Shown here: positions 1-61,460 of the stretch, piece by piece
How positions within the stretch are numbered: position 1 is the first letter of the stretch
Layout of the letters: every line of letters begins with the position of its first letter
NCBI GenBank assembly: GCA_947631265.1
Contig: CANRKQ010000001.1
Location: 1-61,460, forward strand
DNA from: an uncultured Clostridia bacterium
GTDB lineage: Bacteria > Bacillota > Clostridia > Oscillospirales > Ruminococcaceae
Length of the DNA stretch: 61,460 nt
Direction: 5' to 3'
Translations under genes and position numbers: made by a program
Notes under the pieces: generated by a model
Told to the model about the DNA's origin: nothing
The model's database searches: none
Seen by the model: the letters and a program-made list of their open reading frames with translations, nothing else

Positions 1-976
1 AGCACTCCAGAGTTCTTACAGGAATATCAAGCGTTCTGAAGAAATCAACGGTATTATGATAGAGCTTTTCAAACCAGCTCATGCTCTCCTCAGGCTTGCA
101 GACAACTATCATCTCCTGCTTTTCAAACTGGTGAATACGATACACTCCTCTTTCCTCAATTCCGTGAGCGCCGACTTCTTTTCTGAAACACGGCGAATAG
201 CTTGTCAATGTCTTAGGAAGTTCATCTTCTTTAAGAATAGTATCGATAAACTTTCCTATCATTGAATGTTCGCTTGTTCCGATAAGATAAAGGTCCTCGC
301 CCTCGATCTTATACATCATACCCTCCATTTCAGCAAACGACATTACTCCTGTAACAACGCTGCTCCTTATCATAAATGGAGGAATATAGTATGTGAAACC
401 CCTGTCTATCATAAAATCCCTTGCATATGAAAGTATCGCCGAGTGAAGTCTCGCAATATCTCCGCAAAGATAATAAAATCCGTTTCCTGAGGTCTTTCTC
501 GCGCTGTCTATATCTATTCCGTTTAGCTTTTCCATAATGTCAACGTGATACGGCACTTCAAAGTCAGGGACGAGAGGCTCGCCAAATCTCTCGACCTCGA
601 CATTTTCACTATCGTCTTTGCCGATAGGCACGCTTTCATCAATTATGTTGGGAATAACTAACATTCTTTCTCTTATCTGACGTGATAGCTCGTCCTCGCT
701 GCCCTCCAAAGCAGACAGCTCGTTATTTATCTCTCCTACCTGCGCTTTTACCCTCTCTGCTTCTTCCTTTTCACCCTTTGCCATAAGTCCTCCAATTTGC
801 TTGCTTATCTTGTTCCTCTGACTTCTTAGATTGTCGCAGCGTGTTTTTGCAGCTCTGTACTTTTCATCTAACTCGATAACCTCGTCTACTAGCGCGATCT
901 TTTCGTTCTGAAACTTCTTTTTTATATTTTCTTTTACAATTTCTGGATTCTCTCTTAAGAATTTAATGTCTAACAT
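1..976 (-). CDS. serS: seryl-tRNA synthetase, N-terminal ~325 codons (3' end runs off the window edge)
   Basis: Own translation from the ATG at 974-976 (minus strand) gives MLDIKFLRENPEIVKENIKKKFQ..., a coiled-coil arm, then GTSEHS...SPCFRKEVGAHG...RIHQFEKQE class II SerS motifs. The frame stays open to position 2. It is absent from the ORF track because there is no stop inside the window. Confidence 0.85.
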   Translation of the reverse strand, partial: MLDIKFLRENPEIVKENIKKKFQNEKIALVDEVIELDEKYRAAKTRCDNLRSQRNKISKQIGGLMAKGEKEEAERVKAQVGEINNELSALEGSEDELSRQIRERMLVIPNIIDESVPIGKDDSENVEVERFGEPLVPDFEVPYHVDIMEKLNGIDIDSARKTSGNGFYYLCGDIARLHSAILSYARDFMIDRGFTYYIPPFMIRSSVVTGVMSFAEMEGMMYKIEGEDLYLIGTSEHSMIGKFIDTILKEDELPKTLTSYSPCFRKEVGAHGIEERGVYRIHQFEKQEMIVVCKPEESMSWFEKLYHNTVDFFRTLDIPVRTLEC

Positions 977-1000
977 AAAAATATTCTCCTTGATTCTGAT

Positions 1001-1870
1001 TTACTTTTCAAGATTAGCTGAGCAGTTTTTAACAAACTCATCAAGCTCGTCTTTGTTTTTTATCTTTATTTTAATAGTATAGCTGCCGTCAGCCTTAGCC
1101 GAGACCTCTGTTTTCTGCCCAAACGCTGACTGCAATGCCGCCTCTAGCTCTGTTGCATAGGTGTTTTCAACGCGAATTGACGCTTTTGACCTTCTTGACT
1201 TTTTCTCACCCATAGCAATAATTTTTTCAAGCTGTCTTACCGAAAGTCTGTTTAATGCTGTTTTCTTAGCAAGCTCCTGTCTTAGTCTTAAATCATCAAC
1301 GCCAGCCAATGCCTTTGCGTGACCTGCTGTCAAGTCGCCTTTTTTTAACATTGTTTGCGTTTCATCATCTAGTTTCAGTAACCGCAGGGAATTCGCAATA
1401 GCAGGACGTGACTTTCCAATAGCCTTAGCTACCTGCTCCTGAGTCATACTGAATTTGCTCATCAGCTTTTCGTAACCTAAAGCCTCCTCAATCGGATTCA
1501 AATCTTCACGCTGCAAATTCTCTATCAATGCGACCTGCATTGTATCAAAGTCACTCAGTTCCTTTATCAATACAGGGACCTCGCTCAACCCTGCCATTCT
1601 TGCGGCTCTCCATCTTCGCTCGCCTGCCACTATCTGATAACCGCCTGTGGGAATTGGTCTTACGAGAATCGGCTGTAAGACCCCGTGCTGACGAATAGAA
1701 TCAGCAAGACTTAATATTGCCGAATCATCAAACTCTGTTCTCGGCTGTGATTTATTCGGCTCAATCTCCGAAATTCTCAGGGTATTTGCTGCTGAAGACG
1801 ACGCTGCTATCTCATCATCACCCTCAAAAAATAGAGCGTCCATACCCTTTCCAAGCCTTTTTTTAGCCAT
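1001..1870 (-). CDS. parB: chromosome partitioning protein ParB/Spo0J
   Basis: ParB box GERRWRAA, an HTH region, and position next to soj and the parS sites. Confidence 0.9.
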   Translation of the reverse strand: MAKKRLGKGMDALFFEGDDEIAASSSAANTLRISEIEPNKSQPRTEFDDSAILSLADSIRQHGVLQPILVRPIPTGGYQIVAGERRWRAARMAGLSEVPVLIKELSDFDTMQVALIENLQREDLNPIEEALGYEKLMSKFSMTQEQVAKAIGKSRPAIANSLRLLKLDDETQTMLKKGDLTAGHAKALAGVDDLRLRQELAKKTALNRLSVRQLEKIIAMGEKKSRRSKASIRVENTYATELEAALQSAFGQKTEVSAKADGSYTIKIKIKNKDELDEFVKNCSANLEK

Positions 1871-1961
1871 ATTTCCTCCTTATCTGCTGCCTTTAATTTT
1901 AAACAATCTTTTTTCTCTTTCCCTAACAAATTGATACCCATAGAATTGTAAATAGTCTTAC

Positions 1962-2741
1962 TCATTCTTTTTTCCTTTTTTTCTGCCTTTTCAAAAACTC
2001 ATCAGCGAACTCCTCATAAGCCTTTGCGCCTTTGCACTTCGGGTTGTAATACATCACCGGCTGACCAAAGCTCGGCGCCTCCGAAATTGAAATGTTTCTG
2101 GGAATAACCGTTTTATATACCATCTTAGGGAAGTGCTTTTTAACCTCGTCGACAACCTGCGCCGTGAGATTATACCTTTTCACATACATAGTAAAAAGTA
2201 TTCCGTCGATAATTATATTTGAATTAAGGCTTTTTTGAACCCTCTTGATAGCCTCTGTCAACTCAACAAGACCCTCAAGCGACAAAAACTCACACTGTAT
2301 CGGAATAATAACGCTGTCACAAGCCGCAAGAGCGTTAATTGTAATCAAATCCAGAGTAGGAGGGCAATCGATAAAAATATAATCATAATCGTCTTTTACG
2401 GTTAATATCTGCATTTTAAGTCTTAGCGAACGCCTGTCCAGATCCAAAAACTCAACAGCCGCTCCGGAAAGCGTCTGCGTTGCGGGGACGACAGACACAC
2501 CTCTGAAATTCGTTGCAACAATAGCCTCTATCATACGGCAATTACCTATGACCGCCTCATAAACCGTATTTCTTATGCGTTTTTTTTCAATTCCAAAGCT
2601 GGTTGTAGTATTCCCTTGAGGGTCAAAATCTATAACAAGAACCTTCTTACCCTTTAATCCAAGCGCGGCGGCCAAGTTCACCGCTGTAGTTGACTTGCCC
2701 ACGCCGCCCTTCTGATTGGAAACAGCAATTATCTTCCCCAT
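1962..2741 (-). CDS. soj: ParA/Soj chromosome partitioning ATPase
   Basis: Deviant Walker A motif NQKGGVGKSTTAVNLA. Canonical soj-parB pair. Confidence 0.92.
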   Translation of the reverse strand: MGKIIAVSNQKGGVGKSTTAVNLAAALGLKGKKVLVIDFDPQGNTTTSFGIEKKRIRNTVYEAVIGNCRMIEAIVATNFRGVSVVPATQTLSGAAVEFLDLDRRSLRLKMQILTVKDDYDYIFIDCPPTLDLITINALAACDSVIIPIQCEFLSLEGLVELTEAIKRVQKSLNSNIIIDGILFTMYVKRYNLTAQVVDEVKKHFPKMVYKTVIPRNISISEAPSFGQPVMYYNPKCKGAKAYEEFADEFLKRQKKRKKE

Positions 2742-2854
2742 TATTTATCCTTTCCTTAATCAATAGTTCTCATAAAGAAAAAAGTTAAGCCGAAATATCT
2801 CGACTTAACTATTATAACAATGTTTGTATATTTTTGCAAGGTGTAATTTTAAAA

Positions 2855-2870
2855 TGTTTCACGTGAAACA
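2855..2870. promoter_or_regulatory. parS centromere-like site (TGTTTCACGTGAAACA, perfect palindrome)
   Basis: Exact match to the Firmicute parS consensus TGTTNCACGTGAAACA, in the soj-noc intergenic region. Confidence 0.85.
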
Positions 2871-2888
2871 TTAAGTATAAAAACAGCT

Positions 2889-2904
2889 TGTTTCACGTGG
2901 AACA
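2889..2904. promoter_or_regulatory. parS centromere-like site (TGTTTCACGTGGAACA)
   Basis: Second consensus-type parS, 34 nt from the first. Confidence 0.85.
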
Positions 2905-2910
2905 TTTTAA

Positions 2911-3741
2911 TTAAAAATTAAAGGAGTTGTTCTCGTTTATCGGAATAGTAATTGTGTATGTAATTTCATTTTCTGTCTGAGTTTTGCGAGAATTTGCCTC
3001 AACGCCCGAAAGCCGCATAACCTCGATCGCCTTATTTATAGTGTTCACAAAAAGTCTTACGTCCTTTAAAACGGGAGAGCGTTTTTTATAAGACTCTTTT
3101 TTCTGCCTTCCCTCTAAAAGCTTTGAAATATATGCCTCGGTCATCTCAACATTAAGCTTGTACTTGTGTATTCGCTCAAGTACGTCTACTCTGTCGCTCT
3201 TTGATTTGAGCCTTAGCAACGCGCGGGCATGCCTTTCGCTTAGCCCCATATCCATAATTACCTGCTGTTCGTCGCCGGGAATTTTTAAAAGCCTCAGCTT
3301 GTTTGCCACAGTAGACTGTGCTATCCCCAAACGTATTGCCGCGTCCTCCTGCGTCATTCCGTAAACAGTTATCAACGACTGAATAGCGCTTGCCTCCTCA
3401 AAAAAAGATAAGTCTTCTCTCTGAATGTTCTCAACCAGCGCCATAAGTGCCGAATTTCTCTCAGTCATATTGACAATAATGCACGGAACAGTCTTCAAAC
3501 CTGCGATTTTTGCTGCCCTGAGCCTGCGCTCGCCCGAAACAAGCTGATATTCACCGTCGTTTATTCTGATAATCAGCGGCTGCAAAATTCCCTCCTGAGA
3601 AATGCTTTTCGCCAGCTTGGTAAGCTCGTCCGAGTAAAATCGTTTTCTCGGCTGACTGGGGTTGGGCTTTATCAGAGAAACGCCTATTTCAAGAACCTTA
3701 TTGATTTCTTTTTCTCTTTGTTTTGTCGCAAAGTTAACCAT
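2911..3741 (-). CDS. noc: ParB-family paralogue, Noc-like nucleoid occlusion protein
   Basis: ParB box SGERRLRAAK plus an HTH. Sits at the usual noc position between rsmG and soj. Confidence 0.65.
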   Translation of the reverse strand: MVNFATKQREKEINKVLEIGVSLIKPNPSQPRKRFYSDELTKLAKSISQEGILQPLIIRINDGEYQLVSGERRLRAAKIAGLKTVPCIIVNMTERNSALMALVENIQREDLSFFEEASAIQSLITVYGMTQEDAAIRLGIAQSTVANKLRLLKIPGDEQQVIMDMGLSERHARALLRLKSKSDRVDVLERIHKYKLNVEMTEAYISKLLEGRQKKESYKKRSPVLKDVRLFVNTINKAIEVMRLSGVEANSRKTQTENEITYTITIPINENNSFNF

Positions 3742-3888
3742 TTTTATATCCTCCCAAAGCGAATCTTTTACGCTCCGCTTATCTCTTTTCTACACAACAA
3801 TATTGTAGCATTAAGTATGCGTTATTTCCAGAGGTTTTCATCGTTAACATACGACAAAAGCCGTCTGTAATTTACCAAATCAAGTAAA

Positions 3889-4602
3889 TTATAACGGCTT
3901 TTTTGTCATCTGACCTTTATTTCTGGGATATTTTCTCGCTGTTTGCGATATTTTTTTAACTGCAACTAACGTTCGGCTATCTCCGTTTGGAAGAGTATAA
4001 TCTATGATCCTGTCAATTTTTCCGCCTAAGACGTTAATTGCGTTCTTTGCAGCATTGATTTCTTCATCGCTGTTTTTGCCTTTCAATGCTAAAAAATATC
4101 CTCCGACTTTTACAAAAGGCAGACAATACTCGCACAATGCGGGAAGATATGCAACCGCCCTTGCAGTTGCTATATTAAAGCTCTCCCTATAGTTCTCATT
4201 ATGAGCAACATCTTCTGCTCTTCCGTGAATACACTCGGCATTCAGACCTAGCTCGTCTGATAGGGCTTTTAAAAAATTTATACGCTTGTTTAAGCTGTCA
4301 AGCAATGTGATTTGTAGGTCGTTTCTGAAAATCTTCAAAGGGCAGGAGGGAAACCCCGCCCCTGTGCCAACATCTATGATCCTTGCTCCTACACTTATTT
4401 TAAAAAGAGAAAAGGGAAGAACGCTGTCTAAAAAATGCTTTATAGAAATGTCATCGGGAGATAATATCGCAGTAAGATTAACTTTTTCGTTCCATTCTAT
4501 CAGCATTTCAGAATACTTTTCCAGTTTTTGATATTGTTCGTCATTCACAGACAGTTGTACGCTGCTAAAAAGCTGTTCCAACTTAGATTTTTCTAATATC
4601 AT
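3889..4602 (-). CDS. rsmG: 16S rRNA (guanine527-N7)-methyltransferase RsmG/GidB
   Basis: SAM motif DVGTGAGFP. I moved the start to Met32 (MILEKSKLEQ) so the gene no longer overlaps the mnmG 3' end. Confidence 0.9.
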   Translation of the reverse strand: MILEKSKLEQLFSSVQLSVNDEQYQKLEKYSEMLIEWNEKVNLTAILSPDDISIKHFLDSVLPFSLFKISVGARIIDVGTGAGFPSCPLKIFRNDLQITLLDSLNKRINFLKALSDELGLNAECIHGRAEDVAHNENYRESFNIATARAVAYLPALCEYCLPFVKVGGYFLALKGKNSDEEINAAKNAINVLGGKIDRIIDYTLPNGDSRTLVAVKKISQTARKYPRNKGQMTKKPL

Positions 4603-4642
4603 TGCTATTAAGGTCCTTTCTGACAGTATTTCTGGTTTTCGC

Positions 4643-6514
4643 TTATTTATAATTTTTTCGGTTTTGTTCAAGCCACACCAGAAGTACTGAAACATCGGCA
4701 GGATTTACCCCTGAAATACGGCTTGCCTGACCGACACTCAGCGGCTTTATTTTATTTAACTTTTCGATTGCCTCAAGTCTAAGCCCCCGAATTTGCGAGT
4801 AATCGACATCGCGCGGCAAAGACTTTTTCTCCAGCTTTCTCATCTGTTCGACCTGTTCCATCTGAATTTTAATATACCCCTCATATTTTATCGACAAATC
4901 CACCTGCTCGCGAACCTCTTTTGATAGGGCAGGGCGATTCTTATCCAGAAAATCAGTACCGTCATACGAGCATTGAGGACGTCTTATTATCTGAGCGAGC
5001 TTTGCTCCTGTCTGCAAGGGCTCTGTACCGCACATTTCTAAGTATTCGTTTGCTTCTTTGGGAGAAATATTTACACTCCAAAGACGTTTAACTTCCGTCT
5101 CTATCTGCGAAACCTTTTCTAAGAGCCGGTCATAGCGCTCTTTGCTTATCAAGCCGACCTCATAGCCTATCGGAGTAAGCCTCTGATCCGCGTTATCCTG
5201 CCGCAGCAAAAGACGGTATTCACTTCTTGACGTCAACATTCGGTAGGGATCCATACAGCCTTTTGTCACAAGATCGTCTATAAGAGTACCGATATAAGAG
5301 CTTGCACGGTCGAGAACGATCCCGTCTTCACCCGAAATTTTTCTGAATGCGTTTATTCCAGCAATAAGCCCCTGCGCAGCTGCCTCCTCGTACCCCGACG
5401 TACCGTTAAACTGTCCGGCACCAAAAAGACCCGAAATCTGTTTAAACTCAAGAGTAGGGAGAAGTTCAGTCGGATCGCAGCAGTCATATTCGATAGCATA
5501 GGCGTTTCGCATAATTTCCACATTTTCAAGACCCTCGATTGTTCTTAAAAATTCAATCTGAACGTCTTCGGGAAGCGACGTTGACATACCCTGCAAATAA
5601 TATTCGTCGGTATTTAATCCCATAGGCTCAATAAAAAGCTGATGACGGGGTTTGTCGGAAAATCTCATTATTTTATCCTCAATCGAGGGACAATACCTAG
5701 GTCCTATGCCCTCGATCTGACCGCCGTACATTGCCGAACGCTTTATATTGTCAAGAATTACCTTGTGCGTCTTTTCATTAGTATACGCAATATAACAGGA
5801 TACCTTATTTTCAAGCTTATCGTGATTATCAAAAGAAAACGGAACAATTTCGTCATCGCCGTTTTGTTTCTGTAGCTTGTCAAAATTTATCGAACGGCGG
5901 TGAACACGCGCCGGAGTACCCGTCTTAAACCTTCTGAGTGTAATTCCTGCTTTCTTTAAGCTGTCTGACAGAAAATTAGCGGGCGATACAGCGTCAGGAC
6001 CGCTTTCGTATGAGCTTTCTCCAACAAAAACCCTGCCTTTGAGATATGTTCCCGAACAGATTATAACAGCCCTAGCTGAAAATTCGCTGCCTATTCTTGT
6101 TTTAATTCCGGTAACCTTTCCGTTTTCAGATAGAATTTTAACGACCTCTCCCTGTTTTAAATCGAGGTTTTCACAGCTTTCCACAGTCTTTTTCATATAC
6201 TCATGATAGCGTGTTCTGTCCGCCTGAACTCTCAGACTGTGGACAGCAGGTCCGCGACCGCGGTTTAATATACGGCTCTGCAAAAAAGTTGCGTCAGCTG
6301 CCTTTCCCATTTCTCCGCCGAGAGCGTCAATTTCGCGCACCAGATGCCCCTTAGCTGTTCCTCCAATTGACGGATTGCACGGCATATTTGCCAACGCGTC
6401 AAGAGTAAGCGTAAAAAGTGCGGTTTTTGCTCCCAGACGTGCCGAGGCAAGCGCAGCCTCACACCCGGCATGACCGGCGCCGACAACTATTATATCATAA
6501 TTTTCAATAAACAT
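4643..6514 (-). CDS. mnmG: tRNA uridine 5-carboxymethylaminomethyl modification enzyme MnmG/GidA
   Basis: N-terminal FAD fold [15 protein letters not shown], 623 aa, conserved synteny. Confidence 0.95.
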
Positions 6515-6533
6515 AAGCTACCTCTGTATTCTG

Positions 6534-7895
6534 TTATTTTCCCACACAGAAATTATGGAAAACCTGCTCTACAACAGTTTCTGTGACTTTTTCTCCTGTA
6601 AGCTCCAGTAAATAATCGCACGCTTTTGATACAGTTACAGTTACTGCGTCAAGCGTTTCGCCAAAACTCAGAGCATTGATCGCAAGCTCTAAGTTATTTT
6701 TGGCTTTTTCAACACAATTCTTCTGTCTCTCGTTTGCAAAAACGGTTGTGTCGGAGTTTAAGCTATCAAGCTTAAACAGAGATAAAACCGCATTCTCCAA
6801 ATCCTCTTTACCCAACTGCTCCTTTGCAGAAACATAAACAACAGGCTTATTATAGAGTGCAAAATCTTCAGCCGAAAGCTTTGACTGTAGGTCGGTTTTG
6901 TTCAAAACGATTATGCATTGCTTATCCCTGATTTCTTCCAAAAGATTACGATCCTCGCTATTTAAGTTCTCGCTTGCGTCAAAAACCGCTATGATAAGCC
7001 TTGCATTCTCAAGTTTTTTCTTAGCCAAATCAACACCCATACTTTCAACTATATCGTCAGTTTTTCTAATTCCCGCTGTGTCAGACAATTTCAGAATTAT
7101 GTCACCGAGCCTAGCCGATTCCTCAATGACATCTCGTGTAGTGCCGGCTATATCAGTTACAATTGAACGGTCAAAACCCAGCAGCATATTCATCAAAGAT
7201 GATTTTCCGACATTTGCTTTTCCGACAATCGCCGTATCAATACCCTCACGGAAAATCAAGCCGTTATCATAATCGCGAAGAATCTTATCCAACTGCGTTA
7301 GAACGTTGTTAAGAGATTGTGTTAATACATCATTTTCGACCGAAGGCAGATCCTCCTCAGGGTAATCGACCCACGCGGCAAGTTCAGAAAGGATTCTGAC
7401 CAGCTCATCTGCAGCGCCTTTTATCTTTTTGAACATCATACCTTCTCTGGCAAGGTTTGCGCTGTTTAACGCCTGTTTACCCTCCGCTGAAATAACGTCC
7501 ATTACTGCCTCTGCCTGAGTAAGAGAAAGCTTTCCGTTTAAAAATGCCCGCTTTGTAAATTCTCCCGGATCTGCAAGCTCAGCTCCGCTTGCTAAACAGG
7601 CTCTTAAAACCTCTTTTGTGACAAATATTCCTCCGTGGCAGGATATCTCTGCAACATTTTCTCCCGTATAGCTTTTGGGAGCAAGAAAAACCGTCAGTAC
7701 TGCGTCGTCGATGGTTTTTCCGTCGAAAATTATTTTTCCGTATGCACAGGTATGTCCGCCCATCTGAGAAACCGGCTTGCCTGATAAGGGAAAGAAGATC
7801 TTTTCTGCAATTTTTACAGCGTTGTTTCCGCTTATTCTTATAACTGATATCCCTCCTACCGCATCAGGAGTTGATATTGCACAAATCGTACTCAT
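6534..7895 (-). CDS. mnmE: tRNA modification GTPase MnmE/TrmE
   Basis: G-domain GKANVGKSSLMN and DTAG, with the C-terminal CVGK motif. Confidence 0.95.
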   Translation of the reverse strand: MSTICAISTPDAVGGISVIRISGNNAVKIAEKIFFPLSGKPVSQMGGHTCAYGKIIFDGKTIDDAVLTVFLAPKSYTGENVAEISCHGGIFVTKEVLRACLASGAELADPGEFTKRAFLNGKLSLTQAEAVMDVISAEGKQALNSANLAREGMMFKKIKGAADELVRILSELAAWVDYPEEDLPSVENDVLTQSLNNVLTQLDKILRDYDNGLIFREGIDTAIVGKANVGKSSLMNMLLGFDRSIVTDIAGTTRDVIEESARLGDIILKLSDTAGIRKTDDIVESMGVDLAKKKLENARLIIAVFDASENLNSEDRNLLEEIRDKQCIIVLNKTDLQSKLSAEDFALYNKPVVYVSAKEQLGKEDLENAVLSLFKLDSLNSDTTVFANERQKNCVEKAKNNLELAINALSFGETLDAVTVTVSKACDYLLELTGEKVTETVVEQVFHNFCVGK

Positions 7896-8017
7896 TATAG
7901 TTCCTCCGCTAAAACAAACTATGCTCAGACAGCATACTTACAAAAAATGCCGCCTGTCGTTTCAAAGCTTAAAATAGGGGACAGACCTGCAAAGAGAGAT
8001 CCGCCCCCAAAAGTTAA

Positions 8018-8782
8018 TTACAAATCAATTTTTGTGTAAAGTCCGCTTGATCCCATTTCGTCCTCAGGCTTTGGTTTTTTGTATTCCTTTTCAAACGAGC
8101 TTACTATATCATAGCCTTTTTTATTGTTGTTTGAACGTCTGTTTCTTCTCTTATTGTCATATTTCCTCTTTTCTGTAGATCTGACAATTACTCTTCTGTA
8201 AGGCTCCTCACCCTTTGAACGGGAGGTCACTCCCTCTATATCGGTAATTACCGAGTGAATAATTCTTCTTTCATAAGGATTCATTGGCTCCAAAGAAGTT
8301 GTTCTTCCGTTTTTCTTCACATTGTTTCCTATCCTTCTGGCAAGACGCTCAAGCTGAGCCTTTCTCCTTTCTCTGAAACCGTTGCAGTCCAATGAAATTC
8401 TATAATAATCTCTGTCTATTCTGTTGCATACCAAAGATGAAAGATACTGAAGAGAATCTAAAACCTCGCCTTTTTTGCCTATTATTTTTTCCACATTATC
8501 CCCAGATATGTCTAAAACCGCACCGTTTTCGTCTTCATTGATATCAATAGAAACCTCGTAACCCATTTTAGAAAATACATTTTTAATATAGCTTGCAGCA
8601 AGCTGAGGTTTAGTTTCTTCAAAAGTAGCCTCTACCTTAGCTAATCCCTTAACCTTTCCGAACAGAGATTTCTTTGGCTCTTCCAACACCACAAACTGAA
8701 TTTGCTCCTGTGAAACTCCGAACTCGGTTTCAGCAAGAGACTTTGCCTCTTCTATGGTTTTCGCTGTAAATGTTTTAGTCAT
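8018..8782 (-). CDS. jag: Jag/KhpB RNA-binding protein (KH + R3H)
   Basis: Jag_N, KH (IIGKKGEVLDSLQ) and R3H (ERRIIH) elements, located downstream of yidC. Confidence 0.85.
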   Translation of the reverse strand: MTKTFTAKTIEEAKSLAETEFGVSQEQIQFVVLEEPKKSLFGKVKGLAKVEATFEETKPQLAASYIKNVFSKMGYEVSIDINEDENGAVLDISGDNVEKIIGKKGEVLDSLQYLSSLVCNRIDRDYYRISLDCNGFRERRKAQLERLARRIGNNVKKNGRTTSLEPMNPYERRIIHSVITDIEGVTSRSKGEEPYRRVIVRSTEKRKYDNKRRNRRSNNNKKGYDIVSSFEKEYKKPKPEDEMGSSGLYTKIDL

Positions 8783-8819
8783 AATATTTTTCTCCTTCTT
8801 TCAATTATATAAACATAAT

Positions 8820-10163
8820 TTAATCTTCAATATATTCATCGCCATACTTTTCAGCCATTCTTTTTCTTGCCTCCTGAAGTCTTTTCAATTCGGCTTGCTT
8901 TCTTTCTGACTTTGTCATCTTTCTGTCTTCATCTTCAGTATCGGCTTTTGCAGGTCTCTGAACGTTAGCCGTACCGTTTTGGTTCTGCTGCATTTCAAGA
9001 GCTCTCTGATAAAACCCTTTTTTCTTCTTTTTCTTAGCGTCCTTCTTTGCCATTTTCTCGACCTTTTCAGGAGTATATATCTTATTGAGAATAATCGTCT
9101 GAATAAGAGAATAGAAAGAAGTAAGCGTCCAGTATAGACCTAAACCTACAGGAAATCTGAATGCAATATAAAAAGAGAATAACGGCATAATGTACAACAT
9201 AAGATTCATACCGCGTCCTGTGGTATTGGCTGTAGGATTATTCTTTTTCTGATAACGCTGCGAAATAAACGTCAGGATTAGCTGGAATAAAAATGAGCTT
9301 ACCGGGATCAACAGATAAAGAGAGGTCCAACTAGGCATTTCGCTCAGAGGGATTCCAAAGAAAGTATAGTCTATTCTTTTCAGTTCCTTGCTGATATCCT
9401 CATCAACAACGTCAAACATCTGTCCGTAACCGTTGTCTGATATTTTAAACATCAAAAGCTGCGGACGTGTATAAAGCTGACTTGACAGCTTTTTGTTATC
9501 TAATAAAAATTCTGTAAATTCCTTACTATCAGGAAAATATTCAGAAAAAACCCTTTCAACGTTTTCAAGTGACTTTTTATAATCATCAGCAGAGCTCTTT
9601 ACTTTGACGTTGTTAATCTTTTCTCCGTCTTCTAAAACCTTCTCTTTGAAAATATTATTCTTTTCACTTTCTGTAAGCTCACTGTAGGTTTTACCTGTTT
9701 CATCTATCTTATGTGCAATAATTATAGTATCGGTAACAAGGTTTTCAGCGTCGGTTATATTTTCGCTTGCAGTGCTTGTAAGACTGAACGAATTTCCGTC
9801 AATATTAGAAACATATTTTAACGGAGCATACACCACCCCGATAATGGAAAACAGAATTACCATAGTAATTATCATCGGCAGGCAGCTTCCCATTGGGTTT
9901 ACGCCCTCTTCAGAATAAAGTTTCATCAACTCTTCCTGATACTTTTCTTTATTATTGGCGTATTTATTTTGTAGTTTTTTCAGCTGAGGCTGGAATTTAG
10001 CCATTCTTGCTACATTTTTCTGCTGTTTAATCTGAAACGGTACAGTTATAAGTTTAATTATAAGAGTGAAAATAATCAGCGCTAAACCATAGTTATTGAA
10101 TATTATATAGCATAGCTTCATCAGATATCCAAGTAATGGTGTAATTAATGGAATATTCCACAT
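8820..10163 (-). CDS. yidC: YidC/Oxa1 family membrane insertase with a large inserted extracytoplasmic loop
   Basis: YidC core elements present: TM1, C1 loop KFQPQLKKLQNKY...GVNPMGSCLP, and C-terminal TMs with GLGLYW. 447 aa, with a basic tail. Confidence 0.85.
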   Translation of the reverse strand: MWNIPLITPLLGYLMKLCYIIFNNYGLALIIFTLIIKLITVPFQIKQQKNVARMAKFQPQLKKLQNKYANNKEKYQEELMKLYSEEGVNPMGSCLPMIITMVILFSIIGVVYAPLKYVSNIDGNSFSLTSTASENITDAENLVTDTIIIAHKIDETGKTYSELTESEKNNIFKEKVLEDGEKINNVKVKSSADDYKKSLENVERVFSEYFPDSKEFTEFLLDNKKLSSQLYTRPQLLMFKISDNGYGQMFDVVDEDISKELKRIDYTFFGIPLSEMPSWTSLYLLIPVSSFLFQLILTFISQRYQKKNNPTANTTGRGMNLMLYIMPLFSFYIAFRFPVGLGLYWTLTSFYSLIQTIILNKIYTPEKVEKMAKKDAKKKKKKGFYQRALEMQQNQNGTANVQRPAKADTEDEDRKMTKSERKQAELKRLQEARKRMAEKYGDEYIED

Positions 10164-10182
10164 AGGTTTGTCTCCTTTGTTT

Positions 10183-10428
10183 TTATTTTCCGTTTTTTAG
10201 TGAGTAAATACAAAAGCTTTCAGGAACATTATCTACTCCGCCCTTACTCCACGGATTGCACCTTAAAAGACGCCATACGGCTAAAATCAGTCCTTTTACC
10301 AAGCCGTGTTTTTTTAATGCACGCCTCGCGTATTCCGAACAAGTAGGATAATACTTACAGCAAGCCGGTTTGATCGGAGATATACACTTCTGATATATTA
10401 ATATCAAAAAATTTGAGATCTTTTTCAT
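10183..10428 (-). CDS. yidD: membrane protein insertion efficiency factor YidD
   Basis: Motif CKYYPTCSEYA...HG and conserved position between rnpA and yidC. Confidence 0.85.
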   Translation of the reverse strand: MKKISNFLILIYQKCISPIKPACCKYYPTCSEYARRALKKHGLVKGLILAVWRLLRCNPWSKGGVDNVPESFCIYSLKNGK

Positions 10429-10472
10429 AATTGATCCTGACTTATCCCTTATTTTTAAATATGCGCCGCTTT

Positions 10473-10835
10473 TTACTGAGTTTTTCTTTTGTTAGACTTA
10501 AACGGCTTATTCATTTCTCTCAATACCCTTTGTTTAATAAACCTTTCTATGTCTGTCGATTTTACAGATATGATGTCAGTTCTTGCAACAAATATGATAT
10601 CAAACCCTATTGGAAAATGCTTTTCTGTATTTCTGTAAGCCGCTCTTATTATTCTTCTTGCTCTGTTTCTCCGAACAGCGTTGCCTATTTTCTTTGAGGT
10701 CGTTATACCAATTCTGTTATAAGGACGTCTGTTCGGTATAAAATATACTGCAATCAGATTATTTGCTGAAAATCTTCCCTTTTTATAGGCTTTTGTAAAA
10801 TCCTTATTTGTCTTGATAATTTCAGTAAACAGCAT
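10473..10835 (-). CDS. rnpA: ribonuclease P protein component
   Basis: Basic RnpA signature (KKIGNAVRRNRARR). Start moved to Met18 (MLFTEIIK). Confidence 0.85.
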   Translation of the reverse strand: MLFTEIIKTNKDFTKAYKKGRFSANNLIAVYFIPNRRPYNRIGITTSKKIGNAVRRNRARRIIRAAYRNTEKHFPIGFDIIFVARTDIISVKSTDIERFIKQRVLREMNKPFKSNKRKTQ

Positions 10836-10927
10836 ATATGACCTCAGATAAACATTTTTTAATAAAAAACAAAAGACCACTTTCAATACCAGTCTAATTC
10901 AAATTAGCAGTATTAGTGGTCAAAGAA

Positions 10928-11062
10928 TTAGTAGCTTAATTTTTTTCTGCCCTTTTGTCTCCTGCGGGATAGAATTTTACGTCCGTTTCTTGTAGACATT
11001 CTTTTTCTAAATCCGTGCTCTTTTTTAGCATGTCTCTTTTTCGGTTGAAAAGTTCTTTTCAT
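10928..11062 (-). CDS. rpmH: 50S ribosomal protein L34
   Basis: Own translation gives [52 protein letters not shown] upstream. Too short for the ORF track. Confidence 0.92.
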
Positions 11063-11507
11063 CAGCTTTTCCTCCTCCCTCGAGTTATTAATATATATAA
11101 CAACTCTGTTGAAATATTTTATATCAGCTCTTAGAACAAAGCTTTCCGAATTAATATTATAGTATAAACATTAGCGTCTTGTCAAGCAGTTTAAGATATT
11201 TTTACAATTAATTATTATAAAAAGTCATAAACCACAACATATAGTATTTGTTATAATTTTAACATCAATTTTTACAGTCATTTATTAATAATTTTTATAA
11301 ATATTAAAGTTTACATTCCGGCTTTTTATACGCTTAGACGACAATCTTTTGCTTTGGATAATATATACTATTATAATATATACATAATATAAAAAAATTT
11401 CTGAAGAATTTGCTTGTTTTTTTATAAAAAATGTGCTATAATTAATTTAATATTTTTAATGGGTTTTTATGTCCTTGAAACAATAAAATAAAGGAGGTTT
11501 ATTAAAA
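11063..11507. other. oriC, left (rpmH-dnaA) AT-rich module
   Basis: 445 nt of ORF-free, very AT-rich DNA at the rpmH/dnaA divergence point, where gene orientation switches. There is one 8/9 DnaA-box match, TTTGGATAA, at 11353-11361. Other candidate boxes are degenerate. Confidence 0.6.
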
Positions 11508-12869
11508 GTGGATTCTTTTTCGGAAGTTTTTGAAGATGTAAAAAAATACTGTCTTGCTGATCCTAATGTCAGCCAGATAGGTTTTGATAAATGGATCAAG
11601 CCTCTTGAGGCTGACAGACTTGAAAATAAAACTGCATATATATATGCGCAGAGTGAATTTGCTAAACAAACCGTTATGGATTTCTATTACGATCTTATAA
11701 AAAAATCATTTTTTGAGGTTTTGGGCATTGAAGTTGAAGTATGCATATCAAATAAATCTGAAACGATAGACGACAGCCAGCAATTCAATTATGTTATCGA
11801 AAATGAAAAGCATTTAGAGCGTTCTCTTAACGACGGACTTTACGATCTTACCTTTGACAATTTTATCAAAGGCAAGTCCAACGAACTTGCATATGCTTTC
11901 TGTACGGCTGTTGCGGGTATTAACGGGGAATCAGGGATAGGCAACAAAGCCGTATTCAATCCGTTATTTATATACGGCGATTCCGGTCTGGGAAAGACTC
12001 ACCTGCTCAAAGCTATTGAGCACGAGGTAAAGAAAAAAAATCCTGAAAAAAATGTTATGTATGTGACCTGTGAAACATTCGCTAACGAGCTTATAACATC
12101 AATCACAAACAGAGATACCGAATCTTTTCACCAAAAGTACAGAAACGTAGATTTTCTTTTAATGGATGATATTCAATTTCTTTCTAAAAAAGAACAAACT
12201 CAGGAGGAATTTTTCCATACCTTTAACGAGCTTTACAATCACGGAAAACAAATTGTACTTACGTCAGACATATCTCCGACCAAAATTTCAAAGTTAGAGG
12301 ACAGAATCAAAAGCAGATTTGTAAGGGGTGTTCAAGCAGACATTCAGCCTCCTGATTTTGAAACCAGAATGGCAATCATAAAGAGAAAAGCCGAGCTTTT
12401 AAATATAGAAATACCTGATTCAGTTTCGAGATTAATTGCAGAAAAGATAAAAACAAACATAAGACAGCTTGAAGGTGCGGTAAATAAGATAACTGCTCTT
12501 ACTATGTTTTCAAATGAAAAGCCTTCTATAGCGATGGCACAAAAGGTAATAAGAGAAAATCTAATTGAAAATCAGCCTGCTGACATTACCGTTGACAGAA
12601 TTTTAGCTGATGTTTCAGCAGCATTTAACGTAACTCCTGACGATATTCGCTCTCCCAGCAGAAACGCGCCTATATCCTTAGCAAGAAAAATATCAATTTA
12701 CGTTATAAGAGAAGTAAAAGGATTAAGCTACACCGAAATAGGCGACGAATTAAAGCGTGACCATTCCACTATGACTATTAACTACAAAGATGTAAAGAAA
12801 ATGCTTGACTCAAATTCTGATTTAAAAGAAACTGTCAATGATATAATAAAAAATTTAAAAGAAATATAA
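11508..12869 (+). CDS. dnaA: chromosomal replication initiator DnaA
   Basis: GTG start 10 nt after AGGAGG. AAA+ motif GDSGLGKTHL and C-terminal DNA-binding domain. Confidence 0.97.
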   Translation: MDSFSEVFEDVKKYCLADPNVSQIGFDKWIKPLEADRLENKTAYIYAQSEFAKQTVMDFYYDLIKKSFFEVLGIEVEVCISNKSETIDDSQQFNYVIENEKHLERSLNDGLYDLTFDNFIKGKSNELAYAFCTAVAGINGESGIGNKAVFNPLFIYGDSGLGKTHLLKAIEHEVKKKNPEKNVMYVTCETFANELITSITNRDTESFHQKYRNVDFLLMDDIQFLSKKEQTQEEFFHTFNELYNHGKQIVLTSDISPTKISKLEDRIKSRFVRGVQADIQPPDFETRMAIIKRKAELLNIEIPDSVSRLIAEKIKTNIRQLEGAVNKITALTMFSNEKPSIAMAQKVIRENLIENQPADITVDRILADVSAAFNVTPDDIRSPSRNAPISLARKISIYVIREVKGLSYTEIGDELKRDHSTMTINYKDVKKMLDSNSDLKETVNDIIKNLKEI

Positions 12870-13270
12870 TAAAAAAATATATTATATTTTTATTCATTTC
12901 AACATATTTTTCAACAAATAAATTTTTTTATTTTTTCACATTTCAGGTGTTTACAGAAGTTAATTATAAATTATTCAATTGTTCTAACACCGTAAAAAAT
13001 TAATTTTAAACTCAAAATTTTTAAATTCAGAAAAATTTATACTTTTTAAAATATATTTCGTTACTTTTTAAATTTTAACTGTTAAAAGCAGTTTAAAAAT
13101 GTTAATAATATTTGGTAGATGTTAAATTTACTATTTTTTATTGAAATCTTGTTTATAAACAAATTCAGTAGCAGACAGCGTTTAAGCTAGTTTTTATACT
13201 TTTTAACACTCTCTACTACTACTACTATATTATTTATTTTTATTATTTATTTTTTTAAGGAGAATTTTTT
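12870..13270. other. oriC, right (dnaA-dnaN) module with DnaA-trio-like repeat and AT-rich unwinding tract
   Basis: 401 nt, ORF-free and extremely AT-rich. A (TAC)4 repeat is followed by an uninterrupted A/T tract that runs up to the dnaN RBS. Confidence 0.6.
13214..13228 (-). promoter_or_regulatory. DnaA-trio-like element (bottom strand 5'-TAGTAGTAGTAGTA-3')
   Basis: The top strand reads TACTACTACTACTAT, immediately upstream of the tract tattatttatttttattatttattttttt. The layout matches the Bacillus subtilis incC trio/DUE arrangement. Confidence 0.45.
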
Positions 13271-14377
13271 ATGAAATTAATATGTAACAAACAAATATTG
13301 TACGAGGCTGTTATAAACGTATCAAAAGCAGCATCTGATAAATCTGCTATTCCTGCATTGGAAGGAATAAAAATGAAACTTCAAAATAACATATTAGAAC
13401 TTACCGGATATGATTTAGAAATTGGAATAAGAACAGAAATTTCAGTAAAATCAGAAGATATGGGAGAATTTATCGTTAATTCAAGACTTCTTTCTGATAT
13501 TATTAAAAGAATGCCTACTGAGGAAATTCTTATTGAAATTAGTTCTAATATGCAGGTTAAAATATCAGGCGGTGCAACCGAATATACTGTAAGCGCTATG
13601 TCTGCAGAAGAATATCCCGAATTGCCTGAAACAGATAGTGAAGATAAGTTTGCGATATCTCAGGGAATTTTAAAGGATATGATAAGACAAACGATATTTG
13701 CAGTTGCTGTTGTAGATACTAAACCTATTTTAAAAGGAGAGCTTTTTGAAATACAGAACGGCGTATTCAATATGGTATCTCTTGACGGATACAGACTTGC
13801 TGCACGTACGGAAAATATAAATACGTCAAATGATTTTAAATTTGTTGTTCCTTCAAGCGCTTTGAGAGAGGTTATAAAGCTTTTAAACGAAGAAGAAGAT
13901 GAAAATTGTATCGTTTATATATCAAAAAAGCATATTATTTTTGATATATCAGGTTATTTGGTTTATTCAAGGCTTATTGAAGGAGAATTTCACAATTATA
14001 AAGGATCTATACCCAAGACCTGCAATACGGAGGTTATTGTAAATACAAAGGAATTGATTGACTGTCTTGAAAGAGCGTCTCTTTTGATAAATGAAAGGGT
14101 AAAAAGTCCGGTAAGATGCATTTTTGACAACGGGCAGTTGAATCTTTCTTGCTCAACGTCAATAGGAAAAATAAGCGACGAAATGAGTGTTGAGATAACA
14201 GGTCCGATGATTGAAATAGGCTTTAACTGCAAGTTTTTACTTGATCCTTTGAAAACAATTTCAGATGATAAAGTTAAGCTGCAAATGAACGGCGGAAATC
14301 TTCCAATGAAAATTGTTCCTCTTAATTCAAATAATTATACATTCTTAGTATTGCCTGTAAGACTTAAAAGTGAATAA
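13271..14377 (+). CDS. dnaN: DNA polymerase III beta sliding clamp
   Basis: 368 aa with a three-domain clamp pattern, directly after dnaA. Confidence 0.95.
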
Positions 14378-14397
14378 ATGAAAAGCTGAGATTTAAT

Positions 14398-14616
14398 ATG
14401 AAAAAAGAAAAAATTGAGATTAAAACTGAATTTATAAAGCTTGATTCACTTCTTAAATATGCGGGAGTTGTTGAAACAGGCGGAGTTGCAAAAGAAATAA
14501 TTAAAGACGGATATGTAAAATTTAACGGTGAGATTTGCACTATGAGAGGTAAAAAGGTTCGTGCCGGAGATACTGTTACAATTGACGAGTTAAATATGGA
14601 GATTGAAATTATATAA
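14398..14616 (+). CDS. yaaA: S4-domain RNA-binding protein YaaA
   Basis: 72 aa with an S4 fold, at the conserved dnaN-yaaA-recF position. Confidence 0.8.
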
Positions 14617-14620
14617 ATTT

Positions 14621-15742
14621 ATGTTTATATCTAATTTAAAAATTGATAGGTTTAAAAATTTATCTTCTGTGGATATTGATACAGATAAAAATGTCAACAT
14701 TATCTGCGGAGATAATGCGCAGGGTAAAACAAATTTAATAGAAGCGATATGGCTTTGCAGCGGACTTAAAAGCTTTAGAAACTCTAAGGATAAAGATTTG
14801 ATTAATTTAGACAGCCAAGGCTTTAATATTGAAGTATTATTTGAAAACAGTTTTAGAAAGCAAAAAATTGAATTTAAGATGTCAAGGCTTAATTTAAAGG
14901 ATAAATACATTAAATTAAATGGAGTCTCGCTTAGAAATCTATCTGATTTGTTCGGAAACTTGTGCTGTGTAATATTTACTCCGGAGGATTTGTTTATCGC
15001 AAAAGGATTTCCTGTATACAGAAGAAAATTCTTAGATATCTGCATTTCGCAGATTAAAACTTCGTATAGAAGGGTTTTAAGTCAGTATGATGAAATTCTT
15101 ACTCAGCGTAACTTTCTTTTAAAGAATATAAGTCTGGGAAAATCAGCTGAGTCTGAACTTGACGTTTGGGATGAACAGATGTCAAGGCTTGGTTCATATA
15201 TTTCAGTTATAAGATATGCTTATACAAAAAAATTAAACATCTTTGCAAAAAAATTATATAATGAGATCTCTAAAGAAAAGGAAAAGCTTAATATATTTTA
15301 TAATTCTTCGGTTTTTGAAAGTTTGGAAAACAGAAGTGATTATAACGGCGAAATGGCAAATGAATATCTTTCAGAACTGAAGAAAACAAGGCAAGAGGAT
15401 ATAAAGTCAGGCTTTACTGCGATAGGCGTTCAAAGAGATGATTTGATTACCGAAATAAACGGTCTTAATTGCCGCGAGTTTGGTTCTCAGGGACAGTGCA
15501 GATCGGTGGCTCTGGTTTTTAAAATAGCTCAGGCGTATATTTTGTATGAGGAAACAAAAGAGGCTCCCTGTATTTTGCTTGACGATGTTTTGTCTGAGCT
15601 TGACTCTAAACGGCAGGAGTTTGTATTATCAAGAATTTCAGATATGCAGGTTTTTATTACTTGCTGCGAGGATATAAAATTAAACGGCGGTAAAGGTAAA
15701 ACCTTTTATATAAAAAGCGGGAGAATCATAAAAAGTCATTAA
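14621..15742 (+). CDS. recF: DNA replication and repair protein RecF
   Basis: Walker A GDNAQGKTNLIEA and signature LLDDVLSELD. ATG 14621 is preferred (MFISNLKIDRFKNL). A TTG at 14603 is possible. Confidence 0.9.
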   Translation: MFISNLKIDRFKNLSSVDIDTDKNVNIICGDNAQGKTNLIEAIWLCSGLKSFRNSKDKDLINLDSQGFNIEVLFENSFRKQKIEFKMSRLNLKDKYIKLNGVSLRNLSDLFGNLCCVIFTPEDLFIAKGFPVYRRKFLDICISQIKTSYRRVLSQYDEILTQRNFLLKNISLGKSAESELDVWDEQMSRLGSYISVIRYAYTKKLNIFAKKLYNEISKEKEKLNIFYNSSVFESLENRSDYNGEMANEYLSELKKTRQEDIKSGFTAIGVQRDDLITEINGLNCREFGSQGQCRSVALVFKIAQAYILYEETKEAPCILLDDVLSELDSKRQEFVLSRISDMQVFITCCEDIKLNGGKGKTFYIKSGRIIKSH

Positions 15743-15773
15743 CTAAATCTGTCTAAAAGCAGAAAGGAAATTT

Positions 15774-18070
<2,297 letters not shown>

Positions 18071-18128
18071 TCAGGTTAGATTTAAAACTTATTTATAAAT
18101 CAGACTTTAAATCAAGAAACATTAATAT

Positions 18129-18163
18129 AGGAGGATTGCTCATTACCGAGCATAGTTATAAAT
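18129..18163 (+). promoter_or_regulatory. conserved SD-hairpin-start leader (copy 1): AGGAGGA-T-TGCTC-attacc-GAGCA-N11-ATG
   Basis: Read directly from the sequence. The same architecture occurs at 47545 (+) and at 54110-54077 (-). Confidence 0.55.
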
Positions 18164-18847
18164 ATGAGCAAGGAAATTAAAAAAGATACTTCTTCTGTAA
18201 ATTCACAGCTGGAAGAACTTAAATCGCAAACGGTTGAACAAATCAACGAATCGTTTGAAGAGGTGAATCCAAAGTTAACTTTGGCGTACAATATAAAAAA
18301 TACCGAGGAGGAAGAGGCTTTTATCACCTTTCAAAAAAGATTTGTAGTTAAGTCGAGCATTTTGAAAACTGTCGCTTTTGGAATTTTAGCAATTATGTTT
18401 ATCTATCAAATCATCAAAGCTCCGGACAATTTTGCATCATGGCTTTGCTTTGTAGTATGTATAGCGGTAATATTTATCGTCTGGTATAATCCGGTCAAAA
18501 TAAGAAAAACGCTTATGGAATCATTAAAACCGCTGGAGGACGACAGGTATATTTTCAAGCTGTATGAAAATAAATTTTCAATTGAAACTGTAATTCCGCA
18601 GGAGGAGATAGACCAAGCGATTAAAGACGGCGAAGAGCCTGAAAAAATTCCGCCCAGAGTTGTAAGCTTTAGCGATACAGGGCTTTCTGTTTTGGAAAAA
18701 GAGAATATGTTTGTGATCTTTTTAAAAAAAGAATCAATATATGTTCTGCCGAAAAGATGTATGACAGAATCTGAAATTAAGGAGCTTTCGTTAGTATTTG
18801 AACAAAAGCTTGGTGATGATTTTGAAAAAGAATCAGATCAGTCATAA
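18164..18847 (+). CDS. membrane protein with YcxB-like C-terminal domain
   Basis: Acidic N-terminus, two TM helices (ILAIMFIYQII, WLCFVVCIAVIFIVW), then a YcxB-like tail. The function is unknown. Confidence 0.5.
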   Translation: MSKEIKKDTSSVNSQLEELKSQTVEQINESFEEVNPKLTLAYNIKNTEEEEAFITFQKRFVVKSSILKTVAFGILAIMFIYQIIKAPDNFASWLCFVVCIAVIFIVWYNPVKIRKTLMESLKPLEDDRYIFKLYENKFSIETVIPQEEIDQAIKDGEEPEKIPPRVVSFSDTGLSVLEKENMFVIFLKKESIYVLPKRCMTESEIKELSLVFEQKLGDDFEKESDQS

Positions 18848-18897
18848 AATTGATAAAATGAGAATTAAATACCTTATTATGAAATGAGTGTGATATT

Positions 18898-21534
18898 GTG
18901 TCAGAAAGCGAAATTCAAGAAAAGTCTTTAGCTGACGGCGGAAATACGGATAATAAATTAATTGTCAAAGATATAGAAACGGAAATGAAAAGCTCGTTTA
19001 TACAATATTCTATGGCAGTTATTGTTTCCCGTGCGTTACCTGATGTTCGTGACGGGTTAAAGCCGGTTCACAGAAGAATATTGTATACTTTACATGAAAA
19101 CGGTATAACTCCCGACAAGGCGTACAGAAAATGTGCGGATACGGTAGGCTCGGTTTTGGGAAGATACCACCCTCATGGCGACGCATCTGTCTATGACGCG
19201 CTTGTGCGTATGGCTCAAAGCTTTTCACTTCGTTATCCTTTGGTAGACGGTCACGGAAACTTTGGCTCGGTAGACGGAGACCCCCCTGCCGCTTATCGTT
19301 ATACCGAGGCAAAAATGTCAAAGATTTCTGTTCATATGCTTACGGACATTAACAAGGAAACAGTACCGTTTATGCCCAATTACGACGACAGACTTAAAGA
19401 GCCTGAGGTTTTGCCAAGCCGTTTTCCTCAGCTTTTGGTAAACGGCTCGACAGGTATTGCTGTAGGTATGGCGACAAACATTCCTCCTCACAATTTAAAC
19501 GAGGTTGTTGACGCTTTAAGTCTTCTTGTTGAAAACCCCGATTGCACTCTTGACGAGCTTATGGATTGTATTAAAGGTCCTGATTTCCCGACAGGCGGAA
19601 TAATTATGGGCAGGGCGGGAATTCGTGCCGCTTATGCTACAGGACGGGGTAAAATTATTCTAAGGGCTAAAACTTCTATAGAAGAAATTAAGGGAAGAAA
19701 CTGTATACTGGTACATGAGATTCCTTATATGGTGAATAAATCAAGGCTTTTAGAAAGCATCGCAAATCTTGTTAAGGACAAGAGAATTGACGGTATACAC
19801 GATCTGCGCGACGAATCAGACAGAAACGGAATGAGAATTGTCGTTGAGCTTAAAAAAGACGCAATTCCTCAAGTGGTTTTAAACAAGCTGTTTTCGTACA
19901 CTCAGCTCCAGGATACGGTAGGCGCAATAATGCTTGCCCTTGTTGACGGAGTTCCAAAAATACTTACTTTAAAAGAGATGCTTGAGCATTATCTCGACTT
20001 TCAGGTTGAGGTAATCGAAAAGAGAACCCGATATGATTTGAGAAAAGCAAAGGACAGAGCGCACATTCTTCAGGGATATTGCCTTGCAATAGATAATATC
20101 GACGAGGTTATCAATATTCTTCGCTCTTCAAAGACAATTCAGGAGGGCAAACAAAGGCTCTTAGAACGCTTTAAAAACGAGGATATGGCTATAATTTTGG
20201 GAGATACCGAGCTTACGGAGCATACAAAGGGTCTGACCGAAATACAAGCTGATGAAATCGTTAAAATGCGCTTAGGACAGCTGACAGGATTGGAAAGACA
20301 GAAGATAGTTGACGAGTTCAATGCTTTAAAAGAGAAGATAGCAGACTTAGAGGATATACTTTCAGACCATAACAGAGTTCTTCATATAATACTCGACGAA
20401 GTAAATGAGATCAAAAACAAATACGGCGACGAAAGAAGAACGCTGATTGAAAATGTCAGCGGAGAGGTTGATATAGAGGATCTTATACCTGTTGAGGATA
20501 ATGTTGTTACGCTTACACACAACGGATATATAAAGAGAATGCCTGTATCTGTATACAAGGCGCAGCACCGCGGAGGGCGCGGTGTTTCGGGAATGAAACA
20601 ACGAGAAGACGATGTTGTCTCGGAAATGTTTATCTGCTCTACCCACGACCACGTTTTGTTTATTACAAATAAGGGTATAATGTACAAGCTTAAATGCTAT
20701 GAAATTCCCGAGGGGTCAAAGGCATCGAGAGGTATAAATATAGTAAATCTACTGACTCTTTCAGAGGGTGAGTACATTGCCCAGATGATAAAAACCAAGG
20801 ATTTTGACGAGGGCAAGTACATCATAATGGTCACCAAGAACGGCAGAATAAAGAGAACTGCACTTTCTCAATACAGAAACGTCAGAAAGAACGGTCTTAT
20901 TGCCATTGGAATTGACGACGGTGACGAGATTATGGGCGTGAGAATGACAGATGGTTCAGATGAGGTTATGGTGGCAACACACGAGGGTAAGTGTATCAGA
21001 ATCAATGAAGGTCAAATGCGTCCAATGTCAAGAACTGCACATGGGGTACGAGCTATAAAACTTCGTCAAGGAGATTATGTTGTATCTATGGCAAAAATTC
21101 GCGAAGGGGCAACTGTTCTAACTGTTTCGGACAAGGGGCTTGGCAGGCGTACAAGCTTAGATTCTTACAGAATTCAAAATCGAGGCGGCTACGGAATGCT
21201 CAATTATAAGGTTTCCGATAAAAAGGGATATGTGTGCGGAATTAAGGTTGTAGATGATGATGATGATATTATTATGATTTCCAGCGACGGAGTAGTTATA
21301 AGGATTAGGGCAAACGACATAAGATTAATGGGTAGATACGCAACAGGAGTAAGGCTTATGAAACTAAAGGAGGACACTCACGTTGTTACATTTACCCGTG
21401 CCGAGCATGATGATTCGGCTGAGATAGCTGAGGTTGAACAGCCAAGCCAAGAGGATTTGAATGTTCAAGAGCAAGAGGCAAAAGAGGCAGAGCAAAACGA
21501 GGTCGCTGAACCGGAGGATAACTCTGGAGATTAA
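18898..21534 (+). CDS. gyrA: DNA gyrase subunit A
   Basis: Motifs [16 protein letters not shown] and AAYRYTEAK (active-site Tyr), a beta-pinwheel C-terminal domain and an acidic tail. Confidence 0.95.
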
Positions 21535-21560
21535 GTGAAAATATTGATACTGGATAAAGA

Positions 21561-21587
21561 CTGTCGAAATTTTTTCGGCAGTTTTTA
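21561..21587 (+). terminator. intrinsic terminator after gyrA
   Basis: ctgtcgaaa-ttt-tttcggcag stem (9 bp, one G-U pair) followed by TTTTT. Confidence 0.7.
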
Positions 21588-21829
21588 TATTATGTATCTC
21601 AATCTGTTGTAAACAAGTATTTGTGACATTTCATAAATTTTTGGAATAATAATTGTATAAAGTGGATAGTTTTTTTAAAATTGGCAAATTTTTTATAGAC
21701 TTTTCATTAAGCATATGATACAATGTTTATTAGTAAGTGTTATATACTTTTGTCAGTTATTTATAAAAGCTTTATGGCAGAGTTTATAACTTACTTATTT
21801 AAAAATTTATCAAGATGGAGGAAAAGTTT

Positions 21830-22510
21830 ATGAACATCAAAAAATACGTTGCCGAGTTGATAGGAACAGCAGTTTTAGTTTTTTTCGGATGCGGAACAGC
21901 AGCATTTTCCGGAGTGAATTTGGTTGCCACAGCCGCAGCATTCGGAGTAACCATTATAGTAATGGCATACACTATCGGAAAGGTGTCAGGTTGTCATATT
22001 AATCCGGCAGTATCTGTTGCTATGTTCCTTGACGGAAAAATGACCTTAACAGATTTTATTGGTTATATAATTGCACAGTTTATCGGCGCAATTGTTGGAA
22101 CTCTGGGTATTGTTCTTTTATGGAGCACTACAAAGCAGGGCTTTGAGGCAGGTGTAACATCTGTCGGAGCTAACGGAGGAGATGCGTTTAACTGGTTTGG
22201 TATGTTTGTTGCTGAGGTAATTCTTACTTTTATATTTATTCTTGTTGTAATTGCAGTAACTGAGAATAAAAAGACTGCTCCTAATGCCGGCATTTTCATT
22301 GGCATTGCATTGTTCTTTGTTCATATCTTAGGAATTAATATCACAGGAACTTCGGTAAATCCTGCAAGGAGCTTTGGACCCGCTTTGTTCGGCGGAACAG
22401 ACGCATTAAAAGACCTTTGGATCTTTATAGTAGCTCCTATTGTTGGCGCAATAATAGCTGTAATTGTAAACAAGGCTCTTATAAGAAAAGATAATACAGC
22501 AGAAGAATAA
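21830..22510 (+). CDS. aqpZ: aquaporin (MIP family channel)
   Basis: Two NPA boxes (HINPAVS, SVNPARS). Start set at Met6, after a GGAGG RBS. Confidence 0.9.
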   Translation: MNIKKYVAELIGTAVLVFFGCGTAAFSGVNLVATAAAFGVTIIVMAYTIGKVSGCHINPAVSVAMFLDGKMTLTDFIGYIIAQFIGAIVGTLGIVLLWSTTKQGFEAGVTSVGANGGDAFNWFGMFVAEVILTFIFILVVIAVTENKKTAPNAGIFIGIALFFVHILGINITGTSVNPARSFGPALFGGTDALKDLWIFIVAPIVGAIIAVIVNKALIRKDNTAEE

Positions 22511-22534
22511 TTTATTTCTAGAATAATGTAAAGA

Positions 22535-22564
22535 AAAGGCGGGGAAACTTCCCCGCCTTTTTGT
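22535..22564. terminator. bidirectional terminator between aqpZ and gpr
   Basis: aaaggcgggg-aaactt-ccccgccttt, flanked by A and T runs. Confidence 0.8.
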
Positions 22565-22579
22565 GCATTAATTTATCGG

Positions 22580-23443
22580 TTATTCAACAAGAGAGGTAAT
22601 ATCTTCAATTGACAGACTAGGCTGAAATGCACGGTTTATGCCCATTGCAATAAGTCTCGAAACTCTCATTATAAGCCTGTCTATAGAACGCGGAGTGACC
22701 ATCATATTATTCATTTCTTTTTTTGGCGAGGGAGTTTCAAAAACGTACTCTGATATTGTTTGCATATCTACAACGGTGGGAACTCCTATTGCAATGACTT
22801 TAGTACCCAGAGTTTTTTCTGACAGCTCTTTTCTTGTGTTTTCCACTCCGCTCCCGGGAGATATTCCAGTATCGCAGAGCTGTATGGTCGTACCCAGGTT
22901 TTCCACCTCTGAACAGGCAAGAGCGTCAATAACAATAACCGCAGACGGTTTTATAAGCTCGCAAACAGCGCGAACAGTTTCGCCTGATTCTATTCCTGTA
23001 TCGCCCAAAACACCTGTCTTTATTACGGAAACGGTTGATAGGTCTGAAGTGTCAACGTCTTGTGCAAGCTGTTTTATGTGGCGCGTTGCAAAGGTCTGAT
23101 CTGCAACGTCTGGACCAAGACTGTCGGGTGTGATGCTCTTATTTCCAAGACCAATTACAAGAATATTTTCTTTGCTCTGACATAGCTTGTTTATCTCCTC
23201 TGCAAGAATGTCTACACGTTCGTTAAAATTATCTGGGTGGTTTTCAAGAGGAAGTTCGCTTTGTATCGTTACATATTTACCTTTGGGTTTTCCAAGATTT
23301 TCGGCGGCAGCATCGGTTTCTACTGTAATTTCCGATATTTTTAAGTCTGCCTTTTGATATTCATTTTTCACAATTCCCTCAAGGGGCGTTGTTCTTGAAA
23401 GCTGCTGTGCGGCTTCAAGCGCAAGATCGGTACGAATTCCCAT
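22580..23443 (-). CDS. gpr: germination protease (GPR endopeptidase, peptidase A25)
   Basis: Motifs IRTDLALEA and VIGLGNKSITPDSLGP are characteristic of spore protease Gpr. Confidence 0.8.
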   Translation of the reverse strand: MGIRTDLALEAAQQLSRTTPLEGIVKNEYQKADLKISEITVETDAAAENLGKPKGKYVTIQSELPLENHPDNFNERVDILAEEINKLCQSKENILVIGLGNKSITPDSLGPDVADQTFATRHIKQLAQDVDTSDLSTVSVIKTGVLGDTGIESGETVRAVCELIKPSAVIVIDALACSEVENLGTTIQLCDTGISPGSGVENTRKELSEKTLGTKVIAIGVPTVVDMQTISEYVFETPSPKKEMNNMMVTPRSIDRLIMRVSRLIAMGINRAFQPSLSIEDITSLVE

Positions 23444-23702
23444 AAAATTACTCCTTCCTTTTCAGAGAGGTTGTTTGTTGTGCAATTACACATATTTTAG
23501 CTTTAGTTGGTGTTTAAGTCTGTTTAATACTGATTGTGAAAAAAATTCCGAAAAATACTTGCAATTTTATTTTTAATATGTTATTATATCACTTGAGACT
23601 TGTTTTATAAAGCAATTGCATTTTCCTCTCAGTCATGCAATTAGCTTGTGCAGATAAGTGCAAAATATTACAAGTATTCTAGCTTTTAGAGGAGGTGTGA
23701 AA

Positions 23703-23954
23703 ATGCCGAATATTAAATCAGCAAAGAAGAGAGTTAAGGTTATTAACACTAAAACTGCCAGAAATAAGGCAATTAAATCAGAGCTAAAAACTGTTTTGAA
23801 AAAGGCTCAGGCTGCTGTTGCTAACGGTGACGCAAACGCTAAGGAGACAGTTACCTATGCAATCAAGAAAGTCGATCAGGCTGCTGCAAAAGGCATTATG
23901 CACAAGAACAAGGCTGCAAGAAAAAAATCACAGCTTGCTAAACTAATTAAGTAA
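23703..23954 (+). CDS. rpsT: 30S ribosomal protein S20
   Basis: MPNIKSAKKRVKV... Start moved to the ATG after GGAGGTG. Confidence 0.92.
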   Translation: MPNIKSAKKRVKVINTKTARNKAIKSELKTVLKKAQAAVANGDANAKETVTYAIKKVDQAAAKGIMHKNKAARKKSQLAKLIK

Positions 23955-23968
23955 TTTATCTAAAATAA

Positions 23969-24007
23969 GAGAGCGGACTCGTAATAGGTTCGGCTCTTTT
24001 TATTTTT
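23969..24007 (+). terminator. terminator after rpsT
   Basis: Imperfect agagcgga...ttcggctct hairpin followed by a T-run. Confidence 0.55.
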
Positions 24008-24009
24008 AA

Positions 24010-24044
24010 AAACTCCCCAGAAGAACGCCTTCCGGGGAGTTTAC
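24010..24044 (-). terminator. terminator after lexA
   Basis: actcccc...ggggagt stem with a T-run on the minus strand. Confidence 0.6.
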
Positions 24045-24057
24045 TACGTTTAATTTT

Positions 24058-24648
24058 TTAATCATAATATCTGACAACTGCGACGACACGTCCTAAAATC
24101 TTTACTTCATCAACAATAATGGGTTCCATTGCGTCGTTTTCGGGCTGAAGCCTGAAGTGACCGTTTTCTTTGTAAAACCTTTTAACAGTTGCGTCTTCGT
24201 TGTTGACAAGGGCAACCACAATTTCTCCGTTTTCCGCTACAGGAACCTGCTCAATGATAACAATATCTCCGTCTAAAATAGCGGCATTTATCATACTTTC
24301 TCCGCGCACCTTTAGCGCAAATAGCTGATTTGAGTAGTTTTTGTCTGGCTGAAAGCTTATATAGTCGGTTATGTCTTCAATAGCAGTAATAGGAGTTCCT
24401 GCCGTAACTGTACCAACAAGCGGAACGCTTATACCTTTTTTTCCTGTAAGTTTTATAGCGCGGTTTTGATTTGTTCCTTTTTCAAGAAGTCCGGCATCTT
24501 TAAGCGTTTCTATACAGCGGAAACCTGTTGATGAGGACTTAAAACCAAATTCAGCGCAAATTTCTCTGACAGTAGGTGCATAACCGTCTTCGATACGCTC
24601 TTTAATATATTTGTAGACAAGCTTATCTCTTTCGCTGAGCGTTTTCAT
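24058..24648 (-). CDS. lexA: LexA repressor
   Basis: Winged-helix N-terminus, cleavage-site region VPLVGTVTAG and an S24 peptidase domain (GESM...K). Start at Met19 (MKTLSERDK). Confidence 0.9.
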   Translation of the reverse strand: MKTLSERDKLVYKYIKERIEDGYAPTVREICAEFGFKSSSTGFRCIETLKDAGLLEKGTNQNRAIKLTGKKGISVPLVGTVTAGTPITAIEDITDYISFQPDKNYSNQLFALKVRGESMINAAILDGDIVIIEQVPVAENGEIVVALVNNEDATVKRFYKENGHFRLQPENDAMEPIIVDEVKILGRVVAVVRYYD

Positions 24649-24730
24649 ATGACATCTTCCTTTCGTTAGCCGCTTAACTTTCAGTTGCTTAATTAAATTC
24701 ACACAAATTTATGACAATATAAAAAACATA

Positions 24731-26167
24731 TCATTTGCTGCTTAATCTCTGCACTAATTTTTTTGCAGCTTTGTAAACATCTCCGCAGCCGAGAGTGATA
24801 ACCAAATCTCCCTCTTTTGCATTTTCACAGATGTAGTCAACAACCTGATCGAAGTTTTTATCCTTTTGCTCTGCTGTCTGCGCGTCTTGAATTTCCTTAT
24901 CTGAATCAAACCATACGCAACCCGGAATTTTCTCGCCCAAATCCCTTGAATAAATACCGATAATATTTTTTTCACGACTTCCCATTATATCGGTCAGTAC
25001 GGTGTGGTCTGCTATTTTAAGGGCATCGACAAAGTCATCTAAAAGCATAGAGGTTCTTGAATATGTGAAAGGCTGAAACACCGCCCACACATTTTTAAAG
25101 TCAAGAGCTTTTGCGGCTTTCAGCGTAACCGCAATTTCAGCAGGATGATGAGCGTAGTCGTCAACAACAGTTATTCCGTTTACCTCGGCTATTTTCTGAA
25201 AACGCCGTATCGCGCCCCGGAAGGTCTGAAGTCCCATTGCAATTCCGTCATAGGATACTCCCGAATACCTTGCCGCGGCGATTGCGGCAAGTGAATTTAA
25301 AACATTGTGAACGCCCGGAACGTGTATTGCAAGAGAACATTCTTTGTTCCCTTTAAAATAAACGTCAAACCTTGTTTCAAGACCTTTTATCTGAGTGATC
25401 TCGGCAGAGTAATCATTTTTTCTGTCAAAGCCGAAGGTTATTATATCCTTGTCAATCCCTTTAATTGAATCGAGGGTGTTTTTATCATCGCCGTTAATTA
25501 TCAGAGCCTTTGTCGCATTTGAGGCAAATTTGCGGAACGATTTTTTTATATTTTCAAGTGTTCCGAAATAGTCTAAGTGGTCGGCGTCTACGTTTAGAAT
25601 AACAGCGACGTCCGGCGAAAGCTTTAAAAAGGTATCGACAAACTCACACGCCTCGCAAACCATAATATCACTTTTTCCGGATCTTCCGCTCCCGCCGATA
25701 GACGGCAGCTTACCGCCTATTACACAGGAGATGTCTACTCCCTCTTCTATGAAAATCTGCGTCAGCATAGAGCTTGTTGTTGTTTTTCCGTGAGTTCCTG
25801 AAATGCAGATAGCATTGCTATACCACTCTGTAACAATGCCCAAAAGCTCACTTCTCTCCAATACAGGAACACCGCTTTTATGCGACGCGATAAGCTCTTC
25901 ATTATCTGGCATTATAGCCGCTGTGTGGACAATTAAATCAGCGCCTTTGATATTTTCTGCGCGCTGTCCCATAAATACCGGTATGCCCAGTTTTCTGACC
26001 GCGTCAAGAGTATCGGTTTCATTATTATCAGAGCCGGTAAGGTAGTAACCTTTGCTGTGGAGAATTTGCGCAAGCGGATACATACCGCTGCCTCCGATGC
26101 CGATAAAGTGTATATGCTTTTTTCCGTTTAATATATTTGAATATGTTTTACTGGTTTGGTTATGCAT
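24731..26167 (-). CDS. murC: UDP-N-acetylmuramate--L-alanine ligase
   Basis: Motifs HFIGIGGSGM and GTHGKTTTSSM. Start preferred at Met10 (MHNQ), which follows a GAAAGGA RBS. Confidence 0.9.
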   Translation of the reverse strand: MHNQTSKTYSNILNGKKHIHFIGIGGSGMYPLAQILHSKGYYLTGSDNNETDTLDAVRKLGIPVFMGQRAENIKGADLIVHTAAIMPDNEELIASHKSGVPVLERSELLGIVTEWYSNAICISGTHGKTTTSSMLTQIFIEEGVDISCVIGGKLPSIGGSGRSGKSDIMVCEACEFVDTFLKLSPDVAVILNVDADHLDYFGTLENIKKSFRKFASNATKALIINGDDKNTLDSIKGIDKDIITFGFDRKNDYSAEITQIKGLETRFDVYFKGNKECSLAIHVPGVHNVLNSLAAIAAARYSGVSYDGIAMGLQTFRGAIRRFQKIAEVNGITVVDDYAHHPAEIAVTLKAAKALDFKNVWAVFQPFTYSRTSMLLDDFVDALKIADHTVLTDIMGSREKNIIGIYSRDLGEKIPGCVWFDSDKEIQDAQTAEQKDKNFDQVVDYICENAKEGDLVITLGCGDVYKAAKKLVQRLSSK

Positions 26168-26187
26168 TAAGAGGTGTCCTTTCATGA

Positions 26188-26201
26188 TGAACATATATTC
26201 T
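26188..26201 (-). promoter_or_regulatory. candidate LexA (Cheo/SOS) box AGAATATATGTTCA
   Basis: The minus strand reads AGAATATATGTTCA, against the consensus CGAACATATGTTCG (11/14; core GAAC-N4-GTTC 7/8). It lies just downstream of a TGTTATATAAT extended -10 and about 20 nt upstream of the murC start. Confidence 0.4.
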
Positions 26202-26369
26202 TGATAATATTATATAACATTTTTGCATAAAAATAAAGTCTTTTTGAATAAAAATATAGCTTTGGTCAAAAATATTTTTAAATAAAGGTGTGCAAATCAC
26301 AATTTTATATATTTTTCTATTAAATTCTGCATAAAGCCGTAAAATTTGCACAGGAAAGGTTTAGGACAT

Positions 26370-26666
26370 ATGAAAATAACAGACATTAAAATCAGAAAAT
26401 TGTTGGACTCAGGTAAGCTGAGAGGAGTTGTAAGCATTACTCTTGACGACGTGTTCGCTGTGCATGACATTAAGGTCATACAAGGAGAAAACAGACTTTT
26501 TGTAGCAATGCCCAGCAGACGCGATGAAAAGGGTACGTTCAGAGATGTTGTTCACCCGATAAACAGTGAACTGAGAACAGAGTTTGAAACGCAGATACTT
26601 TCGTGTTACCAAAAGGAGCTTGAAAATCACAACGCTGAACAGGAAAAAAATAACCCAAGCATTTAG
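26370..26666 (+). CDS. spoVG: septation protein SpoVG
   Basis: MKITDIKIRKL...VSITLDDVFAVHDIKVIQGENRLFVAMPSRR...FRDVVHPI. Start set at Met9. Confidence 0.9.
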   Translation: MKITDIKIRKLLDSGKLRGVVSITLDDVFAVHDIKVIQGENRLFVAMPSRRDEKGTFRDVVHPINSELRTEFETQILSCYQKELENHNAEQEKNNPSI

Positions 26667-26681
26667 CTTGAGTTGTTTTGT

Positions 26682-27086
26682 TCAGCCTAAAAAGCTTTTA
26701 GCTTTATTAACAATTGCTTTATCATTATCATAAGAGAGTACCGAACACGCACGGTCAATTTCTATCCAACGGATATCAGCGATCTCCTCCTCCTGAGGAA
26801 TGAAGTTTGTATTTTTAGCTTTAGCAATAAAATACACCACTATTTTATGAGTATCCTTTTTTGGAGAATAAGAAACTGTTTCCCTGAACGTCGGATCGAT
26901 TATGGTATCAACGCTAGTTTCCTCAAGAATTTCACGATGTGCGGTTTCAACCTCGGTTTCGCCTGCCTCGACGTGACCCTTAGGAAAAGACCAATGACCG
27001 CTGTTGATATGTTTTATCAGCAGAATTTCGGTGTTCCCATGATATTTTCGATAAACGATTGCCCCACAGGATTTTTCATTTATCAT
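26682..27086 (-). CDS. NUDIX hydrolase (Ap4A hydrolase-like)
   Basis: Nudix box GHVEAGETEVETAHREILEETSV. Start at MINEKSCGAIVY. Confidence 0.8.
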   Translation of the reverse strand: MINEKSCGAIVYRKYHGNTEILLIKHINSGHWSFPKGHVEAGETEVETAHREILEETSVDTIIDPTFRETVSYSPKKDTHKIVVYFIAKAKNTNFIPQEEEIADIRWIEIDRACSVLSYDNDKAIVNKAKSFLG

Positions 27087-27398
27087 GAGTATTACCCTTT
27101 CTAAAACTAGTTTTAATATATTAAATATATTATAACACAAAAAGATGCTTTTGTCTTTAGTTTTTTAGATTTTTTAAAAAATAGTACAAGAAAAAATTCG
27201 CTGGAATGTAAGATTATTTACTTTTCAACTTTTTTGTAGCTAGAAGATGCTTATATGATATTCCATAAACTGTAAGCAGCAAAAATAATATCGTCTACAA
27301 TTATAGACATTAGTTGTTGTATTTTTACAAAAACTCTAAAAATTTTCGGTATAGATTGTTACTTTTTAACAAAAATAAAAATAAATTATTGTACAATC

Positions 27399-27428
27399 TT
27401 GACATAAGTGCTAATAATGTTATATAAT
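27399..27428 (+). promoter_or_regulatory. near-consensus sigma-A promoter with no downstream ORF
   Basis: TTGACA (27399-27404), spacer, then TGTTATATAAT (extended -10; TATAAT at 27423-27428). Confidence 0.5.
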
Positions 27429-27434
27429 GTATGT

Positions 27435-27872
27435 AAATTCTGGTAAAAAGTGTTGACTGTATCTAGAAAATAATTAAATCAGCCGCACTTTATGAATTTT
27501 GTTACTTCTTTGCTGAAGTGCTTTATTTGGCGGATTTAGAACTTTTTTCAATGTATTGCTCTGGCTTTGGTAATGTTATTCATTAAAGTTACCTGATCAA
27601 AAACAAGCTCTTTGATTAAAGTGAAGAACAGATGGCTATCGTGGTTTGGATTGTATAAAGATTTGATTTTTTGTTTTTGTTAAAGAGTTAAAAGTCAAAT
27701 AAATTACTTTTTAGGATAATTTGCTTTGGATATATTTAGGTTTTGAACTAAATCAAAGAGCGTTGTAAATCCGCCGAATAAACATAATTTATTTTAATTG
27801 TAAGTATATTTTAATTTTTATTTTGATTATGTGTTTAATAAAAAGCCCCGAACTTTTGTCCGGGGCTTTTTA
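27435..27872 (+). ncRNA. candidate large structured non-coding RNA (unclassified)
   Basis: ORF-free and bracketed by the promoter above and the terminator at 27841-27872. It contains nested long-range helices 27522-27538/27767-27783 (17 bp, with one U-G pair only on the plus strand) and 27607-27617/27751-27761 (11 bp). Confidence 0.35.
27841..27872. terminator. bidirectional terminator (acpP on minus strand; candidate ncRNA on plus strand)
   Basis: aaaagccccg-aacttttgtc-cggggcttttt. Confidence 0.8.
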
Positions 27873-27877
27873 TGAAA

Positions 27878-28108
27878 CTAATTATCTATTTCTTCAATAA
27901 ACTTAACAATATCGCCGACTGTTTTTACATTTTCTACTTCATCATCTGGGATTTTGATGTCAAACTCTTCTTCAAGAGACATAATTAAGTCAACAACGTC
28001 AAGAGAGTCTGCACCTAAATCTTCTGTAATAGAAGCGTCCATTGTAATTTTGTCTTCGTCAACATCAAGCTGATCAACGATAATATCCTTTACCTTATCA
28101 AATACCAT
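27878..28108 (-). CDS. acpP: acyl carrier protein
   Basis: 76 aa with the phosphopantetheine motif [11 protein letters not shown]. Confidence 0.9.
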
Positions 28109-28203
28109 AAGAAAAACAACCTCCTTTTTAAAGATATGTCTATTATTTCGGGATTTAATCTTTTATATTCAGAATTCCCGATATAACCTGAAATTTAAAA
28201 TGT

Positions 28204-29016
28204 TTATTCCTGATTTTCCTCAAACTCTCCGATTTTCCTAAACTTAGTATACCTATCATTGAGCAATTCGTCAATAGGTTTATGCAAATTTCTTTTAAAA
28301 GCGTCACGCAAATAGCTGCATATATTTTCCGCAGCAAGGTCGGGATTATTATGAGCTCCGCCTTCAGGCTCTTCGATGATATAATCGCATATATTCAAAG
28401 CAGTTAAATCCTCAGCGGTAATCTTCATAATGTCGCAAGCCTCACGCTCGCGAGATGCGTCTTTCCACAATAACGAGGCGAATCCCCGCGGTGAGATAAC
28501 AGAATACAGTGCGTTTGAAAGCATAGCCAATTCATCGCATACACCCAGAGCCAAAGCGCCTCCGCTGCCGCCCTCGCCTAAAACTATTGAAATTACAGGA
28601 GTTTTCAAGGTCATAAATTCCATAAGATTTCTGGCAATAGCCTCGCCCTGACCTCTCTCCTCCGCCTCAACTCCGCAGAATGCTCCGGGAGTGTCAATGA
28701 GACATATGAGAGGTCGGTGAAATTTCTCCGCCTGATGGGCAAGCCTTAAAGCCTTTCTGTAACCCTCAGGGTGGGGCATAGAAAAGTTTGAGGCTTTGTT
28801 TTCCTCTATATTACGTCCTTTTACCTGCGCTATAACTGTAACAGGTATCTCGTCAAAGTATGCTATTCCTCCGATTATTGCACCGTCGTCGCCGTAGTAT
28901 CTGTCGCCGTGCATTTCAAAGAAATCGTCAAATAGCATGGGAATATAATCACGCACAGTAGGGCGAAATTTATTCCGCACAATGTCAAGACGTTCGCTCG
29001 CCGGCAGGTTATTCAT
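28204..29016 (-). CDS. accA: acetyl-CoA carboxylase carboxyltransferase alpha subunit
   Basis: Motif IDTPGAFCGVEAEERGQGEAIA. Overlaps accD by 8 nt. Confidence 0.9.
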   Translation of the reverse strand: MNNLPASERLDIVRNKFRPTVRDYIPMLFDDFFEMHGDRYYGDDGAIIGGIAYFDEIPVTVIAQVKGRNIEENKASNFSMPHPEGYRKALRLAHQAEKFHRPLICLIDTPGAFCGVEAEERGQGEAIARNLMEFMTLKTPVISIVLGEGGSGGALALGVCDELAMLSNALYSVISPRGFASLLWKDASREREACDIMKITAEDLTALNICDYIIEEPEGGAHNNPDLAAENICSYLRDAFKRNLHKPIDELLNDRYTKFRKIGEFEENQE

Positions 29017-29899
29017 CAGCGCCGCCCCCTTTGCTCTGGTGAAGCTTTAATAAGTGAGAAAGTGTTCTTCTTATTTTTTTTCTGTCTACGATCATATCGA
29101 CAAAGCCTTTTTCCATAAGAAATTCTGCCGATTGGAAATCGTCAGGCAGCCTTTGCTTTATTGTTCCCTCTATTACTCTTCGTCCTGCAAACCCGATAAG
29201 AACCTTTGGCTCGGCGATGATTATATCGCCCAAAGATGCGAAAGACGCTGTTACTCCTCCGGTGGTAGGATCGGTCATAACGGTGATATACAAAAGTCCG
29301 GCTTTGTTGTGACGCGCAACAGCACCGCTTGTTTTTGCCATCTGCATGAGAGAAACTGTTCCCTCCTGCATTCTTGCTCCGCCTGATGCAGTGAATACGA
29401 TTATAGGAAGTCTGTTTTCTGTTGCAAACTCAAACGCCCGGGTAAGCTTTTCACCCACAACACTTCCCATAGACGCCATCATATACCTTGAATCCATAAC
29501 CGCTATGACAATTCTGTCTCCGCGAATGGTAGCCTCACCTGTTACTATAGCGTCTTTTAGATCTGTCTTTTCACGAATACTTTCCTGCTTTTGCTCGTAA
29601 TCCTGAAAGCCGATAGGATTTTTAGAAACCATATCCTTGTCAAATTCAACCAGGCTGTTCTTATCAATTGTGATATCCAAGCGTTCTTTTGCCGAAATTC
29701 TTGAATGATAGTTGCATTGAGGACAAACCTTTGCGTTTCCTACAAAATCGTCCATAAAAGTCACATTAGAGCACCTTGGACATTTAAAAAGCAAATCCTT
29801 TGGGATATCTGTTTTTTTTACGTCTTTTTTTGAATTTGAGGCGTTTGATTCAGTACCGTTAAATCTTGTTTTTACAACTGAAAACAAATCTTCAAGCAT
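29009..29899 (-). CDS. accD: acetyl-CoA carboxylase carboxyltransferase beta subunit
   Basis: N-terminal Zn ribbon CPRC...CPQC, then SGGARMQEG. Confidence 0.9.
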   Translation of the reverse strand: MLEDLFSVVKTRFNGTESNASNSKKDVKKTDIPKDLLFKCPRCSNVTFMDDFVGNAKVCPQCNYHSRISAKERLDITIDKNSLVEFDKDMVSKNPIGFQDYEQKQESIREKTDLKDAIVTGEATIRGDRIVIAVMDSRYMMASMGSVVGEKLTRAFEFATENRLPIIVFTASGGARMQEGTVSLMQMAKTSGAVARHNKAGLLYITVMTDPTTGGVTASFASLGDIIIAEPKVLIGFAGRRVIEGTIKQRLPDDFQSAEFLMEKGFVDMIVDRKKIRRTLSHLLKLHQSKGGGADE

Positions 29900-29959
29900 A
29901 AAAGATTTTTCCCTCCTCGGTTTATTTCAACGCATAACCAAGTTATGCAAGTCTGAAAA

Positions 29960-31309
29960 TCAATCCTTTAAAATATCAACTCTTCCTAAAAAGCCGTTAT
30001 CGTATTTTCCGTCTAAAAATTCCTTTCTGCGGATAAGTCTAAGCTGAAAGTCGATATTTGTAGATACTCCGTCAACGATAAATTCCGAAAGCGCCCACTT
30101 CATTTTTGCAATAGCACTTTCTCGGTCAGGTCCGAAACAGATCAATTTTGCTATCATAGAATCATAGTATGGCGGAATTTCATATCCCTGATAGACTGCG
30201 CTGTCAACCCTTATTCCAAGTCCACCGGGAATATGTAACGAATTGATTACTCCCGGTGAGGGACGGAAATTCTGCTCAGGATTTTCTGCATTTATTCTAC
30301 ACTCTATTGCATGGCCTGTCAAGTGTATATCCTCCTGCTTGATTTCAAGCTCTTTTCCCGAGGCGATAAGCAGCTGTTGTTTAACCAAGTCGATTCCCGT
30401 AACAGACTCGGTAATAGGATGTTCAACCTGAATACGCGTATTCATTTCCATAAAATAATAGTTTAAGTTCCTGTCAACTAAAAATTCAATCGTTCCTGCG
30501 TTTCTGTAGCCGCAGACCTTAGCCGCAGCGACAGCCGACGCCCCCATTTTTTCCCGAAGTTCTTTTGTCATTACAGGAGACGGAGTCTCCTCTAAAACCT
30601 TTTGGTTGCGTCTTTGCATAGAACAATCCCTCTCGCCGAGGTGTATCACATTTCCGTAATCATCAGCAAGAATTTGTATTTCTATATGCTTTGGATTTTC
30701 AATAAACTTTTCAATATATATATCGTCGTTACCGAAACAAGCCATTGCCTCGGTTTTTGCGGCGGTTATCTGAGCCTCAAGCTCGGATCGGTCTTTTACT
30801 ATGCGTATACCTCTTCCTCCGCCGCCGGCAGATGCCTTGACCATAACCGGATATCCTATTTCATCAGCAAGGCGCTTTGCGGATTCTATATCCTTAACAG
30901 CCCCGTCAGAGCCTGAGATCACAGGAACGCCTGCGTTTTTCATTGTTTCTTTAGCCTTAGCCTTGTCACCCAGCATTTCTATAGATTCCGGTTTCGGACC
31001 GATAAAGGTAATACCGCATTTTTCGCAAGTTCTTGCAAAATGAGCGTTTTCAGATAAAAAACCAAAGCCCGGGTGAATTGCATCAGCGCCGGTTATTTCG
31101 CAAGCGGATATTATAGAACGCATATTCAGATAGCTTTCTGCGCTTGATGCCGGACCTATACATACCGCCTCGTCGGCAATCTTTGCGTGGAGTGCGTTTG
31201 CGTCGGCTGTTGAATAGACAGCAACAGTTGCTATCCCCAACTCTCTGCAAGCACGAATTATACGAACAGCTATTTCGCCCCTGTTCGCAATAAGAACCTT
31301 TTTAATCAT
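29960..31309 (-). CDS. accC: biotin carboxylase
   Basis: KVLIANRGEIAVRIIRA, ATP-grasp fold, EMNTRIQVEH. Confidence 0.95.
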   Translation of the reverse strand: MIKKVLIANRGEIAVRIIRACRELGIATVAVYSTADANALHAKIADEAVCIGPASSAESYLNMRSIISACEITGADAIHPGFGFLSENAHFARTCEKCGITFIGPKPESIEMLGDKAKAKETMKNAGVPVISGSDGAVKDIESAKRLADEIGYPVMVKASAGGGGRGIRIVKDRSELEAQITAAKTEAMACFGNDDIYIEKFIENPKHIEIQILADDYGNVIHLGERDCSMQRRNQKVLEETPSPVMTKELREKMGASAVAAAKVCGYRNAGTIEFLVDRNLNYYFMEMNTRIQVEHPITESVTGIDLVKQQLLIASGKELEIKQEDIHLTGHAIECRINAENPEQNFRPSPGVINSLHIPGGLGIRVDSAVYQGYEIPPYYDSMIAKLICFGPDRESAIAKMKWALSEFIVDGVSTNIDFQLRLIRRKEFLDGKYDNGFLGRVDILKD

Positions 31310-31324
31310 ATAAAGTCTCCAGTT

Positions 31325-31756
31325 TTATTTTATTGCAAAAGTAATTTCACAGGAAACAGCTTTCTTGCCGTTTACTGTAGCAAGTCCTTTTCCGACTCCT
31401 AAAGGACCTCTTACCTTGATAATTTCAACCTCAAGCGTTAGGGTGTCGCCCGGAACAACCTGCTGACGGAACTTGCAGTTGTTGATCCCTCCGAAAAGAC
31501 CGATTTTGCCCTTGTTTTCAGGAAGAGATAAAAGTGCGACAGCTCCTGCCTGCGCCAGCATCTCAACCATTAAAACGCCGGGTGTAACAGGGTATTCAGG
31601 GAAATGTCCCTTAAACCAGAAATCGTCTTTTTTGATATATTTTGTGGCTTTAACTTTTTTTCCTACCTCTAGCTCGTTTACCTCGTCAATAAGTAAAAAC
31701 GGTTCTCTGTGAGGAATGATTTCTTTTATCTGTTCTTTATTTAGTACTACTGCCAT
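31325..31756 (-). CDS. fabZ: 3-hydroxyacyl-ACP dehydratase FabZ
   Basis: Motif PHREPFLLID...FKGHFP..PV.PGVL. Confidence 0.92.
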   Translation of the reverse strand: MAVVLNKEQIKEIIPHREPFLLIDEVNELEVGKKVKATKYIKKDDFWFKGHFPEYPVTPGVLMVEMLAQAGAVALLSLPENKGKIGLFGGINNCKFRQQVVPGDTLTLEVEIIKVRGPLGVGKGLATVNGKKAVSCEITFAIK

Positions 31757-31804
31757 AATTTATCCTTTCAGCAAACGTAGTTTTTGCTGCGTTTGATAGT
31801 CTTG

Positions 31805-32272
31805 TTATTCTATTATCATTATCGGCTGACCGAACTCAACAGCGTCGCCGTTATTAACGCATATTTCTTTTACCTTGCCGTCAAATTCGCTGTTTACTTC
31901 GCTCATGACCTTCATAGATTCTATGATGTAAATAACGTCACCCTTGTGAACCTGACTGCCTACTGACACAAAAGGCTCTTTGTCGGGAGCAGAGGCTGCA
32001 TAGAAGGTTCCTACAATGGGTGATTTGCATATGTTTCCGCTTTCAGCCGTTTCCTTTGGTTCAGCAGAAACATCTGAATCAGGTACTGCAACCGAAGAGG
32101 CAGTTGAATTTACGACCGATGCAGCTGTGCAAGCCTTAGCCTCAACACAGATCTCCAGATCGGCATTCTTGATTTTTATTTTACCTAAGTCGTTATCTTT
32201 GATTATCTTTGCAATATCTGAAATTGCTTTAATATCGTTTAAGTCCAAACCGTTTCCCATTTCCTTGCTCAT
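31805..32272 (-). CDS. accB: biotin carboxyl carrier protein
   Basis: Biotinyl-lysine motif IESMKVMSEV. Start at Met10, after a GGAGGA RBS. Confidence 0.9.
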   Translation of the reverse strand: MSKEMGNGLDLNDIKAISDIAKIIKDNDLGKIKIKNADLEICVEAKACTAASVVNSTASSVAVPDSDVSAEPKETAESGNICKSPIVGTFYAASAPDKEPFVSVGSQVHKGDVIYIIESMKVMSEVNSEFDGKVKEICVNNGDAVEFGQPIMIIE

Positions 32273-32333
32273 AATTATATAGTCCTCCAATTTGTGCATA
32301 ATTTTCTGACCTTTTATCTTATAAATCAGGCTG

Positions 32334-33569
32334 CTACTCTTTATATTTCTTTATACAAATTGTAGCGTTGTGTCCGCCAAAGCCAAGCGAGTTTGAAAGA
32401 GCGGCGTTAACAGTCATTTCCTTGTTTCCGTCGACAGAGTAATTCAAATCACATTCCGGGTCGGGAGTTTTATATCCCATTGTTCTGTGAACAAAGTTGT
32501 CGCGGACAGATAACGCTGTGATAATTGCCTCAACAGCGCCAGCCGCGCCGAGCAGATGTCCTATCATCGACTTTGTTGAGTTTATCACGACATTATCAGC
32601 ACTTTCGCCGAAAGCCTTTTTGATGGCCTTTGTTTCATATTTATCATTAAGACCTGTAGATGTTCCGTGAGCGTTGATATAGTTTATATCAGATGCTTGT
32701 AAGCCTGCCTCTGTAAAACTGTTTACCATAGCTCTTGCAGCGCCCTCTCCCTCGGGGTCGGGACTTGTCATATGATAAGCGTCTCCGGTCGCGCCGTAGC
32801 CTGCGATTTCGGCGTATATTTTTGCTCCTCTTGCTTTTGCGTGTTCAAGCTCTTCAAGAACTAGAATTCCGCAGCCCTCGCTCAGAACAAAGCCTTGTCT
32901 TTCAGCGTCAAAAGGAGTGGAGGCTTTGTCAAGCTCGGTTGCTTTTGACAGCGCCTTCATATTATTAAAGCCCGACAGAGAAAAATGCGTTATGCAAGCC
33001 TCTGTACCGCCGCATATGCAAGCGTCAAGATAGCCGTCCTTAATCTTTCTGAAAGCCTCTCCGATAGCGTGAGTTGATGAAGCGCAGGCTGTTGTTGTAC
33101 AGAAGTTATCTCCCTTAAAGCCTGTACGCATTGCTACTTCTCCTGCCGCCATATTGCTTATCATCATTGGCACATAAAATACAGAAATTCGGTCAGAACC
33201 CTTTTCTAAAAATCTTTTATGCTGGGTTTCCGTTTCCTCAAGACCTCCGATGCCCGCGCCAATTATGACTCCCACTCTAAAAGGATCTAAGTCTTTAAAA
33301 TCGGTTCCTGCGTCGTTTAAAGCGTCTTTTGACGAGGCAACGGCAAATTGCGTGAATCTGCACAGCTTTCTTGTCTCTTTTTTCTCAAAATAGTCAAGTG
33401 GATCAAAGTTTTTTACTGCCCCGACGACCTTAACAGGAAACTCAGGCTCGTCAAACTGGTCTACAAAAGAAAATCCCAATTTGTTTGCTTTGATATTATT
33501 CCAGAATTCCTCGACGCTTAAACCAAGCGGGTTTTTTGTTCCCATTCCTGTGATAACTACTCGTCTCAT
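32334..33569 (-). CDS. fabF: 3-oxoacyl-ACP synthase II
   Basis: Active-site context TACASS, plus HGTST and GHNA motifs. Confidence 0.93.
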   Translation of the reverse strand: MRRVVITGMGTKNPLGLSVEEFWNNIKANKLGFSFVDQFDEPEFPVKVVGAVKNFDPLDYFEKKETRKLCRFTQFAVASSKDALNDAGTDFKDLDPFRVGVIIGAGIGGLEETETQHKRFLEKGSDRISVFYVPMMISNMAAGEVAMRTGFKGDNFCTTTACASSTHAIGEAFRKIKDGYLDACICGGTEACITHFSLSGFNNMKALSKATELDKASTPFDAERQGFVLSEGCGILVLEELEHAKARGAKIYAEIAGYGATGDAYHMTSPDPEGEGAARAMVNSFTEAGLQASDINYINAHGTSTGLNDKYETKAIKKAFGESADNVVINSTKSMIGHLLGAAGAVEAIITALSVRDNFVHRTMGYKTPDPECDLNYSVDGNKEMTVNAALSNSLGFGGHNATICIKKYKE

Positions 33570-33649
33570 AGATTATATATCCTTTCTTTGCAGTCTGTGC
33601 AATCTAAATGTGAATGTCACACAGTCTAAGAATTATCTTTAAAATATGA

Positions 33650-34390
33650 TTACATTGAAAGTCCGCCGCTTATTTCGATAACCTGTCCCGTGACATAGCT
33701 TGCGTCCTCTGAAACTAGGAAGGATACAACACCTGCGATCTCTTCAACAGTACCGCATCTTTTCATTGCTATTACCGAAAGCATAGCGTTTCTCTGTTCC
33801 TCTGTCAAAGCGTCAGTCATAGGTGTTTTTATAAATCCGGGAGCAACTGCATTTACGTTTATACCTCTGGAGCCAAGCTCTTTAGCGGCGGTTTTTGTCA
33901 TACCTATAATAGCTGCTTTAGATGCGGAATAGTTAAACTGTCCGGGATTTCCGTAAAGACCGGCAACAGATGCTAGGTTTACTATTTTACCGTTTCTTTG
34001 GCGCATCATCACAGAACCGACGTGTTTCATCATATTAAATACGCTTTTTTGATTCACTGCAATAACAGCGTCATATTGCTGCTCGCTCATACGGGCAAGA
34101 AGTCCGTCTTTGGTAATACCTGCGTTGTTGACCAATACGTCGATCGAACCAAACTCCGCCTTTATATCCTTGACCATTTTTTCACAGTCATCGTACTTTG
34201 AAACATCGCAAGGATAAACAGTTGCCTTAACGCCAAAGCTTTCACATTCTGACCTTACAGTCTCTGCGTTTGCTTTGTCTCCGTCGCTGGGATAGCAGTT
34301 GATTATACAGTCAAAGCCGTCTTTTGCAAGTCTTTTTATTATACAAGCGCCTATTCCCTGAGACGCGCCCGTAACTATTGCTGTTGCCAT
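33650..34390 (-). CDS. fabG: 3-oxoacyl-ACP reductase
   Basis: SDR family motifs TGASQGIG and YSASKAA. Confidence 0.9.
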   Translation of the reverse strand: MATAIVTGASQGIGACIIKRLAKDGFDCIINCYPSDGDKANAETVRSECESFGVKATVYPCDVSKYDDCEKMVKDIKAEFGSIDVLVNNAGITKDGLLARMSEQQYDAVIAVNQKSVFNMMKHVGSVMMRQRNGKIVNLASVAGLYGNPGQFNYSASKAAIIGMTKTAAKELGSRGINVNAVAPGFIKTPMTDALTEEQRNAMLSVIAMKRCGTVEEIAGVVSFLVSEDASYVTGQVIEISGGLSM

Positions 34391-34437
34391 ACACTTTTCC
34401 TCCGTTATTTATCTGTAGCTGTTTTAAGATGATTTTG

Positions 34438-35367
34438 TTATTTGTTAAGCAGACTCTCAGCCTGTGAGAACATCTCCTCTATAATATCCCTGCAAGGCTT
34501 GACCTCTGTGATCATACCTGCAATCGCACCGCATAAGAACGAGCCTTCCTCAAGGTTTCCGTCCTGAACAGCTTTTCTCAGCGAGCCTAGAGTGATTTCT
34601 TCAAATTCGTCAGGCGTAAGACTTCCGTCTTTTTCACCTGAAACAAGCCTTTTAGCAAACTTTGTTTTCACATTTCTGCAAGGGTGTCCCGTTGACCGCC
34701 CTGTAACAATGCTGTCTGTATCCTTTGCTTTTACAACAAGCTCTTTATACGTCGGGTGAATCTGACATTCCTCTGCGGCAAGAAAGCGTGTTCCGACTTG
34801 AACGCCCTCTGCTCCCAGCATAATAGACGCGGCGATTCCCCTGCCGTCTGCAATTCCACCTGCTGCGATAACCGGAATATCAAGAGCGTCAGCCACCTGC
34901 GGAACAAGGCACATTGTTGTGTTCTCGCCGATATGTCCGCCCGATTCAGTACCCTCGGCAACGACGGCGTCTGCGCCTGCTCTTTCCATTCTCTTTGCGA
35001 GCGCAACCGACGGAATAACCGGTATGACCTTTATTCCTGCCTCTTTCCAAGAATCCATAAACTTACCGGGATTTCCTGCACCGGTCGTGACGATAGGAAC
35101 TTCCTCCTCAACGACCAGCCTAGCCAGATCCTCGGCGTTAGGAGACATAAGCATAATATTTACTCCGAACGGCTTGCCGTTTACAGTCGCTTTGGTTTTT
35201 CTTATCTGTTCTCTTAGATAGTCAATAGGGGCAGAGCCGCCTGCTATAAGACCAAGTCCTCCCGCATTTGATACGGCAGACGCGAGAGTTGATTCTGCTA
35301 TCCAAGCCATACCGCCCTGAATTATAGGGTATTTTATACCTAAAAGCTCAGTTATTTTAGTATTCAT
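34438..35367 (-). CDS. fabK: enoyl-ACP reductase II (FMN-dependent, FabK type)
   Basis: ITELLGIKYPIIQGGMAWIAES...AGGLGLIAGG closely resembles the streptococcal FabK N-terminus. Located inside the fab cluster. Confidence 0.85.
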   Translation of the reverse strand: MNTKITELLGIKYPIIQGGMAWIAESTLASAVSNAGGLGLIAGGSAPIDYLREQIRKTKATVNGKPFGVNIMLMSPNAEDLARLVVEEEVPIVTTGAGNPGKFMDSWKEAGIKVIPVIPSVALAKRMERAGADAVVAEGTESGGHIGENTTMCLVPQVADALDIPVIAAGGIADGRGIAASIMLGAEGVQVGTRFLAAEECQIHPTYKELVVKAKDTDSIVTGRSTGHPCRNVKTKFAKRLVSGEKDGSLTPDEFEEITLGSLRKAVQDGNLEEGSFLCGAIAGMITEVKPCRDIIEEMFSQAESLLNK

Positions 35368-35405
35368 CGAATTTCCTCATTTCTGTTTATTATTAAAGAC
35401 TAAAA

Positions 35406-36401
35406 TTAAAATTCAAACACAACTCCGCCGTAGGTAAGTCCCGCACCAAAGCCTACGATACAAGCCTTATTGCCTTTTTTCAGATTGCCGTCTTTAACAG
35501 CGTCATACAATGCCATGGGAACAGACGCGCTTGAGGTGTTGCCGTGGTTTTCGAGATTCAAATAGAACTTGTCCATAGAAAGCCCGAGGTTCTTTGCGGC
35601 GGTTTCTATTATTCTGATATTTGCCTGATGCGGAATTATAAGGTCTAGATCGGCAGGGGTTATGCCGATTTTTTCACAAGAATTAATAACCGCTGATGGG
35701 AGCGTTTTTGTGGCAAATTTGTAGACCTCTTTGCCGTTTTGAAACAGATAATGACTATTTCCGTCAGGCATTTTATCGTCAAATCTATCGTGGTTAGTGG
35801 TAAACGGAGTTTCTGACTGATAGCTTCTTACAAGAAGAAATTCAGCGCCTGTTCCGTCAGCGCCGAGATAGCTTGAGAACATCTTGTTATCGTTGAGTTC
35901 CAGAACTACCGCCGCCGCCCCGTCTCCGAACAGTATGCAGGTTGAACGGTCGGTATAATCGGTGATTTTTGAAAGCTCCTCGGCTGATACGACCAAAGCA
36001 TACTTAATGTCTTTATCAGTCTCTAAATATCTTTTAGCCATATCAAAGGCGTATACAAATCCTGAGCAAGCGCAATTTATATCAATCGCTAATGAACCTA
36101 TAGCTCCGATTTCTCTCTGAATAAGACAGGAAACAGACGGAGTTGAAAAATCATTTGTAATAGTAGTAACAATTATAATTCCGATGTCTTTTGGATCAAT
36201 GTCTGCGTCTTGTACGGCCTCTTTTGCAGCCATTGCGCCCAGATGATAAGTAGGTTCGCCGTTTGTGATGTGTCTGGATTTTATTCCTGTTCTTGTAGTT
36301 ATCCACTCATCGTTGGTGTCCACAATTTCAGACAGCATATCGTTTGTAACTATTAAGTCGGGAACGTACTTACCTACGCCAATGATGTTTACACCGGTCA
36401 T
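35406..36401 (-). CDS. fabH: 3-oxoacyl-ACP synthase III
   Basis: Active-site Cys context NCACSGF, plus HQAN and GNTS motifs. Confidence 0.92.
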   Translation of the reverse strand: MTGVNIIGVGKYVPDLIVTNDMLSEIVDTNDEWITTRTGIKSRHITNGEPTYHLGAMAAKEAVQDADIDPKDIGIIIVTTITNDFSTPSVSCLIQREIGAIGSLAIDINCACSGFVYAFDMAKRYLETDKDIKYALVVSAEELSKITDYTDRSTCILFGDGAAAVVLELNDNKMFSSYLGADGTGAEFLLVRSYQSETPFTTNHDRFDDKMPDGNSHYLFQNGKEVYKFATKTLPSAVINSCEKIGITPADLDLIIPHQANIRIIETAAKNLGLSMDKFYLNLENHGNTSSASVPMALYDAVKDGNLKKGNKACIVGFGAGLTYGGVVFEF

Positions 36402-36688
36402 ACAAAAATTCCTCTCTCTTTCATATTGAAAAATTTATAAATAAATGATATAATCTTGACTGTACAATGCTTAAAAAAATCAATACCTCATTGATAATCA
36501 TTATAAGCAACGCCCATAACAGCTAAACGCAGGTATTTGCCGGGGCTTTTCATAAAAAGCAGCCGACGTTTCAAGGGCGGAGTTCTGGTTGATGTTATAT
36601 ATTATACTATTTTTATGAAAAAAGGTCAACATTTATTTGTTAATAACAATTGTTTGATTGCTATTATATTAAGATAAGGGGTAGTTAT

Positions 36689-37615
36689 ATGTCTAAAAAT
36701 GTATTTATGTTTTCGGGACAAGGTTCGCAGTATGTAGGAATGGCAAAGGATTTATATGATAATTTTGAAGGTTCAAAGAAGATATTCTCCATTGCCGAAG
36801 ATGTTTTGGGCTATGACCTTGCGGGAATAGTTTTTGAGGGTCCTGATACTGAGCTGAACAAAACAGCAGTTTCGCAGCCTGCCATAATGGCAGCGTCGCT
36901 TTGCGCACTTGAGGCTGTTAAGGCAAAGGGAATAGAGTGCGGGGCGGTTGCAGGACATTCGCTAGGCGAATATGCGGCGATGGTTTGTTCGGGTATGCTG
37001 AGTGTGGAAGACGGCTTTAAAGTAATAAAAGCAAGGGCAGAGGCAATGCAGAAAGCGGCAGAAAGTTCAGACGGTGCTATGTGTGCAATAATCGGCTTGT
37101 CAGCAAGCGAGGTCGAAGAGATTTGCGGATCAATAGACGGTTATGTTGTTCCTGTAAATTACAATTCATCTGTTCAGACGGTGATAGCAGGAGATACTGA
37201 CGCTATTGAAAAGGCTATAGAGGTATTTACCGAGAAAAAGGCAAGAGCAGTTAAACTTAATGTAGCGGCAGCTTTTCACTCAAGGCTTATGCAGCCTGCC
37301 GCAGATGAATTTCAAGAGGCAATTAAAAATATAGAATTTAATGCGCCGACGGTTGATTTTTACAGTAATGTTTTAGGAGATAAGCTGACTGACTTTTCAA
37401 ATATGCCGGAGCTTTTGGCTAAGCATATTGTTTCGCCTGTCAAGTTTACAAGCGAGTTGGAAAAAATGAAGAACGCTGGTTTTGATACATTTATTGAACT
37501 CGGACCAAATAAGGTTTTGACAGGGCTGGTAAGAAAAACTCTCACAGAAGTCGAATTTGCAAATGTTGAGAATATGAAGACCTTGGAAAAGGCTGTTGAA
37601 AAAATCAATCTGTAG
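36689..37615 (+). CDS. fabD: malonyl CoA-ACP transacylase
   Basis: FMFSGQGSQY and GHSLGEYAA. Start moved to the ATG after AAGGGG. Divergent from fabH. Confidence 0.92.
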   Translation: MSKNVFMFSGQGSQYVGMAKDLYDNFEGSKKIFSIAEDVLGYDLAGIVFEGPDTELNKTAVSQPAIMAASLCALEAVKAKGIECGAVAGHSLGEYAAMVCSGMLSVEDGFKVIKARAEAMQKAAESSDGAMCAIIGLSASEVEEICGSIDGYVVPVNYNSSVQTVIAGDTDAIEKAIEVFTEKKARAVKLNVAAAFHSRLMQPAADEFQEAIKNIEFNAPTVDFYSNVLGDKLTDFSNMPELLAKHIVSPVKFTSELEKMKNAGFDTFIELGPNKVLTGLVRKTLTEVEFANVENMKTLEKAVEKINL

Positions 37616-37640
37616 TAAATTACATAATTAAATATACATA

Positions 37641-37677
37641 AGCCATACCGACCGTTTAAGTCAGTATGGCTTTTTTA
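37641..37677. terminator. terminator between fabD and the Rieske/FAD gene
   Basis: agccataccgac-cgtttaa-gtcagtatggct followed by TTTTTT. Confidence 0.75.
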
Positions 37678-37686
37678 TTGCGGGTG

Positions 37687-38982
37687 TTATTTGAGATTTC
37701 CCGTAGAAGGGTTTTCAAGCAATATGCCGTCGCTGGTAAAACGCGAGCCGTGGCAAGGGCAGTCCCACGAGTGTTCTGCGCTGTTCCATTTTAACGCGCA
37801 GCCGAGATGAGGACAGCGTTTTGCAGTAGGGGTAAGCAGGTTTACGGTTGCCTCAAATGCATTTACCGCAAGCTGAGGTGTTAATATACTTCTCGATGGG
37901 TTAAAAACATTCGCCCATTCTGGTTTTTTACCCATTACCATATCGCTCAAAAGCATAGCCGATACCATTGAAGATGTCATTCCCCATTTGTTAAAGCCCG
38001 TAGCAACATAGATGTCGTTCAGCCGCTTTGAATAATGCCCTATATACGGAATACCGTCTAGGCTCATACAATCCTGCGCCGCCCAGTGAAATTTTTCTAC
38101 AGCGTTTGGATAGTTTCTTGAGGCAAAATGCCTAAGTTCAGACCAGTTTCCGCCCTTTTTTCCTGTGCGGTGCGAGCCGCCTCCTAAAAGAAGATACTTT
38201 CCGTAATTTCTGAATGATAATCCCTTTTTGTTTTCGTCAACATACATACCCTTTAGCTCAGGAGCGTTTTCTAAGGCGATAACATATGAACGGTGCTGAT
38301 AAAGCTTTAAAAAGTAACTGCCGTGCTTGTTCATAAAAGGAAAATGCGTAGCGGTAATTATTTTGTTTGCCTGAATTTCCCCTCTGTCTGTGAGCGCTTT
38401 GTTATTTCTTATTTCACGAACAAAGGTGTTTTCCAGTATATTAAGACCTTTACATATTTCTGATGTGAATTTCAAAGGGTTAAATTGCGCCTGATCAGAA
38501 AATTTTACTGCGCCTGCCGTTTTAAACGGCAAAGATACATTTTTAACAAGATGCGCCTTAAACCCTATCTTTGAAAGAGCGTAAAACTCTTTTTCAAGAA
38601 GCGATATATCGTCAAGCGAATAGACGTAGTTATCCTTGATTTCATAATCGCAGTCAATTTTTGAGCACAGCTTTTGATATTCTTTTAAAGCAGACTGATT
38701 TGCGTAAAGATACATTGACGTTTTCTCTGCGCCTAGCTTTTTGAGCAATTTGTAATATATAAGCCCGTGCTGAGAGGTTATTTTTGCGGTAGTGTTTGCG
38801 GTTGTTCCAGAGCAGATTTTTCCTCCCTCGGCAAGGATATAGTCAACGCCCTTTTGTTTCAGAAGGTATGCGCATAAAATTCCTGCCAGACCTCCGCCGA
38901 TTATCAAAACGTCGGTCTTTTTTTTGCCCTCAAGCCGCGGAAACTGCGGAAAGCTGATATTTTCGTTCCATATTGAAGTCAT
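37687..38982 (-). CDS. FAD-dependent oxidoreductase fused to a C-terminal Rieske [2Fe-2S] domain
   Basis: N-terminal DVLIIGGGLAGILCA. C-terminal CPHLGC...CPCHGSRF. Confidence 0.75.
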   Translation of the reverse strand: MTSIWNENISFPQFPRLEGKKKTDVLIIGGGLAGILCAYLLKQKGVDYILAEGGKICSGTTANTTAKITSQHGLIYYKLLKKLGAEKTSMYLYANQSALKEYQKLCSKIDCDYEIKDNYVYSLDDISLLEKEFYALSKIGFKAHLVKNVSLPFKTAGAVKFSDQAQFNPLKFTSEICKGLNILENTFVREIRNNKALTDRGEIQANKIITATHFPFMNKHGSYFLKLYQHRSYVIALENAPELKGMYVDENKKGLSFRNYGKYLLLGGGSHRTGKKGGNWSELRHFASRNYPNAVEKFHWAAQDCMSLDGIPYIGHYSKRLNDIYVATGFNKWGMTSSMVSAMLLSDMVMGKKPEWANVFNPSRSILTPQLAVNAFEATVNLLTPTAKRCPHLGCALKWNSAEHSWDCPCHGSRFTSDGILLENPSTGNLK

Positions 38983-39194
38983 AATGATCCTCCTCTATTA
39001 TTGAAATGGCTTTAACTTGTCAGTTAAAACGATTTTACATTCTTTTTATTATTATTTACAGTAAATGCTATGTTATCAGAAATTTATATAAATTTAGAAA
39101 GAAAACAAAGGCAAACATATTTTGGTAACAAAATTATTCAAATAATCATATTATTAATTCAGGGGCTGTTGTAGTTACTATAGGAGGTCTGCCG

Positions 39195-40280
39195 ATGCCG
39201 ACGATAAGCTTATGTATGATTGTAAAAAACGAAGAAAGCGTTCTGGGAAGATGTTTATCTTGTGTCAAGGATATTGCAGACGAGATCATAGTTGTTGACA
39301 CAGGGTCTGAGGACAAAACAAAAGAAATTGCTGCAATGTACACTGATAAAATATACGATTTTGAATGGATTGACGATTTTGCGGCTGCAAGAAATTTTTC
39401 GTTTTCAAAAGCGAAAATGGATTATATAATGTGGCTGGACGCTGACGATATTATCGACTATGAAAATCGGCAAAAGCTTTTGGAGCTGAAATCATCACTT
39501 GACCTATCGACAGATATAGTAATGATGAAGTATCATGTTGCTTTTGACGATAATGATAATCCGACATTTTCATATTACAGAGAAAGACTTATGAAAAGGT
39601 CGCGTCATTTTTTGTGGAAGGGTGAAATTCATGAGGTAATAACACCCAGCGGAAATATAAAGTACTGTGACGTTGCAGTTTTTCATAAAAAGCTTAAGGT
39701 GAACGATCCCGATCGAAATATAAGGATCTTTGAAAAGCTTTTGAAAGAAGGTAAAAAACTTGAGACCAGACAAAAATTCTATTATGCTCGGGAATTATAC
39801 TATCACGAAAAATATTCGGAGGCAGTAAAAGTATTTGAAGAATTTTTTAATGCTGATGATAAGTGGATTGAAAACAGCATAAGCGCGTGTCTGGACATAT
39901 CCAGGTGCTATTTAAGGCTGGGTGATGAAAACAAAGCGTTGCAGAGTCTTTTTAACAGCTTTATTTATGACAGTCCCCGGGCAGAAATCTGCTGTGAAAT
40001 AGGATTTATAAAAATGAAGAATAAAAAATATAACGAAGCAATATTTTGGTATGAGCTTGCATCTAAGATGAAGTATCCTATTCAAAGCGGCGGTTTTTCA
40101 TCAGTTGACTGCTATGGATATATTCCTTATATGCAGCTTTGCGTGTGTTATGATAAGATAGGAAAATATCAGGAAGCTTGTAATTATAATGAAAAAGCAG
40201 GAAAAATTAAACCTGACGATAAAAATTATCTTGCAAATAAAAGGTATTTTGATCAGCGATTAAAAAATATCAAAAAATAA
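39195..40280 (+). CDS. family 2 glycosyltransferase with C-terminal TPR repeats
   Basis: [11 protein letters not shown]...[10 protein letters not shown]...DADD (GT2 fold), then TPR-like repeats (YYARELYY..., AIFWYELA...). Confidence 0.8.
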
Positions 40281-40300
40281 TTTTAGGGGGAAAGCTTTAT

Positions 40301-41308
40301 ATGAATATTTATAGAGGTTCAGGTGATTGCTCAGACAGCACAAACATCAAGTTTTGCAATCCTTGCTGTTCGTCCGTATGCTGTCCGTCAATGATTGCAG
40401 GACCTACAGGCGCAACCGGAGTAACAGGAGCTACTGGTCCTACAGGTCCTACAGGTCCGACAGGACCGACCGGTGCGACGGGAATAGCAGGAGCTGCAGG
40501 AGTAACCGGACCAACCGGTGCAACTGGTCCAACAGGTGCGACAGGACCAATAGGTCCGACAGGTGCTACCGGAGCCGCAGGCTTAGACGGTGCAGCAGGA
40601 GCAACAGGTGCTACTGGTGTAACAGGACCAACAGGACCGACCGGTGCGACAGGAGCTGCAGGCTTAGACGGTGCAGCAGGAGCAACAGGCGCTACTGGTC
40701 CAACAGGACCAACTGGTGCAACAGGACCAATAGGTCCAACTGGCGCTACCGGAGCAACAGGTGCAACCGGAGCAACAGGCGCTACCGGAGTTACAGGTCC
40801 TTCTGGTCCAACAGGTCCTTCTGGCCCGACTGGCCCGACTGGCCCGACTGGTCCTTCTGGTCCTACAGGTCCGGCAGCAGGATTGGCAGCATTCGGAGGA
40901 CTTTATGATGATACTACGGGAGCACTTACTCTTGCAGTAGGAACACCTACACAAGTTCCTCTTTCAACAGCAATGCCTACTCTGGATGTAACCGCAGCTG
41001 ACAATAGCTTAACTGTAGAACAAGGTGGAATATATGAAATAACCTACTCGCAATTGGCATCTGTAGCAGCTGGAGCAACTTTGACATTTGCGGTACGTGT
41101 AAATGGTGTTAATATTCCGGAGACAGAAACTTCAAGAGTTCTGGCTGTTGGTGTAAGCGATTTGTTCAGCGGAAGCGTCATAGTAACTCTTAACGCCGGA
41201 GACGTTGTTGATATGGCTGTTTCTTCGCTGGTTTCAGTAGGAGTAACATTAGGAGACGGTGTTAATGCATCACTTGTTATTAAAAAGATAAGCGATTTAC
41301 CTGCATAA
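40301..41308 (+). CDS. collagen-like (GXT repeat) protein with BclA/C1q-like C-terminal domain; putative exosporium or spore-surface glycoprotein
   Basis: Cys-rich 33-aa N-terminus, 53 uninterrupted Gly-X-Y triplets that are mostly GPT/GAT, and a beta-rich C-terminal domain of about 140 aa. Confidence 0.8.
40400..40876 (+). repeat. 9-nt periodic collagen-triplet coding repeat with an internal 81-nt duplication
   Basis: 53 GXY triplets. An exact 32-nt repeat, gcaggcttagacggtgcagcaggagcaacagg, occurs at 40577-40608 and 40658-40689. Confidence 0.9.
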
Positions 41309-41390
41309 ACAAAAACAGACTGGATAATATATTGCTTAATGATATAGATATTTTTAAATTAAGATGTAACAACAGTAAGCAATATAATAA

Positions 41391-41432
41391 AAGCCATACT
41401 TGCCGACAAGGCTTGTATGGCTTTAGTTTTTT
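41391..41432. terminator. terminator after the collagen-like gene
   Basis: aagccatac...gtatggctt stem followed by tagtttttt. Confidence 0.7.
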
Positions 41433-41507
41433 AGCTATATATTTTAGTTATATATTAGAATGTAAGTTTTTACGAAAATACTTAAACGATTTTTTATGTC
41501 GAAGCTG

Positions 41508-42575
41508 TTACTCTGTAAGCGAATAGTAAACCTCTGCATATACATTGCTGTCAGTTTTAAAATAGAGTCCGTCACAGAATATATACCCGTTCTTTGTAAG
41601 ATAAATCTCTACAGTTGTTTCGTCTGACATATTTAGAAACAAAACAACTTTCTTGTCATTATTATCAAATACAGATTCATCGCCGCTAATGAGAGATGCG
41701 TTATTTAAACTGTCAAGAAATAATTTCTGATTTTTCTCAGATATTCTTGTTAAGATGTTGCTTTGATTAAACAAAGCTATATCCAGATTTGTACCGCTGT
41801 AAAAATTTATAAAGCTTAAATTTTTATCAATATGCAATATATCGTTAAAAAGCTCTGAGCCGCTGGATACCACAGATGTTTTGAGACTGTTTATATCGTC
41901 GAAAATATAAATATATCTTTTTTCTGTTGATTTGTCCTTTGTGACCATTCCCAGTCTGAAACTTTCTGAATAACCGTTTACAGTATAAACCTTTCCGTTT
42001 ACGTTTGATGTAACATCCTCAGTAGCTTTATTATCGATCTTTCCTGTTGTTTTACCCAGAAAAACATTCAGAAGTTTAGTTCTTGAATTATCGCTCTCTT
42101 CAAGCGAGCAGGTTTTAATATACGATTTTCCCTTGTAGATTATGACATCATTGCTGTTTTCGTCTAAATTTTTGTATGAGAAGTATTTATCCGGCGCGGA
42201 CGGTTTGTTTTCGTTTGACTTATCAGGAACAATAATGATTTCGTCAGGCTTGCCGGTAGTTGACTTGGCTGCTTTTTTAGTGGTTTTTGTCTGTACGGTT
42301 GTCGTTGGTTTGCCGGTGTTCTTTTTTGAGGTCTTTGTTTTATCGGTAGTTTTATAAGAAACAGACGTTTTATTAGATGTAACAGTCTGGTCGTTGACCG
42401 AGAGGGTTGGCATTTGATTTAAGTCGGAAAATAACGATGTGCTAAATAAAGCTATTGCTACACACGCCGCAAGCAACGAGCAGGTTACAAGTATGTTGTT
42501 TCTCTTTTCCCGAACCTTTTTCTTTTGCTCAACAAGCTTAAGAATTTTCTCGGTTTGTTCTTTATAGCTCCTCAT
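41508..42575 (-). CDS. single-pass membrane protein translationally coupled to the ECF sigma factor (putative non-canonical anti-sigma/sensor)
   Basis: 14-nt overlap with the sigma gene. About 27 aa cytoplasmic N-terminus, one TM (ILVTCSLLAACVAIALF), a K/T-rich linker, and an extracytoplasmic domain of about 220 aa. Confidence 0.55.
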   Translation of the reverse strand: MRSYKEQTEKILKLVEQKKKVREKRNNILVTCSLLAACVAIALFSTSLFSDLNQMPTLSVNDQTVTSNKTSVSYKTTDKTKTSKKNTGKPTTTVQTKTTKKAAKSTTGKPDEIIIVPDKSNENKPSAPDKYFSYKNLDENSNDVIIYKGKSYIKTCSLEESDNSRTKLLNVFLGKTTGKIDNKATEDVTSNVNGKVYTVNGYSESFRLGMVTKDKSTEKRYIYIFDDINSLKTSVVSSGSELFNDILHIDKNLSFINFYSGTNLDIALFNQSNILTRISEKNQKLFLDSLNNASLISGDESVFDNNDKKVVLFLNMSDETTVEIYLTKNGYIFCDGLYFKTDSNVYAEVYYSLTE

Positions 42576-43113
42576 AATTAAATCCCTCCTTTATCATGGT
42601 TTCTCTAAGAGCCTGCTTTGCTCTGAATACCAAGTTTTTGATTTGTTTGTTGTTCTTTTTCAGAACAAGCCCCGCCTCTTGGTATGACATTTCTTCAAAG
42701 TAAATCAGATATAAAACGTCGCTGTAGTCCTTTTTTATTTTCTTTAGACAAGCGCGCAGCTCTTCCTGCTGTTCACTTCTCACAACAGAACTCTCTAAAG
42801 CGCCTTCTTCGGCGGCGTCGCTGTCTGACAGAGCTATATGTGAATGTCTTTTATATTTGCGGATATAATCAATAGCATTGTTTCTTGCTATTCTGAAAAG
42901 CCATGTTTTAAATGAGTATTTTTCAATATACGGACTTCTCTTTACTATCAGCTCAGCAAAGGTGTCGGCTGCAAGATCCTCCGCAATTGCCAGATTTTTT
43001 ACATATCCGTTTATAAACAGTATCAAATTGTCATTAAACATCTTTACCAGTTCCTCAAGACCCGAATTATCTCCATTGAGGAATCTATAGTAACATTCCG
43101 CACCGATATTCAC
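42562..43113 (-). CDS. ECF-type RNA polymerase sigma factor
   Basis: Region 2 (FKTWLFRIARNNAIDYIRK) and region 4 (SYQEAGLVLKKNNKQIKNLVFRAKQAL). GTG start after AGAGGTG. Confidence 0.85.
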   Translation of the reverse strand: MNIGAECYYRFLNGDNSGLEELVKMFNDNLILFINGYVKNLAIAEDLAADTFAELIVKRSPYIEKYSFKTWLFRIARNNAIDYIRKYKRHSHIALSDSDAAEEGALESSVVRSEQQEELRACLKKIKKDYSDVLYLIYFEEMSYQEAGLVLKKNNKQIKNLVFRAKQALRETMIKEGFNYEEL

Positions 43114-43153
43114 AGATATTCACCTCTTGTCAGAAAATCAAATATGCACGTAA

Positions 43154-43187
43154 TATATAAGCGTTTAAAAACGCAAAAAGTCTCACT
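43154..43187 (-). promoter_or_regulatory. ECF-type promoter motif TGAGAC-N16-CGCT (copy upstream of the sigma operon)
   Basis: The minus strand reads AGTGAGACTTTTTGCGTTTTTAAACGCTTATATA. It matches the copy at 44322-44355 at 30 of 34 positions. Confidence 0.55.
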
Positions 43188-43231
43188 AAAAATATTAAAA
43201 AACCATATTTTTTGTAAAGCTCACTATTGGT

Positions 43232-43268
43232 TGTATATAGAAATCAGGCACAGATATGTGCCTGATTT
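43232..43268 (-). terminator. terminator after the LRR gene
   Basis: aaatcaggcaca-gata-tgtgcctgattt stem. Confidence 0.6.
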
Positions 43269-43272
43269 GCTT

Positions 43273-44280
43273 CTACCCATTTATATTTTTGTAAATAACT
43301 TTTTTACCTATCAGGATTTTTGCTTTTTTAATTCCACTGCCCTTTAGTTTTTTCTTTAAGTCTTTTGCTACTTTCTTATTTTGCACATAAAACTTTATAT
43401 TCTTTGCATTATCAAATGTTCTGTCTTCGATTTTAGGCGCCTTCTTTTTATTTTTTAATATTATTTTTATTTTTCTTTTGCTCGCAAAAGAATATCCTGC
43501 TAATGAGTATCTTTCAAGTTTAGATACTTTTTTCCCCAAAGTAAGTTTTGTTATACAACCGTTACCAAAATCACTACAAATAACTTTTACGGTTTTACTA
43601 ACCTTAACATCAGAATTCCAGCCAACGACATCATATAATTTTTTCCCGTCTTTTGAAAGTATCTGATTGTTCTTTACTTTTAAATACTTATTATCCTTTG
43701 TAATTGTTAATCTTAAATTAGGCACATCTCCAAAACTACAATATTTAAGAGTTTTAGGCAGAGTTAATTTTCTTAATTTAGGGCAATTTTCAAGATATAA
43801 ATGTTTTAATTTAGAATCAGGAGCAATATTTATATTTTCTAAGTTCTGACAATCTAGGTTAAAGCTAAGAAAATTAAGCTTTGATCCGGAAGGAATATTT
43901 ATAGTTTTTAAAGTAAAATAGTAATGATCAGTACTAAGGTATTCATCTGCATAAGTAAACATTATTGTTTTAATATTTTTACTGACATTTATTGTTTCTA
44001 TAAATCCACCAAAATCATCGTTAGAATAACCCTCTATGTCAACACTTAAATCCGTTACAGGATATGTTATACCGTTATGTGTAACTGTTTCAGGAATGTT
44101 TAATTCCTTAATTTGTGGTGTTATCTCCTTAATAATTGCTTTTCCATTTAAAATGTCGTAGCAGAAGTCGCCTTCGCGAAAATATAATTCAGATGCAGAT
44201 ACATTTAAAGTTGGTACGCAAATAGTTGCCATGATTGTCAGTGTCGTTAATAGGCTGAATAATCTTTTTAGTTTTTTCAT
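43273..44280 (-). CDS. secreted leucine-rich-repeat (BspA-like) surface protein
   Basis: Signal peptide KKLKRLFSLLTTLTIMATICVPTLNVSASE, repeated LxxLxIPxxV-type LRR units and a lysine-rich C-terminus. Start set at Met3 for RBS spacing. Confidence 0.7.
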   Translation of the reverse strand: MKKLKRLFSLLTTLTIMATICVPTLNVSASELYFREGDFCYDILNGKAIIKEITPQIKELNIPETVTHNGITYPVTDLSVDIEGYSNDDFGGFIETINVSKNIKTIMFTYADEYLSTDHYYFTLKTINIPSGSKLNFLSFNLDCQNLENINIAPDSKLKHLYLENCPKLRKLTLPKTLKYCSFGDVPNLRLTITKDNKYLKVKNNQILSKDGKKLYDVVGWNSDVKVSKTVKVICSDFGNGCITKLTLGKKVSKLERYSLAGYSFASKRKIKIILKNKKKAPKIEDRTFDNAKNIKFYVQNKKVAKDLKKKLKGSGIKKAKILIGKKVIYKNING

Positions 44281-44321
44281 AGTCATTACCTTCTTTGTTA
44301 TGATAATTTTTCTTTCTTACT

Positions 44322-44355
44322 TATACTAGCGTTGTAAAACGCAAAAAGTCTCACT
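44322..44355 (-). promoter_or_regulatory. ECF-type promoter motif TGAGAC-N16-CGCT (copy upstream of the LRR gene)
   Basis: The minus strand reads AGTGAGACTTTTTGCGTTTTACAACGCTAGTATA, about 40 nt upstream of the LRR start. Confidence 0.55.
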
Positions 44356-44373
44356 TTTTTAACAATTCTTTTA

Positions 44374-44405
44374 GCTCTCGCCGGAAAATATTTTCCGGCG
44401 AGAGC
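44374..44405 (-). terminator. strong hairpin downstream of ptsI (no clean U-tract)
   Basis: gctctcgccggaaaa-ta-ttttccggcgagagc, a perfect inverted repeat. Confidence 0.5.
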
Positions 44406-44461
44406 GGTAAAGCGATTTTTGAAATTTATAAAAATGTGTGAATTAAAAGAGTAGCTCTTTA

Positions 44462-46120
44462 TTAAATGTGCAAATCGTATTGCAGTTGCGTTTTAGAAGT
44501 ATCTGTTTTTCTTATCATATCTCTCAGCGGTAAAATCATTGAAGGCGTGACTGAAAGCTCATCAACGCCGATTTTCAAAAAGGTTTCAGTCAGCTCCAAA
44601 TCTGCACCCAGCTCTCCGCAGATCCCTGCTCTTATGCCGTTTGCGTGAGCATTTTTAACGACCGTATTTATCATACGGAGAACAGCAAGATGATGTGGGT
44701 TGTAGAACCTGTCGGTTTTTGAATTTTGCCTGTCAATTGCCATTGTATATTGAGATAAATCGTTTGTACCTATGCTGAAAAAGTCAACCTCTTTGGCAAG
44801 CTTATCGGATATAAGAGCTGCTGCGGGAGTTTCTATCATAATTCCCTCCTCGATATTACGGTTGTAAGCTATACCTCGTTCATCAAGCTCTTTTTTTACC
44901 TCATTAGTGATTTTTTTTATTTCTAGAACTTCTTCTACAGATGTTATCATTGGATACATAATTGCAATTTGTCCGAAAGCGCTTGCTCTGTACAACGCTC
45001 TGAGCTGTGTTTTGAAAATCTCTTTATTTGTAAGGCATATTCTTATAGCGCGAAGTCCCATAGCAGGATTTTGTTCATCTTCAAGCTTGAAATAGCCTGC
45101 TTGTTTGTCGGCTCCAATATCAAGAGTTCTTATTACAACCCTTTTGCCCGAAAGAGATTCGGCGGCGGTTTTGTAAATTTCAAACTGCTCCTCCTCTGAG
45201 GGAAAGCTGTTTTTTTCAAGAAAGATAAACTCACTTCTGAAAAGACCGATTCCGTTTGCGTCGTTTTCAGTAACCGACGTTAATGCTTTTATATCTTCTA
45301 TATTTGCATAAAGCTTAATGCTTTTGCCGTCTATGGTGACGGTTTCTTTTCCCTTGAGCTCTAAGAGCAGTTTTCTTTTGTATAGCTCCTTCTCCTGCCT
45401 GTGCTGCATTTCCCTTACAAGCTCGCTGTCCGGATCAATATAAATCACACCGTTAAAGCCGTCAACTACTGCCATTCTTCCGTTTATCGACCGGTCAAGA
45501 GGAATATCCGGACAGATAACGGCAGGTATGCTCATTGTTCTTGAAAGAATTGCGGTATGAGAATTAGAGTTGCCGTGTAAAGTGACAAATGCCAGAACCA
45601 AATCCTTATCAAGCTGTACTGTTTCGCTTGGGGTAAGATCTTCTGCAACTATAATAGACGGCACTTTTGAGTCAGTAGGTTTGCTTTCGTCGTTGCATAA
45701 AATTCTTATCACACGCTCTGATATGTCCTTGACGTCGGCGGCTCGGGCTTTCATATAATCATCTTCCATAGAGGAAAACATCTCATAGAAATAATCTCTT
45801 GTTATAGCAACTGCAAACTCTGCGGTTACATTTTGATTTGTAATAATACCCTCTACAGAATTAGTAAAATCAATATCATTAAGCATAATCTGATGAATCT
45901 GAAGTATTGCAGCGCTTTGTTCGCCTGCCTCTTTAAGTGCTTTTTCATATAGTTCCTGAAGAGCCTCAACAGCTTTGCTGCGTGCGTCGTTGAATCTTGC
46001 TATTTCTTCTTTTGGATCGTCAGCTTTTATATTCTTAATTTCCTGCCGTCCCTTTTGAAACAAACGTATTCTTCCTACTGCAATGCCTCCGAATACACTT
46101 TTGCCGAAATACTTATCCAT
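44462..46120 (-). CDS. ptsI: phosphoenolpyruvate-protein phosphotransferase (PTS enzyme I)
   Basis: Phospho-His region HGNSNSHTAILSR and a PEP-utilising TIM-barrel C-terminus (GTNDLSQY). Start at Met4 for RBS spacing. Confidence 0.9.
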   Translation of the reverse strand: MDKYFGKSVFGGIAVGRIRLFQKGRQEIKNIKADDPKEEIARFNDARSKAVEALQELYEKALKEAGEQSAAILQIHQIMLNDIDFTNSVEGIITNQNVTAEFAVAITRDYFYEMFSSMEDDYMKARAADVKDISERVIRILCNDESKPTDSKVPSIIVAEDLTPSETVQLDKDLVLAFVTLHGNSNSHTAILSRTMSIPAVICPDIPLDRSINGRMAVVDGFNGVIYIDPDSELVREMQHRQEKELYKRKLLLELKGKETVTIDGKSIKLYANIEDIKALTSVTENDANGIGLFRSEFIFLEKNSFPSEEEQFEIYKTAAESLSGKRVVIRTLDIGADKQAGYFKLEDEQNPAMGLRAIRICLTNKEIFKTQLRALYRASAFGQIAIMYPMITSVEEVLEIKKITNEVKKELDERGIAYNRNIEEGIMIETPAAALISDKLAKEVDFFSIGTNDLSQYTMAIDRQNSKTDRFYNPHHLAVLRMINTVVKNAHANGIRAGICGELGADLELTETFLKIGVDELSVTPSMILPLRDMIRKTDTSKTQLQYDLHI

Positions 46121-46835
46121 TTTTTTCATCCCTTTAAATATATGATAAGCTGTAATAATTTTATCGAATATTAAAATAACCAGTTCGGCTTTAAAATTAC
46201 ACCTTTTTTACAGGTAAAGTATAATGGCAAAATAAAGCAGAATTGGTCTAATAACTAAACTCATTTAATTATATTTTTAAAAGGCAGATAACAATTTTAT
46301 ACATTAATTTTATCTTATAATCGCAAATGAGTTTTGTCAATAGAATATCAATATTTTTGGTGTTTTTAACAAATATTTATAATCAGTATAGACAAATGTT
46401 ACAACTAAAACTGAATATTGAACAATTTATTCTATTAATATCTTATTCTTTTAGCTTTAATATTGTTTTGCACATTATATCAAAAAATATAAGTTATTTT
46501 GCAATAAGCAAGAAAATATAACCTGTTTAGACATATTAAATACTTTACAGATTTTTCACAGAACATATTAATATAAAATGTATAATAAAAATTAAGAAAA
46601 ATGTAAGCAGTCTGAGAATTCTGTTGTTTTTTAAAACAAACAATATTGTTTGGATTATTAAATCAACAAAAAACCTCAGCGTATAAATTTGTTAAATGGT
46701 ATTATTGCATATAACGTCTGACGCAGCGGTATAACGTTCAGTAATGGGTATAGGTTGATTAAAGGATATTAGGATTTATATGTCTTTGATTGCGTAATAC
46801 AAGGTTATGGTTTTTATGTAAGGAGATTCTGAGAT

Positions 46836-47507
46836 ATGAATATAAAAATTTTAGTTGCTGATGATGAGAAAGTAATGCGCGAGCTTATTTGCGATATATT
46901 ACAGAATCAGGGGTATGAAACAGTAGTCGCATGCGACGGAGAAGAGGCTATAAACCTTTTTAAACAGGAAGAAGTAGACCTGATTGTGCTGGATGTTATG
47001 ATGCCTAAGTATGACGGTTGGACTGTTCTTAAAAAAATAAGGGAATATTCTGATGTACCCATAATAATTCTTACTGCTTTAGAGTCGGAGCGCAACGAAA
47101 TACACGGGCTGACAAGCGGAGCAGATGATTATATTATCAAGCCCTTCAGCTATGAGGTTTTTGTTGCGAGAGTTAATGTTCTTTTAAAAAAGCAAATACG
47201 AAAGAAAAGTCAGGTTTTGAACTACAAAAACCTACAGATTGATCAACTGAGCTGTAAGGTTTTTGTATGCGAAAAAGAAATTCAACTTACTAATTTGGAA
47301 TATAAGCTGCTTTTGTATCTGGTTGAAAATGAAAACATCGTGACAAGCAGAGAGCAGATATTTTTATCGGTTTGGGGTTATGACAACAGTCAGACTACAA
47401 GGACAATTGACACGCACATAAAAGTTTTGAGGGCAAAGCTGGGTGTATGCGGAGACTATATAAAAACAGTAAGGGGTATAGGATATAGTTTCAGCAAAGA
47501 GGAATAG
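46836..47507 (+). CDS. OmpR-family response regulator
   Basis: Receiver domain (DD...D54 context LIVLDVMMP) plus a winged-helix C-terminus (TVRGIGY). Confidence 0.9.
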   Translation: MNIKILVADDEKVMRELICDILQNQGYETVVACDGEEAINLFKQEEVDLIVLDVMMPKYDGWTVLKKIREYSDVPIIILTALESERNEIHGLTSGADDYIIKPFSYEVFVARVNVLLKKQIRKKSQVLNYKNLQIDQLSCKVFVCEKEIQLTNLEYKLLLYLVENENIVTSREQIFLSVWGYDNSQTTRTIDTHIKVLRAKLGVCGDYIKTVRGIGYSFSKEE

Positions 47508-47544
47508 ATCTTAATGCAAGTTTAGCTTGCGATTAAAAAATTTA

Positions 47545-47579
47545 AGGAGGATTGCTCATAAAAGAGCAGAGTTTCATCT
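47545..47579 (+). promoter_or_regulatory. conserved SD-hairpin-start leader (copy 2): AGGAGGA-T-TGCTC-ataaaa-GAGCA-N11-ATG
   Basis: Read directly from the sequence. See copies at 18129 and 54110. Confidence 0.55.
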
Positions 47580-49007
47580 ATGTCAATTAAAAAGAAGTTA
47601 TTTGTTATTTACGGTTTACTGATGGTGGGTTTTATTTTTTTGCAGGTTGTTGTTGATATATTTTTTGCAAGCAGGTTTTTTTTATATGAAAGTAAAAAGC
47701 AGATGAGTGAAATTTGCAGCAGCGTAAAAGAGGAATTTCCGGAGTTTGAAAAAACTGATTTAAGTGCTTTTGATGAATACCTCAAAAATATGGACGAGCG
47801 CAGGAATGTAAAAATATTAATTGTAGACAAATCTGATAAAGTTCTTTTCAGGAATCAATTATTAGACATTGATGTTAAACAAAAAAACAAGCTGTCAAAA
47901 AGGTGGAGTGAATTTTTTCACAGTAATATTGATGAACTCAATGACAACAAACAGCATTATGAAGTATTTAAAAATAGAGATGATGCACTCCGCAGGGTCG
48001 TGCTTATGTCAAAGCTTAACGATAATTACTATTTAATTCTCTCACGTTCTCTCAGAAGTATTGAGGACAATGTTCGCATATCGAACAAGCTCATTATAAT
48101 TATCGGGTTGGTTATGTTTGTCATAGGAACAGTTCTTGTATTTATCATAGCTAAAAGAATGTCAAGCTCGGTTATAAAGATTAACTCTGCGGCAAAAAGT
48201 ATAGCGAATCTTGATTTCACCCAAAAGGTTCAGATAAAGGAAAAGGGTGAGATAGGCGAGCTTGCTGATTCTATAAACATAATATCTGACAAGCTGAATG
48301 ACAGTATAAACAGTCTGAAGGACGAGGTCGTTAGCAGAGAGCAGTTAATTCGAGATATGTCGCATGAGCTTAAGACTCCGATTGCGGCTGTTAAAGGTTA
48401 CGCAGAAGGTTTGAAGTACGGTGTAGCAAGCGGTAAAGAGAAAGCAGAAAAGTATTATGATGTAATAATCAGCCAGTGCGATGTAATGGACAACTTAGTC
48501 AAGTCAATGCTCACCTTATCAAAAATGGATAATATAAAAGGCAGTATTGAAAAAAATACATTTCTGATTTCTGATTTTAATGATATAATCAAGCAAAGCT
48601 TTGAGATAAAGCTTATGGAGAAAAAGATAAACTTTATAACAAATGATTATGAGGACAAAGAGATCAGCGCAAATTTTATGCTTTTGCAGCAGGCAGTTTC
48701 AAACTATGTGGATAACGCCGTAAGATACGCTGACGAGGGCGGAACAGTCGAACTTAATTATATCTGGGAGAATAACGGTATCAAGATTACTGTATTCAAC
48801 ACCGGCGAAACAATCGATGAATCAGAGCTTGAGCATTTGTGGAATGTATTTTATAAGGTTGACAAGTCGCGCACGCAAAACGGAACTGCTAATTACGGTG
48901 TAGGACTTGCAATAGTAAAGAAAATTGCTGATATCCACAAGGGAAATGTATGGGTTAAAAATTGCAAAAACGGTGTAATGTTCGGTATATTTATTCCCCA
49001 GCCATGA
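47580..49007 (+). CDS. sensor histidine kinase (two TM, HAMP, HisKA, HATPase_c)
   Basis: H-box MSHELKTPIAA, plus N, G1 and G2 boxes (NAVRY, GVGLAIV). Confidence 0.9.
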   Translation: MSIKKKLFVIYGLLMVGFIFLQVVVDIFFASRFFLYESKKQMSEICSSVKEEFPEFEKTDLSAFDEYLKNMDERRNVKILIVDKSDKVLFRNQLLDIDVKQKNKLSKRWSEFFHSNIDELNDNKQHYEVFKNRDDALRRVVLMSKLNDNYYLILSRSLRSIEDNVRISNKLIIIIGLVMFVIGTVLVFIIAKRMSSSVIKINSAAKSIANLDFTQKVQIKEKGEIGELADSINIISDKLNDSINSLKDEVVSREQLIRDMSHELKTPIAAVKGYAEGLKYGVASGKEKAEKYYDVIISQCDVMDNLVKSMLTLSKMDNIKGSIEKNTFLISDFNDIIKQSFEIKLMEKKINFITNDYEDKEISANFMLLQQAVSNYVDNAVRYADEGGTVELNYIWENNGIKITVFNTGETIDESELEHLWNVFYKVDKSRTQNGTANYGVGLAIVKKIADIHKGNVWVKNCKNGVMFGIFIPQP

Positions 49008-49049
49008 AAGTATAAATAGTAAAAAGCTTTTATAATTTTAGGCAATAAG

Positions 49050-49085
49050 AAAACGCCCGAGAATCTGCTCGGGCGTTTTACTTTT
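49050..49085. terminator. bidirectional terminator between the kinase and the GH5 gene
   Basis: aaaacgcccgag-aatctg-ctcgggcgtttt. Confidence 0.8.
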
Positions 49086-49113
49086 AAAACATAATAAGGG
49101 TTAGTTAAAAGTC

Positions 49114-50817
49114 TTATTTTACTTTAACTTTCCTGATTTTTTTATTCCAACCGCTGTATATACTTTGAGGCTTACCGTTTTTATCTTTATATGTTGCATA
49201 GGCTCTTACTCTTACATAATAGACTTTTTTGCTTTTGATTTTTTTACTGATTGTTAGTTTTTTCTTTGAAGTAAGCCTTTTAAAAATAATATTCTTTTTC
49301 TTGAATTTCTGTGATTTTGAAACCTGAACTTCATAGCCATTAGCCTTTTTAACCTTTTTCCAAGAAACCGATATCTTTTGCTTAGTATTGCTTTTTACAT
49401 TAAGACTTTTGATTTTAGCCTGTTTCATAGCTTTTTTAGCGGCTTGCTTTTCTTTCTTAACAACACTTGCACTTCTTGTTGAGGCAGCTTTTGTAACAGC
49501 GGTTTTCTTTTGCAAGGTAGAAGTCTGTTTGGAAGGTGCAGTCGTAGAATTAGTAGTTTTTGAATGATTTACATCAGAAGAATTAGTGGTCGGCTCGGTG
49601 GTAGGTTCTGTAGTGGGCTCGGTAGTCGGCTCGGTAGTAGGCTCGGTAGTAGGCTCAGTAGTGGGTTCGGTAGTAGGCGGCTCATAAAGATTTCCCTGTT
49701 GGATTGCAGTCAAAATTTCGGGATTTCTCCACTTATATGTATTTCTGTCAATCTGTCCGCCGTTATCCCAAAGGAAAGTTGCAATATTGTCTTCATGACA
49801 AAGTCCGTTGAGCATCATGATAAATGATACACAACTCTTTAAGTCACTTCCGCTGGCAGCATACTCGCCTATAATTACAGGTATGCCTTTGTTGACAAAA
49901 GTGGTATTCAGGCTCGCTATTAGTGTAACCATTTGGCTTATATCATTTGACGTACCCCAGGTTGCTTGTTGACCTGTTATACAGAACTGATAGGGAGTAT
50001 AATAATGAACTGAAAGAATACATCTGTTTTCGGGGTCGTCTGGCATTTTAAAGTATGACGAACAGGTGTTTTGTATATCTGTCCAGTATCCTGCAATAAG
50101 AAGGTGACGCTTGTTATTATTACCTCCCGACGCGCGAATGAGATTTACAAATTCCTGATTGATTTTGTTGAACAGTTCATATGCATCCGTTTTGTTCATG
50201 CTGTCAAATCCGACTTCATTCATTGATTCAAAAATCAGATAATCCGAATAGTTTTTAAATCTCTCGGCTATTTGTGACCATAATGCCTTGTACTTTTGAA
50301 TAAAAGCGTCATAGTTGGTGCTTGCAGTAGATATTACCCAAGCGCCGAAATTAGGATCTCCGCCTCCGTCGTGATGAATATTGATAATTGCATACAGACC
50401 AGCATTTCGTGCATAGTCTACTACTTCCTGAACCCTGTCCATCCATTCTTCATCAACCTTGTAGTCGGGAGCGTCTCCCATGTGATCGCGCCATGTTACA
50501 GGAATTCTCACCGACTTTATTCCGTCGGCTTTAAGCTGATTAAAAAGCTCTTGTGTTGCCTTTGGATTCCCCCACAAGGTTTCGTCAACTTTGTTAGAAT
50601 TCTCGTCAATTTTACCGTCTCCGTTTCGATCGGCGTTGCATACGTCAAGCGTATCGCCTAAGTTCCAGCCAAATCCCATATCCTTGACAAGCTCAGCTGA
50701 GGTAAGATCGCGAAACGCACCATCATCAGCAGCGTTTGAAACAGCAGTATACGGCAAAACTGCCGCTGCTGATACAAAAGATGCTAAAATGACAGCAATA
50801 AGTTTTTTACTTTTCAT
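49114..50817 (-). CDS. secreted glycoside hydrolase family 5 endoglucanase with (PTTE)n linker and lysine-rich C-terminal module
   Basis: Signal peptide, GH5 motifs (RIPVTW, FESMNEV acid/base, IGEYA nucleophile), a PTTEx7 linker and a basic beta-rich tail. Confidence 0.8.
   Translation of the reverse strand: MKSKKLIAVILASFVSAAAVLPYTAVSNAADDGAFRDLTSAELVKDMGFGWNLGDTLDVCNADRNGDGKIDENSNKVDETLWGNPKATQELFNQLKADGIKSVRIPVTWRDHMGDAPDYKVDEEWMDRVQEVVDYARNAGLYAIINIHHDGGGDPNFGAWVISTASTNYDAFIQKYKALWSQIAERFKNYSDYLIFESMNEVGFDSMNKTDAYELFNKINQEFVNLIRASGGNNNKRHLLIAGYWTDIQNTCSSYFKMPDDPENRCILSVHYYTPYQFCITGQQATWGTSNDISQMVTLIASLNTTFVNKGIPVIIGEYAASGSDLKSCVSFIMMLNGLCHEDNIATFLWDNGGQIDRNTYKWRNPEILTAIQQGNLYEPPTTEPTTEPTTEPTTEPTTEPTTEPTTEPTTNSSDVNHSKTTNSTTAPSKQTSTLQKKTAVTKAASTRSASVVKKEKQAAKKAMKQAKIKSLNVKSNTKQKISVSWKKVKKANGYEVQVSKSQKFKKKNIIFKRLTSKKKLTISKKIKSKKVYYVRVRAYATYKDKNGKPQSIYSGWNKKIRKVKVK
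49582..49677 (-). repeat. 12-nt tandem repeat x8 encoding (PTTE)7-PTTN
   Basis: Read directly from the sequence: ggctcggtagta-type units. Confidence 0.9.
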
Positions 50818-51155
50818 AATAATATTCCTCCGTTTTTTATTAGAATTTGAACCTTTAATTTAGGGATGAAGGTACAAATTCAATTCCTAATAGGAATTTT
50901 CGTATTATCCGTATATATCCTACCAGATTATTATAACATTATTATTATATTGTTTATATAATTTTTGTTGTATTTGTGTAAATATTATTGTATAATATAT
51001 TAAATATTAAGGATTTATTATTTTACTGCGCAAGAAAGTGCAGCTAACCGTCTAAGATTAGAATTGTAGCTAGCATTTTTTCAACAGATTGTATTATAAG
51101 CTTAAAAGATAAATGTTAAAACATTATCTATAAATTTTACAAAGGAGGACTTTTT

Positions 51156-51314
51156 ATGAAAAAGTATGTATGTCAGGTATGCGGATACGTTTACGACGAA
51201 GAAAAGGGCGATCCTGATAACGGAATTGCACCAGGTACAAAGTGGGAGGACCTTCCTGATGACTTTGAGTGTCCGTTATGTCATGTGAGCAAGGATCAAT
51301 TCAGCGAGGAATAG
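51156..51314 (+). CDS. rubredoxin
   Basis: Own translation gives [52 protein letters not shown] (CxxCG...CPxC). AGGAGG RBS. 52 aa, so absent from the ORF track. Confidence 0.9.
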
Positions 51315-51338
51315 GAAAACTCTATATCCAAGCAGGAA

Positions 51339-51375
51339 AGCAGAGAATGATTAATCATTCTCTGCTTTAGTTTTT
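51339..51375 (+). terminator. terminator after rubredoxin
   Basis: aagcagagaatga-ttaa-tcattctctgctt followed by tagttttt. Confidence 0.8.
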
Positions 51376-51378
51376 GTA

Positions 51379-51403
51379 GAAAATTGCCCTCTCGGGTTCA
51401 ATT
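51379..51403. repeat. 25-nt direct repeat A, copy 1 (gaaaattgccctctcgggttcaatt)
   Basis: Identical to 51799-51823. Contains a T-arm-like gggttcaatt. Confidence 0.8.
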
Positions 51404-51532
51404 TTTCTAAAGCACAAATCAGTATCACCCAAAGGATTATCTTTAAGTGTTATATTTATAAAGAAAAACGCGAGAAATAAAAAATAACCTTTCGCAAATT
51501 TAAAACGCGGTTTGGATGCAACGTCACGTTGC

Positions 51533-51553
51533 TGGTGACCCGTACGGTGAATT
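51533..51553 (-). repeat. duplicated tRNA-Glu 3' end fragment (copy 3, with 1-nt indel)
   Basis: tggtgacccgtacgg is identical to the 3' end of the intact tRNA-Glu at 51870. Confidence 0.75.
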
Positions 51554-51692
51554 AAGACGAAAGCCGCGCTCCGCTTTCGTTTTCGTCAGAGAATGCATAT
51601 ACTAAGAAAAAAAGTAAAGGTTTGATTGCATTCTCTCAATTTCTCCTGCGCCATCAAAAAAACAGTATCACCAAAAGGTGATACCGTTTTTT

Positions 51693-51713
51693 TGGTGACC
51701 CGTACGGGAATTG
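51693..51713 (-). repeat. duplicated tRNA-Glu 3' end fragment (copy 2, 21/21 nt)
   Basis: tggtgacccgtacgggaattg is identical to 51870-51890. It is preceded by its own hairpin, gtatcacc-aaaa-ggtgatac. Confidence 0.8.
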
Positions 51714-51798
51714 CCGCCTGTTTTGCAGGCTAAAGGCTTGCTCCTAAAGTCGCTGCGCCCAATTTTCTAAAAACTTGCCACCGGCAACTTTTCTTAAC

Positions 51799-51823
51799 GA
51801 AAATTGCCCTCTCGGGTTCAATT
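51799..51823. repeat. 25-nt direct repeat A, copy 2
   Basis: Identical to 51379-51403. Confidence 0.8.
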
Positions 51824-51832
51824 CCCTAAATC

Positions 51833-51869
51833 AAAAAGCAGTCCGAACATAAATGTCCGAACTGCTTTT
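51833..51869. terminator. hairpin terminator immediately 3' of tRNA-Glu
   Basis: agcagtccgaaca-taaa-tgtccgaactgct (11 of 13 pairs), flanked by A and T runs. Confidence 0.6.
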
Positions 51870-51944
51870 TGGTGACCCGTACGGGAATTGAACCCATGAT
51901 TCCGCCGTGAAAGGGCGGCGTCTTAACCTCTTGACCAACGGGCC
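51870..51944 (-). tRNA. tRNA-Glu (anticodon UUC), CCA encoded
   Basis: Manual cloverleaf: GGCCCGT/ACGGGTC acceptor stem, anticodon loop CTTTCAC, T-arm ACGGG-TTCAATT-CCCGT, then ACCA. Confidence 0.9.
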
Positions 51945-51947
51945 GTA

Positions 51948-52024
51948 TGGTGGCTGTAACTGGATTTGAACCAGTGACACTCCGGGTATGAACCGAATGC
52001 TCTAGCCAACTGAGCTATACAGCC
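51948..52024 (-). tRNA. tRNA with CAU anticodon (elongator Met type; Ile2/lysidine not excluded), CCA encoded
   Basis: Manual cloverleaf: GGCTGTA/TACAGCC acceptor stem, anticodon loop TTCATAC, T-arm ACTGG-TTCAAAT-CCAGT. Confidence 0.8.
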
Positions 52025-52047
52025 TACTGCTAAACAGCGACTAACTT

Positions 52048-52076
52048 ATTATACAGTATGATAAGGTGCTTGTCAA
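52048..52076 (-). promoter_or_regulatory. consensus sigma-A promoter of the tRNA pair
   Basis: The minus strand reads TTGACA-17 nt-TATAAT, about 23 nt upstream of the tRNA-CAU 5' end. Confidence 0.75.
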
Positions 52077-52114
52077 GACTTTTATGGAATTTTTCTTAAA
52101 AAATCGTAATTGAT

Positions 52115-53590
52115 CTAATTGATCTCCATATGGTAGCCTTGCTTTTCCAGTAAAGTTTTTGCTTGTTTGAGAGGAAAATTTTTAATCTTGTGGCATTTGA
52201 CCGTTTCAGAGTATGTGTAAATTCTCAGACTGCAATTTTTTCCCCATTTTTGAAGTATTGTCTGATAGTAGTCAATTCTCGAAATTTGATCGGCAGGGAT
52301 CGTAACTTTGTGAAATTGATAAAGCTTGCAATAGTTCAAAACGGCATAACCATCTTCAAACCCTATTCCCGTAGTAAAAATAGACGAAAATTTTACAACG
52401 AACAGCCAGAATGCCGGGATTTCTGCTATAAACGCAACAAATCTTATGATAACCAGCCATTCAGGGAATATTCGCCATAAAATGTATGCTAAAACAGGAA
52501 TGCTTATTCCCAGCAAAAACGGAGGCGTGGTAAAGCCTATGAAGTCTCTGAATCTGCTTTTCAGCTTATTGTGAGGGTTCATGCGTTCCGGCATTAAAAT
52601 TTTAAGAGAGTTGTTTACCTCTCTGTTTGTTGTTACAGGTAGTAAAACAGCAATCTGACGACGTCCTTTTCCGTAGCCTGCGCAGTCAATGTTAACCGAA
52701 CATATCTGAAACATTCTCATAAAGAAATTCTGACGTACATCAACAGCATATATCTTGTCACGCATTATAACGCTTTCTCTGTTTGTAATAAATCCCGACT
52801 TTATGATTATACAATCGCCTTGTCTGACAGTTGTAAAGTTCCAGTGTCTTAAAAGGTTTACAGCAAGTGAGTACAGCCATCCTACAACAATTACAGACGC
52901 TGCGGCTATGGCGATTGGCGGCAGATTTATTGTAAGAAAGTTTTGTATTCTTTCATTTACTATTATAAGATACTTCTGCTCAAGCTGTCTACCTATAATT
53001 CTCGAGACCTGGATCATTAATGTAGATAAAAGTATAACGCCGGAAAGAGTCGACGAGAAAAGCAATGAAAAAATAATCAGGTGAACTTTCTTTGGAGTAT
53101 AACTGTATTTTACCTTTCCGATATTTTTTTCTTTTAATATATTTGTAAGATGCTTAAAATCCGATCTTTTTAAGGTAAGCGTTACATCGTGTCCTCTTCG
53201 TATGAAGTTCGCGTTGGTATCAATGCAAACCTTATAGCAGCCAAAAAATCGGTAAAACGGACCTTGACTGCACGTAACAGAGCATATTACATTATAATCA
53301 ATATCCGATTTGATAAGACCGAAGTATCCGGTACCCGTTCTGATAGAATTGTTATCTATAGAAAAGGTGATAAAGAACCATCTTAAAAATGCAAAACCAA
53401 AGATTACAGAGATGATCATTATATCAAGCCAGTCGCCTCTGAACCACTCAGCGACGTTAAAGCTTAATCTGTATAGCTTTCGAGCCAGCGGGATAAGCAA
53501 AAGCCAAAAGCCGCTTGTCGTATATGTGAAAATCTTTATGGGGTGCTGTCTGGACTTAAATATATATGAAAAAAGATGTTTCTCAAGCAT
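52115..53590 (-). CDS. YdbT-like membrane protein with repeated bacterial PH (bPH_2) domains
   Basis: 491 aa with alternating TM hairpins and soluble modules of about 80 aa. Paired with a YdbS-like gene, as in the Bacillus ydbST operon. Confidence 0.6.
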   Translation of the reverse strand: MLEKHLFSYIFKSRQHPIKIFTYTTSGFWLLLIPLARKLYRLSFNVAEWFRGDWLDIMIISVIFGFAFLRWFFITFSIDNNSIRTGTGYFGLIKSDIDYNVICSVTCSQGPFYRFFGCYKVCIDTNANFIRRGHDVTLTLKRSDFKHLTNILKEKNIGKVKYSYTPKKVHLIIFSLLFSSTLSGVILLSTLMIQVSRIIGRQLEQKYLIIVNERIQNFLTINLPPIAIAAASVIVVGWLYSLAVNLLRHWNFTTVRQGDCIIIKSGFITNRESVIMRDKIYAVDVRQNFFMRMFQICSVNIDCAGYGKGRRQIAVLLPVTTNREVNNSLKILMPERMNPHNKLKSRFRDFIGFTTPPFLLGISIPVLAYILWRIFPEWLVIIRFVAFIAEIPAFWLFVVKFSSIFTTGIGFEDGYAVLNYCKLYQFHKVTIPADQISRIDYYQTILQKWGKNCSLRIYTYSETVKCHKIKNFPLKQAKTLLEKQGYHMEIN

Positions 53591-53632
53591 TTATTATCCC
53601 GCCTTTCTTTATCGTTAATGATGAAATGTATT

Positions 53633-54076
53633 CTACATTTTATTTTTGGCAAACTCATTAAGATGGGAGGAAATCTCTAAAGCTTCATCACGGTTCAAAA
53701 AGCAAAAAATCATTCTTCCGCCCCACGCGTTTACAATTATGAAGTTTAATGCCGTCAGCTTTGAAAACGGAGTGATAATTGTCGATATATATTGAATAGC
53801 CCGTATTTTCATAAACTGATTTGAGAAAAATATCATACCTGTTTTTTTCCTTAAATCTGATTCGGAAATGTTATAGACTGTGTTTCTAAAGTAAACGGGA
53901 AGAAAAAAAACTCCGTATAAAATAGCAGTTCCCCAGCATATGCAGATTATAATCCACATAATAATATTATGGTCTTTTAAAAATATATGACTTATTGCCG
54001 TAACGGCTGCAGCTAAAACAAATATGATAATTCTGATAGAATTTAAAGCCTTTCTAGATGGAACATATCTTTTCAT
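53633..54076 (-). CDS. YdbS-like membrane protein (bPH_2 domain)
   Basis: Two TM helices followed by a PH-like domain. Start is preferred at Met10 (54076), by analogy with the shared leader motif. The track start at 54103 directly abuts the SD. Confidence 0.6.
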   Translation of the reverse strand: MKRYVPSRKALNSIRIIIFVLAAAVTAISHIFLKDHNIIMWIIICICWGTAILYGVFFLPVYFRNTVYNISESDLRKKTGMIFFSNQFMKIRAIQYISTIITPFSKLTALNFIIVNAWGGRMIFCFLNRDEALEISSHLNEFAKNKM

Positions 54077-54110
54077 GGTGTGACTATGCTCCGTTAAGAG
54101 CATTCCTCCT
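54077..54110 (-). promoter_or_regulatory. conserved SD-hairpin-start leader (copy 3): AGGAGGA-A-TGCTC-ttaacg-GAGCA-N10-ATG
   Basis: Read directly from the reverse complement of 54077-54110. Confidence 0.55.
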
Positions 54111-54205
54111 ATTTTTATTTTAATTCAACGGTAATGTAAGAAAAAACACAGATGATACCTTTATAAAATCATATAAAATCAGCCTTAAAATCAGGAGTGA
54201 GCATT

Positions 54206-55564
54206 ATGGATCTGATTGAAGCTTTAAATGAGAAAATAAATTCCTTTGTATGGGGACCTTTTACGCTTAGTGTGTTTTTATTTGTCGGTATTTTTTACAC
54301 TCTGAGATTAAAGGGTATTCAGTTTAAGAAAGCAAAATTAATCACAAATAAAACTTTGCTGTCGCTTTTCAAAAAACAAACGAGAACATCTGCTAATAAG
54401 CATAGCCTATCTCAGTTTGGCAGTCTTTCTACGGCTCTGGCGGCAACAATAGGTACCGGAAGTATCGTGGGTGTTGCAACGGCTCTAACGATCGGCGGCA
54501 GCGGCTCGATTTTTTGGATGTGGGTTTCCGCATTTTTGGGAATGGGAACGGCTTATGCCGAAAATGTTCTGGGAATTCTGTACCGTTCAAAGGACAGAAA
54601 CGGCAAAATAACAGGCGGAGCATACTCATACATAGAAAAGGGAATGAACGCAAGATGGCTTGCAAAAATATTTGCATTGTTTTGCGTGCTTGCGTCATTC
54701 GGTATGGGTAATATGGCTCAGGGAAATTCAATTTCCGCATCTCTTTTTCAGAGCTTTCATATTCCAAGAGTGTATTGCGGCATAGTGTTGTTCGCGTTTA
54801 TTTTGATAGTTATGCTAGGCGGAGTTAAACGCACGCAGAATGTATGCGAACTTATAGTTCCGTTTATGACGGTTTTCTTTTTGGCAGGAGCCGTTATAAT
54901 ATTATTTTTAAAGCATGAAAGACTGATACCCGAGTTTTTATCTATTTTCAAAAATGCATTCTGTTTTAAGTCGGCAGCCGGCGGAATAGCCGGAGCAGGA
55001 ATAAAAAAAGCAGTTTCCATAGGAATACGCCGGGGAGTGTTCTCAAATGAGGCAGGCTTAGGTTCGACAGTGAGCGTACACTCGTCGTCAAACATCAAAG
55101 AACCCGTTGAACAGGGATTTTGGGGAATATTTGAAGTGTTTGTTGACACTATAATAGTCTGCACAATAACGGCTCTTGTAATACTTGTAAGCGGAGCTGC
55201 TCTTGTTAAGAACGAGGGAGCTGAAATAGTAGTAAAGGCTTTTGAAAGCGGTTTTGGGGATCTTGGCGGATATTTTGTTTCAGTTTCGATAGTGCTGTTT
55301 GCGTTAGCGACGCTGATAGGCTGGTCATTCATAGGTGAAAACGCATTCTGTTATCTGTTTCCTCGGGCTAAGAACAGAATCTATAAAATAATCTTTTGCA
55401 TATTTGTCTATTTAGGAGCAGTTTCGAGCCTCGAATTTGTATGGGAAATTTCAGATACCTTTAACGGGCTTATGGCTATACCTAATCTGATTACTCTGAT
55501 TGCTCTGTCAAAAGAGGTGGTAAACGAAACAAACAGATACTTTAATAAAAATAATTATACCTAA
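54206..55564 (+). CDS. alanine/glycine:cation symporter (AGCS family)
   Basis: The N-terminus INSFVWGPFTLSVFLFVGIFYTLRLKGIQF and the multi-TM profile are typical of AGCS/AlsT. ATG 54206 has better RBS spacing than the GTG at 54197. Confidence 0.85.
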   Translation: MDLIEALNEKINSFVWGPFTLSVFLFVGIFYTLRLKGIQFKKAKLITNKTLLSLFKKQTRTSANKHSLSQFGSLSTALAATIGTGSIVGVATALTIGGSGSIFWMWVSAFLGMGTAYAENVLGILYRSKDRNGKITGGAYSYIEKGMNARWLAKIFALFCVLASFGMGNMAQGNSISASLFQSFHIPRVYCGIVLFAFILIVMLGGVKRTQNVCELIVPFMTVFFLAGAVIILFLKHERLIPEFLSIFKNAFCFKSAAGGIAGAGIKKAVSIGIRRGVFSNEAGLGSTVSVHSSSNIKEPVEQGFWGIFEVFVDTIIVCTITALVILVSGAALVKNEGAEIVVKAFESGFGDLGGYFVSVSIVLFALATLIGWSFIGENAFCYLFPRAKNRIYKIIFCIFVYLGAVSSLEFVWEISDTFNGLMAIPNLITLIALSKEVVNETNRYFNKNNYT

Positions 55565-57639
55565 ATTATCCCTCTGAAATAAAGACCTCTTGTGAAAGCA
55601 CCGTCGCATAACGAGTTGTTCTTATATGCTTTTATTATACTATTTATCTCGTCGCTTGTTTCATCGTCAAAGCAAAGAGTATGAAATGATATATTCTTAA
55701 ATTCGTTCATCTTGTCTGCAAGATATAGTATATCAGAATTTAACAGCTCGTAGTAACCGCAGCGTTTATTACACCTGACCTTAAATCTTCGCCCTGTACG
55801 GTCGCTTAAATAACCTGTACAGTTTTTGCAGCCGACAGAAGCCTTTATCGGACAGTTTACACACAGCATAAGCGGAAGTCTGCCATAGGATAGTATGCCG
55901 ATATTCAGCGGACTTTTCAGGCGGTTTATCTCACCTGCTTTTAGCTCATACGATATAACAGCGTCTTTTACATTGAGTTTAGCCAAGGTTTCCAAAGCGA
56001 GCGAATTTGTTATATTAAGACCGAATCCTGTGTGAATCTCAAGCTCTAACTGATTTAAAATTCTAAGATGTGCGTGATTTGTTGCCTCAAATTTATAAAA
56101 ACCTTTCTCCTTTAAGCTTTTGATATCGTTGATGACTTTCTGCTCATTATGCATATATCTTGGAAGAGATATGCACATTTTGTCTTTTATACATACATAT
56201 TCGTTTGCTGAATCTACTGCTTCGCACAAAGGTATTGTGACAAGCTCAATATCTGTTAGATTAATTTCTCTTAGTACGTTTACTTTGCTAAGAGAAATTC
56301 TTATTTCAGGCTTTTTTACACCAGTTAAAGAGAATTTGTTTATATTGGATATTATTTTTATTGTTTTTTCTTTATCAAAAGGTATTACCCTTGTGTTCTT
56401 TTCAGATATAGCTTTGTCGATAGCGCAGACGGCGTCTCTTCTAAGCTTATTAAGCTCTGATGCAGGGACCATAACGTCGTTTTCAATATTGCAAATTAAT
56501 CTGCCCATCTCATACTGACTGCCGCCAAGCTTTGAAAGCTGTCCTGAGACGTATTCAGCGTCTACTGAACGCTTGACAGCCCTTTGAGGAAACCCGCCTT
56601 TTATTACTGCCCTGCAGCCGTCTGATTCTGCGGCAAGGATTATTTGACTGCCAAAACGAATGTCAATACTGAAATCTATTTTATACCTTTTAGGCTCATT
56701 CTTGTATAAACTGCGTAGACGGGGAAGAACATCGTTTGCGGATATAACGTCTTCCTTTTGTCTTATGCCGAACATATCTTTTCCAAGCTTGCTTGTATAA
56801 TATCCGTCAGTAAACCCGCTGCGCGAAAAAACGGATTTTAAAAGCCTCATATCATAAGGCTTACCCTCTAAAGCCCTTTTGCACTCAAAAACGCTAGCCG
56901 CCGTATACTCAGGGCGTTTCATTCTTCCCTCTATTTTAAAAGAAGAAACACCCATATCTCTAAGCTCCTGCAAATATGTGATATACGACATATCCTTGAG
57001 CGAAAGAGCATAGCCGTTTTTGTTATCATCTGCGGAGAAAGGAAGTCTGCACGCTCCTGCGCAGAGACCCCTGTTTGCACTTCGTGAGCCTATCATTGCG
57101 CTGAGATAACATTGTCCCGAAACTGACATACATAAAGCCCCGTGGACAAATGCCTCTATTTCGGTATTCAGACTGCAAAGCTCGGTTAACACCTCTTTTG
57201 TAACCTCTCTTGATACAACAACTCTGGAAAACCCAAGTTCATTGGCAAAAAGCACGCCGTTTTTTGTGTGCAGCGTCATTTGCGTCGAGACATGGACGGG
57301 CATCTGCGGACATACTTTATTTATAAGATTTATAAGACATAGATCCTGAGTAATCAGACCGTCTATTCCGATCTCGCACGCAAACTCCAGTTCATTTGCT
57401 ATATCTACCAGTTGCGAATCCAAAACTACCGTGTTCACAGCCTGATAAATTTTAATTCCCCGTTTGTGACATTCAAACACAGCGGATTTTAATTCATCTC
57501 TGTCGAAGTTTTTAGCGTTTTGCCTTGCGGAAAAGGTCTTCGACCCGACATAAACTGCGTCGGCGCCGACTCGTACAGCGGCGATAAGCGATTCATAACT
57601 GCCGCAGGGAGCAAGTATCTCTACCATTTTTATTACCAT
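55561..57639 (-). CDS. peptidase U32 family protein (long form with C-terminal extension)
   Basis: The N-terminal U32 TIM-barrel signature EILAPCGS...GADAVY, the E..VHGA.C region and the size all fit. The start may instead be Met5 (57627). Confidence 0.8.
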   Translation of the reverse strand: MVIKMVEILAPCGSYESLIAAVRVGADAVYVGSKTFSARQNAKNFDRDELKSAVFECHKRGIKIYQAVNTVVLDSQLVDIANELEFACEIGIDGLITQDLCLINLINKVCPQMPVHVSTQMTLHTKNGVLFANELGFSRVVVSREVTKEVLTELCSLNTEIEAFVHGALCMSVSGQCYLSAMIGSRSANRGLCAGACRLPFSADDNKNGYALSLKDMSYITYLQELRDMGVSSFKIEGRMKRPEYTAASVFECKRALEGKPYDMRLLKSVFSRSGFTDGYYTSKLGKDMFGIRQKEDVISANDVLPRLRSLYKNEPKRYKIDFSIDIRFGSQIILAAESDGCRAVIKGGFPQRAVKRSVDAEYVSGQLSKLGGSQYEMGRLICNIENDVMVPASELNKLRRDAVCAIDKAISEKNTRVIPFDKEKTIKIISNINKFSLTGVKKPEIRISLSKVNVLREINLTDIELVTIPLCEAVDSANEYVCIKDKMCISLPRYMHNEQKVINDIKSLKEKGFYKFEATNHAHLRILNQLELEIHTGFGLNITNSLALETLAKLNVKDAVISYELKAGEINRLKSPLNIGILSYGRLPLMLCVNCPIKASVGCKNCTGYLSDRTGRRFKVRCNKRCGYYELLNSDILYLADKMNEFKNISFHTLCFDDETSDEINSIIKAYKNNSLCDGAFTRGLYFRGII

Positions 57640-57693
57640 ACCTTTTGCAGAAATTCAGCCGGTTTCAAACAGAGAGTTTAATTTTATCAGCTG

Positions 57694-58203
57694 TTATTTA
57701 TCTTTGTTAAAGAATGATGTTTGTCCGTTCTTTGTAGGAACAAAGGTCGTTTTGTCGCCCTTGGGTTCGTTTACGTTTTTTGTGTACCTTTCATAATCGG
57801 GATTGGATTTCTGTTTTATTCCCTGTCGGGAAGCACCCTGACGTGCAAGCAGTCTGTTTGCATCTTCGAGCTTGTCCTCAAGCGTTGCGATTTTTGCAGT
57901 AAGCTTTGAAATTTCTTCGTCAGCCTTTTTCAGTTTTTCAGCTGATATTGCAGCATCGTCAACATACTCTTTTATCTGACCTCTTATTTTATCAATGTCA
58001 ATATCGGTTTTTAGAGATCTGTCCAGACAGTCAAGTGCTACTAAAACCGCGCCGTCTAATGGGGTCATATTGGATATGCCCTGAACTATTTCGGAAAGCT
58101 TTTTGTTTAGTGTTTCAGCCAGCTTTTTTGTGTATTCTTCCGATTCCTCTGTCTGAATGCTGTATTCTTTATTGAATATCTTGATTTTATATACGTCAGC
58201 CAT
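57694..58203 (-). CDS. zapA: cell division protein ZapA with extended coiled-coil tail
   Basis: ZapA-type N-terminus YKIKIFNKEYSIQTEESEEY followed by a coiled coil. Confidence 0.75.
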   Translation of the reverse strand: MADVYKIKIFNKEYSIQTEESEEYTKKLAETLNKKLSEIVQGISNMTPLDGAVLVALDCLDRSLKTDIDIDKIRGQIKEYVDDAAISAEKLKKADEEISKLTAKIATLEDKLEDANRLLARQGASRQGIKQKSNPDYERYTKNVNEPKGDKTTFVPTKNGQTSFFNKDK

Positions 58204-58283
58204 TTGTTAATTTCCTTTCCTTAAGATAAAAATTGTGTTTTATATTCTCATTATTATACTATAAATATTTAAAAAACGCAAGC

Positions 58284-58320
58284 AAAAAAACAGACGCTCT
58301 ATATTTAGAGTGCCTGTTTT
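58284..58320 (-). terminator. terminator after the zinc-ribbon membrane protein gene
   Basis: cagacgctct-atattt-agagtgcctg hairpin with a T7 run on the minus strand. Confidence 0.6.
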
Positions 58321-58367
58321 GTAAGCATACAATATCTATTGATTATCTACTGATTATCTATTGATTT

Positions 58368-59315
58368 TTAATCGTAATCATCAATACTTGATTTAGTATT
58401 CGGGTCAAAGTCAGTAATTCCCCAGTCGCCGTTTACCTTGGCTACGATAAAATATATACGTTCTGTTTCTTTGTCGCCGTTTCTTTCTGCGGATATTTTC
58501 GCCTTTACCTCATATGCCTTTGAAACTTTTATTTTTTCGTCAACATATTCTCCATATTCATCTCTAAGGCTGTCTTCCAGACCGTCTAACTGATCAGAGT
58601 CAAATTTTTCTGAATCTAAAATTTCATAATCAATGTCAACAAATGATGTTAATTCATCTATCAACGGCTCATCGAAATCCTCTTCCATTTCATCTTCATC
58701 GCCGTCGTATTTGTTTTCAACAACAGCGTCATAAATAATTTCCGGAGTACAATCTTTTAAATTATCGTATCCGCCCTCTGTTAGTAATTTTAAATAACTA
58801 TTAGCGGTACTCTTATATCCTCCGCCGAAGATAATAGATATTAAAACTGCAATAACAACTATAAGAACAATACCGATAGCCGCAAAGCCGATGTATTTAT
58901 CGCGATTAGGACTTACCTTGAATTTTTCATATCCGTCACCGATTTTGTCTTTGGCAAAAGCAATGCCCTTATCAAGAGGCGTTGTATCTTCTTTAGACTG
59001 CTGTGTGTCCGAAAGCTCCTGACTATTCGTGGCGTTATTTTCAGGTTCTGATACATTGTCAGTTTCATTTGTTCCCTCAGGTTCACTTACGCTTGCGCTT
59101 GCCGGTTCTGAACCTTCTGCCGTTTTATCTGAAACTTCATTATCGTTTGTTGTCTCTAAAGATTCGTTTTCTGTCTGAGCAGCAGTTACTTCTTGTACAG
59201 TCGGCGTATTTTCGGCTGTCGGTTCTTCTGCCTGCTCTACCTTAGCTCCGCATGAGTTGCAGTATAATGCATCGTCACTTAACTGCGAGCCGCATTGTGT
59301 ACAAAATTTGGGCAT
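58368..59315 (-). CDS. zinc-ribbon membrane protein (acidic linker, one TM, extracytoplasmic domain)
   Basis: CTQCGS...CNSCGA zinc ribbon, an E/T/S-rich linker and a TM helix (IGFAAIGIVLIVVIAVLISIIFGG). Start at MPKF after a GGAGGA RBS. Confidence 0.6.
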   Translation of the reverse strand: MPKFCTQCGSQLSDDALYCNSCGAKVEQAEEPTAENTPTVQEVTAAQTENESLETTNDNEVSDKTAEGSEPASASVSEPEGTNETDNVSEPENNATNSQELSDTQQSKEDTTPLDKGIAFAKDKIGDGYEKFKVSPNRDKYIGFAAIGIVLIVVIAVLISIIFGGGYKSTANSYLKLLTEGGYDNLKDCTPEIIYDAVVENKYDGDEDEMEEDFDEPLIDELTSFVDIDYEILDSEKFDSDQLDGLEDSLRDEYGEYVDEKIKVSKAYEVKAKISAERNGDKETERIYFIVAKVNGDWGITDFDPNTKSSIDDYD

Positions 59316-59418
59316 TTTACAATCCTCCAATATGTATTTTTCAATTATATATTATACCATTATTAATAAATTGTCAATAGAATGTAATAGAAAATATTTG
59401 AATCTCCATAAAAGTTGA

Positions 59419-60585
59419 TCAATATTTCAAAACGTCAATCTGCTTTCCGTTTTCATAAATAACTCTGGGAACACGCCTTGAAATATTGCATATTACTTCA
59501 TACCCGATAGTTGAGCCTATATCGGCTATATCGTCAGCGGTAATGACTTCATCTCCGTCAGCGCCTATAAGAGTTGCAACATCTCCTGTTTTGACATCTA
59601 TTCCTGTGACGTCGCACATAATCTGATCCATACATACCCTGCCGACAATACGGGCTCTTTTGCCGTTTATCAGAACCTCTCCCTTATTCGATAGATACCT
59701 CGGATAACCGTCTGCATAGCCGACTGTTATAGTAGCAATTTTAGCGGGGCTTTCAGTTTTGTATGTTCTCCCGTAGCTTATAAAGACGTCTTTGTCAACC
59801 TCCTTGACCATAGATACACAGGCTTTGAAATCAAGAACAGGCTCAAGTTTAAACGGTACCTTCAATGAAGAATTAGGCTTTAGTCCGTACATAATTATTC
59901 CCAGCCTTGCGAGTGTGCTTTTATCGGTCGAATGGTAAATGCCACCTGCCGAGTTTAAGAAATGTATCTGATTTAATACGACAAGACGCTTTTTAAGTTC
60001 TTCAGCAGCAGCCGTAATTTTTTCAATCTGCTTTCTTGTGTAATTAACGTCATCGTTATTATCGCTGTCGGCAACCGCAAGATGGGTGAAAATCCCCTCT
60101 AGCTCAAGCCCTTTCAGATTAGAAATACGCTCTACAGCGTCACACGTCTTTTTAGTTGTATTTTCACATACGCCGATTCTTGTCATACCTGTATCCAGAG
60201 CGCAATGTATGCGTATTCGATTCCCTATGGGGCAGAATTTTGATAGCTCCAGCGCATGGCTTTCCTCGGTTACCGTCTGAATTATATCGTATTTAACAAG
60301 CTCTTTTGCATATTCGGGAGGAGTGTAACCCAAAATCAGTATTTCACCTTTAATACCTATATCTCTCAGGTGCTTTGCCTCTTCAATATTAGATACAGCA
60401 AACCAGTTTACATTGAGATTTTTTTCAAGATAAGGCACAATGGCGTCATCGCCGTTTCCGTAACAGTTTGCTTTAACAACGCATAGAAGCTCAGTTTTGG
60501 GGTTTAAGAACTTTCTGAAGTTTTCCACGTTTGTTTTTATGCGGTCCAAATGGGTTTCTGCCCAAGCTCTTTTTAGATAAGACAT
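59419..60585 (-). CDS. alr: alanine racemase
   Basis: PLP-lysine motif VVKANCYGNG and C-terminal GYADGYPR. Start at MSYLKRAWAE after a GAAAGGA RBS. Confidence 0.9.
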   Translation of the reverse strand: MSYLKRAWAETHLDRIKTNVENFRKFLNPKTELLCVVKANCYGNGDDAIVPYLEKNLNVNWFAVSNIEEAKHLRDIGIKGEILILGYTPPEYAKELVKYDIIQTVTEESHALELSKFCPIGNRIRIHCALDTGMTRIGVCENTTKKTCDAVERISNLKGLELEGIFTHLAVADSDNNDDVNYTRKQIEKITAAAEELKKRLVVLNQIHFLNSAGGIYHSTDKSTLARLGIIMYGLKPNSSLKVPFKLEPVLDFKACVSMVKEVDKDVFISYGRTYKTESPAKIATITVGYADGYPRYLSNKGEVLINGKRARIVGRVCMDQIMCDVTGIDVKTGDVATLIGADGDEVITADDIADIGSTIGYEVICNISRRVPRVIYENGKQIDVLKY

Positions 60586-60827
60586 AAAAAATCCTTTCTT
60601 TGATCGAAATTTACTGTCTGTCATTTTCAATCGTATGATATGACAGTTTCTAAGATGTTTTCATAGCACATAGTGCTATCATAAAATATAATAAGATACA
60701 TTTTTGATGTATTTCTTTTTTTAACAAACTATTGATAATTTTTCCGCTTTGTGTTATGCTATATAAGGAAAAGCATGGGCTTATACTGATAACCTTGCTG
60801 ACTAGAACGGTGTTAGAGGGGAATAAT

Positions 60828-61379
60828 TTGGCATTAAGTACAATATTAAACGATGGATTTGATAAAAATCGTACCTGTTGTTTTTCAGGACACAGACCTG
60901 AAAAGCTTGCTCAGAACGGCAATATAAATTCTCCGCAGATAAGACGGCTTATAAGTATGCTGTATCTGGAAATTGAAAATACAATTGAGAACGGCTACAC
61001 TAATTTTATTACCGGAATGGCAAGGGGTATTGACCTGTGGGCGGCAGGATATATATACGAAAAACGGATAAAAAATCCGGATCTAAAGCTTATATGCGCT
61101 ATACCGTATAACGGACACGGCGACAGTCTGAAAAGCTCTGAGAAATGGGAGTATGACAATATTGTTGATTCTGCCGACAAGGTTTATATTTTAGAAGATA
61201 AGTACACTCAGAACTGTATGCAAAAGAGAAATCGTTTTATGGTAGATAATTCTTCAAAGGTTATTGCCGTTGTAGATAATTACCGCAGCGGTACAGGTCA
61301 GACAATACGATATGCAAAAAGCAAAGGCATAGATGTTCACATTATTGATATTAATAAGAACGCACCGATTTTAAAATAA
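60828..61379 (+). CDS. DUF1273/SLOG family protein (YpsA-like)
   Basis: CCFSGHRPEKL motif and about 183 aa when started from the TTG at 60828, which lies 6 nt after AGAGGGG. Confidence 0.65.
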   Translation: MALSTILNDGFDKNRTCCFSGHRPEKLAQNGNINSPQIRRLISMLYLEIENTIENGYTNFITGMARGIDLWAAGYIYEKRIKNPDLKLICAIPYNGHGDSLKSSEKWEYDNIVDSADKVYILEDKYTQNCMQKRNRFMVDNSSKVIAVVDNYRSGTGQTIRYAKSKGIDVHIIDINKNAPILK

Positions 61380-61460
61380 ATGCGAGATGTAAATTACCTA
61401 TTTTAGTTTACACCTTAAAAGGACAAGTTTCAAGTATAAAATATAATTTTAAAGAAAATG

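Follow-up and report, generated by a model that had tools for sequence, protein, structure and literature searches.

The window analyzed here is a 61,460-nt stretch of DNA from the replication-origin region of a low-GC Clostridia genome, and it contains, in this order, dnaA, dnaN, recF, gyrB, a YcxB-like gene, and gyrA. Three genes in the window are preceded by the same leader, AGGAGGA-W-TGCTC-N6-GAGCA-N10/11-ATG (Table 1). They encode a YcxB-like membrane protein (copy 1, locus 1), a HAMP/HisKA histidine kinase (copy 2), and a small YdbS-like membrane protein (copy 3). The pattern is exact at all three sites, and none were expected. A search with the 24-nt pattern and up to two mismatches returned the same three sites only, compared to 0.00 expected from 100 shuffles. 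Without the rest of the pattern as a search term, the palindrome TGCTC-N6-GAGCA was again found at these three sites only (0.08 expected), each time fused to a Shine-Dalgarno (SD) sequence. Three further bases are conserved 3' of the stem in the window copies, giving GAGCA-K-AGT. The original prediction of three leader copies is thus borne out in both position and pattern. An Rfam comparison of the window identified two tRNAs only, with nothing near threshold at 18060-18220 at either gathering or permissive thresholds.

The distance from the end of GGAGG to the ATG is 28-29 nt at all three copies. Duplex energies were calculated with a Firmicutes consensus anti-SD, which is assumed and may not be that of the clade; with this anti-SD, the region from -4 to -20 gives -2.2, -4.1, and -3.3 kcal/mol at the three leader genes, compared to -8 to -13 kcal/mol at most other genes in the window. 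These weak values agree with the earlier claim that the three genes have no other SD in the normal range. The three leader genes are the only ones among the approximately 48 genes of the window that have a far SD without a near SD. The YcxB-like protein has an amino terminus, MSKE.., that is common to its orthologues. Copy 2 lies 37 nt 3' of a response-regulator gene, and the same leader is found in the histidine kinase orthologues L021, L035, and L058. The leader of copy 3 is also found in orthologues L014, L025, L038, L050, and L054. The predicted ΔG of the copy 3 hairpin is -7.2 kcal/mol for the 18-nt hairpin alone and -8.2 kcal/mol for the segment from the SD to the ATG.

Table 1. Positions of the leader features in the window. 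Hairpins and duplex energies are predicted.
Feature	Position	Strand	Remarks
Copy 1, 24-nt pattern	18129-18152	+	ATG at 18164
Copy 1, distal SD AGGAGGA	18129..18135	+	anti-SD duplex -10.2 kcal/mol, strongest 5' of the gene
Copy 1, hairpin TGCTC-ATTACC-GAGCA	18137..18152	+	5-bp stem, 6-nt loop; predicted ΔG -6.4 kcal/mol, z = -7.8
Copy 1, 11-nt A/U-rich spacer and ATG of the YcxB-like gene (18164-18847)	18153..18166	+	Pfam YcxB
Copy 2, 24-nt pattern	47545-47568	+	ATG at 47580
Copy 2, distal SD AGGAGGA	47545..47551	+	far SD -11.1 versus near -4.1 kcal/mol
Copy 2, hairpin TGCTC-ATAAAA-GAGCA	47553..47568	+	predicted ΔG -6.6 kcal/mol
Copy 2, 11-nt spacer and ATG of the histidine kinase gene (47580-49007)	47569..47582	+	
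Copy 3, 24-nt pattern	54110-54087	-	ATG at 54076
Copy 3, distal SD AGGAGGA	54104..54110	-	
Copy 3, hairpin TGCTCT-TAAC-GGAGCA	54087..54102	-	6 bp including one U·G; 7 bp with the flanking A-U
Copy 3, 10-nt spacer and ATG (54076-54074) of the YdbS-like membrane protein gene (54076-53633)	54074..54086	-	

Three other features of these regions were considered and set aside. An intrinsic terminator or attenuator was rejected: the stem is followed by an A-rich spacer instead of a U tract, and only copy 2 scores as terminator-like. At locus 1, an alternative helix formed by UUGCUCAU and AUGAGCAA over the start codon (8 bp, MFE -8.9) is not conserved in the orthologues and is probably incidental. A 37-codon ORF at 18067-18180 that overlaps the gyrB stop codon is not conserved in L072, L074, and L080 and is probably spurious.

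Leader copies in related genomes

The exact pattern was scanned against one genome per species, covering 185,579 species. The scan returned 63 matches, and about 36 of these are in nine rabbit-gut MAGs named "uncultured Clostridia bacterium Lapin-...". Each Lapin MAG has two to seven exact copies. The remaining matches are isolated single copies, scattered among coding sequences of unrelated phyla. The window is 77-80% identical in nucleotide sequence, approximately, to the syntenic stretches of the Lapin MAGs, indicating that it comes from a related but different species. When any start codon was allowed, all 36 fully readable lineage copies preceded a gene. In a strict test that required an ATG 5-12 nt downstream and an ORF not nested in a longer one, 27 of 35 lineage copies qualified, compared to 1 of 58 matches elsewhere. 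The leader was found before at least 17 unrelated gene families.

Scans of viral sequences and JGI metagenomes gave 43 more matches, all of them chance matches in coding DNA of mostly higher GC fraction (0.37-0.72) and all without the A/U-rich spacer and the ATG. These scans serve as a negative control and added no members. A covariance model searched against 485 kb identified 44 members at 26.6 bits or above, and the next match scored 16.4 bits. This gap in the scores shows that the leader family is discrete. The covariance-model search of the 485 kb found no members beyond those already collected, and no near-miss copies with one to three mismatches were found at gene starts in 311 kb. The original prediction had called for further copies in relatives and for an association with start codons. 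The copies in the nine related MAG species answer the first point, and the start codons that follow all 36 readable lineage copies answer the second, with 1 of 58 chance matches passing the equivalent test. Copy numbers are low, with only the few exact copies per MAG noted above, and do not amount to a large genome-wide family.

Conservation and covariation of the hairpin

Most copies were collected by exact match, so their apparent sequence conservation is inflated. An exact-match search cannot reveal variation in the five outer base pairs of the stem, and for this reason orthologues of the locus-1 gene were gathered by protein similarity, blind to the leader. The locus-1 orthologues have six different stems. 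The window, L075, and L076 share UGCUC/GAGCA. L074, whose protein is 76% identical to that of the window, has UGCUCU-UUAUG-AGAGCA and a spacer that is 1 nt shorter. L079 (74%) is like L074 except that its 3' arm is AGGGCA, which replaces a U-A pair with U·G. L072 (82%) has AUACUCC-UUGA-GGGGUAU, in which G-C is replaced by A-U together with a U·G pair, and L077 (80%) has UAUCCC-AUAC-GGGGUA. In L080 (about 75%), the hairpin is GCCCG-CUU-CGGGC; the total spacing is 24 nt, and the unpaired length is still 11 nt. The genes of L078 (77%), Ruminococcus sp. (52%), and Hominimerdicola (43%) are without the hairpin and have an ordinary SD 4-6 nt from the ATG. The leader in L064 (75%) is rearranged.

Compensatory changes are seen in other genes as well. 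The sixth pair of the exact-match set is C-G in 19 leaders, U-A in seven, and U·G in two. At this pair, the ABC permease leaders of L005 and L031 have C-G and that of L028 has U-A. The CHAP-domain gene is preceded by UGCUC..GAGCA in L062 and by CGCUCC..GGAGCG in L045. Compensatory stem changes, which had been proposed as a check on the hairpin, are therefore present in locus-1, CHAP, and permease orthologues. In an alignment of 42 sequences, 86.7% of the cells are paired and four of the seven pairs exhibit double changes. The covariation score of this alignment (0.178) is higher than that of any of the 500 shuffles or of any slid control, with the qualification that orthologous copies are non-independent and make the covariation statistics optimistic. 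A tally over the leaders gave about ten G·U pairs compared to about three A·C mismatches, and this excess suggests an RNA structure formed by the sense strand. Between species with about 77% identity in syntenic DNA, the SD and the stem persist while the flanks diverge. The leader is a real, conserved, lineage-restricted RNA element.

Spacing and leader geometry

Across 311-485 kb of clade DNA, the distances between GGAGG and the start codon have a bimodal distribution. One class lies at 7-10 nt (mode 8) and the other at 26-30 nt (mode 29), with none between. Every long-spaced SD in this DNA has a stable hairpin directly 3' of it. The medians for 43 distinct leaders are 29 nt for the total spacing, 17 nt for the hairpin, 10 nt after the hairpin, and 11 nt for the unpaired length. 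This last value is close to the effective spacing of about 11-12 nt that was first estimated from the window copies. The predicted ΔG of the 43 hairpins ranges from -5.2 to -11.6 kcal/mol, with a median of -8.3 kcal/mol. GAGCA and the start codon are mostly 10-11 nt apart (range 5-12), and the length of this spacer differs among orthologues by non-multiples of three, indicating that it is non-coding.

Conservation extends beyond the core. AAAA is found at -11..-8 and CGAA at -4..-1, the latter giving the 9-nt GAAAGGAGG. The loop follows the pattern Y-U-N-A-M-R, and U-A-R is found 3' of the stem. Canonical SDs in the same genomes are without the CGAA/AAAA context. The median duplex energy with the assumed anti-SD is -14.0 kcal/mol for long-spaced SDs compared to -11.5 kcal/mol for canonical SDs (p = 0.005, from copies that are phylogenetically non-independent).

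Loop insertions and deletions in the main subfamily are offset elsewhere, so that the total is kept at 28-29 nt (L041, L045, L074). Within this subfamily, the total length appears to be maintained no less strictly than the unpaired length, a constancy that a simple loop-out model neither requires nor predicts. Most variants have a pyrimidine-rich, CUCC-like 5' arm and a purine-rich, GGAG-like 3' arm that together resemble an SD:anti-SD duplex. The GGAG of the 3' arm was considered as the actual SD and rejected; its spacing would be 12-13 nt, which is outside the clade range, and GGAG is missing in the AGAGCA and CGAGCA copies, including locus 1. A switch between SD, anti-SD, and anti-anti-SD, in which the CUCC of the 5' arm would pair with the SD, was also set aside; by rough estimate, its 4-bp helix would be much less stable than the main hairpin.

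Genes that carry the leader

The leader precedes genes for FtsQ, VanY, a SleB-like hydrolase, a sortase, a CHAP protein, and an ABC permease. It also precedes genes for PlsX, GalU, IspA, EngB, transketolase, and an RpiR regulator, and GatC carries a leader with a different stem. The earlier statement that the downstream products are membrane proteins is correct for all three window genes but does not extend to the whole family, as PlsX, GalU, EngB, IspA, transketolase, and RpiR illustrate. The leader genes may be biased toward envelope functions. Many copies are located at operon-internal junctions, 7-58 nt past the upstream stop codon, and others are located at operon starts.

Discussion

Start-site selection in bacteria is generally considered to depend on an SD located 5-10 nt from the start codon. 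To our knowledge, there are few exceptions in which the spacer contains a hairpin, and they are single phage genes. A hairpin between the SD and the AUG shortens the distance from 27 to 11 nt in T4 gene 25 and from 22 to 5 nt in T4 gene 38 (PMC3014915). Split initiation in T4 is verified by mutagenesis, stem mutations lower translation, and the structure occurs only in close relatives (PMC3014915). The studies by Nivinskas et al. (1999) and by Malys and Nivinskas (2009) are considered here as they are reviewed in PMC3014915. The leaders resemble both T4 genes in having a far SD (22-27 nt in T4, 28-29 nt in the leaders) and a hairpin that leaves a short unpaired distance (11 and 5 nt in T4, a median of 11 nt here). 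They resemble gene 25 in that the hairpin is kept in close relatives and absent in distant ones. In contrast, the T4 cases are single phage genes with their own hairpins, whereas the leader is one sequence-conserved module before at least 17 chromosomal gene families. The leader SD is also much stronger, extending up to 9 nt, and the function of the leader is predicted from sequence whereas that of the T4 hairpins comes from experiment.

Other systems share single elements of this layout. The E. coli thrS hairpin is the ThrRS operator, and it lies upstream of a normally spaced SD-AUG. The thrS work of Sacerdot et al. (1998), as it is presented in PMC3936740, indicates that the ribosome contacts two single-stranded stretches of mRNA and leaves room for a folded hairpin between them. 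A folded hairpin between single-stranded segments is common to thrS and the leader, but the thrS hairpin is 5' of the SD and the leader hairpin is between the SD and the AUG. SD-sequestering RNA thermometers and riboswitch expression platforms also have a small hairpin in the translation initiation region; they place the SD or the AUG inside the helix, whereas both are outside the hairpin in the leader. Our literature search for a bacterial multi-gene family of split ribosome-binding sites (RBSs) returned the T4 and thrS cases only. The leader family is best read as a bacterial multi-gene counterpart of the split RBS of the T4 gene 25 type, a layout known earlier from two T4 genes.

We give somewhat better than even weight to the reading that the three window sites belong to a lineage-specific family of hairpin-bridged (split) translation initiation regions. 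The comparison that points to this reading is the reduction of the spacing from 28-29 nt to about 11 nt, which nearly equals the figures for T4 gene 25. In the proposed mechanism, the 30S subunit would be anchored by the unusually strong distal SD, often the 9-nt GAAAGGAGG, that lies about 29 nt 5' of the start codon. A hairpin of 13-20 nt, usually of the form UGCUC(Y)-loop-(R)GAGCA, begins 0-4 nt past the SD and would stay folded on the ribosome outside the mRNA path. About ten A/U-rich nt connect the hairpin to the AUG, and the approximately 11 unpaired nt would bridge the SD helix to the P site and make the AUG selectable. The spacer after the hairpin is 10-11 nt, about 2-3 nt over the canonical 8 nt, and the excess could be explained if the strand exits from the far side of a helix that is stacked beside the SD duplex. 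Initiation may be inefficient, because 11-13 unpaired nt plus the width of the helix exceed the clade optimum of 8 nt.

The bridging mechanism does not account for all of the conservation. The same ten stem nucleotides, the W position, and the upstream AAAA..CGAA occur before at least 17 gene families, and this is beyond what a purely structural spacer entails. The shared features could reflect recognition, with either a factor or the ribosome as the reader, the spread of a small cassette, or a frozen common origin. The finding that the stems of the locus-1 orthologues can change weakens the case for strict sequence recognition. An elaboration that we regard as unlikely is a portable, sequence-specific initiation module of about 45 nt, AAAA..CGAAAGGAGGA-W-UGCUCY-loop-RGAGCA-UAR. 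Its hairpin, with an anti-SD-like 5' arm and an SD-like 3' arm, would be recognized by the ribosome platform or by a clade-specific factor and would stack on the SD:anti-SD helix. Such a module would provide a second, regulated initiation mode for a small, envelope-biased regulon.

A translational operator is to our minds equally unlikely, and it could coexist with the bridging model. Here the SD-plus-hairpin would be bound by a trans-acting RNA-binding protein or small RNA of the clade, and the carriers would constitute a post-transcriptional regulon, perhaps for the cell envelope. The identical stem, W position, UAR tail, and AAAA..CGAA context before at least 17 unrelated families would fit an operator, as would the discreteness of the family (44 members at or above 26.6 bits, the next match at 16.4 bits, and no near-misses with one to three mismatches at gene starts in 311 kb). 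Many targets are envelope-related, including FtsQ, VanY, the SleB-like protein, sortase, CHAP, GalU, IspA, PlsX, a histidine kinase, and bPH-type membrane proteins. However, cytoplasmic housekeeping genes are targets too (EngB, transketolase, and GatC with its different stem), and no candidate factor was identified. The stem is wholly replaced in the locus-1 leaders of L072, L077, and L080, which favors structure over sequence.

We rate as rather unlikely a third reading, in which the leader is an mRNA stabilizer or processing module like the STAB-SD of B. thuringiensis cry3A, reportedly described by Agaisse and Lereclus in 1996. A 30S subunit bound at the strong SD would act together with the adjacent hairpin to shield the downstream message from 5'-to-3' decay after processing, and initiation at the AUG would be largely SD-independent and would use the A/U-rich spacer. 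GAAAGGAGG, which is seen in many copies of the leader, is presumably the cry3A STAB-SD sequence, and in both cases it lies beyond the distance at which initiation normally works. The greater strength of the leader SDs compared to ordinary SDs would fit this reading. The many operon-internal copies would also fit this reading, as would the interval between gyrB and the locus-1 gene, in which no promoter or terminator was found. The cry3A gene has a proximal SD of its own, and its STAB-SD is placed over 100 nt upstream of the AUG at no set distance. The leader differs in both respects: its register is fixed at about 29 nt, and it is without a proximal SD. A stabilizer needs no fixed distance to the AUG, but the leader spacing equals that of canonical SDs in tightness, with most copies at 28-29 nt, which favors a role in initiation. 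A second SD is also missing from these genes, in a clade that otherwise uses strong SDs.

A dispersed small cassette, either a mobile or a gene-converted RBS module whose hairpin is only tolerated or mildly useful, appears improbable as the source of the shared sequence in place of selection for this stem. It would explain why about 45 nt are identical or similar before unrelated genes, why the module is limited to one clade among 185,579 species, and why its presence at locus 1 differs among close relatives (absent in L078, rearranged in L064). The loops and spacers, however, differ within one genome and give no sign of recent copying, and no inverted terminal repeats or target duplications were seen. 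Retention of the SD and stem between species that are about 77% identical, with diverged flanks, also counts against a cassette, and the fixed register to the ATG indicates selection.

It is very improbable that a dimeric transcription factor uses TGCTC-N6-GAGCA as its DNA operator. The perfect 5-N6-5 palindrome has the layout of CRP/Rex-type sites, but every copy is joined to an SD, points in the direction of the gene, and keeps a set distance to the ATG. Copies are found inside operons as well as at their starts without conserved promoter elements, and the arms covary and use G·U pairs, with an entirely different stem in L080. The least credible reading, raised with the original prediction, is a leader peptide, ML(I/L)(T/K)E(H/Q)S.., opened by the TTG or ATG that abuts the SD. 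The three window copies do encode similar peptides, and the short ORFs are as first described: those at loci 1 and 2 have 14 and 12 codons and are out of frame, and that at locus 3, where the abutting ATG is at 54103, is in frame. As a conserved feature, the peptide is refuted by the orthologues. In-frame stops occur in the loop (TTG CTC CGA TAG in L004, ATG CTC TTT TAA in L025 and L054, and ATG CTC TTG TAA in L050, the last three being orthologues of copy 3), the loop sequence is free to vary, and the frame relative to the main ORF shifts with spacer length. L072, L077, and L045(-) have lost the WTG codon, and the spacing from the SD to the WTG is 1 nt.

The leaders bear on how initiation regions are annotated and studied. 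Gene finders and RBS calculators that seek an SD within about 15 nt will call the leader genes SD-less. Wrong start calls are possible, such as the in-frame ATG of copy 3 or the spurious ORF over locus 1. More than 40 natural leaders from one clade, with conserved geometry and compensatory variants, provide a test set for the 30S platform and structured spacers. If it is true that a factor recognizes the shared stem, the genes that carry the leader would constitute a new post-transcriptional regulon.

An alternative helix and an overlapping reading frame at locus 1

The 5' arm of the locus-1 leader, UUGCUCAU (window 18136-18143), can pair perfectly over 8 bp with AUGAGCAA (18164-18171), which covers the start codon of the YcxB-like membrane protein gene. 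This helix is the predicted MFE fold of locus 1 (-8.9 kcal/mol). It is restricted to locus 1, and the orthologues do not conserve it. The entire leader also lies within a 37-codon ORF that terminates within the 5' start of the YcxB-like gene, and a public contig has this ORF among its gene calls (L075 9904-10017). The ORF is probably spurious because it is not conserved in the orthologous spacers of L072, L074, and L080.

The gyrB/gyrA-flanked position of the YcxB-like gene is conserved from this clade of rabbit-gut Clostridia to Ruminococcus sp. and Hominimerdicola (Oscillospiraceae). Neither a promoter nor a terminator was found in the window between gyrB and the YcxB-like gene. The leader is rearranged in the L064 orthologue (9900-10000), where GGAGAGGA is followed by an A/T-only hairpin (AATTAA..TTAATT) and then by a second SD-like sequence, GAAAGGA, located 13 nt from the ATG.

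Features of the window and of loci fetched from relatives (L-numbers)
Feature	Location	Strand	Remarks
YcxB-like membrane protein gene	window 18164-18847; L064-L080		inserted between gyrB and gyrA
37-codon ORF	window 18067-18180	+	ATGA overlap with gyrB stop
Gene with strongly self-similar internal repeats	window 40301-41308	+	
Two neighbouring tRNA genes	window 51873-52024	-	Rfam
Second conserved small palindrome, TGCTCC(T/C)CCGAGCA, then TAACTA..	L025 1831; L038 5355; L050 1295		
Long-spaced SD, AGGAGGA-AAC-GCTCA-ACT-TGAGC-N12-ATG	L051 index 397	-	total 29 nt; before small membrane protein
Long-spaced SD, GGAGG-TAA-GCCC-TAAG-GGGT..-ATG	L027 6350	+	total 26 nt; before GatC-like gene
GGAGG-A-AGTTC-ATACG-GAACT-TTATCCGC-ATG	L070 about 15880-15923	-	Hominimerdicola parB; spacing 24 nt

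Other elements and long-spaced SDs with other hairpins

The second palindrome occupies orthologous positions in three MAGs and has no attached SD. The tRNA genes are the only Rfam matches in the window. The L058 counterpart of the repeat gene encodes a protein with the N-terminus MNIYRGSS.. and collagen-like GPTGxTG repeats; its SD, GGAGGAATGCT-TTAT-ATG, resembles the leader minus the hairpin.

Two further long-spaced SDs of the clade (L051 and L027) carry hairpins unlike the usual one. Outside the clade, the Hominimerdicola parB leader may be a hairpin-bridged RBS; its stem is unrelated. This candidate suggests that the hairpin-bridged layout could have a wider distribution than the TGCTC family.

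Follow-up and report, generated by a model that had tools for sequence, protein, structure and literature searches.

We propose that positions 27399-27871 of the window, the 61,460-nt stretch of gut Ruminococcus DNA analysed here, form a stand-alone gene whose product is a structured non-coding RNA (ncRNA) of about 440 nt made from the plus strand, with action as a decoy or sponge as the candidate mechanism; we assign to this explanation as a whole a probability of about 0.6. Judged from sequence comparison, it is very likely that the unit is a real ncRNA gene, and action by base pairing or as a decoy through its G-rich motif B is a tentative proposal that may well prove wrong. The initial annotation had described an orphan promoter-terminator unit and a candidate large ncRNA, and this reading is now supported by orthologues in ten lineages, an invariant promoter, compensatory base changes, a plus-strand bias of the structure and the absence of a match to any known family. 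The unit shows the marks of a small RNA (sRNA) gene, namely a conserved promoter of its own, an intrinsic terminator, no coding potential and a structure kept by compensatory changes (6-10 sequences). With no known family matched, the ncRNA looks like a new family of narrow distribution. Its gene is accessory and confined to certain lineages, which sets it apart from the housekeeping RNAs.

Ruminococci have a key part in breaking down fibre in the gut and the rumen, and to our knowledge no regulatory RNA has been characterised from them; a literature search on Ruminococcus sRNAs retrieved nothing relevant. The candidate is well delimited, its two ends being predicted and its structure supported by covariation, and is directly testable.

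A conserved promoter and a shared terminator bound the unit

The near-consensus promoter that had been placed at 27399-27428 reached a score of 12/12 in a promoter pattern scan and was the top site within 26600-28300. In the alignments, TTGACA and TATATAATGTAT do not vary from one orthologue to another. The -35 and extended -10 boxes are unchanged in all of them, whereas identity in the flanking DNA is no more than 50-85%, and the -35, -10 and start region is invariant across lineages in which the adjoining bases vary. The promoter is the most conserved part of the unit in the alignment and looks strong, and the spacing of its boxes predicts a transcription start near A27435. The conserved block that precedes it (Table 1) may be a regulator or UP-element region. 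A second promoter, at a conserved TTGACA-like hexamer 75 nt upstream, was considered and rejected, because the nearest TATAAT-like -10 hexamer lies about 20 nt away, which does not make a canonical promoter.

The NUDIX gene had also been given its own promoter at 27108-27140. A promoter-like site does lie close to this gene, the best one consisting of AAGACA, a 17-nt spacer and TATAAT with an upstream TG on the minus strand (27157-27129), but its -35 box falls just outside the range first proposed.

At the other end, the stretch of about 440 nt terminates, as had been described, at a bidirectional terminator, giving a unit of 27399-27871. The hairpin (AAAAAGCCCCG...CGGGGCTTTTT, 27840-27871) lies 6 nt past the acpP stop codon and was seen in the folds; the promoter/terminator pattern scan did not list it. 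Relatives that lack the RNA conserve it too, as do all the others.

The spacer between NUDIX and acpP was found to contain no open reading frame (ORF) of at least 60 codons and no short ORF preceded by a ribosome-binding site, in agreement with the initial annotation: on neither strand did an ATG ORF of at least 10 codons, or a GTG/TTG ORF of at least 20 codons, carry a Shine-Dalgarno-like sequence. No conserved ORF was found among the orthologues, whose indels disregard the reading frame in the alignment. These results bear on the possibility that the unit is the mRNA of a small protein or type I toxin, or the riboswitch or attenuator leader of a lost gene, which we consider highly improbable. 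The unit has long-range 5'-3' pairing and a bidirectional terminator, as type I toxin mRNAs typically do; short ORFs also exist, such as a 15-codon ATG ORF at 27494-27541. However, this ORF is shortened or absent in two relatives (L004 and L005), and none of the ORFs is shared by the orthologues or equipped with a ribosome-binding site. A leader, for its part, would have no gene in the same orientation downstream, as the terminator abuts the convergent acpP in every species, and no riboswitch family matched.

Table 1 Features of the predicted RNA unit and of the DNA upstream of it, in window coordinates
Feature	Position	Strand	Description
Conserved block 5' of promoter	27297-27398	+	Aligns in all 8 species in that alignment
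Imperfect palindrome	27297-27317	+	ACAATTATAGACATTAGTTGT; within the conserved upstream block
Second -35-like hexamer	27324-27329	+	TTTACA; in the upstream block, which also contains an A/T-rich tract
Sigma-70/SigA-type promoter	27399-27428	+	-35 TTGACA 27399-27404, 18-nt spacer, -10 TATAAT 27423-27428
5' leader of the RNA	27435-27517	+	Predicted hairpins 27438-27468 and 27485-27520; poorly conserved (fold, alignment)
P1 5' arm	27518-27542	+	GUG, bulged C, UUUAUUUGGCGGAUUUA, G, AAC; GGCGG core
Left-side branch, P1 to P2	27543-27606	+	Hairpin GGTAA...TTACC at 27569-27593
P2 5' arm	27607-27617	+	GCUCUUUGAUU; pairs with 27751-27761; kept in long-class relatives
Motif A	27643-27653	+	GGUUUGGAUUG; family consensus RGUUUGG (GUUUG in L003)
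Variable distal hairpin	27655-27705	+	Specific to the window species; absent from L116 and L001
Motif B region	27708-27741	+	UUUUUAGGAUAAUUUGCUUUGGAUAUAUUUAGG; G-rich, Shine-Dalgarno-like; homologous to GGGAUAAUUUGGGAAGAAUG of short-class relatives (alignments)
P2 3' arm	27751-27761	+	AAUCAAAGAGC (fold, long-class alignment)
P1 3' arm	27762-27785	+	GUU, G, UAAAUCCGCCGAAUAAA (27766-27782), CAU
3' tail	27786-27839	+	A/U-rich; not conserved (alignment); within-species indels and substitutions
Bidirectional intrinsic terminator	27840-27871	.	Common to convergent acpP; A5, GCCCCG stem, T5

Nested helices in the folded domain

The nested long-range helices of the initial annotation were recovered in the fold as P1 and P2 (Table 1), and the domain that contains them folds more stably than shuffled sequences. 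In P1, the left arm TTTATTTGGCGGATTTA (27522-27538) pairs over 17 bp with a single U-G, as had been claimed, although the right partner is 27766-27782 and not 27767-27783, an error of one position. The G/G mismatch followed by AAC/GTT on the inner side was present as well, and the fold adds a further GUG/CAU extension on the outer side. P2 joins GCTCTTTGATT to AATCAAAGAGC, and the left-side branch carries its GGTAA...TTACC hairpin, both as anticipated. The 277-nt domain folds at -71.8 kcal/mol, compared with -51.0 +/- 4.4 kcal/mol for dinucleotide shuffles (z -4.8, 0/200) and with -47.5 kcal/mol for its own minus strand; the fold of the whole unit has a z of -6.0. The 17-mer arm occurs only twice in the 61 kb, at these two places.

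Motif A, which recurs in nearly every orthologue, has a predicted unpaired probability of about 0.5, and motif B is degenerate in the version of the window. The same-species variant L122 lacks 16 nt (27661-27676) of the variable distal hairpin. Two resemblances within the RNA were set aside. A tRNA-like reading of GCGGAUUUAG was negative in ARAGORN, and its likeness to the 5' end of tRNA-Phe amounts to 10 nt that are missing in the short class of RNAs; a boxA-like GCUCUUUGAUUAA within the P2 arm is confined to the window and L116 and was treated as a coincidence.

Distribution in relatives and selection on the structure

Within one Ruminococcus subclade, ten species-level lineages have an orthologous unit at this position. 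It is missing from four relatives that share the gene order, namely L008, L010, L073 and L112 (the last through the NUDIX cluster representative P0003). RNA-less relatives retain no trace of the promoter, the RNA body or the tail, that is, the whole unit is absent and not only the inverted-repeat segment, and in L124/L125 the RNA has been lost. For L113, reached through the NUDIX representative P0001, the HTH gene and 250 nt upstream of NUDIX are present and the contig stops short of the RNA position.

P1 measures 24-30 bp in all nine RNAs tabulated. Its GGCGG/CCGCC core is invariant in eight of them, L002 being the exception, and a pair-by-pair table revealed that its flanks differ among the nine yet remain complementary. 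Cognate P1 arms pair at -27.3 kcal/mol, compared with -21.0 kcal/mol for non-cognate arms, and no permutation out of 100000 was as good. The plus-strand helix is more stable than the minus-strand one in 9/9 sequences, the G-U pairs favouring the plus strand. In the alignment of the six short-class RNAs, paired cells make up 84.8%, compared with 31-48% after sliding of the partners, and 11 pairs have changes in both members, where the slid controls have 1-5. Covariation of P2 is seen in the long class, with a G-C pair replaced by A-U in L116 (ACTCTTTGAT/ATCAAAGAGT), and the inner hairpins show compensatory changes in the alignments too. The covariation for which the initial annotation had suggested a check is present in P1, P2 and the inner hairpins of the orthologues, in a small sample of 6-10 sequences from ten related lineages that is suggestive and below R-scape grade. 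As read from these alignments, P1 and P2 are shown to be maintained by selection. Same-species variants differ at 3 of 277 domain positions and at 11 of the 166 positions of leader plus tail (Fisher p 0.003), and the three domain substitutions (27551, 27578 and 27595) all fall in the left-side branch.

These data also weigh on the view that the region is an AT-rich, fast-evolving spacer with fortuitous features, or a DNA inverted repeat that affects NUDIX or acpP. DNA as poor in G+C as this region (25%) often contains promoter-like hexamers (13 found in the pattern scan versus 7.8 expected), the domain interior diverges fast, with 51-58% identity between the window and short-class RNAs, and some lineages (L124/L125) have lost the RNA. 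However, such a spacer would not be expected to hold its -35, -10 and start region invariant amid varying bases, to keep its helices by compensatory changes or to collect fewer within-species polymorphisms in the domain than in the flanks. The G-U pairs make the structure strand-specific, unlike a DNA cruciform, and the NUDIX promoter lies 240 nt away from the RNA unit and is independently conserved, also in species without the RNA. We therefore regard a non-functional or purely local DNA element as improbable.

Known RNA families and further copies

The initial annotation had recognised no RNase P, tmRNA, SRP or 6S signature, and the Rfam scan likewise gave no family match. With Rfam 15 at the gathering threshold, the whole window yielded only two tRNAs, both elsewhere. 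At E <= 10, the interval 27090-27900 gave matches on the terminator hairpin and two weak sub-threshold matches (E 8.4 and 2.9) that fall in the NUDIX promoter region, with none in the RNA body. The five orthologous loci scanned at the gathering threshold gave no match, the RNA of L007 gave nothing credible at E <= 10, and ARAGORN found no tRNA or tmRNA. No orthologue was found in the scanned metagenome collection, where all 21 of the 21 hits to the pattern TATAATGTAT-N(80-110)-TTTATTWRRMGGRTT (-10 box plus left arm) were attributed to chance, as they were without TTGACA, the GGCGG core and the right arm. A retron msr-msd was also considered and rejected: there is no adjacent reverse transcriptase, and acpP and NUDIX are the only neighbours, joined in some relatives by an XRE HTH gene.

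Could the unit instead be MITE-like or the decayed remnant of a mobile element, its 17-bp arms being terminal inverted repeats and its promoter and terminator incidental? As in MITE or REP-like elements, a long, near-perfect inverted repeat of 17 bp encloses AT-rich intergenic DNA of about 260 bp (a 261-bp segment), the element is present or absent among species with the same gene order, and the surrounding intergenic island, an HTH gene and a second small RNA (sRNA-2), has been gained or lost piecemeal among relatives. However, the search for further copies of the inverted repeat that had been suggested as a check on this alternative returned a single copy in the 61 kb, and a covariance model, R1, run over 85 sources (0.93 Mb) recovered the syntenic copy only. 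There was no match by blastn in phage and plasmid collections, nor in viral contigs with two-arm patterns for both length classes or with the sRNA-2 patterns. Target-site duplications are lacking, the left flank being GAAGTGC and the right flank CATAATT, and RNA-less relatives are without the promoter or the RNA body, so that the difference is not an inverted-repeat-bounded excision. Moreover, the arms evolve compensatorily, their G-U pairs functioning only in plus-strand RNA, and the unit has its own promoter, its most conserved part, at a syntenic position. With one syntenic copy in the 61 kb and the 85 sources searched, no target-site duplication and the whole unit absent in RNA-less relatives, the mobile-element alternative did not stand, and we see hardly any likelihood in it.

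A candidate decoy function

In the ncRNA gene that we propose, the invariant promoter would drive a predicted plus-strand RNA of about 440 nt, ended by the terminator that it has in common with acpP. The core is a 270-nt domain closed by P1 (24-30 bp), which in the window species is stacked on P2. The RNA may act in trans, P1 and P2 serving as a nuclease-resistant scaffold that would show G-rich, Shine-Dalgarno-like single-stranded motifs (A, RGUUUGG; B, GGGAUAAUUUGGGAAGAAUG, in the window UUAGGAUAAUUUGCUUUGGAUAU), and these motifs might bind a partner rich in C and U. As the most concrete candidate mechanism, the RNA would be a decoy or sponge for an anti-Shine-Dalgarno-type sRNA, comparable to the sRNA-2 that neighbours the RNA in relatives.

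The spot between acpP and NUDIX in relatives also holds the XRE-type HTH gene and sRNA-2. The CU-rich seed of sRNA-2, GCUUUCUUCCUAAAUAUUCCU, is conserved and single-stranded, and it is complementary over about 18 bp to motif B in L003, L006 and L004. The pairing energies are -23.4, -24.5 and -18.7 kcal/mol, respectively, with z values of -3.8, -4.8 and -2.2 against shuffled targets, and in L004 a C-to-U change in the seed faces a G-to-A change in the target. This predicted complementarity suggests a decoy or sponge role. The RNA of L116 did not pair significantly with the sRNA-2 of that lineage (z +0.9). In the window species, sRNA-2 was not found at the locus or elsewhere in the 61-kb window, and the pairing of motif B with the known seeds reaches no more than -10 to -15 kcal/mol, where the shuffle background is about -13. 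The function cannot rest on sRNA-2 alone, because five lineages retain the RNA without an intact sRNA-2. RNAduplex predictions against the translation-start regions of 50 window genes consisted of unrealistic long-loop interactions and were discarded as uninformative.

A wider proposal, which we think unlikely, would make the acpP-NUDIX spacer a mostly-RNA regulatory island composed of an XRE-type repressor, the anti-Shine-Dalgarno sRNA-2 and a dedicated downstream sponge RNA, the last two forming a linked sRNA/anti-sRNA pair in which motif B co-evolves with the seed. The partners would have been lost variously, and the window species would keep the scaffold only, re-used or decaying. If the link to sRNA-2 is true, the locus would be a natural case of an sRNA gene adjoining the gene of its sponge, and a pair dismantled differently in sister species would inform the rise and decay of RNA circuits; if it is false, the RNA would be one more orphan, narrowly distributed ncRNA, worthy of an Rfam entry and unsurprising.

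The motifs might also serve a protein. CsrB/RsmZ with CsrA, 6S RNA with RNA polymerase and Rli31 with SpoVG are examples of RNAs that bind or sequester proteins, and a scaffold with several short G/U-rich motif copies could titrate or assemble an RNA-binding protein in a similar way. Like CsrB/RsmZ and 6S RNA, the candidate would be a medium-sized, probably abundant structured RNA with repeated short motifs on a helical scaffold. UU[UA]GG occurs 3-6 times per domain, 37 times in total versus 10.9 +/- 3.1 in dinucleotide shuffles (0/1000), but this enrichment comes from nine related sequences and not from nine independent observations. The RNA exceeds the size of a typical base-pairing sRNA, has the strong-looking promoter described above, and conserves its structure more than any long single-stranded seed. 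In the window, spoVG lies 700 nt away (26346-26666), which may be a coincidence; SpoVG is an RNA-binding protein in Listeria (PMC4959528). However, no candidate protein was identified, and several UUUGG copies are located within helices, on the 5' strands, so the enrichment may be partly a by-product of structure. The idea of a CsrA sponge was rejected, because the GGA motif of such sponges is not enriched (30 observed versus 25.0 +/- 3.7 expected, the observed count being reached or exceeded in 111/1000 shuffles). The Rfam models for 6S, Csr/Rsm and other RNAs with protein partners gave no match even at E <= 10, and, unlike 6S RNA, this RNA has a patchy, accessory distribution. Overall, we consider a protein-binding role rather unlikely.

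Comparison with known regulatory RNAs

SroC and 3'ETS-leuZ are sponges of bacterial sRNAs. In Bacillus subtilis, RosA is a sponge RNA for RoxS/FsrA (PMC8216469). The candidate resembles these three as a stand-alone Firmicute ncRNA with its own promoter and terminator, and in relatives it bears a G-rich target mimic for a C/U-rich seed (about 18 bp and -23 to -25 kcal/mol in L003 and L006, as predicted). However, it has no sequence or structural homology to them, and the window RNA is two to three times longer and built on a closing helix of 24-30 bp. Its partner sRNA, in an interaction that is predicted only, is encoded right beside it in relatives and was not found in the window.

The enterobacterial sRNA GcvB has a G/U-rich seed, and the conserved G/U-rich single-stranded motifs described here could likewise pair with C/A- or C/U-rich sequences, although GcvB belongs to an unrelated phylum, shows no homology and is smaller; we know of no Hfq context for the window RNA. 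As an orphan Firmicutes RNA of a few hundred nucleotides with a multi-helix, covariation-supported domain, the candidate is also comparable to raiA, ROOL, GOLLD and OLE. In contrast to these, it matches no model, has no phage association and is far more narrowly distributed, in one subclade of one genus, and its interior changes fast and comes in a long and a short architectural class.

A probable ncRNA unit between the NUDIX gene and acpP

The window belongs to a Ruminococcus in the R. flavefaciens group, whose nearest relatives are rabbit-gut "Lapin" MAGs and the human-gut UMGS771. The initial annotation had proposed a structured ncRNA in the gap between the NUDIX gene and acpP, and this reading is supported by orthologous units in ten lineages, by compensatory helices and by a plus-strand bias. 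We put at roughly 0.8 the probability, judged from sequence analysis, that 27399-27871 is a real ncRNA gene. Comparative analysis assigns it to a new ncRNA family of narrow distribution with a helix-closed multi-stem domain; its predicted kind, a stand-alone bacterial regulatory RNA, is itself already known.

The proposed promoter (TTGACA, 18 nt, TATAAT; 27399-27428) scored 12/12 and was the top site in the region, and the gap indeed contains no ORF of at least 60 codons. No Shine-Dalgarno-like sequence was found on either strand of the gap at ATG ORFs of at least 10 codons or GTG/TTG ORFs of at least 20. In P1, the helix closing the domain, the annotated pairing of TTTATTTGGCGGATTTA (27522-27538) with TAAATCCGCCGAATAAA holds, but the partner lies at 27766-27782, shifted left by one base from where it had been placed. 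The accompanying G/G mismatch, AAC/GTT extension and 11-bp second helix P2 (27607-27617 with 27751-27761) appear in both the minimum-free-energy and centroid folds. The bidirectional terminator was recovered at 27840-27871, at a distance of 6 nt from the acpP stop codon; its stem is preceded by A5 and followed by T5. For the 277-nt domain the predicted folding energy is -71.8 kcal/mol vs -51.0 +/- 4.4 for shuffles (z -4.8), and for its complementary strand only -47.5 kcal/mol. The P2 5' arm GCUCUUUGAUUAA (27607-27619) is similar to boxA, the antitermination motif known from rRNA operons, probably by coincidence, since the likeness is restricted to the window and L116, a related locus.

As for the surrounding genes, accC, accD, accA and acpP form a minus-strand string (27878-31309) with acpP as the final gene, apparently an unusual place for it given the order common in fab clusters. 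The spoVG and NUDIX genes are convergent, and the hairpin between them (26652-26674) was called a terminator on both strands and is probably bidirectional.

Features of the locus in the window and in related loci (L handles), with P1 inner segments and predicted pairings
Feature	Position	Strand	Details
murC		minus	first in local gene order, then spoVG
spoVG		plus	between murC and NUDIX
NUDIX	26682-27086	minus	
Gap, NUDIX to acpP			791 nt
acpP	27878-28108	minus	
accA, accD, accC		minus	after acpP
P1 inner segment, window			5' strand UUAGAAC; 3' strand GUUGUAA
P1 inner segment, L007			5' strand UUUUGGUGCUU; 3' strand AAGCAUCAAAA
P1 inner segment, L005			5' strand GAGAUACU; 3' strand AGUAUC
XRE-family HTH_3 gene	L003:5496-5861	plus	
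XRE-family HTH_3 gene	L113:251-544; L116:2845-3138; L124:707-1021		also in L006
sRNA-2	L003:5255-5465	minus	predicted transcript ~160 nt
sRNA-2 promoter			its own; TATTGACA...TTATAAT
sRNA-2 CU-rich stretch			GCUUUCUUCCUAAAUAUUCCUAUAAA; conserved, anti-Shine-Dalgarno-like
sRNA-2 hairpin			GCCCGAAAGGGC; terminator also present in unit
Locus that lost the RNA body	L124:250-706; L125:1-485		-10 box remnant GCTATATAAT and ~100 nt before acpP terminator
Predicted seed/motif B pairing, L003			-23.4 kcal/mol; z -3.8 vs shuffled targets; 18 bp, one bulge
Predicted seed/motif B pairing, L006			-24.5 kcal/mol; z -4.8 vs shuffled targets
Predicted seed/motif B pairing, L004			-18.7 kcal/mol; z -2.2 vs shuffled targets; seed C-to-U opposite target G-to-A

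Orthologous units and conserved structure

Relatives were gathered by a NUDIX-protein scan with one genome per species, which gave 80 loci. The acpP-gap-NUDIX order was kept in L001-L008, L010 and L073, the gap measuring 680-1360 nt in L001-L007 and 145-275 nt in L008, L010 and L073 (~205 nt in L112). All long gaps carry the same unit of promoter, left arm, right arm and terminator, with TTGACA and TATATAATGTAT invariant in the promoter, the left arm ~90 to 180 nt 3' of the -10 box and the right arm a further 150-240 nt on. Conservation extends to some 110 nt on the 5' side of the -35 box, a block that holds an imperfect palindrome ACAATTATAGACATTAGTTGT (27297-27317; consensus ACAATTATCGACAATAGTTGT in all orthologues), a possible operator; its TATCGACA is also like a reversed Spo0A box. 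Exact-protein look-ups supplied same-species contigs, 100% or 97% identical over the gap, a same-species variant (L122, 94.5%) lacking 16 nt of the distal hairpin, and the lineages L116 and L133/L134. The RNA is thus carried by ten species-level lineages, namely the window species, L001 to L007, L116 and L133/L134. By domain length they split into two classes, long (~260 nt: window, L116, L001, L133) and short (165-200 nt: L002-L007), and the window domain is only 51-58% identical to the short-class RNAs.

The consensus of the six short-class RNAs consists of P1 and three hairpins, H1-H3. Both sides changed at 11 of its 43 pairs, compared with 1-5 double-change pairs in controls with partners slid by 1-3 columns, and 84.8% of cells were paired vs 31-48% in those controls; on four of five measures the observed values were reached by 0 to 7 of 500 shuffles. 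P1 spans 24-30 bp in all nine RNAs tabulated rung by rung. Its GGCGG/CCGCC core is invariant except in L002 (GAAGG/CCACC), and its inner segments are wholly unlike in sequence between RNAs with complementarity kept. Cognate P1 arms had a mean fold energy of -27.3 kcal/mol vs -21.0 for non-cognate arms (0 of 100000 permutations as good). P2 is kept in the long class, with a G-C to A-U change in L116. Because P1 contains 23 G-U pairs over the nine sequences and its plus-strand hairpin is more stable than the complement in all nine, comparison identifies the selected structure as a plus-strand RNA rather than a DNA cruciform. Among same-species sequences, 3 of 277 domain positions differ, every one in the left branch (27543-27606), vs 11 events in the 166 nt of leader and tail (Fisher p 0.003).

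Alternative readings of the unit

The annotation had recognised no RNase P, tmRNA, SRP or 6S signature, in agreement with our Rfam 15 scan, which gave no match at gathering thresholds in the RNA gene or five orthologous loci; at E <= 10, matches fell on the terminator or were weak and chance-level elsewhere, with none in the RNA body. ARAGORN found nothing, and the patchy distribution likewise excludes a housekeeping RNA. Across the window as a whole, Rfam models reached their gathering threshold only at two adjacent minus-strand tRNA genes (51873-52024).

A MITE had been the alternative offered for the inverted repeat. The P1 17-mer has no further occurrence in the 61-kb window. A covariance model of the short class matched the window RNA over its full length (27514-27788, 26.6 bits, E 6e-4) and gave no further copy in the 0.93 Mb searched, which comprised the window and related loci. 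We therefore reject the MITE reading, since no dispersed copies turned up in these sequences, no target-site duplication flanks the P1 arms, and neither promoter nor RNA body left any trace in relatives that lack the element. Phage, plasmid and viral collections held no similar sequence. Small-protein, type I toxin and leader/riboswitch readings are unsupported, because the orthologues share no conserved ORF and no same-orientation gene lies 3' of the unit.

A neighbouring HTH gene and a second candidate small RNA in relatives

In L003, L006, L116, L133 and L124/L125, the interval from the RNA gene to NUDIX contains an XRE-family HTH gene (~97 aa); the called length is 97 aa in L113, L116 and the protein cluster P0123, and the L003 frame has 121 codons. 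Paralogues, 65-69% identical, occur at unrelated loci beside an HtrA-like protease gene or the cotJ operon, with neither RNA. Divergent from the HTH gene is a second candidate small unit, sRNA-2 (L003, L004, L006, L116, L124/L125, L133-L139), which sits directly upstream of the studied RNA's promoter in the same orientation and matches no Rfam family. In the window neither HTH gene nor sRNA-2 was found. L124/L125 form a natural deletion variant, keeping both and losing the body of the studied RNA. Since the three elements are present or absent by lineage, the acpP-NUDIX spacer, as far as sequence comparison indicates, behaves as a small accessory island eroded differently by lineage, and the studied RNA is its most often retained part. 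L008, lacking the RNA gene, keeps an sRNA-2-type terminator hairpin.

Possible mechanism

Two G-rich motifs are common to the family. Motif B reads GGGAUAAUUUGGGAAGAAUG in the short class and UUAGGAUAAUUUGCUUUGGAUAU in the window (within 27708-27741). In relatives having both, the CU-rich seed of sRNA-2 would pair with motif B, and the studied RNA might serve as a target mimic or sponge for sRNA-2. RosA/RoxS of B. subtilis exemplifies such a sponge (PMC8216469), and the predicted pairing in relatives is the pattern expected of one. A linked sRNA/sponge pair, if confirmed, would make the finding more interesting. However, in L116 the pairing between the RNA and that lineage's sRNA-2 was not significant, the window motif is degenerate and pairs with known sRNA-2 seeds at background level only, and the studied RNA is kept without intact sRNA-2 in five lineages. 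We therefore regard it as possible but doubtful that the RNA works through motif B, by base pairing or as a decoy. That the RNA instead acts as a protein-binding scaffold appears unlikely. Motif A is RGUUUGG family-wide (GUUUG in L003; window 27643-27649). GGA showed no enrichment over dinucleotide shuffles, and UU[UA]GG was enriched 3.4-fold over them.
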